Virus record (IMG/VR): IMGVR_UViG_3300026543_000012
Span: 1 to 46,515 of that record
Direction: 5' to 3' (one strand)
Origin: a virus
Lineage: Duplodnaviria; Caudoviricetes
DNA: 46,515 nucleotides
The translations under genes were made by a program, and so were the position numbers. This document shows, piece after piece, positions 1-46,515 of this stretch (position 1 is its first letter; every line of letters begins with the position of its first letter). Under the pieces are notes generated by a model, which searched no databases, was not told where the DNA came from, and saw nothing but the letters and a program-made list of their open reading frames with translations.

Positions 1-117
1 CCTAAACTAAACGTCCATACTGTCTCACCAACTACCGACACACCACCAACAGTTCCTGTAGTAATAACTGCCTGGTAGAATTTATCAATTTCGTATCCGT
101 TTGCTCCAGTAGCTACG
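1..117. repeat. Terminal direct repeat, left copy (circular-assembly overlap)
   Basis: Identical to 46399-46515; an ORF reads through the junction. Confidence 0.95.
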
Positions 118-311
118 ACTGTTAAATGATTAAGGCCAACGACACTATCAAAATCAACACTTAATGTAATCCCTGCTGTGATTTGCGTAACACTATCATC
201 TTCATATATTGAAACAACTGGAGTTCCTGCTAATACTGTAGGAATACCAGTTGCAAATGCTCTGGTTGTAAATTTGTGGTAAATTGTATCACCAACAGTA
301 AAATCGCTCAT
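1..311 (-). CDS. 5' part of an origin-spanning ~285-aa virion appendage-like protein, paralog of 547..1764
   Basis: ATG at 311 in a TAATG overlap. Translates MSDFTVGDTIYHKFTTRAFATGIPTVLAGTPVVSIYEDDSVTQITAGITL... and continues in frame into 45852..46398. Confidence 0.85.
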   Translation of the reverse strand, partial: MSDFTVGDTIYHKFTTRAFATGIPTVLAGTPVVSIYEDDSVTQITAGITLSVDFDSVVGLNHLTVVATGANGYEIDKFYQAVITTGTVGGVSVVGETVWTFSL

Positions 312-544
312 TAGCCAGCTAACCCGCCGCCACTACCGGCAATTCCACCTGAATGAACCAACCCTCCACCAGCGGCTAGGCTACTCATAATCCTCCCTAC
401 AGCAGCACTCAGAGTATTACCGTTATAAACATTACCAGCACCCAACCTCCATTGTTCATCGATAGTAGCCGTATCATGGCTTCTCATCCATGGCCTTCCT
501 GCGCCTGGTACGCTCTGTCTTTTCTCTCTATTATCAATTGCCAT
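311..544 (-). CDS. Small protein with C-terminal Gly-rich motif (putative appendage adaptor)
   Basis: 77 aa, coupled to neighbours; ends SLAAGGGLVHSGGIAGSGGGLAG. Confidence 0.7.
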   Translation of the reverse strand: MAIDNREKRQSVPGAGRPWMRSHDTATIDEQWRLGAGNVYNGNTLSAAVGRIMSSLAAGGGLVHSGGIAGSGGGLAG

Positions 545-546
545 AT

Positions 547-1764
547 TTATGTCATCTTGGCCTCAGAGTAATCGCCACCGGAATCAGTTATTAGTTTAGA
601 GGTTATTTCAGTACCAGCATCATTATGTAATTCAAGAGCATCCGTTCCAGATGTTTGAACATCAAGTTTATTTCTTAATGCCATATATAAAAGCATAAGG
701 CCGGTTCTTAATGTAGGTGTTACCGCTGGCGCAGCCACTCCTAACTCAGCAATGACTGTATCTAAAGCAGCATTAACTTGTGTAAGAACCTCTGATGGCC
801 CCAGTTCTAAATTACTACCAACTGACCCTGTGACACTTCCGACTGCCCCTGTAACCGAACCAACACTACCAGACAAATTACCAGTAATATCCATTGTCTG
901 ATTAGGCAGATTGATAGCAGTAAGCTGGTCTCCTGTACCACCAGACTCAGTAAGATTTGATCCGTTACCAATGTGGTCTCTAATAGCCTGCATAGAATCT
1001 GTAGTTCTACTATAAGTAGCAGTACCATCATCCTGTAATAAATCTAGATATGTTCCAGCAGGTAGTGCTGGTATCCCTGAAGCAGTTCCAACAAAATGAT
1101 CTAAATTAATATCTGCCAAAGCAGTATCAACCTGTGTGTTTACATCTGCTGTTGATATATTGTTAAGAGCAGCAATATCAGCTTCTGCATCGGTACATAC
1201 TGTAGTTGTAGCAACTAAAGTAACATTAGCAACCGCGTCGGCTGCTGGATCGAAGTAAGAAGCTGCTACTAGTGTTCTTGCATTAAATTCTGCAACAGTA
1301 GGCACATCTGCAATATCCGCTGAAATATCTGTACCTGCTGCGTTAGTAATTACTGCGGTTTCTATTTGATCTACATTGGTATCGATTATATCAATCTTGT
1401 CTTCAATATTAGCAAGGCTATTGGTTCCTTCAAGCAGGGTTGTAGCAGAACTGAGACTTAGTGAAAACTCACCAACAACCTCACCAACTGCCGAGACAGA
1501 ATTAACCGTACCAGTAGTAATAACCATACTGTAATCTTTACCTGCTTCGTACCCATTAGCACCTGTAGCAACAATAGTTAAAAGATTTAGTCCTACTACA
1601 GAATCATGGTCCACGCCCAATGTGATCCCTGCTGTAATCTGGGTTACGCTGTTATCCTCGTAAGCACTCACCACAGGTGTTCCCGCTAAAACCGTGGGAA
1701 TACCTGTTATTGCACGAGTAGTGAACATCATATAAAAAGTTTCACCTACTGTTCTATCTCTCAT
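547..1764 (-). CDS. Acidic Thr/Ala-rich virion fibre/appendage-like protein
   Basis: 405 aa; VGSVTG repeats; N-terminal ~105 aa paralogous to the origin-spanning ORF. Confidence 0.7.
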   Translation of the reverse strand: MRDRTVGETFYMMFTTRAITGIPTVLAGTPVVSAYEDNSVTQITAGITLGVDHDSVVGLNLLTIVATGANGYEAGKDYSMVITTGTVNSVSAVGEVVGEFSLSLSSATTLLEGTNSLANIEDKIDIIDTNVDQIETAVITNAAGTDISADIADVPTVAEFNARTLVAASYFDPAADAVANVTLVATTTVCTDAEADIAALNNISTADVNTQVDTALADINLDHFVGTASGIPALPAGTYLDLLQDDGTATYSRTTDSMQAIRDHIGNGSNLTESGGTGDQLTAINLPNQTMDITGNLSGSVGSVTGAVGSVTGSVGSNLELGPSEVLTQVNAALDTVIAELGVAAPAVTPTLRTGLMLLYMALRNKLDVQTSGTDALELHNDAGTEITSKLITDSGGDYSEAKMT

Positions 1765-2522
1765 TACCTTGCTATCCCTCCAAAGGGTCCAGCCGTTCCA
1801 CCATGACCGGCTATACCGCCGTATCCAGCTATTGATTGTATAAAGTCACCACCCCCTGCCACCGACTCCACAAACGACACATGTGCGCTGATGCTTGTAT
1901 CGTCGATGTCAGTGTCATCAGTAGGTGAAATCAGTACGTCTTCTGTACTACCAAAGGACTTACCACCCGCGAATATTTGCGAACACATTGCACCTACACG
2001 GTCATCTTGGTCACCCTCTACATTACCAAAACCACCATCGGCTTTTGTATACGAATCGGAAGCTTGGGCGTTATCTTTTGCCCCCGCTACAATACTGACG
2101 CCGCCGCTGGCAACGATTTGACTTCGTGTAGCCTGACAAACGATACCGATAGCAGAGTCTGTCCCGAAATAGGCGGTATTAGCGGCGCTATCAACCTCGG
2201 CATCTGTAGCGGAACTAAAAACATTACATATAATAGCATGGCCGCGTGATTCGTTGAGATCGCAAGTATAGTTTGAAGGTTCTGACCCGCCTGCTATTTT
2301 CCACCACATACCTTGACGATGCGATTCGCTGGCACCCGCCGTATCCTCGTCAAAAAGTTCTAGAAAAGTCGTACCGGCAACCGGAACGCCAAGCGCCGTA
2401 TCATTGTTGGCGCTGATATAAATCACAACCAGGTCCCCTGAGTTAATCGAAACACCATGAGTGACATCTGCGGTGTCACTCGTACCGTGAGCGTTTGCGC
2501 CACCTACATATGCTATGGTCAT
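1764..2522 (-). CDS. Beta-rich putative virion surface protein with C-terminal Gly-rich motif
   Basis: 252 aa; ends SIAGYGGIAGHGGTAGPFGGIAR. Confidence 0.65.
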   Translation of the reverse strand: MTIAYVGGANAHGTSDTADVTHGVSINSGDLVVIYISANNDTALGVPVAGTTFLELFDEDTAGASESHRQGMWWKIAGGSEPSNYTCDLNESRGHAIICNVFSSATDAEVDSAANTAYFGTDSAIGIVCQATRSQIVASGGVSIVAGAKDNAQASDSYTKADGGFGNVEGDQDDRVGAMCSQIFAGGKSFGSTEDVLISPTDDTDIDDTSISAHVSFVESVAGGGDFIQSIAGYGGIAGHGGTAGPFGGIAR

Positions 2523-2550
2523 TTTTTAGGTTGGTGCCGTATAAGTAAGA

Positions 2551-2997
2551 CTAGCTAACCGCCGCTACGATCGCATCCATTTTAGTAATCAATCCTGCAA
2601 GTTGTGCTCCAGTAAAATTGCGCGGTGTCAAACTACCGTCAGCATTAATCTTGTTCACAAGCAGCCAGCCATTTACGTCTTTTGGTAAAGTAGCAACAAT
2701 CTCTGTAATAGCAGCGTCAATTGCGGCAATTAAGGCGATGAACTCAGCAACCACATCAAGCGCTGGGTTGTCCTCCTGAACTTTCGCATAGGCGGCTATT
2801 CCTGCAATTGAGCGAATATCATTTAGTTGATCGCGGAAACTTTTTAAGTTGTCCGCAGCAGCTAAAACTTCAGCAGACGTAGCACCAGCCGCAAAGGAGG
2901 TAGACCTTCCCTGTGCCTGTCTTTGTGCTTGAAGAGATAATTTCTTTGCACGTTGATACCCGTCAACGGGTATCTGATTTGATGCTGGAAATGCCAT
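2551..2997 (-). CDS. Hypothetical alpha-helical protein
   Basis: 148 aa; AGGA RBS. Confidence 0.7.
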   Translation of the reverse strand: MAFPASNQIPVDGYQRAKKLSLQAQRQAQGRSTSFAAGATSAEVLAAADNLKSFRDQLNDIRSIAGIAAYAKVQEDNPALDVVAEFIALIAAIDAAITEIVATLPKDVNGWLLVNKINADGSLTPRNFTGAQLAGLITKMDAIVAAVS

Positions 2998-3038
2998 GTT
3001 TGTTCCTATTTAGTTAAAAATTATTACAGGAATAGTCA

Positions 3039-4709
3039 CTAAATAATACCTCTATAATTAGCCCACATTCCGTTTATAAAAGCTGACCCGCCGCTTTGAT
3101 AATTCTTATTGTATATAGTAAATCCGCCTGTCTGTGTCTGCATATAATCGTAATAAGTTTGACTGGTGCCTAGATAAAAATTAGAGGGTTTATTAAACTC
3201 AAAATCCATCCAGAAATCGATGTAATCAAAGGCCGCTATATTATCTGTTTTTGTTATGGCTCCGTTGTTGGCAAAGTCATCAACTAACCGCATAGCCAGC
3301 AGCATTCCTACGTTGGGATGCACGTCATGCTGGGAGCGATAAACTTCTGATTTTTCATGGTCAGAGCCGGGCAAATCCCACTCGCTAGGGTGTAGATGCT
3401 CCATGTAGTTATTAGTCCCAGATGCACTGGTTTGCTTTGAGAACATGGGAACATTACCCATTGTTGGGTGTGTCCAGCCATACCATGTTTGATTCTCAGC
3501 TATAATAGATGACTGATATTTAATATCATACCCTATGTCTTTACTTGAACCATCACCAGCAATAAAGAATTTTTCCCTGTCTCTATCATTACCTTCTCCG
3601 GTATCAACCCAATGGTTATAAATATCAGATACATTGAGAAGAAGACCACCTAGAACTAGCGGGGCAGACCAAAAAGCAGAATCCCTTCGTGTATGATAAT
3701 AATCTATCGTAACCTGACAAAACCTCTCAATTAGTGTATCAGTCACCAAATCACTAACTAATACGCACATAGTCTCACTTAAAAATTCTCCTACTTGTTG
3801 GTGATAACCCAGCATATTGTCGTAGGCGTGTATTGATCTAGCTTGCCAATCACTACCATATAATATCCAAGGCCGTTCCATTCCTCTCAAATGATAATCA
3901 ATACCTACATAACCATTGCGTGTTTCTAGTGGATCAATACCACTAGTGTTTTTATTGGATAATATAGAACTATCAATTTGACTGGTTCGATATAGTTTTT
4001 GAGAACGATCACAAGGGGAGGGTCTAAGTTGATCTGCAAAAGGGATTGATGCTAAGATTGTTAAAACTTCAGCCTCGCCCACATCAGTATTAGAACTATG
4101 CCTATCATTATTCCAGAATTTATAAGCTGGGGAATTACCATCTATGCTGGAAATTAAAGCATCCCCACTCGAAACAAATAAAGGAAAAGACGCTCTCAAA
4201 CTTGCATTATAATTTAATGCACCGGAATGAAGACCTTGCTCACCATCCGCTACAGGATTTAAATGTGTACCATCTACGGATGATTCAGGAGTAACAGAAT
4301 CTATGTTAAATCCAGAGCCGGGGTCTATAACAAACTTATCGCCTGTCGCAAACTGCCCAGTCTCGACATCTACATCAAATATCCAGCTAATATTTCGCTT
4401 TGTTAATGGACTACCTTTAGCCAGAATACTTGTTTGAGCAAGACCGGTCGGTGGTTCAGGAACCGGATCAGGTCCGGGTTCGGGTTCGGGTCCGGGTCCG
4501 GGGTCTGGTGTTGGTTCTGATATTTGTTCTAACGACATCATTACATCGCGATTAGGGCAGTGGATAGTGTATAGACCATCCCTGTTGCCCTCTGTTATGC
4601 GCTCGTATGCCTCGTCCCTAGAAGTAACTTGTAATTTGCTGCCATCTTCTTTTGTTAGAAGCACGCCATCCTTTGAGATGGTATAATAGCCTTTGCGAGT
4701 TATCTTCAT
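3039..4709 (-). CDS. Two-domain protein: small N-domain, Pro/Glu/Gly linker, large aromatic-rich domain
   Basis: 556 aa; PTPDPGPGPEPEPGPDPVPEPP linker. Confidence 0.7.
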   Translation of the reverse strand: MKITRKGYYTISKDGVLLTKEDGSKLQVTSRDEAYERITEGNRDGLYTIHCPNRDVMMSLEQISEPTPDPGPGPEPEPGPDPVPEPPTGLAQTSILAKGSPLTKRNISWIFDVDVETGQFATGDKFVIDPGSGFNIDSVTPESSVDGTHLNPVADGEQGLHSGALNYNASLRASFPLFVSSGDALISSIDGNSPAYKFWNNDRHSSNTDVGEAEVLTILASIPFADQLRPSPCDRSQKLYRTSQIDSSILSNKNTSGIDPLETRNGYVGIDYHLRGMERPWILYGSDWQARSIHAYDNMLGYHQQVGEFLSETMCVLVSDLVTDTLIERFCQVTIDYYHTRRDSAFWSAPLVLGGLLLNVSDIYNHWVDTGEGNDRDREKFFIAGDGSSKDIGYDIKYQSSIIAENQTWYGWTHPTMGNVPMFSKQTSASGTNNYMEHLHPSEWDLPGSDHEKSEVYRSQHDVHPNVGMLLAMRLVDDFANNGAITKTDNIAAFDYIDFWMDFEFNKPSNFYLGTSQTYYDYMQTQTGGFTIYNKNYQSGGSAFINGMWANYRGII

Positions 4710-4745
4710 TTAATTACCTGATGTATCTTCTATATAAACCCACAA

Positions 4746-4958
4746 TTAACCACCCTGTTCTAAGGCACGGATTCTAACACCATGGTCCTCATCGGATTTA
4801 ACAATTACATCCAGCTTTGTACTTATGACAGCTATGGCCTTACCATTATCGATTACATTGCTACCAAAATAAACCAGAAGTAGAATTATTACTGATTGAA
4901 GAATACCTCCAATATATTTAACCATAGGAACTTCCCCATTTAGGATTCTATTTACCAT
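4746..4958 (-). CDS. Small membrane protein (TM plus coiled coil), lysis region
   Basis: Hydrophobic IGGILQSVIILLLVYFG followed by a heptad-like tail. Confidence 0.6.
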   Translation of the reverse strand: MVNRILNGEVPMVKYIGGILQSVIILLLVYFGSNVIDNGKAIAVISTKLDVIVKSDEDHGVRIRALEQGG

Positions 4959-5197
4959 TAATGTCGCTTTCCATCGGTAATATGTTCCTTCATTTTAGCA
5001 TTTACTAAAGTCTTGATCATCGCTTTAATATCTTCATCAGACCGGGTGGCACTTGAAGTAATAGCTACATTTACATCCGGGGCTTCAATGACAATCTGGC
5101 TTTGCTGATATTTGTCTACGGTCAAATAAGATGTGGCAAGGGTTAAAATAGCAATTACTAACCCTACCCATGTTTGTTTTGCAGTAGGTTTGCCCAC
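4958..5197 (-). CDS. Small N-anchored membrane protein (possibly spanin-like)
   Basis: TM segment WVGLVIAILTLATSYL; position after holin and endolysin. Confidence 0.5.
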   Translation of the reverse strand: MGKPTAKQTWVGLVIAILTLATSYLTVDKYQQSQIVIEAPDVNVAITSSATRSDEDIKAMIKTLVNAKMKEHITDGKRH

Positions 5198-5535
5198 TAG
5201 TAACGTAACAACCCGCCGACAATAACGGCGTAATCATCTTGACTATCAGGTGCTTCAATAGTTGTAACGAATCGTCCGTGAACTAATATGCCGCCAAATC
5301 TGGTAGCAACACCAATTGATACAGCCTGATTGCCACCTTCGGTAAAAGCCATTGTCGCTCCTACTTGTATCTTATCAGGGACACCCCAATCAAATGGGAT
5401 AGGGGCAGCCAAAGCTAGTAAACCGTATGTGGTTTGGCTAGGTAAACTCAGAGGTGCGGGGGTTGGTGTATATTTCCTTTCATCTGCAAATGCTGAACTT
5501 GTTGTTAATAGTAAAATAAGAATTAAATATTTCAT
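5197..5535 (-). CDS. Secreted protein resembling a YadA-type trimeric autotransporter anchor
   Basis: Signal peptide MKYLILILLLTTSSAFA; LAAPIPF..KIQVGATMAF..GNQAVSIGVATRF; C-terminal aromatic residue. Confidence 0.5.
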   Translation of the reverse strand: MKYLILILLLTTSSAFADERKYTPTPAPLSLPSQTTYGLLALAAPIPFDWGVPDKIQVGATMAFTEGGNQAVSIGVATRFGGILVHGRFVTTIEAPDSQDDYAVIVGGLLRY

Positions 5536-5921
5536 GGTTGCCCTTTTCCTTTGCCCACTACATGAGCCAAAAAGTAGAAAGTGATAATAATAGAAAACGG
5601 AATGGCGACTATATCTTTCATTACCAGAAAAAGAAATTCAACATTAGCGTGCTTGCCGCCTAATATAAGCCCTATGGCAATCAAAAGAAGTACAAGAAAA
5701 GCCCATAAAGTCACTACCGCACAGACAATAATACGTCTCGATATAGACATGCCTGCTGTTGCTTTTGCGTAGGCTAGTTTCCAGTCTAGTATTTTCTGAC
5801 TAGCAACTGACTTTTCTTCATCTGTGAAAAACATGGCATCCAACCCACTAGACACGCCATCAACTACCTTTTCCGCTGTCTTGCTACCACCAGTTAGAAA
5901 GCTAAAGAAATTCATTTGCAA
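5532..5921 (-). CDS. Holin (GTA 3TM-holin-like)
   Basis: D..FFTDEEK motif and two TM helices; directly after the endolysin. Confidence 0.7.
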   Translation of the reverse strand: MQMNFFSFLTGGSKTAEKVVDGVSSGLDAMFFTDEEKSVASQKILDWKLAYAKATAGMSISRRIIVCAVVTLWAFLVLLLIAIGLILGGKHANVEFLFLVMKDIVAIPFSIIITFYFLAHVVGKGKGQP

Positions 5922-6049
5922 ATTATCCCTTTAAAAATAGAATAACTAATAGCTAAGGCGCATAATACCATAATGAATTTAGTGCGCTTCGATTGTTCGT
6001 CAATCCAAACACATACTTTCAAGAACTTGCTGTGTTCTGTCATTGCCAT

Positions 6050-6406
6050 TCACCCGTCCCACCTAACCCGATATCCTCGGGTATCAATATGCGTAAATGT
6101 ATTGTAGCTGCCAATTCCATACCTGCCTGGATACCATTCATCCAGTTGTTTCTGTACTTTATCAGGATCTACACCCTTTACTACGGTATCCGCAGCACGG
6201 CTTTTAGTGTGTTGTGAGTTTTTACTTCCACCAATTGATTCATTATAAGCCTTACACCGATTACCTGAATTGATAACAATAGGCTTGTTAAAATGCTCAC
6301 GCACTCGTTCAAGTACAGTGATTAACTCGGCATCTATCGTATCCTGACCACACCCACAATTACAGGCAAATTCAGTTCGGTAAAAATGTTTGGAGATATC
6401 ACCCAT
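6050..6406 (-). CDS. Endolysin, peptidase M15A family
   Basis: HF..EFACNCGC, INSGNRC..YN..IGG...SQH...AAD, FTHIDTR motifs. Confidence 0.92.
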   Translation of the reverse strand: MGDISKHFYRTEFACNCGCGQDTIDAELITVLERVREHFNKPIVINSGNRCKAYNESIGGSKNSQHTKSRAADTVVKGVDPDKVQKQLDEWYPGRYGIGSYNTFTHIDTRGYRVRWDG

Positions 6407-6486
6407 TATATTTGATTCATAATTAAGTGGATAGGGTTATCTGTTTTGGGTTCAGGATCGAGGCTAAGATAGTTTTTTGAATTGAT

Positions 6487-6726
6487 TCAGTCGTTGTTTC
6501 CATTAATAATAATATCTTCATAAAAACTTCTAGCTGAATGTTCGAGCGCAGCCCACATTAACAAATTATTCTCTCCTGCACTTACGTCACCGCTGATAGA
6601 CGAATCCTTTGTAACCCATGAAATACCGACAGTTATTATCTCGCCGCTTTCCACTGCAGCTATACACTCTTGCAACATCTCTATAGCGGATTCGTTTGGG
6701 CGCTTACTGATTTTAACTATTTCCAC
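6487..6726 (-). CDS. Hypothetical protein
   Basis: 79-aa ORF in operon orientation. Confidence 0.6.
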   Translation of the reverse strand: MEIVKISKRPNESAIEMLQECIAAVESGEIITVGISWVTKDSSISGDVSAGENNLLMWAALEHSARSFYEDIIINGNND

Positions 6727-6813
6727 TATTTTAACTTTCTCATTAACCTACGTTTAATCCCACCTGGTACATGGTCTTCCCTTAATCTGTTAGCATTTAG
6801 AATGGTGAGTAGT

Positions 6814-7533
6814 TCAGCGGACATCTGCTAATAAGTCGAGTTGCGCTGTTTCGGCCTCGAATCGCTGCACCGCGGCATCGTAGTATTCCTTGTCAATTTC
6901 CATGCCTACAAAGTTAAACCGCATGTAATGAGCAGCTATCGCACTTGACCCTGATCCTAGATGCGTGTCGAGAATCTTATCACCTTCATTTGCGTAGTTA
7001 GTTAGCAACCACTCATATAGTTTTACGGGTTTCTGGGTTGGGTGGATTCGTTTTTCATTTCTTGATTTATCGCCAATTTGTATACCTGCTTTTTTTGCAT
7101 CATTGCCAATAATCAAACCCTGGCAAAAGCCCGCCCACATATACCTCACAATATCAACTCTGTTATTAATGCTGCAGTAAGCTATTTCACAATCATGTTG
7201 ATCCGTGTGATTGTTAAATTTATCCCAAACAATGCGGCCTGTACCGAAATAGTAATCGTAGTAATTGACACCCCAGATTATTTGATTTTCACTAACTCTT
7301 TTTAATTCGTTAAAATATTCACCGTCTGCAGGTAAATTATCCCAATCCTTATGTTGATACCCGCTATCAGGAATAAACGACCTCGAGCCATTACTTTGTT
7401 TTACATAACCCGCTTTGTTAGTTGGTTTAGATGAGCCTATCCCATAAGGCGGGTCAACAATAGCCAAATCAAAGGCGTTATTCTCACAATCCTTCATGTA
7501 ATCCATACAATCACAATTTAGAAGTTCAATCAT
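6814..7533 (-). CDS. DNA N6-adenine/N4-cytosine methyltransferase (beta class)
   Basis: DPPY, HPTQKP and LDTHLGSGS motifs. Confidence 0.93.
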   Translation of the reverse strand: MIELLNCDCMDYMKDCENNAFDLAIVDPPYGIGSSKPTNKAGYVKQSNGSRSFIPDSGYQHKDWDNLPADGEYFNELKRVSENQIIWGVNYYDYYFGTGRIVWDKFNNHTDQHDCEIAYCSINNRVDIVRYMWAGFCQGLIIGNDAKKAGIQIGDKSRNEKRIHPTQKPVKLYEWLLTNYANEGDKILDTHLGSGSSAIAAHYMRFNFVGMEIDKEYYDAAVQRFEAETAQLDLLADVR

Positions 7534-8144
7534 GCCGCTCTCGCTTGTTTTAATTCTTTCAGCTTCGCTTTATAGGTTTTTCTGATTTCAATTAAATCAC
7601 TAGCAGTATATTTTTTTGCATCGCGCGGGCCTTCCAACCATTCAACTTTAGCTAATCCAATACGTTGAATTAGTCTTTCCCGATATTCCTGGCTAACCGT
7701 GTGATTTTTCCTAGTGAATCTTCCAGAACCACCGTTACACGACTTGCACTGCTTATGGGCGTTTAATTCTTCAAACCTTAATTCAGAATGGGCACCAATA
7801 GTTAAAAAATGGCCGCAGTCCCATTTGCCACCAGTGTAATTATCTTTTATTTCGCCATCTGCCCGGCCACAACTAATACAAACCAGCCCCGCATCCCGTT
7901 CTCGGATATAAGCATTAAACGCTGGTTGAGCCTTGCGTAACTGATAACTTCGATTGTTGGCTCGGTGTTCCTTTGTCATTTTCCTGGTATCGGCATCATA
8001 ATTTTCCTTCACTCGGGCCGCCGCTATCTCTTGACCACATTTCGGCGAACACCAAACCACAATAGAATTGAATTGAGGGAACTTGACTGTACACCCTTTG
8101 TTCTTACAGGTTTTTAGTTTGGGCTTCTTTTTGGTTTGTTTCAT
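7530..8144 (-). CDS. ninG: NinG/Rap recombination endonuclease
   Basis: FNAYIRERD..CISCG, WDCGH, LRFEELNAHKQCKSCN, YRERLIQRIG..VEWLEG. Confidence 0.9.
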   Translation of the reverse strand: MKQTKKKPKLKTCKNKGCTVKFPQFNSIVVWCSPKCGQEIAAARVKENYDADTRKMTKEHRANNRSYQLRKAQPAFNAYIRERDAGLVCISCGRADGEIKDNYTGGKWDCGHFLTIGAHSELRFEELNAHKQCKSCNGGSGRFTRKNHTVSQEYRERLIQRIGLAKVEWLEGPRDAKKYTASDLIEIRKTYKAKLKELKQARAA

Positions 8145-8455
8145 CCCGGTGGATTATCAGAGCAATAGTCATTATCTATAATTTCTGGAATTTTTGCACA
8201 AAGCACATCTTCTGATATTGAGCCATCTTCACATATAAAAGCCCTGTCTCCTATAGACTCGCCGCACTGTTTCAATAAACCACGATAATAATCCGTATTA
8301 CGTTGATTCTGTGCCGCTGTTTGCATCCAAAGGGATAATTTTTTGGCAAAGGCTTCTGCTAATATAACGTCCATTTCAATATTATCTGTTTCCTTTTCAC
8401 ACCAACATTGTGCCGCCAACCCTCTCGCTTCTTCTAAAAAATCATAATCATTCAT
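8141..8455 (-). CDS. Hypothetical protein
   Basis: 104 aa; ATGA overlap with ninG. Confidence 0.7.
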   Translation of the reverse strand: MNDYDFLEEARGLAAQCWCEKETDNIEMDVILAEAFAKKLSLWMQTAAQNQRNTDYYRGLLKQCGESIGDRAFICEDGSISEDVLCAKIPEIIDNDYCSDNPPG

Positions 8456-8672
8456 TTCTTAATCCTCGTTAATCATTCTTAGTGACAAGGGATAAAAAAC
8501 ATACCTATACCACCACCTATTTCATATATCAATTGTACATAACCTTCTTCAGGAAATGATGGGTAAATATTCCTTAAACCGGATTCGACCAAAGCACAGG
8601 CTTCGGCTGGTAATTCAAATATAAATGTACGCCACCCTTCTCCACATACTAGTATAGATACTATTATGGTTT

Positions 8673-9158
8673 TCATTCTGGCGGGTCCAAAATAAACATA
8701 GCTATGTGCCACCCCGTCCCTTTTCCTTCGGATCCATCCTCTGTGGCACACCACTTAACATCGCCTAAATTTTCAATCCTTGCGCCTGCTTTCATCAACA
8801 TCAGCATCCACTTGTCTAACGGGTAAACCATCACTATTCGCTTTCCTTTTTTGTTTTCCTCTATGGCTTTACGCGCCCATGCTGTCGGACCCTTCTTTTT
8901 ACCGTTGTGATGTATAGATCCAAAAGGAGGATTAACGTAGGTGCTTGCACCCCATTCATCTGTCAGCCCGTCGAAGGTGTCTGGTTTCGGATACGGACAT
9001 GCATCGCAAGTAAAATGAAAACGCTCATCTAGTTTTTTCATTAAGTCTGGTGGTGTTAGCCAATAGTGCTTTCCGTCTTCCGCACCATCGGCAAACTTGG
9101 TATTTTCTATTTCGGCAGCAGTATCGGCGTGGGTATTAAACAAAAGTGCTTGCATCAC
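8673..9158 (-). CDS. Phage N6-adenine methyltransferase (short Dam-like)
   Basis: YWLTPP...F.CD.C, DGL..EW, YVNPPF, W.RKA..E. Confidence 0.8.
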   Translation of the reverse strand: MMQALLFNTHADTAAEIENTKFADGAEDGKHYWLTPPDLMKKLDERFHFTCDACPYPKPDTFDGLTDEWGASTYVNPPFGSIHHNGKKKGPTAWARKAIEENKKGKRIVMVYPLDKWMLMLMKAGARIENLGDVKWCATEDGSEGKGTGWHIAMFILDPPE

Positions 9159-9640
9159 GCCACCTGTAAATTTGCGTATTCAAGCAGACCGCTATCTGGG
9201 ATGGTGAGGTCTACTCCTATACTTTGGTAGTGCCGCTCGATATCCGTCATATATTCCGACATTTGCGCTACCGTGAAATCAGTGGTTGTCAGGAACGCAT
9301 CGGCAATATGCATTAGAGCTTCTGGTCTTGTTTTGTATTCAGTTTCAAGAGATTGGATAAATTCCCAATGTCCAGAATTATCACGTTGGATAATTCGCCT
9401 GGCGAAACGATATTTACAAATAATGTGCGCCCCTTCCTTTGTATCCTCATGCTTCCCACCAAACCCAGACTCAGATACTTCGGTCATCCATTTCCAGTAT
9501 AGCGCGTTTTGACGTGCCGACCGGCTTACTGAATCGCTGATAGTTACCTTGATACCACCGTTAATTTCTAGCGAACTGATACGCTGTAGGATTGTTCTGC
9601 GGGCGTTGTTGCTGCCAAGGAAATAGGATTCGGTTTTCAT
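9155..9640 (-). CDS. ninB: NinB/Orf family recombination protein
   Basis: RSARQNALYW and TTDFTVAQMSEY...IE motifs; nin context. Confidence 0.8.
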   Translation of the reverse strand: MKTESYFLGSNNARRTILQRISSLEINGGIKVTISDSVSRSARQNALYWKWMTEVSESGFGGKHEDTKEGAHIICKYRFARRIIQRDNSGHWEFIQSLETEYKTRPEALMHIADAFLTTTDFTVAQMSEYMTDIERHYQSIGVDLTIPDSGLLEYANLQVA

Positions 9641-9659
9641 ATTTTTATTTAATTAGTTG

Positions 9660-10073
9660 TTATGGTAAGCCAGAATAATCGCCAGTTGCCAATGGTCTTG
9701 GTTTCAATTGAATGCTAAAGGGCATCCCATCAATACTTATCCCTATATCCGCAACACCAAAACCCATTCCGGTATCAGTTATTTTTGCGCCTTGTGCTTG
9801 TAATGCACTCTCAACCCATTCCCTTAAATTTAAAAACGCCTCTATATCCATATCGCATAAACTAGCGGTTTTCTTTGGAGCAGATATGTTTGTTGGGTGA
9901 TCCTGTCCTTCAAAATCAACATTATAAATGTTACAATCATGCCTTCTACACCATACCTGTAGACCATTTCTAGTAAGACCTACCTCTATTTGTTGGTATT
10001 CCTGTGCAGATAAACCACTAGGAATATCATCAAGACACTTAATACAATGCATAAAATCATTTATTTGTTTCAT
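9660..10073 (-). CDS. Hypothetical protein with Cys/His pairs
   Basis: HCIKC and WCRRH. Confidence 0.65.
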   Translation of the reverse strand: MKQINDFMHCIKCLDDIPSGLSAQEYQQIEVGLTRNGLQVWCRRHDCNIYNVDFEGQDHPTNISAPKKTASLCDMDIEAFLNLREWVESALQAQGAKITDTGMGFGVADIGISIDGMPFSIQLKPRPLATGDYSGLP

Positions 10074-10330
10074 CCCACCATTCCATAAAGCCAGTTATCG
10101 CAAACTATCTGAGCGTAGGTTTTAACTAACGGTTGTTTCTTCTTCGGTTTCGGCCAGCTGCGTTTACAGTGCCGGGCTTTGTGAATACCAGCACAATGAG
10201 GGCTACAGAAACGTGCTAATTTCCTTTCTGCCGGTGACATTTTTGCACCTTTTGGGTTTATTGCCGTAGGCTTCCGGCGCATTGGTATTTCCTTATCACA
10301 CTCAGGTAATTCGCAAAAGTAGTCAGTCAT
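10070..10330 (-). CDS. Small Zn-finger protein
   Basis: C-x4-C...RFCSPHC. Confidence 0.6.
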   Translation of the reverse strand: MTDYFCELPECDKEIPMRRKPTAINPKGAKMSPAERKLARFCSPHCAGIHKARHCKRSWPKPKKKQPLVKTYAQIVCDNWLYGMVG

Positions 10331-10566
10331 TCTGATGGTTCCAGTGGGTAGGGTTCGCTGTCAGCTTCCGGTATTTCACCAGACAATGCACAAGACCTAA
10401 AAAATGCAGAGTTATTTTCTAGTTCCCGGATTCTTCCTTCATAAAAGGATTCCCCATCCAGTCTTGCCCACTCCCTCTTTTCAAGAACCTTGTTTCTTTC
10501 TTCCAATTCTCCGACCAAACTAAGCAATGCCGCTACACATTCATTCAATTTCTCATAATCACTCAT
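10327..10566 (-). CDS. Hypothetical coiled-coil protein
   Basis: 79 aa; GGAG RBS; overlap-coupled. Confidence 0.65.
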   Translation of the reverse strand: MSDYEKLNECVAALLSLVGELEERNKVLEKREWARLDGESFYEGRIRELENNSAFFRSCALSGEIPEADSEPYPLEPSE

Positions 10567-10604
10567 TATTCATACTCCTGCTTAGATAGTCCGAGGTGTT
10601 AGTT

Positions 10605-10826
10605 TCATTGACCAACATACCAGGTATTTTCGGGATTTTCTTTCTCCCACAACCTATGCCCTCCTTTAATCGGTTCACCATCAACTTTGCCACAACAATT
10701 AAAACAAGCACCAGCCCTCAAATCTTTATATTCTTGGCAAATCATACAGTTTCCCATTTGGGCATGACTGACATAACTATCAGGATATTTTTCTAAGGCT
10801 TCTTTTAAAGTATTAAATATCTCCAT
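10605..10826 (-). CDS. Small Cys-rich hypothetical protein
   Basis: CMIC...CFNC. Confidence 0.6.
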   Translation of the reverse strand: MEIFNTLKEALEKYPDSYVSHAQMGNCMICQEYKDLRAGACFNCCGKVDGEPIKGGHRLWEKENPENTWYVGQ

Positions 10827-11229
10827 TTCTCCAACCTCTTATATAGTCGGCAAACTCAAGGCGCTTTGCTGAGGACATTGGCAGAGGCCGGGATGGTTTG
10901 TGTTTTTGAATATGCGCTTCTACAAATCTATTAACATATTTATTTATTTCTTCTTTTTTGTCCATTTCCAGGTACATTCTTCTTTTATCAACATCTTCCC
11001 ATAAAACCTTACACCGATTCCAATATGTCAAATCCCAACTTATCATTGGCTTGCCTGATCCTCCCATATCTTTACACCAGTACATCTTAAATCCATGTAG
11101 TTGATGTTCGCACCAGGATCGGTTCTCTCCATAGTTGGTCATCTGGTGTTTATCAGCATTATTACCCCAGAAATATTCTTCGTCTGGTTGCCAGGATTTA
11201 AATAGTTTGGTTTTTAGTTTCTTTTTCAT
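10813..11229 (-). CDS. Hypothetical protein
   Basis: 138-aa ORF in operon. Confidence 0.65.
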   Translation of the reverse strand: MKKKLKTKLFKSWQPDEEYFWGNNADKHQMTNYGENRSWCEHQLHGFKMYWCKDMGGSGKPMISWDLTYWNRCKVLWEDVDKRRMYLEMDKKEEINKYVNRFVEAHIQKHKPSRPLPMSSAKRLEFADYIRGWRNGDI

Positions 11230-11231
11230 AT

Positions 11232-11423
11232 CTAACCCAATGATGGGTTATCCATCCATGCTTTTGCCTCTCGCACTGTTTCACAAATACGAGACATTAA
11301 AGTAGTATTTCTTACCCCGCCTGTTACCCAGATAGATTTCTTATCTCGATGAGCCATGTATTTATCAGGGTCTTTTTTGCCAGCATAGACTTTTAACTCT
11401 TTATGTTGCGATTTAAATTTCAT
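11232..11423 (-). CDS. Hypothetical protein (start revised to MKFKSQH)
   Basis: ATG at 11423 after GGAAAG; a longer start would overlap the Lar-like gene. Confidence 0.55.
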   Translation of the reverse strand: MKFKSQHKELKVYAGKKDPDKYMAHRDKKSIWVTGGVRNTTLMSRICETVREAKAWMDNPSLG

Positions 11424-11445
11424 TTCACTTTCCCTATAGAGATAG

Positions 11446-11649
11446 CTAACCCGGTTTTTTAATAGACCTACAATTCCATTCTCGCGCTGCTTTTTCGAAA
11501 GATTTCCTATAATGAGTTGATGGTCGAATAGTACAACCTTTGTTGTTACACGCAACCCATGGCCTATCAACTCCATTCCGATAAGTAGGTTTCCCACCAC
11601 AAAATGGACAAGTATCTAGTTCAATATTTGCTGGTAGTTCTTTAGTCAT
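11446..11649 (-). CDS. Lar-like (restriction alleviation) Zn-ribbon protein
   Basis: CPFCGG...VAC..C...AAREWN.R. Confidence 0.75.
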   Translation of the reverse strand: MTKELPANIELDTCPFCGGKPTYRNGVDRPWVACNNKGCTIRPSTHYRKSFEKAAREWNCRSIKKPG

Positions 11650-11699
11650 ATTCCAAACCTATTAAAGATAGCTATCCACGGTGATATATTAATTCACCA

Positions 11700-11918
11700 T
11701 TAAACCTTTGTGTAATCTGGAAGGCTATTCATTGTTTTCTCTGCCTTTAAATCTAATTCAGCTTGTTGCCATCCCATCTCCCAGTAAACCCTTTGAGCTT
11801 GGAATTTCTGGCTGAGATTTTCAAAAGGATTCTTAGCAAGACCAAGTTTATAGGCTTCGTAACCTTCGTGGTATGTCGGTTGGTCTTGTGGTATCGATAA
11901 TCTTTTCATAAAAAACAC
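11700..11918 (-). CDS. Rmf/CrpP-like small protein
   Basis: YHEGYEAY..G...NPF.......W..GW..A. Confidence 0.6.
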   Translation of the reverse strand: MFFMKRLSIPQDQPTYHEGYEAYKLGLAKNPFENLSQKFQAQRVYWEMGWQQAELDLKAEKTMNSLPDYTKV

Positions 11919-11988
11919 CTATTTGTCGAAGGGGCTGTTGACTTTTTTCTTTCTTGCATTAACAAAACACCGGGCCTAAAACCGGAAC

Positions 11989-11997
11989 TTATCCACA
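11989..11997 (+). promoter_or_regulatory. Consensus DnaA box TTATCCACA
   Basis: Exact match to the E. coli R-box consensus, in an intergenic region. Confidence 0.55.
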
Positions 11998-12390
11998 GGC
12001 TGTGTAATATGTTTTAACGTGTGGCTATCTAGCCTGGTCTTTCATGGGCCAGAACCCACGTAATTTAATACCGTCGAACAAGTAGCCACACTCAAAACAT
12101 ACTACAACAAATACTGCGCTTGGTTGCCTATAACGAATTATTAACGTTGTTTATCCGTTCGCTGCCAAGACAGCTATCGGCGCTCGGTGTCATTTTGTAG
12201 GAAATCATCAATGAATCCAATCGCTCCTGTTTGTTTCCACAGGCCCAAAGCGCCGTTATAAGCAAATCGGGTTAAAGTGTTACCAAAAGTAACAAATGTC
12301 CTTGAAATGGGTTTTGAGGTTGGTATAATGCCGTAATGGATTCGGTTAACCTTCTCTGAAAACCTGATTCAAAGGCGCTTCTAACGCCGA
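11990..12390 (-). ncRNA. Putative long structured leader or primer RNA (RNA II-like)
   Basis: No ORF. Stems 12003-12027/12083-12106 and 12124-12135/12254-12265 have substitutions that are G.U only on the minus strand. Upstream minus promoter present. Confidence 0.5.
12302..12329 (+). promoter_or_regulatory. Sigma70 promoter for antisense RNA A
   Basis: TTGAAA-16-TATAAT with extended TG. Confidence 0.7.
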
Positions 12391-12396
12391 TACGTA

Positions 12397-12424
12397 ATAC
12401 TAAGCCTTGTGGGTAAAACTGCAA
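12397..12424 (-). promoter_or_regulatory. Leftward sigma70 promoter embedded in the terminator hairpin
   Basis: TTGCAG-16-TAGTAT with an upstream A-tract. Confidence 0.55.
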
Positions 12425-12433
12425 GGCTTTTTT
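12402..12433 (+). terminator. Intrinsic terminator
   Basis: AAGCCTTGT...GCAAGGCTT followed by a T-run. Confidence 0.7.
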
Positions 12434-12450
12434 ATTTGTGTTATAATTTC

Positions 12451-12655
12451 CCTGTTCAACTTGCGGGCGGGTTACTGTGACCGGCCGTGCAACAACAGGA
12501 GAGTGCGGTGGGAGGCGAAAGCCGATGAAACCACGGACTCGATGGGAAAGTCCTTTCTGGAAGCCCTTAAAGGAAAACTATTCGATAGCATCAACCTGGC
12601 CGGTAAATAGATTAGAGACCTGAATCTTCTTCTGTTGATTGCACAACTTTTTTTA
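12451..12655 (+). ncRNA. Putative ~200-nt structured RNA
   Basis: TGTTATAAT extended -10 at 12439-12447; nested hairpins; GGC-GAAA-GCC tetraloop; ends GTTG..CAAC-T7. Confidence 0.5.
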
Positions 12656-12674
12656 CTCCCGGTCGGCAATTGAG

Positions 12675-12869
12675 TCAACCGGGAGAATCTAATTTCCCGG
12701 CTTCCACACCAGCAAAAAAAACTTTAGATATCTCTCTACCCCATGTTAAGTCTTCTGGGGCGTACACATTACTTTCATCATTCCAGGTGAAATATAATTC
12801 TCCATTGACATATACTTCATGTATACCTGTGTAGCAATCGTCTGATTCTTTTTCTACAACCTTTATCAT
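12675..12869 (-). CDS. Hypothetical acidic protein
   Basis: AGGAGAATGATT-ATG junction. Confidence 0.65.
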   Translation of the reverse strand: MIKVVEKESDDCYTGIHEVYVNGELYFTWNDESNVYAPEDLTWGREISKVFFAGVEAGKLDSPG

Positions 12870-12902
12870 AATCATTCTCCTTCAATGGCTTTTTTAATTC
12901 TG

Positions 12903-13133
12903 TTATAATTCATTTTTCAAAACCTTTTCTATAAAAGGAAGGTAGGTTATAACACCCAAGTAAGCGTCCCCAGAATGACAGGGTGAGCCATCTATCATTA
13001 CTCTTTTATTTTTAAAAACAAAAGTAAGAAAGCCTCCGCAGTCGCTATCAAATCGAACCTCTAATGCTCCCATTTCTTGCAATATTGAAACTACTTCTTC
13101 CATATTTTGTGCCATATTAAGTGTATCTTTCAT
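12903..13133 (-). CDS. Hypothetical protein
   Basis: AGGATAATGATT-ATG junction. Confidence 0.6.
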   Translation of the reverse strand: MKDTLNMAQNMEEVVSILQEMGALEVRFDSDCGGFLTFVFKNKRVMIDGSPCHSGDAYLGVITYLPFIEKVLKNEL

Positions 13134-13138
13134 AATCA

Positions 13139-13291
13139 TTATCCTGCTTCTTCTTCAATCTCTAAAGCACATTCATTACAAATGAATCTCGTACCGTCCC
13201 CAGGTTTTTGAGTAAAAGTAAAAAGGTCCATACAAGGTGATTCATCAGCATCCTTGTAGCCATCACATCTGTCACAATAATATATACTCAC
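13139..13291 (-). CDS. 50-aa Zn-finger microprotein (not in ORF track)
   Basis: MSIYYCDRCDG...FICNECALE; AGGAGAATGATT-GTG. Confidence 0.6.
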   Translation of the reverse strand: MSIYYCDRCDGYKDADESPCMDLFTFTQKPGDGTRFICNECALEIEEEAG

Positions 13292-13364
13292 AATCATTCT
13301 CCTGTGCCGTTATAAGCAAGATACTTTAATAAGGGGCTTTTTATTTAATAATATAGATTGATTA

Positions 13365-13583
13365 TTACAGTTCACAGCCTGATTTTAAAAGATCACAAAA
13401 ATTAACATTTTTTATGCTCTCGTTAGGTATTGAATTAATAATACCCACATTATGCATAAGAATATTCATTCTATTTACTCTAGGATTGCAAATACAAGAA
13501 TTAATGGCGACTATTCTGTGATCACTTGTTGACCATTCTTCGTCGTTTAATCCCATATCTATCATGCTTTCTATTATATACAT
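13365..13583 (-). CDS. Hypothetical protein
   Basis: AGGAGAATGACT-ATG junction. Confidence 0.55.
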   Translation of the reverse strand: MYIIESMIDMGLNDEEWSTSDHRIVAINSCICNPRVNRMNILMHNVGIINSIPNESIKNVNFCDLLKSGCEL

Positions 13584-13614
13584 AGTCATTCTCCTGGTAT
13601 CAACTGCGATAAGT

Positions 13615-13769
13615 GATTGTGCTTAGTGATAGAGGCAGGGCGCTATGCTGCTACCTGTATATGGGTTTTGGGTTTTTATCTTTTCGTGTGAGTGTCACTT
13701 ACCAGTGCCTCGTTCTTCACGTTTCCCAATGCCTGTTTGCTCCAGGCTTCTCTATCATTAAACACAATC
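13615..13769. ncRNA. Element closed by a 20-bp inverted repeat
   Basis: GATTGTGCTTAGTGATAGAG / CTCTATCATTAAACACAATC (18/20). Confidence 0.45.
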
Positions 13770-13797
13770 CCAGCTATAGAACTGTCGATTGAATGGA

Positions 13798-13887
13798 GGT
13801 AGCGCCCAATCTACTCGGCAAACACCCACTGGGTTAGGTGCCTAAGCCTCTGAATCCGAAGAATCAGGGTTGCCTTATTGTGCTACC
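13798..13887 (-). ncRNA. Branched structured element with a cUUCGg tetraloop
   Basis: GGTAGC closing stem, GGCAA/TTGCC stem, and CTGATTC-TTCG-GATTCAG hairpin on the minus strand. Confidence 0.5.
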
Positions 13888-13897
13888 ATTGTCCAGC

Positions 13898-14056
13898 TTA
13901 ATTATCTTTATATTCAACCAAATCTTCTATAATCTTTGCATAATCAATATCTTCTTTAGTTGTGTTGGTTAAATAAATTGCAACAACAGCCTCCAGTGGG
14001 ATTTCTTCATCACCATCTAAAGTTTCTAATCGTTGTGTTAATTCTATTACTTTCAT
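13898..14056 (-). CDS. 52-aa acidic microprotein (not in ORF track)
   Basis: MKVIELTQRLETLDGDEEIPLEAVV... Confidence 0.55.
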   Translation of the reverse strand: MKVIELTQRLETLDGDEEIPLEAVVAIYLTNTTKEDIDYAKIIEDLVEYKDN

Positions 14057-14206
14057 AGCTACCATAATTCAATCTATGCCCTGTAAGGACTGTAACGACC
14101 GGAGCCAGCCGTGCTGCTTTACGAGCCTACTTTCGGTTTTTGGGTATGCAGCAACCCCTTCTCATGGAATTCAATCTATCGGTATTAGACATTATTGAAT
14201 ACGTTG

Positions 14207-14235
14207 TTGACTAACTGGTAAAGAATCTTTATATT
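14207..14235 (+). promoter_or_regulatory. Sigma70 promoter for antisense RNA B
   Basis: TTGACT-17-TATATT. Confidence 0.7.
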
Positions 14236-14241
14236 GCCACT

Positions 14242-14351
14242 GTGTGTGGCGGAAGAAAAGACGATAGCTAGTGTTATCTGATTCAAAGGCAGTCTAGTGC
14301 CGATGCCATTAATACTAAGGGGTTTGTTCATATTGTTCAAACCCCTTTTTT
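14242..14351 (+). ncRNA. Putative ~110-nt antisense RNA B with terminator at 14317-14351
   Basis: CTGATTCAAAGGC..GCCGAT..TAATACTAAG shared with RNA A; AAGGGGTTTG/CAAACCCCTT plus T-run. Confidence 0.55.
14312..14340 (-). promoter_or_regulatory. Leftward sigma70 promoter embedded in the terminator hairpin
   Basis: TTGAAC-17-TAGTAT. Confidence 0.6.
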
Positions 14352-14352
14352 A

Positions 14353-14610
14353 TTACCAAAGCCTATATGTTGTATGTGACTTCCCTTGTTCTTTTAGGGC
14401 TATCGCATCATACACATGTTGGTGCTTGCAATTGTTCATGGGTGGTATAATGGCTTGCATTACAGGATAATATCGCTTTGTTTTATTCGGCACCACAGTA
14501 ACTATTCTCCCTTCAGATTGCATTAATCGACTAGCCTTTTTAGCCTTATTTATGCTTCCCATGTCTTTACCATCTAAGATTTTACCTGCTCTTACTATTC
14601 CCATAATCAT
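14353..14610 (-). CDS. Hypothetical basic protein
   Basis: 85 aa; GAGGAAATGATT junction. Confidence 0.6.
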   Translation of the reverse strand: MIMGIVRAGKILDGKDMGSINKAKKASRLMQSEGRIVTVVPNKTKRYYPVMQAIIPPMNNCKHQHVYDAIALKEQGKSHTTYRLW

Positions 14611-14645
14611 TTCCTCTTTGTTGGTAGAAATATCAATAGGGCTTT

Positions 14646-14990
14646 TTAATCGGTAAGTACATGAACCTTTTCACGTTCGCTTTCGATTTGATTCTGTATG
14701 TCGGGGTCGTCTATGCGTAGCAGTGAATGTTCTTGCTTCGCGTCATATTCAACATACGGCGGGCATCCATATTTAATTACATCTAAATCGGTTGCCCAAT
14801 AGCCGTAAAATTCTGCATCATCAATTATTTTAAAAAGCACAGTAACTTCTTTGCCGCGCGCTTTAGAATTAGAATCAATTATTATCGCTCTACATCCTGC
14901 CTCAATTGGTTTAGCGCCTATCATGCGGCATACTTCCGCAAATCTTCGATGTCCAGGTCCAGGGCTATCATTGGCTCGCCAAAAAATCAT
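14646..14990 (-). CDS. Hypothetical protein (true start probably downstream, MIGAKP)
   Basis: ORF in the leftward operon. Confidence 0.55.
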   Translation of the reverse strand: MIFWRANDSPGPGHRRFAEVCRMIGAKPIEAGCRAIIIDSNSKARGKEVTVLFKIIDDAEFYGYWATDLDVIKYGCPPYVEYDAKQEHSLLRIDDPDIQNQIESEREKVHVLTD

Positions 14991-15336
14991 GAATTCCCAG
15001 TTTTTCTATTAAATAAATAGGGTCATTGTTTAATGCTGAGCCTCGCTTGATATTGCATACTCGGCAAACAGGCTCAACGTCAAGCGGTTTCATGTAATCT
15101 CGATGATCATAATCTCGCGCTAGCTCACCGCAATCCACACACTGTATTTTACTACCCTTTAGTCTAGGCAAAATACCTGCATTGACGGCGGCATTAACTA
15201 TCGAACCAGAGACCCTTTTCGGAGTTGTTGTTATTCCTAACTCAACTCTTTTATCGCGGCATCTTTTGCAATACCATTTCCGAGCATCGGTTTTTGGCAG
15301 TTTGTGTCCGCAAATTCGGCACAAACTGGCAGTCAT
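14968..15336 (-). CDS. Zn-binding HNH-like protein
   Basis: CRICG..YCKRC; CVDCG....DHRDYMKPLDVEPVCRVCN. Confidence 0.65.
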   Translation of the reverse strand: MTASLCRICGHKLPKTDARKWYCKRCRDKRVELGITTTPKRVSGSIVNAAVNAGILPRLKGSKIQCVDCGELARDYDHRDYMKPLDVEPVCRVCNIKRGSALNNDPIYLIEKLGIHDFLASQ

Positions 15337-15506
15337 TTCCGCCTCACAAGATAGTTATACAATATATCAACCTTATCCTCAGAATTAAACTCACCGCGCT
15401 TAAACTTCTGTAGCCAGCGAACCTGCAAACCAGTTGCTTCGTGTATTTCGGAAACCCCTAAGCTGGTGGTTTTGATTAGCTCTAAAGCCTTTTCTTTTCT
15501 AGTCAT
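15333..15506 (-). CDS. Cro-like HTH regulator, 57 aa (not in ORF track)
   Basis: MTRKEKALELIKTTSLGVSEIHEATGLQVRWLQKFKRGE...KVDILYNYL; first gene of the leftward operon. Confidence 0.7.
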   Translation of the reverse strand: MTRKEKALELIKTTSLGVSEIHEATGLQVRWLQKFKRGEFNSEDKVDILYNYLVRRK

Positions 15507-15512
15507 ACCGGA

Positions 15513-15591
15513 ACTATACGCTAATAATTCGTATACGCAAGTATTTTTATTCGTAATAGTTATTGACTTACGCGAACTATAGGACTATATT
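15513..15591. promoter_or_regulatory. Divergent promoter switch
   Basis: Minus: TTGCGT-16-TATAGT. Plus: TTGACT-17-TATATT. Palindrome TATACG..CGTATA and a repeated GAACTATA. Confidence 0.7.
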
Positions 15592-15619
15592 GGTTATTAT
15601 ATTAAACGAGGAAATGAAA

Positions 15620-15931
15620 ATGGGAGCAAGAGCAAATATTGTAGTTAAGTCAGACGGGGAACAAGTCTGTCTTTATAGTCATTGGGGTGGTTCAGAATTA
15701 GCCGATGACTTAAAAAATGCTTTGAAAAAAGGGAAAAGGTGGGATGACTTTCAATATCTAACTAGAATTATTTTTTGTGAAATGGTTAAAAACAATATTA
15801 GCGAGGAAACCGGCTTCGGGATAACGCAAGAAGTCCACGATAATGAATATCCGGTTATATATGTTAATGCTGACTTACAGCTTGTCACTATAGACGGCGT
15901 TGAAACTTCATTTTCTGACTTCATTACCTAA
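15620..15931 (+). CDS. Phage early hypothetical protein
   Basis: GAGGA RBS; MGARANI...LYSHWGG. Confidence 0.7.
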   Translation: MGARANIVVKSDGEQVCLYSHWGGSELADDLKNALKKGKRWDDFQYLTRIIFCEMVKNNISEETGFGITQEVHDNEYPVIYVNADLQLVTIDGVETSFSDFIT

Positions 15932-15956
15932 CCTATCCAATAACAAGGATAAATAA

Positions 15957-16274
15957 ATGACCGATATTAAAACACCAGCCTCACATTTAAACGATCCTGA
16001 AACCAGCTATATTGCCGAGAGTAATATAAATAAGTCTGGTAAAAGATTCTCGAACCAGAAGCTAATAACCGATTTTGTGAAAAGACACCCTGGACTCACG
16101 GCAGCCGAAATAGGACATCTCACTGGTTTGGGTCAACATGAATGCTCAAGAAGGTTATCTGAATTAACTAACGTCACAGTCCGCAGGGGAAATAAGTTCC
16201 TATGCTCTATTAAAGGCACATTAATGATGGTATGGCATCCATTGTATTTAACTGAACAGAGAGAATTAATATGA
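15957..16274 (+). CDS. Winged-helix DNA-binding protein
   Basis: DPETS...HPGLTAAEI......RRLSEL. Confidence 0.7.
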   Translation: MTDIKTPASHLNDPETSYIAESNINKSGKRFSNQKLITDFVKRHPGLTAAEIGHLTGLGQHECSRRLSELTNVTVRRGNKFLCSIKGTLMMVWHPLYLTEQRELI

Positions 16275-16684
16275 ACAGATCACAAGCTGAAGAACTATTT
16301 ACTTTAATCACTACAGTTCGACATGTGGATAAGATGCATACCCATTACGGGGCAGCTTATTCGGAACGCCCTGTACCAGCTTGCTTATTATGTGAGGGAG
16401 TGCGCCACGGTCTTTACACTAAAGAACAGGGTTTGGAGTTGGATACCACGTCTGCGTCATCTAGAAATGTCATTGGGTTTGACGTACATTTCGGATGCAC
16501 GGAATCAGAGGCGTGTGGGGTTCTTTTCCATAACCAAATTACTTTGAGTGACCATACCAATGGTGAAAACTACTATCAATCGGGAAAAGAATTAATAGAA
16601 AAATACCACCCCGATCTATTTGAAACCACCCTGTCTTTCTCTGCCCTTATGGACGAACTCAAGCAACCGGTGAGCATGGTATAA
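16271..16684 (+). CDS. Hypothetical protein
   Basis: 137 aa, overlap-coupled. Confidence 0.65.
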   Translation: MNRSQAEELFTLITTVRHVDKMHTHYGAAYSERPVPACLLCEGVRHGLYTKEQGLELDTTSASSRNVIGFDVHFGCTESEACGVLFHNQITLSDHTNGENYYQSGKELIEKYHPDLFETTLSFSALMDELKQPVSMV

Positions 16685-16687
16685 ACA

Positions 16688-17308
16688 ATGGCAAAGCTTC
16701 TAAACATTGCAGGAAGAAGATTTGATGGATGGTTAGTTATTGATCGAGCGCCAACAATAAAAAAACCCACCAAATGGAATTGCAAATGCGATTGTGGGGT
16801 ATTAAAGGCCGTTAGACTAACCAATTTGAGAGCTGGAAAATCAAGATCATGTGGGTGTTTAGGCAACATTGGAAGGTTTACACACGGTATGAGCAAAGTA
16901 CCTGAATATAATATTTGGAAAAATATGATTGCAAGGTGCATCCATCCATCGCAAACATCTTATAAAAATTATGGTGGTCGCGGAATAAAGGTTTGCAGCA
17001 GGTGGAAAGATTTCCAGAATTTCTTCGATGACATGGGCCAAAAACCAAACAGTAAAATGCAGCTAGACCGGAAAAACAATGACGGTGATTATGAACCTAG
17101 CAATTGCCGATGGGCTACCAACCAAGAAAACTCACAAAACACAACAAGATCAAGAGTTAATGGAAAACAAGTAGCCACCATAAAACGGTTATTACACGAA
17201 GGTAAATTAAACCAAACAGAAATAGCCAAGATGTTCGAAGTTGGAAGTAACATTATATGGTCAATAAAACATGGTGTTTCATGGACAAATATACAGGCTG
17301 AAAAATGA
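16688..17308 (+). CDS. HNH homing endonuclease with C-terminal HTH
   Basis: WNCKCDCG, YGGRGIKVC, LDRKNNDGDYEPSNCRWAT, QTEIAKMF. Confidence 0.88.
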   Translation: MAKLLNIAGRRFDGWLVIDRAPTIKKPTKWNCKCDCGVLKAVRLTNLRAGKSRSCGCLGNIGRFTHGMSKVPEYNIWKNMIARCIHPSQTSYKNYGGRGIKVCSRWKDFQNFFDDMGQKPNSKMQLDRKNNDGDYEPSNCRWATNQENSQNTTRSRVNGKQVATIKRLLHEGKLNQTEIAKMFEVGSNIIWSIKHGVSWTNIQAEK

Positions 17309-17670
17309 ATAATTCAGGCACACTAGATACGGCATTGGAATTGGATGTAACAGTTGAGTACGACTGTGTTGACGAAGATGGTATTGAGATAACCAGAATC
17401 ACGCGCAAGGGTTCTGGTGATTTAGTTGAACGATTACGGAAATTAGAATTAAAACACGGTGCGACAATGTGGAGCCACGAACGCGAAATGGCTAAGGAAT
17501 GTCTCAAAGCAGCAGATCAAATAGAAGTATTCGTAAAAGACATCACCCAAATTCAATACGACAGCCTCATTGACCAAATAAATGCTGATCTAGCGGCACA
17601 AAAGCAAGAAGCCTTAGACTTCCAGGCTGAGTGTATGCGTGATGACAGCAAACATGACCCTAATTGGTGA
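17305..17670 (+). CDS. Hypothetical protein
   Basis: 121 aa, coupled. Confidence 0.65.
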   Translation: MNNSGTLDTALELDVTVEYDCVDEDGIEITRITRKGSGDLVERLRKLELKHGATMWSHEREMAKECLKAADQIEVFVKDITQIQYDSLIDQINADLAAQKQEALDFQAECMRDDSKHDPNW

Positions 17671-17675
17671 GTGGA

Positions 17676-17918
17676 ATGGAGAAAATAGAACAAGGTTTAA
17701 TCGAAGTCGGCGATATTATAGTTATAAAAAACTGGCCTGGTACTCAAAGATTCACTGTAACTAGAGTAACTAAAACACTCTCTTTGTCAAAACGTGATGA
17801 TGGTTATGAGCATAGGTTTAAGCGCAAGATTCAATGGGATATGGGGCATCCTCACAGTACCTGGAATACTAATGAATATACCGTATTACGTCCATTAAAC
17901 ATAGTAGGCACTGGGTAA
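17676..17918 (+). CDS. Hypothetical SH3-like small protein
   Basis: IEVGDIIVI...FTVTRVTKT. Confidence 0.6.
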   Translation: MEKIEQGLIEVGDIIVIKNWPGTQRFTVTRVTKTLSLSKRDDGYEHRFKRKIQWDMGHPHSTWNTNEYTVLRPLNIVGTG

Positions 17919-18097
17919 TGATTAAGAAATTTATATGCTGGCTATGGGGCCATAAAGCCGTTAGCAAAGCATTTACTGGCGAACGGATGGAATGCACAAA
18001 TCTGTTTGGGGAGAGCTATTCATCCAGCATGTATAGATGGCATAAAAACGAATTTTGCCCTCGATGCGGAAAACGATTAATAGGCACTGGTGAGTGA
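17918..18097 (+). CDS. Small CxxxGH...CxRCG protein (DUF1660-like; not in track)
   Basis: MIKKFICWLWGHK...FCPRCGK. Confidence 0.6.
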   Translation: MIKKFICWLWGHKAVSKAFTGERMECTNLFGESYSSSMYRWHKNEFCPRCGKRLIGTGE

Positions 18098-18098
18098 T

Positions 18099-18317
18099 AT
18101 GACTGATGATTTATTACTTAAACGATTGCGCCGAAACTGTACTTGGCAGCGAGCAAAAGGCACAAGTCGAGACAACGGATACCCCTATTGCAAGCATGTT
18201 CCTGATTGTGATATATGCCAGGCAGCAGACCGGATAGAAGCAGATAGTAAGCGCATTGCGGAACTAGAATCCGAAATAGAAGGAATATATGAAGATGCTG
18301 CGGGAGAATCTATATGA
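18099..18317 (+). CDS. Hypothetical protein
   Basis: L.KRLR...AADRIE motif typical of phage early genes. Confidence 0.6.
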   Translation: MTDDLLLKRLRRNCTWQRAKGTSRDNGYPYCKHVPDCDICQAADRIEADSKRIAELESEIEGIYEDAAGESI

Positions 18318-18814
18318 CTGATGATTTAGATAGAAGCCATCACCATATGTATGAAACATCAATACATACAACATGGAAGAATATGCGGCAACGATGTTCA
18401 AATCCTAACGTTCCTTGGTATGAATATTATGGTGGGCGAGGCATAACGGTTTGCGACAGGTGGCAAAATAGTTTTATGGCGTTCTATAGAGATATGGGTG
18501 AGGAGCCGGAAGGTTCTTGTATTGAGAGAATCGACAACGATTGCGGCTACTTTCTGGAAAATTGCAGGTGGGCTACTCCCGCCGAGCAAGTAATTAATAC
18601 ACGGACACCCAAAGGAAGCTTGTCTGGGTTTAAAGGGGTGACTTGGCATAAACTATCTAACCAATGGTCGGCACAAGTAACATATAAATATACCCAATAC
18701 CATATAGGAACTTACCAAAATGTCAGGTTGGCTGCCGAGGCTAGAGATAAATTTATTATTGATAACAAAATGCCCCACCATTTATCGGGGTTGCCACTAA
18801 ACTGGATCAGATAA
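18314..18814 (+). CDS. HNH endonuclease with AP2-like domain
   Basis: YGGRGITVC, IERIDND.GY..ENCRWAT, SGFKGVTWHK. Confidence 0.88.
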   Translation: MTDDLDRSHHHMYETSIHTTWKNMRQRCSNPNVPWYEYYGGRGITVCDRWQNSFMAFYRDMGEEPEGSCIERIDNDCGYFLENCRWATPAEQVINTRTPKGSLSGFKGVTWHKLSNQWSAQVTYKYTQYHIGTYQNVRLAAEARDKFIIDNKMPHHLSGLPLNWIR

Positions 18815-18815
18815 A

Positions 18816-19016
18816 ATGAGCATTGACATACTAAAAACAGTAGCCGTACAGGAAACTAAAAAGTTCTGTTCTGAACACGATATAGAGATAACAATGTTGA
18901 ATATGAGCGACTACTACACTTCTTTAGCCACTCCGATTGCACACGAACTAATAGCCACAGGTCTTAGTACAACCGATGCCTGGGGTATTGCCTATAACAG
19001 GGTGAAGAACAAATGA
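18816..19016 (+). CDS. Hypothetical protein
   Basis: 66 aa, coupled. Confidence 0.6.
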   Translation: MSIDILKTVAVQETKKFCSEHDIEITMLNMSDYYTSLATPIAHELIATGLSTTDAWGIAYNRVKNK

Positions 19017-19195
19017 GTGAGTGGATAAGTGTTGATAAAGTGCGCCCCCAGATGGGTGAAGTAGTTGCTGTTTGGGATATTGAATGTGGTTATATTCCAT
19101 TTGTTGAATGGGATGGTGATGAATGGATAAGCCATAATTTGCTATGGTCAGGCAAACTTTCCCACTGGCAACCTATACCGGGGCCACCAGAATGA
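19013..19195 (+). CDS. DUF551-like protein
   Basis: MSEWISV...SHWQPIPGPP. Confidence 0.8.
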   Translation: MSEWISVDKVRPQMGEVVAVWDIECGYIPFVEWDGDEWISHNLLWSGKLSHWQPIPGPPE

Positions 19196-19315
19196 ACATT
19201 GTCCTAATAATCGGAATTATCATAGCTGTTTCATCTCGGGATTTAGGCATACAGGCTATCGGTATTTTGATTATTGGCATAGCTATTTTTGTAATTGATT
19301 CGAGGAGTTTTAGAG

Positions 19316-19462
19316 ATGAGTAGCGAACCTGAAAACTGGCCTGATCCAGCATGGGATTTATGGAGCGACCATCTCAGCGAAGAGTCACAAAAGGCTATGG
19401 ACGATGAACTTGAGGCAAGGCTTATAGAAACTTGTGAGGAAGAAAATGGAAACGATATTTGA
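19316..19462 (+). CDS. 48-aa acidic microprotein (not in track)
   Basis: GAGGAG RBS; MSSEPENWPDPAWDLW... Confidence 0.55.
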   Translation: MSSEPENWPDPAWDLWSDHLSEESQKAMDDELEARLIETCEEENGNDI

Positions 19463-20066
19463 ACAACTAAAAGCACCATTTGACCCAAAAGTAATCCACT
19501 GGAGAGTTGGAGCCACCAACGCCAAACGCAACGAAGGTGTAGCAACTAGTGGAATAGGGCTTGCTTACCTTGACGCCAGGGACGTTATGAAGCGTCTGGA
19601 TGAGGTTTGTGGCGACTATTGGCAAGTAGAGTACCCTTACGAGGGTTGCTGCCGTTTAGGGCTTAAAATCGATGGTGAGTGGCTCTGGCGGGCTAATGGT
19701 GCGGATACCACTGCTGTTGAAGGCGTTAAGGGTCAGTATTCAGATGCTTTCAAACGTGCAGCCGTGTTATGGGGTGTCGGGAGGTATTTATACTACTTGC
19801 CTAATAAATGGTATGACCTGCAAAACGGAAAGATGAAAGTAACACCAGAGCTACCGGAATGGGCTACACCAGAAGGCTATGGAAGACGTTTTAAAAAAGG
19901 TGAAGCCGATGAAATAAGAACACAAGTTAGAGCCGCTTTACAGAAGGGAGATTCTGTAGGTCTCCAGCAAATCAGGGATGAATATATTGACCCAGAGGAA
20001 ACGATTAAATTCTGGGGACTATTTACCCCGCCAGAATGCAAAGCCATTAACTCTCTTTTGGGCTAG
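19446..20066 (+). CDS. Sak/Rad52-family single-strand annealing protein
   Basis: L.APF...IHWR, LAYLDARDVMKRLDEVCG, KG.YSDAFKRAAV.WGVGRYLY. Confidence 0.9.
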   Translation: METIFEQLKAPFDPKVIHWRVGATNAKRNEGVATSGIGLAYLDARDVMKRLDEVCGDYWQVEYPYEGCCRLGLKIDGEWLWRANGADTTAVEGVKGQYSDAFKRAAVLWGVGRYLYYLPNKWYDLQNGKMKVTPELPEWATPEGYGRRFKKGEADEIRTQVRAALQKGDSVGLQQIRDEYIDPEETIKFWGLFTPPECKAINSLLG

Positions 20067-20069
20067 CGA

Positions 20070-20396
20070 ATGACACCGCTGACTAAAATACGCACTTCGA
20101 TTATCGTAGTTATTGTTTTATTGATTATTCAGCTATCGATAGAAGGAGCGTTCGCCTGTGAGACCGGATTGCACCTGGAAGCTGGAGCCGGTAAGAACGG
20201 CAACTGGACTGGTAGCTCAATCCCTTGGGACGATGGCGGCGGAGTCGGGTTTTACGGTTCGATCCGGTACGAATGGGAATATGCAGTCTGTCACGGTTCC
20301 CACTTCTCCCAATACGATGTCGGCCCACCCTCTAACGACCGTTCAGAATCTAGCCTGGATCACTTGGGCTGTGCCTTTAGGATTAAATTATTATGA
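20070..20396 (+). CDS. Secreted small beta-barrel-like protein
   Basis: Signal-like N-terminus, alternating beta strands, H.S motif, C-terminal D.LG..FR. Confidence 0.55.
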   Translation: MTPLTKIRTSIIVVIVLLIIQLSIEGAFACETGLHLEAGAGKNGNWTGSSIPWDDGGGVGFYGSIRYEWEYAVCHGSHFSQYDVGPPSNDRSESSLDHLGCAFRIKLL

Positions 20397-20556
20397 TTGA
20401 TACATTTGGAATAAAACAAATGGTGATAGAAAAACGCAAACAATCTGGCATTGGTTTATGTGGTCGATATGAGTCAATCGCTCGTTGGTTGTTTAAAGAA
20501 CATAAAGTGATTGCATCTGCATCTTGGATAGAATCTGTTATTAGGGAGGCAAAGCT

Positions 20557-21066
20557 ATGACTGATACATTCACAATAGAGCGCAATACTAAACCGCAATG
20601 TACACACGGACTCAGCCACATCCCAGAATATATTTCTTGGACAGGGATGAAGGACCGATGCTACAGACCAAAGAACGAGAAATACCATAATTACGGTGGT
20701 CGAGGGATTACAATATGCGATGAATGGGTAAATTCATTTGAGTCGTTTATACAAGATATGGGGTTGCGGCCCTCGCCAGAACACAGCATTGATCGCATGA
20801 ACAATGATGGTAATTATGAACTTAACAATTGCCGATGGGCAACCAATACGGAGCAGTTACATAACAGGCGAGATTCTCCCAATAGAACACAGCAGTTGCC
20901 ACGGGGTGTTTATAAATCAAAACTTAGATTTAAGGCGTCTATTACGCACAAAGGCATCAATATATATCTTGGACATTTTATAACACCGCAAAAAGCATCA
21001 GCTTTCCGCAATAAATATATTACCCAAAACAAACTTCCACATAAACTATCTAGTATTAAACAATGA
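20557..21066 (+). CDS. HNH endonuclease with AP2-like domain
   Basis: THGLS..PEY, YGGRGITIC, HSIDRMNNDGNYE..NCRWAT, GVY...YLGHF. Confidence 0.88.
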   Translation: MTDTFTIERNTKPQCTHGLSHIPEYISWTGMKDRCYRPKNEKYHNYGGRGITICDEWVNSFESFIQDMGLRPSPEHSIDRMNNDGNYELNNCRWATNTEQLHNRRDSPNRTQQLPRGVYKSKLRFKASITHKGINIYLGHFITPQKASAFRNKYITQNKLPHKLSSIKQ

Positions 21067-21506
21067 CCGACAAATTCACACCAGAACTAATTGAATCTAT
21101 TATAAAGGCGTTTAGACGTTTTGATTTCCATGTAGAAGAAACGGGGACAATAACTTTCTCCGAAAGTGAGGTTAAATCGTTCATAGAAGAATTAACCGCT
21201 TCTCAATGGAAGCCGTATAAACCAATCCACGATGAAGTTTATTATACTGGTGGACATTACATTAAATATCGTGAGGGGGATATTTTAAGCGGCAATCCTC
21301 GCAGTTTAACACCAGACGAAGTACCAGCATGGAAGCGCGATAAGGAAGCACTAAAGGTGGCTATTAAAGGGCTTCAAGAACCGTATGATTTTTTGAATAG
21401 CATGGGTGACGAGTTGGATGAAGCAGAACGGCAAGTGATGGAAATGTTGAGATTTGCCATTGCAAAAATAAAGAAACTGACTGCCGCCAATGAGGATATG
21501 AAATGA
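21063..21506 (+). CDS. Hypothetical protein
   Basis: 147 aa, coupled. Confidence 0.65.
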   Translation: MTDKFTPELIESIIKAFRRFDFHVEETGTITFSESEVKSFIEELTASQWKPYKPIHDEVYYTGGHYIKYREGDILSGNPRSLTPDEVPAWKRDKEALKVAIKGLQEPYDFLNSMGDELDEAERQVMEMLRFAIAKIKKLTAANEDMK

Positions 21507-21703
21507 ATGAATTTGATGATTTAAAGGCTGTGGTTCAATACCGCCGTAAGAATGATGACACTGGGTATTATGGTCAGTGGTCAACTATGGCTGCTTTTGA
21601 TATTAAAGAAATCGCTGAAAAGTATGCCGCAAAATGTTCGAAAAACGATCCTCTTTGGGAATATAGAGTTATTGATGTTAATAATGAACCAGTTGAGATA
21701 TGA
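21503..21703 (+). CDS. Hypothetical protein flanked by a 17-bp direct repeat
   Basis: ATGAGGATATGAAATGA at 21490 and 21700. Confidence 0.65.
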   Translation: MNEFDDLKAVVQYRRKNDDTGYYGQWSTMAAFDIKEIAEKYAAKCSKNDPLWEYRVIDVNNEPVEI

Positions 21704-21712
21704 GGATATGAA

Positions 21713-22009
21713 ATGATGGATAGAGAAGCATTAATAAAGCAGTTGATCGAATGGCGCGATCCTTTAGGCGCACAAACACACAGCGAGGCGAGAGATTTAA
21801 TCGATCTATTGGAGCCACAGTTAAAGGCAGACGGTGAGCGTATAGCTGAACAGAAAGCCAATATTGACCGCCTGACCAAGCAAAACAAAATTCTGGATGA
21901 TGCTTTAAAAGAAACTGAAAAGGGTTACTCAACTGATGGTGGCATATCATGGGAAATGGAACAAGCCCGTAAAGCCCGACAAGCAGCAAAGGAGTTGAGT
22001 GATGGGTAA
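21713..22009 (+). CDS. Hypothetical coiled-coil protein
   Basis: 98 aa. Confidence 0.6.
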   Translation: MMDREALIKQLIEWRDPLGAQTHSEARDLIDLLEPQLKADGERIAEQKANIDRLTKQNKILDDALKETEKGYSTDGGISWEMEQARKARQAAKELSDG

Positions 22010-22271
22010 AAGTTGGAATGAAATGAACCAAGCTGAACGCACCGAATTAGCTGAATCAATGCTGGATGCAAGTTTTGGACATACCGCAGCCATAATTGCC
22101 AAAGCATATCTTGAAGCCAATACCGAAATAGCCCGCCTCGATGCTGTGATAGAACGGCTGGGGGATGAGAATGATAATTTTATTTCGCCCGATGGGAAAG
22201 ATATTCCGTGGTGGCTGGAAGAAGCACTAGAAGCCCGTATCCAATACGCCAAAACTCACAGGGGAAAATAA
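21999..22271 (+). CDS. Hypothetical protein
   Basis: 90 aa; GGAG RBS. Confidence 0.6.
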   Translation: MMGKSWNEMNQAERTELAESMLDASFGHTAAIIAKAYLEANTEIARLDAVIERLGDENDNFISPDGKDIPWWLEEALEARIQYAKTHRGK

Positions 22272-22813
22272 TGAACGCCGCACAAATTAAAAAACGCGAA
22301 AGGTTGCTGGAGTTGAAGGATCATATAAATAACCGGCTTTCTTACGACCCAAAAACAGGAATTTTAACGAATAAAATATCAGGCATGGGAGTTACTGAAG
22401 GAACTCGCGCAGGGTCACTCGATAAGTCCACGGGATATCGCCGAATTGGGATTAACTACAGGACTTACAAAGAACACATAGTTATTTGGTTAATAGTTTT
22501 TGGGGTTTTGCCGCTAGATGAAATTGACCATAAAAACCACACAAGAGATGATAATCGCCTTTGCAATTTACGAAACGCAACCCACCATCAAAACAGTCTC
22601 AATGCTTCACTAGCATCGAATAACACTTCGGGAACAACTGGGGTTTATTGACATAAAGGCTTTAATAGATGGGTAGGTGTAATTACAATTAACAGGGTCA
22701 TAAAACACCTGGGTAATCATATCAACTTATCCGACGCTATCAACGCTCGAAAACAAGCAGAGAGAAAATATGGTTTCCATCCTAATCACGGGAGGACGCA
22801 AAACAATGGATAA
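22271..22813 (+). pseudogene. HNH-AP2 endonuclease interrupted by an in-frame TGA (22649-22651)
   Basis: LSYDPKTG, EIDHKNHTRDDNRLCNLR, then SGTTGVY*HKGFNRW...HLG....DAINARKQAERKYGFHPNHG. Confidence 0.8.
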
Positions 22814-22838
22814 AGATAACGAATCACTAAGGCGACAC

Positions 22839-24314
22839 CTAAGTATCCACAACTATTGTTTTTACTGTGCCATCTGCAAAAACAACTTTTAAATCACCAT
22901 CGGCAGTATCTACATATAGTCGTGCAACACCTGTTCCGGCCCCTGGTGCGGTCATGCCATCAGCTATTGCCAGGTAGGTCGTAGATTTTAAATTCAGCAC
23001 ACCTGCTGGTATTTGTACTATCTCTGTACTTCCTATTTGGATTTGACCATTTGCTAATGCAATTATTAGAAACTGTATGCCAGTTCCTGCTGAATCTCTG
23101 CCAACAATCCACTGGTTATTATCCATAACCAACCGACCTTCTCTAAAATATCCTGAATACTCACCTGAACCTGTGGGTCCGTCTGTTCCTGATGCTCCAC
23201 GCTTGCCAAACCAATTATTACCAAATTGTTTAAGATTCCTAGAAGCACTATCTTCTGTAATCTCCCATCCCAAATCAGTAGACATAATAAAAGGGCTAAC
23301 AGCGAGACTTTTATTGACAAAAAGTGTTGAGGTTACTGCGGTTGAGCACCCTATAAACATTGCTGAGTTTGAATTAGCCGTAAATTCAATTTCTGCTGTA
23401 ACTTCGTTCTCCATTGCTATTGCAGTGTATACGCAATTTGTAGCTCCTTCTTTAATAGCCAAAGTGCAAGCCTCAACACGGCCTCCATATATCGTACATT
23501 TATCTGGGTGGGTGGTTCCGGGTGCTAAATCATACGCAGTACCACTATTTAAAACCTCTGTGTGCATAACGTGATTTTCATTTGCTCCTGAGGCCCAAAG
23601 AACACCCTCATCCAGATATTGTAATGAACACCTTGATACTACATTTGTATAAGCACCAGCAAGTAGTGGAGCTCCAAACTTAATTCCAGTTCCGGTTCTG
23701 GTTGCAAAGGAATTGCCACCAAATATGAAACAATCCTCTACAACCGAATTGCTGACCGAGGATAAATCAATTGCAATTACATCTTGGTCATTTAAATCAA
23801 TAGATAAATTCTTTACTTTGTTGTATGCCGATGTGCCTGAAGCCGGGCTAGTAAATTTGAGTATACTCCCAGTTGTTCCTGAAATAACTTTTAGTATGGT
23901 AGTAAATTTACTTTCTCCAACAAGGGAATTACCAGCAAAATCAAAAACACCTACATTACTTATCATATAGGCGACTGATGGATTAGGAACCCAAACAAGT
24001 CCGCCCGCTGCTGCTGTGAGCGCACTAGTAAATGACGCTGTATCGTCTGTAACACCGTCACCTTTAGCCCCGAAGTCTTTAACGCTGCAAATCTCTCTTA
24101 GCTTCCTTTGTACTGTTGTTGCTACCGCACCAGTACCATTGTGTATATGTCCTACAGAAGCAGAGCCAAGTGAACTTGTGAGATCGATTCCCTCTCCACC
24201 TAAAGAACGAACTATTTCAAATAAATAATTCTCAAAATAAGCAGTAGCTTTTATTTCCTTAGAGAAAGGATCGACTTCGGCTATTGGCTGGGCTGTGTCT
24301 AGAAGATCAGCCAT
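22839..24314 (-). CDS. Tailspike-like beta-helix protein (pectate_lyase_3 start)
   Basis: GAVATTVQRKLRE..SVKDFGAKGDGVTDDT followed by beta-helix-like repeats. Confidence 0.85.
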   Translation of the reverse strand: MADLLDTAQPIAEVDPFSKEIKATAYFENYLFEIVRSLGGEGIDLTSSLGSASVGHIHNGTGAVATTVQRKLREICSVKDFGAKGDGVTDDTASFTSALTAAAGGLVWVPNPSVAYMISNVGVFDFAGNSLVGESKFTTILKVISGTTGSILKFTSPASGTSAYNKVKNLSIDLNDQDVIAIDLSSVSNSVVEDCFIFGGNSFATRTGTGIKFGAPLLAGAYTNVVSRCSLQYLDEGVLWASGANENHVMHTEVLNSGTAYDLAPGTTHPDKCTIYGGRVEACTLAIKEGATNCVYTAIAMENEVTAEIEFTANSNSAMFIGCSTAVTSTLFVNKSLAVSPFIMSTDLGWEITEDSASRNLKQFGNNWFGKRGASGTDGPTGSGEYSGYFREGRLVMDNNQWIVGRDSAGTGIQFLIIALANGQIQIGSTEIVQIPAGVLNLKSTTYLAIADGMTAPGAGTGVARLYVDTADGDLKVVFADGTVKTIVVDT

Positions 24315-24347
24315 TCTGATGGTCGTTTTCTTGTTTAAATTTAATCA

Positions 24348-25823
24348 TCACACTTTATAATGTCCTGATATTAATATTTGAGTGGAGTTTGCAAAAAATG
24401 CGTTAGCTACAGAACCAGTTGCAGCAGCAGTTTTTGATAGAACTGTAATGCTTGCGGTTCCTGCAGTATTAAATGCATTTTCCGAAACTGTACTAGTTGC
24501 GGCAGCGACAGTTTTAGCGACATATAGACTCCAGTTATGTGTTGAGGCGCTAGTAAAAGGCAATCCTCCTATTACCGTTGTTGATCCTGTTCCTATTGCA
24601 TTTATGTCTAGAAAACAAGATATATAAACGGTATCGCCTATCTTAGTATATGTGCCAGACTGGGTGTTGTATGTTGTAGACCCACCGAGAGTAGGTGTCC
24701 AAGTCCCTTCCTCATAATCATCGAAGGTATTAACATCATCAGAAGCTACTTGTGCGGCGGGAAATTTAATCCCATTAGTTGAAATTAAATCAAGAAATGC
24801 AGAAAGACTATTCCCACCAGCCCCCTGTATTACTGTAGGAGAAGTAGCCCACGTTCCTGCTGTACCTTGAGTAGACTCAACATATCCTATTACTCTATAA
24901 GGTACTGAAGTTCTAGCGGTGGTTGAATAAAAAACCGCAGCGGAATCTGACCCTGTTCCTATAGCAGTTGTAGTAATAAGAGTTGTCTCATCCAAATTAA
25001 CTACACCAACTTGATTAACTACAGCTAGTTCAACCGTTCCTGCGTTGTCTATGGCTAGAAGGATTAATCGTGACTCTAATGCGTTGGTAGTTCCGAGAGT
25101 CGCACCACTTGGGACTACAAGAGATAAAGCAGCATTGCTTCTGACATTCGGTGTCCCATCGGTTAAAGGTGTTTTTCGGAAGTACATTGATGTAGGATTT
25201 AGTTCTAAAGTCAATGCACTCGACGCAACTGTAGCAGTAATGGATTGTATTTGAGGATTAAGTGTGGAAGAGATTAATTCAAACACATCATCCGTAGAAT
25301 TATAGATAACTGAAACAGCTTGATTGGCTTCTATATCGCCTAAAATTAAAGGTTGGTCATGATACTTTAAAACAGACTTCACCGCTGTAGAGTCAATCTG
25401 GAGTGTTACAGCACCCGTTATAGCGTTAGCTGCGGTGAATGAATAAATAGTTAAATCAACTAAAGACGTTATGGTGGGTGTTCCGGTAGCAGTTATTGTA
25501 TTTGTCCCTGCCACAGTACCGAGTATTTCTACTATAGTAGTTTGATCGCCTATAGTTGGTACGTCATTGGTTGTGATAACGTCTGAACCATCTGAATTAG
25601 ACTCCTGCACAGTCAGAAGACCGGAATATTTAACATCGCCTGCTATTTGACCATTAGCATTAAGTGTATATGGATTTGTCTGCGCTACGCTCAAGGATTC
25701 GTCTGAAAAAATAGATGCCTTTACAGTAGTTCTATTATTAAAAAAGGTAACTATTCCACTAACCCGTACTTTCCCGGTAGTGTCTATGAATTGCTGGAAT
25801 GGGTTGATTACGTTAAATGACAA
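24348..25823 (-). CDS. Tail fibre
   Basis: Head-binding-like N-terminus (QFID..G...NPYTLNANG); C-terminal DDYEEGTWTP...YTKIG module. Confidence 0.8.
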   Translation of the reverse strand: MSFNVINPFQQFIDTTGKVRVSGIVTFFNNRTTVKASIFSDESLSVAQTNPYTLNANGQIAGDVKYSGLLTVQESNSDGSDVITTNDVPTIGDQTTIVEILGTVAGTNTITATGTPTITSLVDLTIYSFTAANAITGAVTLQIDSTAVKSVLKYHDQPLILGDIEANQAVSVIYNSTDDVFELISSTLNPQIQSITATVASSALTLELNPTSMYFRKTPLTDGTPNVRSNAALSLVVPSGATLGTTNALESRLILLAIDNAGTVELAVVNQVGVVNLDETTLITTTAIGTGSDSAAVFYSTTARTSVPYRVIGYVESTQGTAGTWATSPTVIQGAGGNSLSAFLDLISTNGIKFPAAQVASDDVNTFDDYEEGTWTPTLGGSTTYNTQSGTYTKIGDTVYISCFLDINAIGTGSTTVIGGLPFTSASTHNWSLYVAKTVAAATSTVSENAFNTAGTASITVLSKTAAATGSVANAFFANSTQILISGHYKV

Positions 25824-25834
25824 ATGAGCCTCCG

Positions 25835-27574
25835 CTAATTTTCCTTCAAAAATAGTTTAATAACATCAAATGCTTCCTGCTCGGATTTTCCAAATGCAAC
25901 ATCTTCCACACTTTGAGCAATATCAACCGCTGTACCTACGGCTGTACGTCCTTTCTCTGCTTCTTTTGCCGCTCGGGTAATCTGGCCTTTAAACCCTGTT
26001 GCTGGAGCAGTTTTAAAGATTTCTTCCAGCTCGTTAGCCCAAATTACTTGCGTTACAATATCATCGTCAAAAGTTGCACCATACTTTCGTGAGATTTCGC
26101 TGATCTCAACCACCGCATCAAACATATTTTCACGACCCAGATTATTACTGAGTAGTGATCTTAATTTTTTACCAAGCGCTTTATCTGCACTAGGTCCGGC
26201 TAAGTCTAGCTTCCGCCCCGCTGCATCCTGTAAAGCATCCAGCGCCCTAATAGTATCTGAATACGTTGTATTGGCTTTATTGTAATTGGGAAAGGCAGAA
26301 TCAAGTGCGTCATCGATTCCAGATCTGAAATTCCTCAAAACCCTCTCGGCATCACCACCAAGACCGCCAGGAACATCTTTGCCAAATGTTACATTTCGAT
26401 CTATGATCTTTTTCATTTCATGCGCTTTGGCAGCGTCAATTGGCCCTTGTTTTTGTAGTCGCGCCATTTGGCGGATTATTTCTTTTGTCGGTCCTCTATC
26501 GCCGGGGGCTAAGGTTAATTCATCAAAATTAACCTTTATCACGCCATTTTCATTAGTTATCTTAATGCCAAAACTATCGAGCGCCTCTGCAAACTCTCTG
26601 GTTGGTTCGCTCAAATCTACATCTTTCCCTTTTAATTCTTTTTTGGCGATTCGATTAATATCTCGCCCTGCTTTTTTATTAACACTTTTTAAATATTTAA
26701 CACTATCAAGTAGTGTGTCGCCAACAACATCACCACTTCGATTTAATGCCGCAAATCTTTTGTTCCCCTTACCCCTTTCTATTATATCGACCATTCGCAA
26801 TACTTTAGAGCGGTCGGTCGCAGTTGCCCCGCGCAACATAGCTAGTGAGCCTGGGTCAAATCCCTGTCTAATCGATTTGGCAAATAATCCTGAAGGGTCG
26901 TTTTTAATCTTGCCTGCACCATTAATTAAATACTTGCCAAATTTTGTTTCAATTCCTTCACCTAAATCTATTTGATCAATTATTTTCTGCTTTATTTCCG
27001 ACTTCGGCGTGAATAAATCCTTAGCCTTTCCGATTAACGATTTAGCGCCTTTAACAGCGATGCCTGCAAGTATTGGTAACGCTACCCCCGCTGTGACTCC
27101 TACACCAGTGCCAATAGCTGTACTAACCGCTGTTTCTTTCGAGAAAAGTTCATCTTCATCGGCAAGACCCGCGCCTGCGATAGCGCCCTCGGCACCACCG
27201 ATTAATGCAGCACTACCCAAACCTGTTGCCTTTACTAATCCTGCTACGCCAGTACCAACCCCACCAGCAATTTCTAAACCAGTGGAAAGAACTGGATTTT
27301 TTTCTTTAAACTCAGCGTCTTCCTCTCTAAAGGAAGTACGAGCATCGATCATTAGTTGCCCAAAATCCTTATCAGAAACGAATGGGGAGGCCACGGCAGC
27401 AGCTATTACGGATTGAATCTCGTCAGAAAATCCAAGTGTTGCACCTTTTAGTAATGATTGCATTGATCCCTTCGCAAGATCGCCTGTCGTTTGATCAGGT
27501 TCATCTAACACAAACCCCTCTGGGATATTCTCCGAGTCCAGCGTAAATCCTTCTGGTACTACAGGGGTTGCCAT
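25835..27574 (-). CDS. Internal virion/DNA ejection protein (large)
   Basis: PEGF.LD repeats, GATLGFSDE, Gly/Ala hydrophobic segments; position. Confidence 0.7.
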   Translation of the reverse strand: MATPVVPEGFTLDSENIPEGFVLDEPDQTTGDLAKGSMQSLLKGATLGFSDEIQSVIAAAVASPFVSDKDFGQLMIDARTSFREEDAEFKEKNPVLSTGLEIAGGVGTGVAGLVKATGLGSAALIGGAEGAIAGAGLADEDELFSKETAVSTAIGTGVGVTAGVALPILAGIAVKGAKSLIGKAKDLFTPKSEIKQKIIDQIDLGEGIETKFGKYLINGAGKIKNDPSGLFAKSIRQGFDPGSLAMLRGATATDRSKVLRMVDIIERGKGNKRFAALNRSGDVVGDTLLDSVKYLKSVNKKAGRDINRIAKKELKGKDVDLSEPTREFAEALDSFGIKITNENGVIKVNFDELTLAPGDRGPTKEIIRQMARLQKQGPIDAAKAHEMKKIIDRNVTFGKDVPGGLGGDAERVLRNFRSGIDDALDSAFPNYNKANTTYSDTIRALDALQDAAGRKLDLAGPSADKALGKKLRSLLSNNLGRENMFDAVVEISEISRKYGATFDDDIVTQVIWANELEEIFKTAPATGFKGQITRAAKEAEKGRTAVGTAVDIAQSVEDVAFGKSEQEAFDVIKLFLKEN

Positions 27575-28692
27575 TTTCCGTCCTTAAAAATAATCTTATC
27601 CCCAGCGGTATTAGTTGCAGTTGCGCCCTCCTGTATCACTGGTGCAGTCTGTAATTGATTATTCTCACTATCTGTTTTAGTAACTAAATCTCTGAAACCA
27701 CCGATATAATCAACGGCAACATTATCAGGGTTAATATCCTGCCTAGTGGCTAGACCTCTAAAAACACCTTCTAATTCCCGCTGTATTTTTAATTGAGCGC
27801 CAAATAGATTACCTGCTTCCTTCTTAAAATTTTCACGTTGTACCGGCCCCAATCTATCGCCCCTCAAAGCCTTGTTGTATAGAGTAACAATCCTAGTCGG
27901 TATCCCAGCGGTTTGTTCTGCGGTCGCAAATTCAGTTTCTCTAACTGTAGAACCAGGATCGATTATTCTCATAAACGCGAATATCAATGAAACATCACCC
28001 GCACCTGTATCAGACGAGGTTATTAACTTCTCATAAGAAGCCCTTATATCGATAAAATCTTGGGATTGTTTGGTAAACTCTTTTCGCATACCACCTATAT
28101 CAGTCAATTTTGCTGGTTCGCCTTTCTCTTCTGCGTCTATAACCTCCTGAATCGCATTAGCTTGGTCGCTATCTTCTCCAAACATATCAACAGCAAGTTG
28201 CTTGTCGGATATTAACTTCCCCATAGTAGATTGAAATTTCTCTTGATCATCGCCTTGCAAAGTTTTGGAGTCCTGCCACATTTGATCAGTGAGTTCCACA
28301 TTATCCAGCGCATCTCCGAATATTGGCTGGTATTCTTCTTTTTTCCGGTTGAAATAATTCTGGGCGTCTTCGAAATTATCAAAATTAGCTACGTCACTAA
28401 CAATTTCATCCACAATTTCCTTATTATCTTCAAATAACTTCCGCGTCCTGGTTTGTTTGTCTAATTCGGCTTGTTCGCTAGTAGCTTTTCTCTTGCGGGT
28501 TTCTTCCATGATCTTTGCACCCAAAGCAGGGTTTACAGACATTAATTCCTGCTGGGCTTGAGGATTCCCCATATAAGCATCGCCTGCTAGTTTATTTTGA
28601 TACTGAGTCTGTTGATTAATACCTCTTTTTTCAAGACCTCGGCCTATTGATGCTCCAGCTTGTGTAAGAAATGGTGTGTATAGTGATGGCAT
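27559..28692 (-). CDS. Internal virion/DNA ejection protein
   Basis: GDVSLIFAFMRIIDPGSTVRE.EF motif; helical; position. Confidence 0.7.
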   Translation of the reverse strand: MPSLYTPFLTQAGASIGRGLEKRGINQQTQYQNKLAGDAYMGNPQAQQELMSVNPALGAKIMEETRKRKATSEQAELDKQTRTRKLFEDNKEIVDEIVSDVANFDNFEDAQNYFNRKKEEYQPIFGDALDNVELTDQMWQDSKTLQGDDQEKFQSTMGKLISDKQLAVDMFGEDSDQANAIQEVIDAEEKGEPAKLTDIGGMRKEFTKQSQDFIDIRASYEKLITSSDTGAGDVSLIFAFMRIIDPGSTVRETEFATAEQTAGIPTRIVTLYNKALRGDRLGPVQRENFKKEAGNLFGAQLKIQRELEGVFRGLATRQDINPDNVAVDYIGGFRDLVTKTDSENNQLQTAPVIQEGATATNTAGDKIIFKDGKWQPL

Positions 28693-29378
28693 CAGATAAA
28701 CTGGTCCACAGGAATTGAAGCAGGATCAACATAAGATGTTGGTGGAGGTGTGCTACCAGCTAGATAACCACTGTATATATTAGCACCCGCTCCCACTATA
28801 TCGCCAAATGCCGCCTGATTAGTTTGGGCAGCACTTACATTATATCCACCAGCTATCTGCTGGGCTGATAAGTTTTGTTGCCCCATCGCAATCCCTTGTC
28901 CTACCCCCATCGATGCAAGATTAGTCGCGGTAGTCGGTGAGGACATATTGGTTAAAAGGTTCATATAATTATTGTAAAAACTTTGCTGTACCCCGGCACT
29001 GGCCTCACCAGCAGCCTCTCCCCTTCTGCCTGAGTATAAATTGCCCGAGTTCGCACTGGCCTGGTCTACGCCTTCTCTAGTCTCAGTCAGCATAGCCTGA
29101 TAGCCGGGGGTATCCAAATAAGCCGTTCCTGCTTCTCCCTCTGCAAGGCCGAGTTCAACCATTAACTGATCCCGTGCTGTCCCCGAATCTTCAATATAAG
29201 GGGTTAAAAGGTCAGTGGCTATCCCGTACCTTTCTCTATTAAGTGCTTCGGCTTCTCTGGCGGCTTGTAATTGCGCGTCAGAGGCTTTCCCGGCTGCTTT
29301 AGCCGTTTTCCCGGCTCCGATCACAGAACCAACAGCACCAATACCAGCAGATACTACTGCTGTGACTGGATCAGGCAT
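28692..29378 (-). CDS. DNA transfer protein (P22 gp7-like)
   Basis: Gly/Ala N-terminus, L.PY, TPGYQ, G.LYSG motifs. Confidence 0.75.
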   Translation of the reverse strand: MPDPVTAVVSAGIGAVGSVIGAGKTAKAAGKASDAQLQAAREAEALNRERYGIATDLLTPYIEDSGTARDQLMVELGLAEGEAGTAYLDTPGYQAMLTETREGVDQASANSGNLYSGRRGEAAGEASAGVQQSFYNNYMNLLTNMSSPTTATNLASMGVGQGIAMGQQNLSAQQIAGGYNVSAAQTNQAAFGDIVGAGANIYSGYLAGSTPPPTSYVDPASIPVDQFI

Positions 29379-29820
29379 GGTCGCTCCTGAGACTTTTTAT
29401 TGTCTCACCGTATAATAATCTGATTTTCGGGCCTAATTCCTCCGTTCTTTTATCACCAAATAAATGATAAGTAATTAAAGAAAACATATCGTAAATACCC
29501 GCCCTTAGCATATAGGTTTTTTCAAAATCCGGTTTTTCTAAAGATTCCATTGTATTAGAGTCTCGCCACCTTAAATAGATATTTAAAAGATGGCAGTTTA
29601 TACCGGGTATTATTCTGTAAACTGGATTCATCGGTATATCGTAGATCAGGTATCTAAAAATTCTATTAATATCATCATCTGATACTTTGTCTTTATCAAT
29701 AAGATCATCCCATAAATGGGCTACTTCCAAAAGCATCATTGATAGATTAATCGCATCTTGATTGCCTGTGTAAAATTCATTAAATGCTTTCAAAAAAACA
29801 TCTTTTTGGTCTTCCCGCAT
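29371..29820 (-). CDS. Helical DDxxD-motif protein (isoprenoid synthase-like)
   Basis: LLEVAHLWDDLIDKD. Confidence 0.55.
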   Translation of the reverse strand: MREDQKDVFLKAFNEFYTGNQDAINLSMMLLEVAHLWDDLIDKDKVSDDDINRIFRYLIYDIPMNPVYRIIPGINCHLLNIYLRWRDSNTMESLEKPDFEKTYMLRAGIYDMFSLITYHLFGDKRTEELGPKIRLLYGETIKSLRSDHA

Positions 29821-29823
29821 AAA

Positions 29824-31245
29824 TTACATACCCACTCTTGGATAAATATACGCACCATAAAACTGAACCCCTACCGGGTCGGTGACTTCTAATTTTAAAC
29901 CAAAATCCTTGTTTCGCACAACCCGCCCGAAGTTTCTCAAAGGCACTCTTTTCCTATGGTCTCCAAACTGACCTAAAGGTATATGACCTTTATTCACGTA
30001 AGTATTCCCTCCGTCTTTAGTATAGTAAACCATCATCTGAGGGTCTAATGATGGGTCAGTCGTTTGTGAGACTTCCATATCTATTTCAATTAATGGGATG
30101 GTTACGTCTTTTTCGTAACTGACTGAGGGTGTTATAAGTTTAGCCCTCATTACTAGAGAGTTCTCTGTTCTGTTTGAAGGGTCCAGAGTCCATAGCTTCC
30201 CATCTATCGAATCTCCGCAAATAATCATATCACCAAACTTAACAGAACTATTCACCCTCCATAGTCCAAAACCTTCAGACTCCCTAACATGAGAAAGTCC
30301 TGTATTTAGATCGTAACCCCATGTCCACTTCTCTTCCGGGAAAGTCAGATAATAAATAGAGTGTATAGGCCCATCGACAAAGAAACCTATCGCGTCCGTG
30401 ACATTGTTAAATCCAGGGTAAGTAGTTGTCCCGTTACCCCTTACTTTAAGTTCAAATTCTAAATTGGAAATCTTGATTAATTGAGTCCCGCGCATCATTC
30501 TGACAGTACGATCATCAGCGAGAAAAGCGAAGTAATCGTTAATCTCAGCAAGAGAGTCTTTAGCTAGAATCCCCCACTCTTTAGTAGCCCCTTTGACCTG
30601 CCTTAATGGTAAGGTAGTATCAGTGAAAGACTGCCAATACTCAGTAGTATCGGAGCCTAGCGGCCAGAATGCTGATTTCTTAGCAACACAAGCCACCATC
30701 TCATCGGGAGATTCTTCGGCACTAGCAAACGTCAAAGGGTCATAAGATTTACCATTGGAAATTTCCGATCCAAAAAACTCATTCGTACCATCCCTCACTA
30801 ACCAGAAACGCTCATTCAAGACCGTTACGGATGAACTTGAAAAGAAATCTACATCTGTTATCGATACCAGTCCGTTCGCGTTATCATAGATAAAACCCGC
30901 ACCCGATCCGTTCAAGATTAGAATCTGCGAATCCCCTGGAACTGCATTAGCTTGTAATTTAGCCCTGCCCTCTCCACCTACCACTCCTAGAGTCGTTACT
31001 ACTCCAGTAAAGGAAACTCTGTATAGGGTAGTCCCTGACACAACATAAGCCAGGTTATCATTGATTAGAATATCAGACCTGACCGGGCCTAACGCAAGAG
31101 TGGCGAATAACGTCAACCCTTCAGTCCTTCGAGCAGTCCTATAGGCACCATCCTTATCGCCTTCGGGGATTAGATTAACCACCGACCCACGGGACTTTTT
31201 AGAATCAAACTCCTTGCCCTGTCCTCCTAATGGGAATTCAGCCAT
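29824..31245 (-). CDS. Tail hub / packaged DNA stabilization protein (P22 gp10-like)
   Basis: FASAEESPD, G..T.EYW, GPIHSIYYLTFP..TW.YD, SKDGG-like (TKDGG), FGDHRKRV. Confidence 0.85.
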   Translation of the reverse strand: MAEFPLGGQGKEFDSKKSRGSVVNLIPEGDKDGAYRTARRTEGLTLFATLALGPVRSDILINDNLAYVVSGTTLYRVSFTGVVTTLGVVGGEGRAKLQANAVPGDSQILILNGSGAGFIYDNANGLVSITDVDFFSSSSVTVLNERFWLVRDGTNEFFGSEISNGKSYDPLTFASAEESPDEMVACVAKKSAFWPLGSDTTEYWQSFTDTTLPLRQVKGATKEWGILAKDSLAEINDYFAFLADDRTVRMMRGTQLIKISNLEFELKVRGNGTTTYPGFNNVTDAIGFFVDGPIHSIYYLTFPEEKWTWGYDLNTGLSHVRESEGFGLWRVNSSVKFGDMIICGDSIDGKLWTLDPSNRTENSLVMRAKLITPSVSYEKDVTIPLIEIDMEVSQTTDPSLDPQMMVYYTKDGGNTYVNKGHIPLGQFGDHRKRVPLRNFGRVVRNKDFGLKLEVTDPVGVQFYGAYIYPRVGM

Positions 31246-32203
31246 AACGCTTCATCTTCATTTTGATAGGATAAATATCAGAGTCGTAAGCCAGTAGGTC
31301 GTTTTTTAAAATTATGGCCTCGGACTTAACCCAGTCAGCTAATCCTTTACTCGTTCCAAAAATAGGAATTAACTTAACGGCATAATTATAAACAAAATAA
31401 TCCAAAGCATAATCGGGAATGTCTATTGTGTCGTCTGAGTCGATTAATATTTGTAGTTTACGTTCGTAAGTAAAATTAATAATCGGAACTGAGGAAACAG
31501 GGGAATTCCACAAATACATAACACCAGATGTTTCTCCTGCTATATCCTGGCGGTCATAATATGCTTGAATAGGCGTTCCGCTTTGAGTTTTGTTTGGCAG
31601 GTTAAAATAATCTTGTCTCGATTCAAATACGATAGGAATCTCGTAATCTGTAGACTCTTGCCGCCTTACGTTTAAAACCCTGGAAACTGGAATTAATGCA
31701 GGACTTGTTTTTTTGCCTACACGGTAGTTTCTAACAAACGCACCTGATAGGGTTGCGAGCGTAATCGCATCATCGAGAATAATAGAGAGTCCGGAAACCT
31801 CTTTAACGGTCGTCCAGAATAAATTATTGTCGTTTTGAATAATTCCTATCGGGTCGGTAGCTTGTATATTTGTGGCACTGGTGACCAATATAGTCGTAGC
31901 ACCTGCTGTTGTATCTGCAGTTGTTGTGGTTTCGAACCAGGTATTAGCTATATGAGTATCTGAGAGTTGGAAGTCGTACTTCTCCTTTCCTACGTCCAGA
32001 AATAGAGTCCCTTCAGTGTAAGACCAAAGATGAATGCCTTGAGTAGACAATTCCTTGATCATCCTGTTTAAAGGATTTTTAGCTCGTCCTAAAGTATCAC
32101 CGTGTAAAGACTCGCCGTCACCAGTGGCTTGAATTAGGTCAAGTGCCTCTGTGACTAGTTCGTTGAGGGTTTTTGTGAGTGTGAAAACACCGCTTGTAGG
32201 CAT
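31238..32203 (-). CDS. Head-tail adaptor with inserted beta domain
   Basis: EAL......LN.M..E...GIHLW; Y..LPNK.Q.G.P.Q.YYD; P......YN.A.L. Confidence 0.7.
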   Translation of the reverse strand: MPTSGVFTLTKTLNELVTEALDLIQATGDGESLHGDTLGRAKNPLNRMIKELSTQGIHLWSYTEGTLFLDVGKEKYDFQLSDTHIANTWFETTTTADTTAGATTILVTSATNIQATDPIGIIQNDNNLFWTTVKEVSGLSIILDDAITLATLSGAFVRNYRVGKKTSPALIPVSRVLNVRRQESTDYEIPIVFESRQDYFNLPNKTQSGTPIQAYYDRQDIAGETSGVMYLWNSPVSSVPIINFTYERKLQILIDSDDTIDIPDYALDYFVYNYAVKLIPIFGTSKGLADWVKSEAIILKNDLLAYDSDIYPIKMKMKRYG

Positions 32204-32451
32204 TATACAATTGTGAAACTCAATACATCGTCAGTATCCAAAGACTCAATTCTTATGTCTTTGAAAGTTTGTTGGACTACAGGAATAACAGGAAAATCCT
32301 GCGGTTGGCGAGGATGCCAGCCTTCGTCTGTTAGAAATCCTTCCCACCTCAATTTCATTTGAGACCTTTTCCTCTTGAAACCAGTAATATCGTCCACAGT
32401 ATTAGAGTCATTTGGACTAAAGTAGTTGGTAGAATGGTATCGTCTTCCCAT
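32203..32451 (-). CDS. Small morphogenesis protein
   Basis: DDITGFK...W.G.....W.PRQPQD. Confidence 0.65.
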   Translation of the reverse strand: MGRRYHSTNYFSPNDSNTVDDITGFKRKRSQMKLRWEGFLTDEGWHPRQPQDFPVIPVVQQTFKDIRIESLDTDDVLSFTIV

Positions 32452-32855
32452 TAGCTATTTCTCACCATCAACAAAATAGACCCTTGATCTTCGGCTGTAG
32501 TAAAGCCATTCGTAGTAATCTGAATAGCGCCTGTCCCATCCAAACCAGGAAAGTCCTTGAGACCGCCCCAGGGATTGAAGTCTATATGGTTATCGCCACG
32601 TTCAGGAAGAACCCAGATCATGTTGTCATCAACCTCTCCATTATCAAACTCGATACGAGCATCAAAACCTGAAAAGTTGTAAGTGATTTCTTCAATAACA
32701 ATCTTGCTAGATGACAGAACTCCTAAATCATTTACAGGATCAACCAGGACTTGATCTACTAGTTCTCCAGCAGCACCGTCACTTAATAAGAAAATATGAA
32801 ACTGTGATCTATGCGTACCTGGTAAGATATTGGTAATCGTTACCGTATTAGCCAT
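32451..32855 (-). CDS. Virion structural protein
   Basis: DF..WGGL....G.G.TG.I..TT.G; position. Confidence 0.6.
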   Translation of the reverse strand: MANTVTITNILPGTHRSQFHIFLLSDGAAGELVDQVLVDPVNDLGVLSSSKIVIEEITYNFSGFDARIEFDNGEVDDNMIWVLPERGDNHIDFNPWGGLKDFPGLDGTGAIQITTNGFTTAEDQGSILLMVRNS

Positions 32856-32857
32856 GA

Positions 32858-33388
32858 TTAAATTGCGTCAGCTTCAGCCCATGAAATGGAGCATAATCCT
32901 GTTCTTGCGGCTGTGAGTGTCGAGAAGCAAACATAAGTTCCCGGGGTTACAACCAGCGTACCGTTAAATTTAGCTTCAAACGCCTGGTTTCCATCTTGTG
33001 AACCTGTAATCCTGATATGACCGATAGGCCGTATCCATACTGGAGTGGTCAGCAATGTTGCAACACTAAACACTCTTGCAGCGCCAATATTAGCATTAGA
33101 GCCTTTTAGTTTTGCATTATGTATGACGGCTGCAGTACCTGTTTGAACGGCATTAGCCACCGCAGAAGAAACAGCAATTCCCATTTCAGCAATAGTGGAA
33201 AGCGTTGAGCCTACAAAAGACATATTATCAACGATTAAATCTTTCCCGCTATTGATTGGGTTTGACAACACCAGTCCCGTGCAAGTCGCCGACAAGACCG
33301 TGACTGCGCCAGAGGTCGTGTTGTGACTGTGATACATATTACCCAATCGTGCTTGATCTAAAAACCAATTACTCATATTAATCTCCAA
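32858..33388 (-). CDS. Virion structural protein
   Basis: L.NP.NSGK.L...LVVTPG; beta-rich. Confidence 0.6.
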   Translation of the reverse strand: MEINMSNWFLDQARLGNMYHSHNTTSGAVTVLSATCTGLVLSNPINSGKDLIVDNMSFVGSTLSTIAEMGIAVSSAVANAVQTGTAAVIHNAKLKGSNANIGAARVFSVATLLTTPVWIRPIGHIRITGSQDGNQAFEAKFNGTLVVTPGTYVCFSTLTAARTGLCSISWAEADAI

Positions 33389-34360
33389 TTATGCTGCTTG
33401 GTTAGGGTTGACAAGTCCACCCTGGCTGGCAACTGCTCCAGTGCTATATACCGCGGATGCTCTTAGGTTACTGGCAATTGTGTATGCAACACCTGTGGTA
33501 TCTAGCGTATGCACGTAACAATTAGTTATAAAACCAGTGCTGGTAGTGCCGGTAACTTTAACTAGAGTGTTTATATTGGTAGTACCAAGTACCCCAACAG
33601 TACAATCTTGCATCAAGAAGTCAGTGACAATGCCTGTAACGTCTAATATTGCTGGTTCATCAGCAGTATCAATACTGTCCACTAGGACATTTTTGAATGT
33701 CATCCCTCTGGCCGTAGCAGCTAAAACAGCAAAAGTATTAAACGTAGTACCAAGCATGGATGCCCGGCAATTTTCGATATGTAGACCGTCAACCGTATTA
33801 GCAGCTCCGGTAGACTCGATAATATTGACAGTGTTCAGTGATGCGCTTGTATCACTAAATCCACAACCAACCATTGCGAAATTTTTGGCTGTAGTCAGTG
33901 TGAACATAATTGCATTACTAAGGAAGTTAGCAACAAAATCACAATTCATAATGGTGACGTTGGCGGCTGTTACAGCAACGGTAACGGTGTTGGCTGTATC
34001 AAATGTGAATGTTGGTTTCAACGAACCGGAACCCAAACCTACAATTGCCACTCCAGCAACATCGAGGGTTAGGTCATCTGATGTTGCCGTGGCAGTGGAG
34101 TAAGTCTCCGTATGGCCGGGCAAAATCATAATAATATCGCCACGGTTGGCAGTACATTGACCAATTGCAAAATCTAATGTCCGAAATGGTCGGGCAAAAG
34201 TTCCTTTGCCGGCCGTATCAGCACCGGCGAGTTGTTGTCCGTCATTATAAAGAACATCGGCATTGCCAACATAGAACACTCTGCCGGGATGCAACAATGT
34301 GAGGGGCATCCCTCGCAGGACTAAGTTGTTAATCCCATTGGGATAAGTACTAGCACTCAT
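33389..34360 (-). CDS. Capsid-associated beta-helix protein (head fibre-like)
   Basis: GTF.RPF.TL..AI..C.ANRGD.I...PGH.E; follows the major capsid gene. Confidence 0.65.
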   Translation of the reverse strand: MSASTYPNGINNLVLRGMPLTLLHPGRVFYVGNADVLYNDGQQLAGADTAGKGTFARPFRTLDFAIGQCTANRGDIIMILPGHTETYSTATATSDDLTLDVAGVAIVGLGSGSLKPTFTFDTANTVTVAVTAANVTIMNCDFVANFLSNAIMFTLTTAKNFAMVGCGFSDTSASLNTVNIIESTGAANTVDGLHIENCRASMLGTTFNTFAVLAATARGMTFKNVLVDSIDTADEPAILDVTGIVTDFLMQDCTVGVLGTTNINTLVKVTGTTSTGFITNCYVHTLDTTGVAYTIASNLRASAVYSTGAVASQGGLVNPNQAA

Positions 34361-34407
34361 TTGTTTCTCCTATGAACCCGTTTGGGTCGTTAGAATACTC
34401 ATAGTTC

Positions 34408-34433
34408 AAAAAAGGGAGGGATTGCACCCTCCC
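34408..34433 (-). terminator. Intrinsic terminator after the major capsid gene
   Basis: GGGAGGG-TGCAAT-CCCTCCC plus T6 on the minus strand. Confidence 0.85.
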
Positions 34434-34439
34434 GGTTAT

Positions 34440-35345
34440 TTATTGCCCGCTACCAAATCCGGCTCTAGGGTCAGTTAACCCATAAGATTTGTAAAACATA
34501 CCCTTATGACGGTAGTTACTTGTTCCAAAGTCGTTGTCTTGTTCGAAGGTATAACCCATTCGGTCAAAGATTTTAAACCCATCGTCTACATCGGTCTGGA
34601 TGAGCCATTCTGTCGCAGAGGTAAAACGATGATGTACATGATAACCGCCGGGGAAGATTCCGACTACTGGATTGATCGCGTTGTTTGCTGAGTCCGGCTC
34701 AAACCTTGATGCCAGAATACGGTCAGCGGTGTATCTTAGTTGTCGCGGAATGTGTAGTTTGGTAGCTCTTGCATCGATCAACAGACCAGCGCCATCACGA
34801 TAGTCTTCAATCGTAATCGTAGCGTCTTCTACTGCTGCTTGAGACAGCGGAGTAAAGACTGTGAAACGATTGGAGAACGTCCCGCCTTTTCCTAGTACGT
34901 GAGCGGTCGAAAATAGCGCCACACCATCACCGATAGGGAAGTTAGCGTCATACGAATTATTAATAACATTCGCCGCCAACTGCTCGTCGGTATGAACCAG
35001 AGACCTTTTTAAAGTCTTGCCTGACTTCGTTATAAGATCACGATAGAGGTTATTCATCTGGGCTTCCATTGTAATAATGGTCCCAAGTGCGAAAACCGCG
35101 TTAGTGTAGGTAGTGACGAAATCCTGTTTCTCACCATCGTATGTGATCTCAGTTCCTTCCGGTTTCAGAGGCGCTAATCCAGGACCGGACAGTGAAACGT
35201 CCAGTTCATACGATTTCTCTGATTTTTCGACTTTAAAGATTTTTGAGTATTCCATCTCGTAGTCTTTGTACTCGATAGTAGCTACAGCGTTAATCCCTTC
35301 CTGTAGGAGTCTGGCTTCTGAGCCTTGAGTGACTATGCTAGGCAT
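34440..35345 (-). CDS. Major capsid protein
   Basis: 301 aa; G.AP.KPEG..I.YD, ALG..IT.EA, GDGVALFSTAH, YS.G.TDPR; followed by a terminator. Confidence 0.85.
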   Translation of the reverse strand: MPSIVTQGSEARLLQEGINAVATIEYKDYEMEYSKIFKVEKSEKSYELDVSLSGPGLAPLKPEGTEITYDGEKQDFVTTYTNAVFALGTIITMEAQMNNLYRDLITKSGKTLKRSLVHTDEQLAANVINNSYDANFPIGDGVALFSTAHVLGKGGTFSNRFTVFTPLSQAAVEDATITIEDYRDGAGLLIDARATKLHIPRQLRYTADRILASRFEPDSANNAINPVVGIFPGGYHVHHRFTSATEWLIQTDVDDGFKIFDRMGYTFEQDNDFGTSNYRHKGMFYKSYGLTDPRAGFGSGQ

Positions 35346-35347
35346 GA

Positions 35348-35932
35348 TTAAATCCCCGTTTGTTGGCGATCATGCTGATAATCATTAAGCGTTACTGCCC
35401 AACGTGCGTTGGTGCCCAATACATTATCCGGTGCATCAATTAAGTGATGAATCCTGACCGCCAGGGTCGAGGTGCCTGCTGCTGATGTGCTGTCCAGTTC
35501 AGATGCTGATATGCCTGTAATAGCACTGCCGGTGCCTACAACAATTTCGGCATTAAGACCTACTTCGGTGATTTCAACATTATTCCCTACTGAATCTTCC
35601 TGAACGGAATAAAGAATATCGCCGCCCATAGCAACAAAGGCTGTACGGGCTGTTGATGCGAGTCGGTGAATTTTGGATAATGATCCCTCATCGGACCCGT
35701 CCGGTTCAAGACCGGTCAGAACACCGATAGCGGCATCGGTTAAAGCACATTGAGCAACAATAGGTAATTTACCCGTTGCGTCTGATGTACCTGTGAGTTT
35801 TACGCGGTCACCGATAAAACAAGCTACCGCATCGCCGGATGCGAATGCTACTCGTCTTAGTTTACCGCGCCAATCAGCACCTGTTAAGGTGCCTATAGGC
35901 GTTAAGCCTGATGGTCTGTCTGCGTTAGCCAT
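35348..35932 (-). CDS. Capsid decoration/cement protein
   Basis: MANADRPSGLTP...FIGD.V; directly upstream of the major capsid gene. Confidence 0.65.
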   Translation of the reverse strand: MANADRPSGLTPIGTLTGADWRGKLRRVAFASGDAVACFIGDRVKLTGTSDATGKLPIVAQCALTDAAIGVLTGLEPDGSDEGSLSKIHRLASTARTAFVAMGGDILYSVQEDSVGNNVEITEVGLNAEIVVGTGSAITGISASELDSTSAAGTSTLAVRIHHLIDAPDNVLGTNARWAVTLNDYQHDRQQTGI

Positions 35933-36038
35933 TATGGCCTCCTAAGTTAAAAGTGAAATGTGCGCCTCTTAGCGGCAGCAAGTCACTCTCTTAGGTGGCT
36001 AACTGACTGAATTCCTCTTAGAATTCAGGTGTTTTTGA

Positions 36039-36067
36039 ATATTAGAATATTAATATATTCAAGTCAA
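36039..36067 (-). promoter_or_regulatory. Sigma70 promoter for capsid genes
   Basis: TTGACT-17-TAATAT. Confidence 0.6.
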
Positions 36068-36154
36068 TAGATATAAACACGGTCGGAGCAAAGCCCACTC
36101 ACCTAATAGGCGCATTTCTGCCTTTCCGAGATGCGACCGTGCTTCACAATTATA

Positions 36155-36709
36155 CTATGCATCGTGTGTTTGCTCAAAACCCTTCCCACCTGTCGGTAGA
36201 TTAGGTGCATAGGTCTTTATTCCTGTCACTTGCGGCATAACCTTGGCATCCTCTTGGGCTTTTCCTATTCCCAAAGCGGTTAATATTTCTTTATTCCTAG
36301 CCTCCTTGGGTGCGACTCTCAAGGCATGGTACTCATCTTCCGGCATTGATAAAAGATAACACAATAAAGGTTGTCCACCAGTCTTAGACCCTACTGGGAC
36401 GCACTCCCATTCACTTTCGGCACGATCAGTAAACCCTTTGAAAGTCTTCAGGCTCTTGCTTTTCCGCTGAACCAGAGATGCGCCTAAATGCAACCATTTC
36501 TCAACCTGTCCGTCCTCGTCATTCTCCCAGAATAAAGTCATTTCCTTGTATTCGGGGAGTCTTTGATAATACGAAGCATCCAGCCTTAACTGTTTCCCGG
36601 TCGCCATTCTGACTTTTTCTTCATGGCTTAACTTATTGACGGTTGTTTCTTCGCCAATAGGTGCGCGAATGCTTTTGCCTTGATTCTTACTACCTTTTGG
36701 TCTACTCAT
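36155..36709 (-). CDS. Head-module hypothetical protein
   Basis: 184 aa; W.ND..G.......G..LV...LL.MP..EY. Confidence 0.7.
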   Translation of the reverse strand: MSRPKGSKNQGKSIRAPIGEETTVNKLSHEEKVRMATGKQLRLDASYYQRLPEYKEMTLFWENDEDGQVEKWLHLGASLVQRKSKSLKTFKGFTDRAESEWECVPVGSKTGGQPLLCYLLSMPEDEYHALRVAPKEARNKEILTALGIGKAQEDAKVMPQVTGIKTYAPNLPTGGKGFEQTHDA

Positions 36710-36718
36710 GTCATTCTC

Positions 36719-37009
36719 CTATGCTGCGCTTAATATTGTCCCGCTAAAGGCCGGTGGTTTTCTCTCAGTGAATGAAATACCCGCAGTACCTTTAATGTCG
36801 ATAGTATTACCAGTAGTCGTGCCAGTAGTTCTAAATGACGGTGTGCCAGTTGAATTACCCCACCAATATTCCGTGAATGGATAACTGTGCCAGTAATAGT
36901 GATGATCCCTGTCAAGGTCTCGCATATCCTGCTTTAGTTCCTCGAACTGCTCAGGTGTCAGGGTGATTACTTTCTTGCCTAGTTTTAATTCAATTTTGCT
37001 TAGTGCCAT
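36719..37009 (-). CDS. Inserted hypothetical protein
   Basis: Flanked by the 13-bp repeat CATGTCATTCTCC. Confidence 0.65.
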   Translation of the reverse strand: MALSKIELKLGKKVITLTPEQFEELKQDMRDLDRDHHYYWHSYPFTEYWWGNSTGTPSFRTTGTTTGNTIDIKGTAGISFTERKPPAFSGTILSAA

Positions 37010-37010
37010 G

Positions 37011-37889
37011 TCATTCTCCGATTACGTTTTTAGCAAAAGTCTCCGCTGCTTTCGGGTCTTTGGCTAAGAGGATTTCATAAATATCTTTAGCAGGGCTAGT
37101 ATCTCTAGGATTTCTAGGATTCCCTTCAACAGATTTTAATTGAGTTACAATGTCTACTCCTTTGGTCACTGTTTTTGTTGAATTGGCAGACGTAGTTCGC
37201 TTATTCTTAGGGCTAACAAACTTATCCTGATGTAATTCTTTGGCCTGATTAAAAGCTAGGGCCTGGACACGCTCTATTTGAGCCTGAGTCAATTCATTAG
37301 CCCTAGTCCTGTCACCACCTAGCAACTGATCCAGCTTACTATTATGAATCATAATCATATCCTGATGAAATTCAGCATCATACTTAGTATTTGCAGGATC
37401 GATAATGGGGTTTTTACTAGTGAAGTCTGTGATAATTGGATTGACTTGCGGTGGTTGCTGAACAACAGTTGTTTGCTTATCCAGACTGTTAATCTTGTCT
37501 TTTGCAGCCAATGCAGCGTCCATATCATCGTCGGTTTGTGCTTTGGCCAGATCAACAATGGCCTGATTCTTTGCTTCTTCAATTTCCTGTGCCTTAATTT
37601 CATTCTGTTGATGTTTCCATGACTCCACGCCTTGAACTACTTGGTTCATTGTGCCTTTAAGGTCACGAATTTCTTTTAACGAATCATACTGGGCTTTATA
37701 GGCTTTCTCACCCCTGAAATCAGCAGGGTCTTTGCCTGCTGCAATCCATTCATCATGCGTTAGGAATCCAGGTGGTTTTTTTGGTGGGTCTTCAACAAGA
37801 TTTGGGTCAGGCTTTGTATCATCAATAATCTCGTCTTCCAAATCGTCTAGTGCTGCATTAATTTCTTCCTCGTTCTTTTTTTCAGGCAT
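37011..37889 (-). CDS. Capsid scaffolding protein
   Basis: Acidic/Pro N-terminus and coiled coil; located between portal and capsid. Confidence 0.7.
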   Translation of the reverse strand: MPEKKNEEEINAALDDLEDEIIDDTKPDPNLVEDPPKKPPGFLTHDEWIAAGKDPADFRGEKAYKAQYDSLKEIRDLKGTMNQVVQGVESWKHQQNEIKAQEIEEAKNQAIVDLAKAQTDDDMDAALAAKDKINSLDKQTTVVQQPPQVNPIITDFTSKNPIIDPANTKYDAEFHQDMIMIHNSKLDQLLGGDRTRANELTQAQIERVQALAFNQAKELHQDKFVSPKNKRTTSANSTKTVTKGVDIVTQLKSVEGNPRNPRDTSPAKDIYEILLAKDPKAAETFAKNVIGE

Positions 37890-38112
37890 GCTTAGTCCTC
37901 ATTTTCTCGCTCAACAATAATGCGTCATTCCACATTATTTCACAATAATCAATAATTAAACTTCTAAATGGCCTGAGATACCACGGCATATCTACCATCA
38001 ACCTATCTATATGAATTTTTCGTGCGGCTGCATAGGCATTGGTTATACCTGGCCCATCATACTCTGCAATAAACCCTTCTGGTTTGAGTTGCGACAACCC
38101 TAAATCACTCAT
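37882..38112 (-). CDS. Hypothetical protein
   Basis: 76 aa, coupled. Confidence 0.55.
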   Translation of the reverse strand: MSDLGLSQLKPEGFIAEYDGPGITNAYAAARKIHIDRLMVDMPWYLRPFRSLIIDYCEIMWNDALLLSEKMRTKHA

Positions 38113-38528
38113 AGTTTAGTCTCCATTTTACCTAAAATACTTTCATCGTTGGTAAATCGATACCAGTTACCACTACCAGGCGGGAGTTCTACCTCTACAC
38201 CTGCGTATCGGTCAAATATTAACACATCGCCTTCCTGCACCCAGTCTTGCATTCCCAACCCTTCGGCCTTGAATGCATAATCTCCTTTACTGATAAGAAT
38301 ACCGTGATGAGTACCAAAAGATTCTTTCTTTTTCTGAGCTTCGGTTTTAACCTCGAAACCTGCCTTCCCTAAAGTCTCAAACTCTGATTTCTCAGCTTGT
38401 TCTAATTCTGTTGTGGCGTCTATAGGTTTTATCATTAACCTGTAACCAACAGCTACAGGAGTTCCATTTGCGATTAAATCCCTTGCATCTTCAATCATTC
38501 TATCAGGCAATTCAATAACAGCATTCAT
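38109..38528 (-). CDS. groES: GroES/Cpn10-like co-chaperonin
   Basis: GYRLMIKP, G.LISKG, VQEGD.LIFDRYAG.E, YRF.ND..ILG. Confidence 0.8.
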   Translation of the reverse strand: MNAVIELPDRMIEDARDLIANGTPVAVGYRLMIKPIDATTELEQAEKSEFETLGKAGFEVKTEAQKKKESFGTHHGILISKGDYAFKAEGLGMQDWVQEGDVLIFDRYAGVEVELPPGSGNWYRFTNDESILGKMETKL

Positions 38529-38707
38529 TCCATATTGCTCCCAGTTCCATCGAATTTACCATCTTTTGTAAACCACAAATCCCGATTATCAACCATCGGT
38601 TTGCCGATATGCTCAATATGTAATCGATCCAACTTATTTCCTTTCACAACTTTAATTTTCAGGCCGGACACTTCATCTTTAATTTCAAAATTATCAGGGA
38701 TAATCAT
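38525..38707 (-). CDS. Hypothetical protein
   Basis: 60 aa; ATGA overlaps at both ends. Confidence 0.55.
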   Translation of the reverse strand: MIIPDNFEIKDEVSGLKIKVVKGNKLDRLHIEHIGKPMVDNRDLWFTKDGKFDGTGSNME

Positions 38708-38973
38708 TCTTTTTCCTCTTCTTCGAGTAGTTCGTGGGCTTTAAAATGTGCCATCGGGTCAGTAGCACTCGTTAGCCCGAATTTTACGCCATTGGCATAT
38801 TGGATTCTATTCATAGATAGATCATTATTAGATATATCAAGCAGACTACCATTCCCCATAGCCTCACCATTTTGTTCAGCCGACCATTCCAGGCATTGTA
38901 AATAAGTCTTCGTCACAGGACTATCTATCCAGATGTCAAACTGCGCCTGGGTTATTCGCTTGTGTTTGTCCAT
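38704..38973 (-). CDS. Small head-module protein
   Basis: F..W..SPVTK; follows the portal. Confidence 0.65.
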   Translation of the reverse strand: MDKHKRITQAQFDIWIDSPVTKTYLQCLEWSAEQNGEAMGNGSLLDISNNDLSMNRIQYANGVKFGLTSATDPMAHFKAHELLEEEEKE

Positions 38974-40972
38974 TACCTTTGGAGTCTATGAATTTATCTT
39001 CAATGCGTTTGGCGGCGTCTATCGCTTGTTCACCGCTTGCTATACCTGCATCAACCAAATCTTTTAATGCCGATGTGTATAATTTGGTAATTTTAGCCTC
39101 TAGTTCGTCTGCCTTTAATGATTGATCGCTTCCTTTTAAACCCAACTCTGCCATAGTCTTAGCAGCTTCATGCGCCATTTTCATTTCCTGAATATTTTGA
39201 CCCCTTTCCCTTAATTCCTGGTCTTTCTTTTTGAGTTCAGCCTCCATCCCCATCTGAGCAAGCATCAATTGTCTATCAGGATCAACAGCGTTTGGATCAG
39301 GCTCCGGCGCTAATGTATCTATACTAGGCGTGTTCATCGCCTCAAGCATATCAATAACAGCCTCACGATAATTTATAACCTGTTGTGTTTGAGTGGAAGC
39401 CATTTCATAGACAGCACTAGCCCTTTGTACCCTTTCAATATCAGACCCCTGTGATGGATCGGCAGTCATCCGTATGTCACAGTCGTCAGGATTGAAGTCA
39501 GATTCCATTGATGCAGGCTCGCCATCTAATATTTTATTGTATTTATCGTCATCGAAATGCTTGAAGTTTAACGCCGCAATCTTTTTAAACTCCCGCCTGG
39601 CGCATTCGTAAACTCTCATTATTATGGAATTGGGAACCTTGAGACCTTGTTGGAGTTTAGCTAGATATAATGACGCAGCCTCTCCAGGTTGTGCCTCGAC
39701 ATTAATAGCAGCGTTGGTCATCGACCTCGAAGACTGAATAAGGTATTCCATCAACTGAAACAATACCGCATTCGGTCCGGCAAAGGGAAACTGAACAATA
39801 TTATCTCTTAAACTACCTGCACCATGATTCGGGACCGGGGTTAATTCACCCATTACAACCTCGACAGGACCGGATTCAACTGCATTACCTCTTCCTGATG
39901 CTAGAGACTGACTTATAAGCCCTGAATTAGCCGCTGTATTAGCCAAAGTACCTGAATCTAATAACTGCCTGACATTTGTATTAATAGCGTCGAACATCGG
40001 ACCTAACAATATACCCCAACCCATACCCATTGGACCGCCTTCCGGGTCTGGTAAAAATCTGTACTGAGTGAATCTTTCAACACATTCTATTTTTATTATT
40101 TCTGTTTCGTTTTGGGTAATAGTGTCCTCGTCATAGCAAGGATATAAAGAAACGATTCTTTCTTTTTCCACCCAGATTAATGCAATGTAAGGCTCTTTAA
40201 GCCCGTCCTCATCAAGGTCAAACCATGTAAATGCTTTGATGAACTCAAAGTCATTCTTGTCTTCTTCCAGTTCATCCTCGTCAATAGTCCACTTCTGCTC
40301 ACCGCGGATAAAGCCTATGACTTCATTCCGCGTATACTCGCAAGGGCAGAACTTGTCCGGTGCCGAATCAAAGGTCTTGTAACCGTGATCAAAAATAACC
40401 TGGTCAGCTAGGTAAAGTTCAGAACGAACCTCCTGTATGTCAGAGTCATAGTAGGTTTCTTTATAAAACGTACCTGGTGAGGCTAATATTAAAAGTCCTT
40501 TATCTTGATTATCCCTCCAGTCCGGGATCATCTCGGATAATTGATAATTGGAATATTCAGATACCCGCTTGGCCCTAGCTTCTTTCTCGTCTGTATTCTC
40601 TCCATAGACCTTAGCCTTGACTATGTTATCAGTCCATACCAGTTCAGCCGCAGCCCTTGAGGAAAAATCAAGCATGGCCTCAAGGATGTAGGGCATCATA
40701 ACTACACTAGCACCCTCAAATGGAAAAGTCTTTTCTGTTATTTCCACATCACCAGACATGGCCTGTAGCTTGGCTAGATTGAGAGCGCGAGTGTATTTCT
40801 TCAGCCACGGCTTCATAGATGTCTCAGCCGTTTTATAAAGGTCTAACGTATCGGAACAGGCTTTCTTTTCATCCTTTAGTTCAGAGACAATATTGCCTTG
40901 ATCGAGGTATTTGAACAAAGGGGATGGATTGTCCTCAGTATCACTTGCTGGTATTTCGTAGACTTCAGCCAT
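38936..40972 (-). CDS. Portal protein
   Basis: 678 aa; PFEGAS, F.PDP.G...G.G....L, QLLD.GTLAN; C-terminal coiled barrel; follows terL. Confidence 0.88.
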   Translation of the reverse strand: MAEVYEIPASDTEDNPSPLFKYLDQGNIVSELKDEKKACSDTLDLYKTAETSMKPWLKKYTRALNLAKLQAMSGDVEITEKTFPFEGASVVMMPYILEAMLDFSSRAAAELVWTDNIVKAKVYGENTDEKEARAKRVSEYSNYQLSEMIPDWRDNQDKGLLILASPGTFYKETYYDSDIQEVRSELYLADQVIFDHGYKTFDSAPDKFCPCEYTRNEVIGFIRGEQKWTIDEDELEEDKNDFEFIKAFTWFDLDEDGLKEPYIALIWVEKERIVSLYPCYDEDTITQNETEIIKIECVERFTQYRFLPDPEGGPMGMGWGILLGPMFDAINTNVRQLLDSGTLANTAANSGLISQSLASGRGNAVESGPVEVVMGELTPVPNHGAGSLRDNIVQFPFAGPNAVLFQLMEYLIQSSRSMTNAAINVEAQPGEAASLYLAKLQQGLKVPNSIIMRVYECARREFKKIAALNFKHFDDDKYNKILDGEPASMESDFNPDDCDIRMTADPSQGSDIERVQRASAVYEMASTQTQQVINYREAVIDMLEAMNTPSIDTLAPEPDPNAVDPDRQLMLAQMGMEAELKKKDQELRERGQNIQEMKMAHEAAKTMAELGLKGSDQSLKADELEAKITKLYTSALKDLVDAGIASGEQAIDAAKRIEDKFIDSKGNGQTQANNPGAV

Positions 40973-40993
40973 TATTCACAAATTCAATAGGTT

Positions 40994-41185
40994 TCATTTA
41001 AGTATCTTAAACTTGCCTTTGGGGTTAATTGCATTAGCCTGTGCGTGGATTAACTGCTGCTTTGCGTTAATAAACACACCCAAAGAATACGATTCGTGCT
41101 TTGTGTATATTACTGGGATTCTCAGTCCCAAAGCAACAAGCGTATTATTGTAATAATAACCTATAAACTTAAATAGTCTTTTCAT
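40994..41185 (-). CDS. Hypothetical protein
   Basis: 63 aa between terL and portal. Confidence 0.5.
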   Translation of the reverse strand: MKRLFKFIGYYYNNTLVALGLRIPVIYTKHESYSLGVFINAKQQLIHAQANAINPKGKFKILK

Positions 41186-41303
41186 CGTTTACGCTTCGCT
41201 ACTTTCTTCTGCTCATCGACAGTTAGCTTGCGCCAATGCCCACATGACTCACAACGAGTGTAAGTTAAGGGTTTGTCTTTTACTTCGGTGCAGTCAGGAC
41301 ACA

Positions 41304-41489
41304 TTAATCCCACCATACTCGTTGCCATTCTTTCCATACACTTTGTTCAATGGTATCGGGTATCAATGTTCTGGATTCATCATGCAGCGTTTCAATTGGT
41401 TGTTTATATTTAACCAATAATCCATTGTTGTCTATCCCAATAGCATCACCTTCCCTGATGTCTTCGCCTGCATAGCCTAATATATTCAA
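41304..41489 (-). CDS. Hypothetical protein
   Basis: TTG start inside the repeated GAGGACAGGATATTGAA junction. Confidence 0.5.
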   Translation of the reverse strand: MNILGYAGEDIREGDAIGIDNNGLLVKYKQPIETLHDESRTLIPDTIEQSVWKEWQRVWWD

Positions 41490-41806
41490 TATCCTGTCCT
41501 CTCAATGCAGTCTTTGCACATCTGCAATTCCAATATCTGCTAATTGATCAAGAAGCTGGGCTTCACGGGTTAAATCTTTGTTATCCCTTGCTTGCAAAAG
41601 CTCTTCCCCCATATCTTCAATAACATCTTGGCAATACCTAGTAAGAATTATAACAGCATCTTCATCCATAATTAATATCCTGTCCTCATAACCCTATCAT
41701 GGTTAGAAATACCTGCATTTGGGTTAATTCAGGATTCATCACCCAATAAATAAAAGCAGACAACGACCATACCACCATCAAAGCAAACGCTGCGAATACT
41801 CCAATT

Positions 41807-42076
41807 CTAGCTATCACTACCGTTCACCATAACATCATTGATTTTATCAACCAGATTATACTGTCCATCAGACAAATATCGCGACACTTCCACTGACCGT
41901 ATCTCTGTAAAACGCCTATCGTCAAGCATCATCCCAACGGCGTGGTCTATATCAAATACTGATATAACTAGAACCAGTGACAAAAGATTGTGATTCTCAT
42001 TCTTTAATAGTGTGATTGATTTCCCAATAGCAGCATCGCTAAAGGGAGCAGAGACAGCAAGTTTGATTGTTTTCAA
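41807..42076 (-). CDS. Hypothetical protein
   Basis: 89 aa; TTGA overlap with the terL stop. Confidence 0.55.
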   Translation of the reverse strand: MKTIKLAVSAPFSDAAIGKSITLLKNENHNLLSLVLVISVFDIDHAVGMMLDDRRFTEIRSVEVSRYLSDGQYNLVDKINDVMVNGSDS

Positions 42077-43575
42077 TATCCTGTCCTCGAATCCCGGCCT
42101 TGTTTCTTATTGGGGATGTAGTGGTTTTGTGGGTTAAGGTCACATATCCTGATTGCATATCGGCGCATCATATAAGCATACCTTATCGCATCCAGCAGGT
42201 CATCTTTGATCTTGACTATCTTAACCTTACCCTGGTCCTCGCCTGCTGTGATAGGTTTAGTATGATACTGTCTGATTTCCTCAAATACTTCCATTAAACA
42301 ACTAGCTATCTTGAACCGCCCAGTCTTCATTAAATTATCTAATTCCATAATACCAACCCATACTCCATCACCACCGTCCTCGAACCTGGCCTGTTCTGGT
42401 AGCATGTTAAATCCTTCGCTAGCGTATATCTCCTTCAGTTCAATAGCCTCACCACTGGACTGTTGCTTGTGTTGTAGACCGTCCTGGGGCCATGCTGTCG
42501 GTACTCTCTCGGCCCACGGTTTAACTACATGCCATGCTTCATAAGGTTGCTTCTTTGAGGCCTTCCAGGCATTTACAAGATAGAATATATCAGCGTCCTT
42601 ATCCCACAGTAATTGTATGTGAGCCTGTGGGTGATCCCATCCGAAGTCTATACCGTTAATGACAAACCAGTAACTCGGATAGTCAAAGGGTTTGAATGAT
42701 AGTTCATCCTCACCGTGTTCATAAATAAGCCCTGAACCCATCAATGGGACGCCCTCACTTCTCATTAATCTCTGATATTTTGGATACTTTGCTAGCATTT
42801 TCTTCTGTTTCTCAGGCGTCATGTGTGGACATTCTTTCCATGTAGCGCCTTGTAAGTACATACCTGTGTCTATTTTTATTTCGTCTTCCTCACCTTCGTA
42901 ATCATCACCCATAAACTGACAAACTAATTGAGTCTTGCCGTTCTCAGGGGTGAAGGTTAGCATCCCTCGCCCTCCCCTTCCCTGATCACCATTTATAGTC
43001 CTGGTTAAAACCTGTGGATAAATATATGGGTCTTTGGGTTCCTCATCTATGTGATACCACTCTACAACGTCACCCATTAAAGCGTGTTGTCCTTGTGTGT
43101 ACGACCAGAACTGGCACGTTGCTATCCCATTAACATGCTTAACCCTAACCTCTCGCATAGCTCCAGCAGTGCCTGTCATGGCCCTGTGGTCTATGATTTT
43201 ATCTTTAGATATATAACCACCTTCAAATTCATTCTCCAAGTAACGTCCGAATAGCTTAGTTTGTAGCAGGTCCCGGGTCTTCTCGCCTGAGTAACCCAGC
43301 AACCAACACAAAGGCGGCTTTATAAATTTATGCCCTTCCCAGTCATCAGGATAGTCACCTGTTAAATGGTATGAGTCTATACTACAGCCTGTTCTGGATT
43401 TCCCTGATTGGCTTGAAGCCATCAACATACAAGCGTCATAATCCTTAGTGGCTGCGTTGAACTTACGTTGCCATGGATAGAATGATTCGTAGATTCTCAG
43501 TCCTTTGGTTTCGTGGTTTCTCCTAGTTAGTTCACGGCGAACCTGTATTTGTTCTATTATTTCTGTTCTATCCAT
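42073..43575 (-). CDS. terL: Terminase large subunit (P22 gp2-like)
   Basis: Walker A SQSGKS, Walker B HIDEEP, TFTPENG, nuclease IDFGWDHP and DDLLDAIRYA. Confidence 0.95.
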   Translation of the reverse strand: MDRTEIIEQIQVRRELTRRNHETKGLRIYESFYPWQRKFNAATKDYDACMLMASSQSGKSRTGCSIDSYHLTGDYPDDWEGHKFIKPPLCWLLGYSGEKTRDLLQTKLFGRYLENEFEGGYISKDKIIDHRAMTGTAGAMREVRVKHVNGIATCQFWSYTQGQHALMGDVVEWYHIDEEPKDPYIYPQVLTRTINGDQGRGGRGMLTFTPENGKTQLVCQFMGDDYEGEEDEIKIDTGMYLQGATWKECPHMTPEKQKKMLAKYPKYQRLMRSEGVPLMGSGLIYEHGEDELSFKPFDYPSYWFVINGIDFGWDHPQAHIQLLWDKDADIFYLVNAWKASKKQPYEAWHVVKPWAERVPTAWPQDGLQHKQQSSGEAIELKEIYASEGFNMLPEQARFEDGGDGVWVGIMELDNLMKTGRFKIASCLMEVFEEIRQYHTKPITAGEDQGKVKIVKIKDDLLDAIRYAYMMRRYAIRICDLNPQNHYIPNKKQGRDSRTGY

Positions 43576-43963
43576 CCTTAGTGCTTTGCTCTAATTTGGT
43601 ATCTTCCGCCCTTAGTATGCGTAGCAACTCTTCAGTTGACTCCTGGTGTAATCCTACGCTCCCAGAATACTGCCGTTCAGTTTTATCCTTCCATTCAAAG
43701 TTATTTTTTAGGTTAAATATCGGGCCTGCTACATTATTACCATACAAACATTTCTCTGCATAAACCTCTACTTTGTTACGAGCCTTTTTTATAGTGTCCA
43801 AAAATTCATCTTTATTAGAATAGTTTAGTAATGATTGTCTACACATTCCCAACGCATAGCCTAGCCCTGCCATTGTGTGTATTTCTTCTTCTTCGAAATA
43901 CTTATCAATGATTACCTGCATGTCTTCAACATTATCGTATAGTGGTGGTCTACCTGCTGGCAT
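43568..43963 (-). CDS. terS: Terminase small subunit (start revised to MPAGRPP)
   Basis: GRPP.Y...Q..ID.YF, T.AGL...LG..RQ.L.NY, IFNLKNNF.WKDK. Confidence 0.88.
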   Translation of the reverse strand: MPAGRPPLYDNVEDMQVIIDKYFEEEEIHTMAGLGYALGMCRQSLLNYSNKDEFLDTIKKARNKVEVYAEKCLYGNNVAGPIFNLKNNFEWKDKTERQYSGSVGLHQESTEELLRILRAEDTKLEQSTKDG

Positions 43964-44126
43964 AATAATCGTTCCAGTGTTTGAAGGTATCAGGCCATGC
44001 CTTACGTTCCTTTCTTGGAATTGGGGATGTTGTCCTGCACATATGGCAATGGCAATCCTTGTCCTCGCTATGAGGTGGGAAAAATCGTTCTCCACAGAGA
44101 ACACAAATCTTAACAGGCGATCTCAT
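43950..44126 (-). CDS. 58-aa Zn-finger microprotein (not in track)
   Basis: MRSPVKICVLCGERF....CHCHMCR; GAGGA RBS. Confidence 0.5.
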   Translation of the reverse strand: MRSPVKICVLCGERFFPPHSEDKDCHCHMCRTTSPIPRKERKAWPDTFKHWNDYYASR

Positions 44127-44261
44127 TCAATCCTCGCTTAGGATTTCTGCCATTGTTTATCTCCATATCCTATTAGATTATATATGTTTGTGAAAATAAA
44201 TGAAATAGTTAATAGTAACGCTTGACCTGTTAATATGGTCTTACTAACTAGGAGAAACCAG

Positions 44262-44423
44262 ATGAACTTACAAAAAATTGCAGAACAAAGAGTGCAAGAA
44301 CTTATCAAAGAAATTAAATGCTATGTTTCCGAAGGAATGAAAAAAGAAACTGCAATAAACATTGCAAAAAATAGCACTACCCTCGGGACTAAATACTGGG
44401 AAATGGTTATTAAGTCAGTATAA
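44262..44423 (+). CDS. Hypothetical protein, inverted island
   Basis: AGGAG RBS before MNLQK. Confidence 0.6.
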   Translation: MNLQKIAEQRVQELIKEIKCYVSEGMKKETAINIAKNSTTLGTKYWEMVIKSV

Positions 44424-44465
44424 ACCCAACCGCCCTCTTCGGAGGGCTTACCCAGGATAAATAAA

Positions 44466-44651
44466 ATGAAAGTACAAATAACACAAACCGTTGAGATAAA
44501 CCAAGCAGCATGGGCTTTGGAATTTGGTTTAGAATTATCTGATGTGCGTGACGATGTGAAAGCATATTTTTCTGATGGACAGATGAGAGCCGAAGGACTC
44601 GGGTTAGCACTAGAAACACGCCTAGTAGACATCCCCCTTTATAATGCCTAA
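44466..44651 (+). CDS. Hypothetical protein, inverted island
   Basis: AGGA RBS; preceded by the GCCCTC-TTCG-GAGGGC hairpin. Confidence 0.6.
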   Translation: MKVQITQTVEINQAAWALEFGLELSDVRDDVKAYFSDGQMRAEGLGLALETRLVDIPLYNA

Positions 44652-44695
44652 AACCCAGCCCCTTTTTTAACCAACTACATAGAGGATAAATAACC

Positions 44696-44887
44696 ATGAC
44701 TACTGAAAGACAAAAAGCATTGAAACAATTAAAAGCCGATTGCAAAAGGTACGATATTAATTTGCGTGAATATAACCAAGTAGATATTAGGCAATGGGTT
44801 GACGATATCTTGCTTGATTGGCTAATTGATTATAACCACGAAATTCAAATTTACGGTGCTCCGTACCATTTGGCTAAACCATCATAA
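44696..44887 (+). CDS. Hypothetical protein, inverted island
   Basis: GAGGA RBS. Confidence 0.6.
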   Translation: MTTERQKALKQLKADCKRYDINLREYNQVDIRQWVDDILLDWLIDYNHEIQIYGAPYHLAKPS

Positions 44888-45078
44888 TGCCTAAATCCAA
44901 ATCCAAATCCAAAATGATGAAACGTCTACGCCAGCAACGCAAGGATGCAGGGCTGGTGGAGTTAGATAATGTATGGGTTACACCAAAACAAAGAGATTGC
45001 CTTAAAGACTTATCCAGGCAAATCGTTGATTATCCCAATCCTGTACTCAAAAGTCCCTTATCTGTGCTGCTTGAATGA
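44887..45078 (+). CDS. Small basic DNA-binding protein (ribbon-helix-helix-like)
   Basis: KRLRQQRKDAGLVEL..VWVTP...L. Confidence 0.6.
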   Translation: MPKSKSKSKMMKRLRQQRKDAGLVELDNVWVTPKQRDCLKDLSRQIVDYPNPVLKSPLSVLLE

Positions 45079-45200
45079 ATTCCTTTCTTCTTAGGTGGTG
45101 GCTTTCTCCTGGGATTAGTAGTTCCGAGTACGCCTCTTCTTAGGATTTTTACCACCTTTCTTTTTCATTGGGTATTTGTGTTTCATATTAACCTCATAGT

Positions 45201-45542
45201 CTAAGCACAAGATGCGCCGATTGCGAATGTGACTTCATCTGCCTCTAATATTAAAGAAGCATCTGTATAAACACCGCAAGCCTTCCAATCTCCATCAACA
45301 TCAAATTCCGTTCCATCTGTGGTGTATTCGAAATATTCACTAGCAGGGACAGTACCTAATTCCGGATCGTTTGTTAAAGCAACTGCTGGAGCTGAAACCG
45401 CTGGTGTAGTTGAGTTAGTTTTAGTAAAGTCAGTACCAGCAGAAGGAGCTGTAAATTTTATACTCAATGCCGAACTACCACTCATATCAAAACCTGTTGA
45501 TATTCTGAATGGCTGGCCCTTCTCAGTAACTTTTATACTCAC
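45201..45542 (-). CDS. Ig/BppU-like virion attachment protein (start revised to GTG at 45542)
   Basis: DMSG...LSIKFTAP, FEYTT...EFD.DG.W; GAGGA RBS. Confidence 0.55.
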   Translation of the reverse strand: MSIKVTEKGQPFRISTGFDMSGSSALSIKFTAPSAGTDFTKTNSTTPAVSAPAVALTNDPELGTVPASEYFEYTTDGTEFDVDGDWKACGVYTDASLILEADEVTFAIGASCA

Positions 45543-45555
45543 TATACCATCCTCG

Positions 45556-45852
45556 TCATATCGTGCCTTTCTTCCCAACACCAGTATTGTTTATTATACC
45601 TGATTTTCCTAGTCCGTCATTATTTATGACAGACCCAACACCAAAACCAAACACTATCGATCCAACTTCACCTTCTCCGGCATTTGAAATTGAACTAACC
45701 AACCCTATTCCGTTATTGGTAATTACCGATCCTACCCCAAAACCAGTGCCGACTGTTAGATCCTCAGCAGCCTTGCCAGTAAAAGCTCCCGTTAGCCTAG
45801 TAAATAAAGCCTTGAGAGAAAATCGTGTAGTTTGTGATCCTGAAAACGCCAT
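45556..45852 (-). CDS. Small protein with GxGxxxxI repeats
   Basis: GFGVGSVI, GIGLVSSI, GEGEVGSI, GFGVGSVI, GLGKSGII, GVGKKGTI. Confidence 0.65.
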   Translation of the reverse strand: MAFSGSQTTRFSLKALFTRLTGAFTGKAAEDLTVGTGFGVGSVITNNGIGLVSSISNAGEGEVGSIVFGFGVGSVINNDGLGKSGIINNTGVGKKGTI

Positions 45853-46515
45853 TAGTTAATTGTAAACAAATCCCCCGCTGCTGGAGCATTAGTCAAAGCT
45901 GTCACTGTTAATTCTTTAGTTGCCCCATTATAACCCGTTATATCAGTAGACTGACCCAACACTGCGCCTGTGGTGAAAGTTAAAATTCTCCCTTTAAAAT
46001 GATCGGTCGTTGCTTCAGTTAAATCTGTGTCTATAACTGTAGTTGTAGGTGTGCCTACTGCTGCGCCGGTTACTATTCCTAAAGCTGACTTAGCTATATT
46101 GTCCGCCGCCGTTGTGTCGTTATTAATTGCTTCAATGTCAGAATCCATCCGGCCACCGATTAAAGCTGCTGGTAAACGTATTTGGATATCATCGGTATCA
46201 GATTGTAATGTTGTTATAGTAGCCGGAATGGTCGTGCCTGTATCTGTCAGAATATTGTCAATTATTAAGTCTAGTCTCCCACTGTTTGTCCAGTCACCCT
46301 GTATTTCGTTTGTATCTGTTAAGATATTCGCTGTATCTGCTTTAATCGCTCCAAGACCATCAGTCCCGTTAGCCAAATCTTGTGCTGAAGCTGAAGCACC
46401 TAAACTAAACGTCCATACTGTCTCACCAACTACCGACACACCACCAACAGTTCCTGTAGTAATAACTGCCTGGTAGAATTTATCAATTTCGTATCCGTTT
46501 GCTCCAGTAGCTACG
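45852..46515 (-). CDS. 3' part of the origin-spanning appendage-like protein
   Basis: In frame with 1..311; ILTDT repeats; C-terminal TDH..GR.LTFTTG module. Confidence 0.85.
   Translation of the reverse strand, partial: VATGANGYEIDKFYQAVITTGTVGGVSVVGETVWTFSLGASASAQDLANGTDGLGAIKADTANILTDTNEIQGDWTNSGRLDLIIDNILTDTGTTIPATITTLQSDTDDIQIRLPAALIGGRMDSDIEAINNDTTAADNIAKSALGIVTGAAVGTPTTTVIDTDLTEATTDHFKGRILTFTTGAVLGQSTDITGYNGATKELTVTALTNAPAAGDLFTIN
46399..46515. repeat. Terminal direct repeat, right copy
   Basis: Identical to 1-117. Confidence 0.95.

What the first reader, a model, noticed from the sequence alone, without database searches (positions are those of the whole stretch)
11920..12433. Candidate RNA-controlled replication origin (ColE1 RNA I/RNA II-like) in place of O/P genes
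Seen: the genome is circular and has no recognisable initiator, helicase, primase or polymerase. In the cro-to-nin interval there is an ORF-free stretch. A strong rightward promoter (12302-12329) would make a ~95-nt RNA ending at a terminator (12402-12433). That terminator hairpin also contains a leftward promoter (12424-12397). The leftward transcript carries long stems whose substitutions are G.U only on that strand. About 400 nt downstream is a perfect DnaA box (11989-11997). GCCTGTGGA occurs twice on the minus strand (12244-12236, 12000-11992), reminiscent of GCCTATGGAAAAA at the ColE1 RNA/DNA switch. Known: ColE1-type and Vibrionaceae MRB plasmids replicate without a Rep protein, using a primer RNA and a short antisense RNA against its 5' end. 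Inference: this may be a tailed phage using an RNA-primed, antisense-controlled origin. Caveats: I see no ColE1-like G6 tract. An antisense attenuation or immunity switch (lambda OOP, P22 sar, P4 CI-like) is an alternative.
Basis: partly seen in the sequence, partly recalled or inferred. Interest (0 to 1): 0.9.

Follow-up and report, generated by a model that had tools for sequence, protein, structure and literature searches.

The report
Antisense-gated long RNA in Rep-less phage
Where related phages carry genes that start DNA copying, this phage has a gene-free stretch predicted to make a long folded RNA and a short RNA against its start, which likely primes replication as in ColE1-type plasmids, although a second copy of the switch elsewhere in the genome keeps plain gene control a serious alternative.

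Summary
The features are there. The complete 46.4-kb podovirus genome gives no initiator, helicase, primase, polymerase or integrase hit. At 12302-12436 a strong rightward promoter and terminator frame a ~100-nt three-hairpin RNA. A leftward promoter lies inside the terminator, ahead of ~470 ORF-free bases with strand-specific stems and a DnaA box. The leftward promoter is weak alone, but its hexamers and spacing recur in all four complete or inferred copies. New: the module occurs twice here (also 14207-14353) and twice in a second complete Rep-less phage (G040). G040's same slot also holds a ~470-nt leader with a long stem, followed by an RNA/DNA-hybrid-binding gene, but no DnaA box and no sequence likeness. 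In a metagenome relative, part of the leader is far better conserved than a nearby gene (2/171 versus 23/238 differences). It is not ColE1 or MRB by sequence: no Rfam hit, no G-tract, and the GCCTGTGGA repeat is chance. Best reading: an antisense-gated, RNA-primed origin (0.45); rival: an antisense-controlled leader or immunity switch (0.33). Nothing is shown experimentally. RNA-based prophage origins have a published precedent.

The parts
12302..12329 (+). Rightward sigma-70 promoter of the small RNA (TTGAAA-16-TG-TATAAT)
   Evidence: 11/12; hexamers kept while the spacer varies in G040 and X1 record 3
12336..12436 (+). Predicted ~100-nt small RNA: hairpin, conserved linker, hairpin, terminator; antisense to the first ~55 nt of the leftward RNA
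   Evidence: one two-sided change among 4 pairs of hairpin 2 in 3 sequences, not significant
12402..12433 (+). Intrinsic terminator hairpin with U-tract; contains the -35 and spacer of the leftward promoter
12397..12424 (-). Leftward promoter TTGCAG-16-TAGTAT inside the terminator
   Evidence: weak alone (7/12); TTG..-17-TAGTAT in copy 2 and G040 and inferred for X1 record 3 from its difference table
11920..12390 (-). Predicted ~470-nt ORF-free leftward RNA (candidate pre-primer, or leader)
   Evidence: start inferred from the -10; no leftward intrinsic terminator found
12124..12265 (-). Stem domain A, strongly conserved block
   Evidence: z -3.03 minus, -0.84 plus; 2 differences in 171 nt (12095-12265) in X1 record 2 against 23 in 238 in a gene on that contig, p=2e-4
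12000..12110 (-). Stem domain B: long G.U-containing stem, one bulge, exchangeable branched apex
   Evidence: X1 record 2 keeps both outer arms and replaces 80 nt by 192 nt; G040 has an unalignable stem of the same build
11989..12009 (.). Perfect DnaA box (11989-11997) and a one-mismatch inverted partner (12001-12009)
   Evidence: no listed change in X1 record 2; the same 19-mer lies beside further DnaA boxes in 9 of 21 distinct metagenome contexts; absent from G040's leader
12651..12693 (-). Type-B promoter hairpin, apparently decayed here (TTGACT-17-TAAAAA); intact in G040 (TTGACC-17-TAAAAT), where it heads the matching leader
   Evidence: X1 record 5
14207..14353 (+). Second copy of the convergent promoter / small-RNA module, ahead of a different non-coding cluster (13590-14200)
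15333..15506 (-). Small Cro-like HTH gene heading the leftward early operon; no CI-like repressor found
   Evidence: weak PHROG hit; homolog in G040
14968..15336 (-). Zn/HNH nuclease-fold protein, one of the few early proteins shared with G040; not a known initiator fold
   Evidence: model pLDDT 89.7; best match HNH nicking endonuclease 4h9d, Z 4.6, rmsd 2.8, 61 aligned; no Foldseek match at E<=0.001
7530..11918 (-). Downstream nin-type genes (RMF-like 11700, Lar-like 11446, NinB 9155, methylase, NinG 7530), fixing the O/P slot

Best explanation
The stretch is a pair of facing predicted promoters that would make a ~470-nt folded leftward RNA and a ~100-nt antisense RNA against its first ~55 bases, and the long RNA likely serves as the primer of a protein-free replication origin in a phage that shows no replication genes. 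Shown: the sequence anatomy, its recurrence, the missing genes. Inferred: host RNA polymerase starts at about 12390; the RNA folds stems A and B and its 3' part stays paired to the template near 12000-11950; host RNase H and Pol I extend it leftward; DnaA on the exposed box (or PriA) loads the host helicase. The abundant small RNA would pair loop to loop with the nascent 5' end and cap initiation, so its variable loops would set incompatibility or superinfection groups. Read-through from the cro promoter, and Erf/NinB/NinG recombination, would lift or bypass the cap in lytic growth. The upstream copy would gate a separate RNA cluster.
For: Both complete genomes with the module lack replication hits. 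Among 8 capsid relatives none has the module, and G019, G025/G026 and G010 have clear replication genes and G031 a weak split O-like gene. Same slot and same ~470-nt ORF-free length in the window and G040, close to MRB RNA II, 465 nt (PMC3035462). DnaA box on the long-RNA strand, as in ColE1. Purifying selection on the block. Gene after G040's leader is a stand-alone RNase H1 hybrid-binding domain (PF01693, E 2e-13). No leftward intrinsic terminator in the leaders, and the one short ORF with a ribosome site gains a stop in X1 record 2. Loops vary while stems and linkers stay.
Against: The module is present twice per genome, and the copy closest in sequence to this one (G040, 86% over 77 nt) stands before a tRNA-like cluster, not a DnaA region. 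No G-tract, no ColE1/MRB sequence likeness. G040's leader has no DnaA box, does not align and as a whole folds no better than shuffles (z -1.36). Overlap is 49-67 nt, whereas MRB RNA II covers all of RNA I. G039 (97% complete) lacks both replication hits and the module. The anti-correlation is not significant (Fisher p=0.14). The leader runs on into about 20 co-directional genes. No RNA data.
Confidence: 0.45

Rival explanations
1. Antisense-controlled leader or RNA immunity switch: the leftward promoter drives the nin-region genes; the small RNA silences it after an initial burst or in a carrier state (P22 sar / P4 CI / P1 C4 logic, recalled), and the long stems are processing or antitermination signals. 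Replication starts elsewhere or by recombination.
For: Two tandem modules per genome, one before tRNA-like and other structured RNAs; no CI-like repressor; leader is co-directional with downstream genes; short 5' overlap is typical of such switches (own knowledge); DnaA box not shared with G040.
Against: No intrinsic terminator or conserved leader peptide in the leader; 470 nt is long for a translational switch; no antirepressor or icd-like gene downstream; no Rfam C4 or similar hit; leaves the missing origin unexplained.
Confidence: 0.33
2. Mobile promoter/terminator cassette that works as a recombination joint for shuffling small early genes (PeSL-like), the small RNA being a by-product.
For: Several whole and partial copies in the operon (12302, 12651, 12887, 13307-13345, 14207); X1 contigs switch sequence at these points and mix type A and B hairpins; PeSL precedent (PMC4122927, abstract).
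Against: A conserved, stronger promoter pointing against the operon is not needed for that; does not explain the conserved 171-nt block or the stems.
Confidence: 0.12
3. A small unrecognised protein starts replication (for example the shared HNH-fold protein 14968-15336 nicking an origin), and the stems act as single-stranded DNA signals.
For: G031 shows that O-like genes can be split and nearly invisible; the HNH-fold gene is shared with G040; G.T pairs are possible in single-stranded DNA.
Against: All unassigned early ORFs are under 170 aa; the two put to the Atlas gave no initiator lead; the HNH family is widespread (198 homologs); facing promoters are not explained.
Confidence: 0.1

Closest known systems
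MRB (Marine RNA-based) plasmid origins, pB1067 type (PMC3035462)
   Same: No Rep ORF; ~500-bp origin; long RNA of 465 nt and a short abundant antisense RNA with strong promoter and intrinsic terminator at its 5' end; specificity in loops.
   Different: MRB RNA I is 68 nt with two stem-loops and wholly covered by RNA II, which has no consensus promoter; here ~100 nt, three hairpins, ~55-nt overlap, promoter inside the terminator, two modules per genome, and a tailed phage. No sequence hit; MRB records could not be fetched for a direct test.
ColE1/pMB1 origin (RNA II, RNA I; Rfam RNAI)
   Same: Convergent long and short RNAs; three-hairpin antisense RNA of about 100 nt; DnaA box on the long-RNA strand.
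   Different: No Rfam RNAI hit, no alignment beyond chance, no G6 tracts, no Rop; the leftward promoter lies within the antisense terminator.
RNA-based prophage origins of cluster A mycobacteriophages (PMC7157519)
   Same: Tailed phage, no integrase, no RepA, a non-coding RNA in the replication slot.
   Different: Those sit beside parABS and are dispensable for lytic growth; no antisense partner in the passages I read. Here no par genes, and no other replication gene at all.
T4 R-loop origins (PMC3016281, start of abstract only)
   Same: A transcript primes leading-strand synthesis; recombination-dependent replication follows.
   Different: T4 encodes its own replisome; no antisense control known to me.
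Phage antisense switches (P22 sar/ant, lambda OOP, P4 CI, P1 C4; recalled) and T4-type PeSL cassettes (PMC4122927)
   Same: Small RNA against an early-operon transcript; tRNA-like RNAs in the operon; repeated promoter/terminator cassettes as exchange points.
   Different: No ant/cII-like target next to the overlap, no Rfam hit; PeSL promoter and terminator face the same way (own knowledge).

Membership tests
ColE1-type origin | RNA I matching Rfam RNAI / sequence likeness to ColE1 origins | tested here: not met
   No hit at E<=5; no plasmid match beyond 40-nt chance hits among 72,556 records; only 8-17-nt matches to ColE1
ColE1-type origin | G6 tracts in RNA II, one just before the RNA/DNA switch | tested here: not met
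   ColE1 has G6 at 928 and 1175 of L217; longest G-run here is 3
ColE1-type origin | Convergent promoters giving a long RNA and a ~100-nt three-hairpin antisense RNA at its 5' end | tested here: met
   As sequence prediction only
ColE1-type origin | No Rep protein | tested here: met
   a very divergent small initiator is not excluded
ColE1-type origin | R-loop, RNase H and Pol I dependence, autonomous replication | not testable with these tools
   needs experiment
MRB origin | 110-bp RNA I core homologous to pB1067 | tested here: inconclusive
   No Vibrio hit, but pB1067 and pAK1 were not retrievable from the collection
MRB origin | 68-nt RNA I with two stem-loops, fully covered by RNA II | tested here: not met
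   ~100 nt, three hairpins, 55-nt overlap against PMC3035462; predicted ends only
Mycobacteriophage RNA-based prophage origin | parABS cassette next to the non-coding RNA | tested here: not met
   No ParA or ParB hit among 98 ORFs
C4 / CI-type immunity RNA | Match to the curated RNA families | tested here: not met
C4 / CI-type immunity RNA | Processed RNA pairing with targets in its own transcript and stopping transcription | not tested
   Only trans targets of the small RNAs were sought: none above 10 nt except the 13 nt shared by the two copies
Intrinsic attenuator | Terminator on the leader strand | tested here: not met
   None; Rho-dependent termination cannot be tested here

The most novel reading that the evidence does not exclude
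A lineage of marine-sediment podoviruses with no replication protein at all uses an antisense-gated primer RNA, unrelated in sequence to ColE1 or MRB, as its only origin, lytic growth included; the variable loops of the small RNA give repressor-free incompatibility or immunity groups.
Probability: 0.35. Interest if true: 0.87.

Novelty: new variant of a known kind. Interest (0 to 1): 0.62.

Why it matters
Some tailed phages show no replication genes, and how they start copying is open. This finding names a 550-bp fragment, with a natural counterpart in a second phage, that can be tested directly as a replicon. If it works, it is a further family of RNA-primed, antisense-controlled origins beside ColE1 and MRB, in a phage with no replisome or partition genes, and a searchable signature for annotating Rep-less phages. 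If it fails, it remains an uncatalogued, duplicated antisense switch in a phage without a CI-like repressor.

Tried and rejected
Rfam: nothing real in the element. Plasmid and phage BLAST: chance hits only; no cultured relative of the HNH-fold gene. DnaA-box-plus-repeat pattern: 10 viral loci, none homologous. 19-mer: 51 metagenome loci, none homologous. Exact promoter and stem patterns: 0. GTDB genomes: 0 for both module types. Relaxed viral pattern: 1 of 77 loci real, G040 again. 39 capsid-related records: no real match. NinG-related loci (6) lack the module; Erf and 14353 protein scans gave no locus. No RNA holder listed: no evidence either way. Model R1 found only its three training copies in 31 sources. 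attC reading of 12124-12265 rejected from the fold (multi-branch, arms not continuous). Leader-peptide reading rejected (stop in X1 record 2). GCCTGTGGA as a ColE1 switch mimic rejected. GC skew follows transcription and locates no origin. Fold searches list no initiator fold for 14968-15336, which does not exclude one. MRB and CLV records were not retrievable. The supplement of PMC5737381, which may describe the Methylophilales-1 RNA, was unreadable.

Full report
Setting. The window is one complete phage genome: a 117-nt terminal repeat, classed as direct terminal repeats and 100% complete. PHROGs and Pfam on 98 ORFs give a P22-like virion module, Erf, NinB, NinG, two methylases, several HNH genes, a Lar-like and an RMF-like gene and a 57-aa Cro-like HTH. 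They give no initiator, helicase, primase, polymerase, integrase, CI-like repressor or par gene. NCBIfam on 30 early or unassigned ORFs adds nothing. Six-frame searches for phrog_270, DnaB_C and tyrosine integrase are blank, while G019 answers for the first two. The finding lies in the leftward early operon between cro (15333) and the nin genes, the slot that holds O/P in lambdoid phages (own knowledge).

Observation. All coordinates check. The rightward promoter is the best site in 5 kb and the terminator the strongest; the predicted ~100-nt RNA folds at z -3.41. The minus strand of 11920-12400 folds at z -3.39, the plus strand at -2.37. The two stem domains favour the minus strand, and 12100-12300 is the lowest-scoring of 40 early-region windows sampled. 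The DnaA box is perfect, with a one-mismatch inverted partner three bases away. That 19-mer occurs in 51 metagenome loci, 21 distinct contexts, 9 of them with further boxes nearby.

A second copy. A scan for promoter-terminator small RNAs found a paralog at 14207-14353. It shares CTGATTCAAAGGC, GCCGAT and AATACTAAG, while the 5' part, the loops and the terminator arms differ. A pattern from the two copies found one viral record, G040; a relaxed pattern gave 77 loci, of which only G040 has the hairpins and both promoters. In copy 1, copy 2 and G040 the terminator holds TTG.. 16-17 nt from TAGTAT on the minus strand, although the hairpin sequences differ, and the difference table of X1 record 3 implies the same. 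This is the real support for the leftward promoter. Hairpin 2 shows one two-sided change in three sequences, too few to be significant (169 of 500 shuffles).

G040. It is complete, 44.5 kb, with a different capsid, and 65 of its proteins give no replication or integration hit. Its copy of the module is 86% identical to copy 1 over 77 nt, yet stands before a tRNA-like element (36.8 bits) and stems shared with the window's copy-2 region. Further down, in the slot matching the finding, G040 has a second, sequence-unrelated module: a leftward promoter TTGACC-17-TAAAAT inside a hairpin that the window keeps at 12651-12693 with a decayed -10, facing a rightward promoter 80 nt away. That hairpin has no canonical U-tract. 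Behind it run ~470 ORF-free bases with a long G.U stem (z -2.98 minus, -1.14 plus), then a stand-alone RNase H1 hybrid-binding domain gene. This leader has no DnaA box, does not align with the window's, and as a whole is not better folded than shuffles (z -1.36). A motif-free scan for facing promoters with one inside a hairpin finds two sites in the window, two in G040, none in eight capsid relatives, one in 40 shuffled genomes and none in 1.17 Mb of other loci. I set its thresholds after seeing the examples, so this shows specificity, not sensitivity; ColE1 itself is not caught.

Population data. Run X1 (marine sediment by its record) holds relatives across the region. One contig matches 11915-12014 and 12095-12265, replaces the apex of stem B (80 nt by 192 nt) and continues differently after 12265. 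The 171-nt block has 2 differences against 23 in 238 nt in a gene on the same contig (Fisher p=2e-4); recent recombination could also give this. One change is in a loop; the other is in a weak 2-bp stem and puts a stop in the short TTG-started ORF. Another contig has the small-RNA module 888 nt, not 331 nt, from 11942. Two more join one small-RNA hairpin to either promoter hairpin, so the two types are exchangeable. This is a single run.

Capsid relatives. Of 39 records none matches the element. For the eight longest I scanned 109 of 118 non-virion ORFs of 120 aa or more (nine dropped as virion, lysis or HNH genes, or near the end of a partial record; two crossing a file boundary were missed). 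G019, G025/G026 and G010 carry clear replication genes; G031 has a weak split O-like gene in the same slot; G039 (97%), G017 (75%) and G036 (58%) have none. So module-positive genomes are Rep-less in 2 of 2, Rep-positive lineages lack the module in 4 of 4, and G039 lacks both; p=0.14. The HNH-like early protein shared by the window and G040 models well and resembles HNH nicking endonucleases at modest Z.

Mechanism. A complete genome with no replication protein needs a cis element that host enzymes can fire. A ~470-nt ORF-free structured RNA with its own promoter, in the O/P slot of two such genomes, with a DnaA box on the RNA-like strand in one and a hybrid-binding gene behind it in the other, is the best candidate. 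A stronger facing promoter with variable loops fits copy-number or incompatibility control. Every functional step is inference. The duplication weighs against it: the switch is evidently reusable, the overlap is short, and the leader feeds about 20 genes. I give the origin 0.45, an antisense-controlled leader or immunity switch 0.33, a shuffling cassette 0.12 and a hidden protein initiator 0.10. The first three are not exclusive.

Known systems. It would work like ColE1 or MRB but is a member of neither by the tests run: no Rfam or BLAST match, no G6 tract where ColE1 has two, and RNA sizes and overlap unlike MRB. MRB sequence could not be compared directly. RNA-based prophage origins are published for mycobacteriophages, beside parABS and dispensable for lytic growth. 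Papers seen: PMC3035462, parts 2-4 of 6; PMC7157519, passages; PMC8683028, PMC5703827 and PMC5737381, passages (supplement of the last unreadable); PMC4122927, abstract; PMC3016281 and PMC2839356, search listing only. Four searches listed no tailed phage whose only origin is of this kind; the library lacks most subscription papers. P22 sar, OOP, P4 CI and C4 are recalled. Earlier scan notes describe ColE1-type origins in phage-plasmids and similar layouts in soil phages; they are unchecked leads, and they suggest the theme is not unique.

Verdict. A real, specific, uncatalogued sense/antisense RNA module in Rep-less podoviruses; origin function plausible, unproven and cheap to test. New variant of a known kind; interest 0.62.

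Noticed in passing
window 13797-13888 (-): Four-way structured RNA with a weak match to Rfam Methylophilales-1 (18.3 bits, E 1.9). It lies inside a long flanking stem (14060-14078 with 13787-13804) that in G040 encloses a tRNA-like element instead.
   Followed up: partly
window 13610-13772 (-); L133 7755-7925 and 9958-10142 (-): A recurring long-stem RNA (GATAGAG ... CTCTATC arms) in three copies over two genomes; 7 of 30 consensus pairs show two-sided changes; no Rfam match.
   Followed up: partly
L133 7668-7739 and 10162-10281 (-): Two degenerate tRNA-like elements in G040's early operon (Rfam tRNA 36.8 and 31.4 bits; not called by ARAGORN).
   Followed up: partly
window 12887-12910 and 13307-13345: Remnants of the module's terminator end and of the start of stem A between small genes, suggesting repeated recombination at these cassettes.
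   Followed up: partly
window 12440-12650: A further ~210-nt ORF-poor structured stretch between the type-B hairpin and copy 1, with a GGC-GAAA-GCCGAT hairpin on the plus strand like hairpin 2 of the small RNA.
   Followed up: no
G040 14982-15236 (L137, -): Stand-alone RNase H1 N-terminal hybrid-binding domain gene; one weak match among 50,697 phage records.
   Followed up: partly
G031 33270-33835 (L069 13270-13835, -): Apparent split O-like initiator: a 79-aa winged HTH and a 109-aa partner behind a 378-nt gap.
   Followed up: partly
G039 (L071-L073): 97% complete relative with no replication hit and no module; its origin is unexplained.
   Followed up: no
window 38109-38528 (-) and 11700-11918 (-): GroES-like gene in the head module, and a ribosome-modulation-factor-like gene right after the leader.
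   Followed up: no
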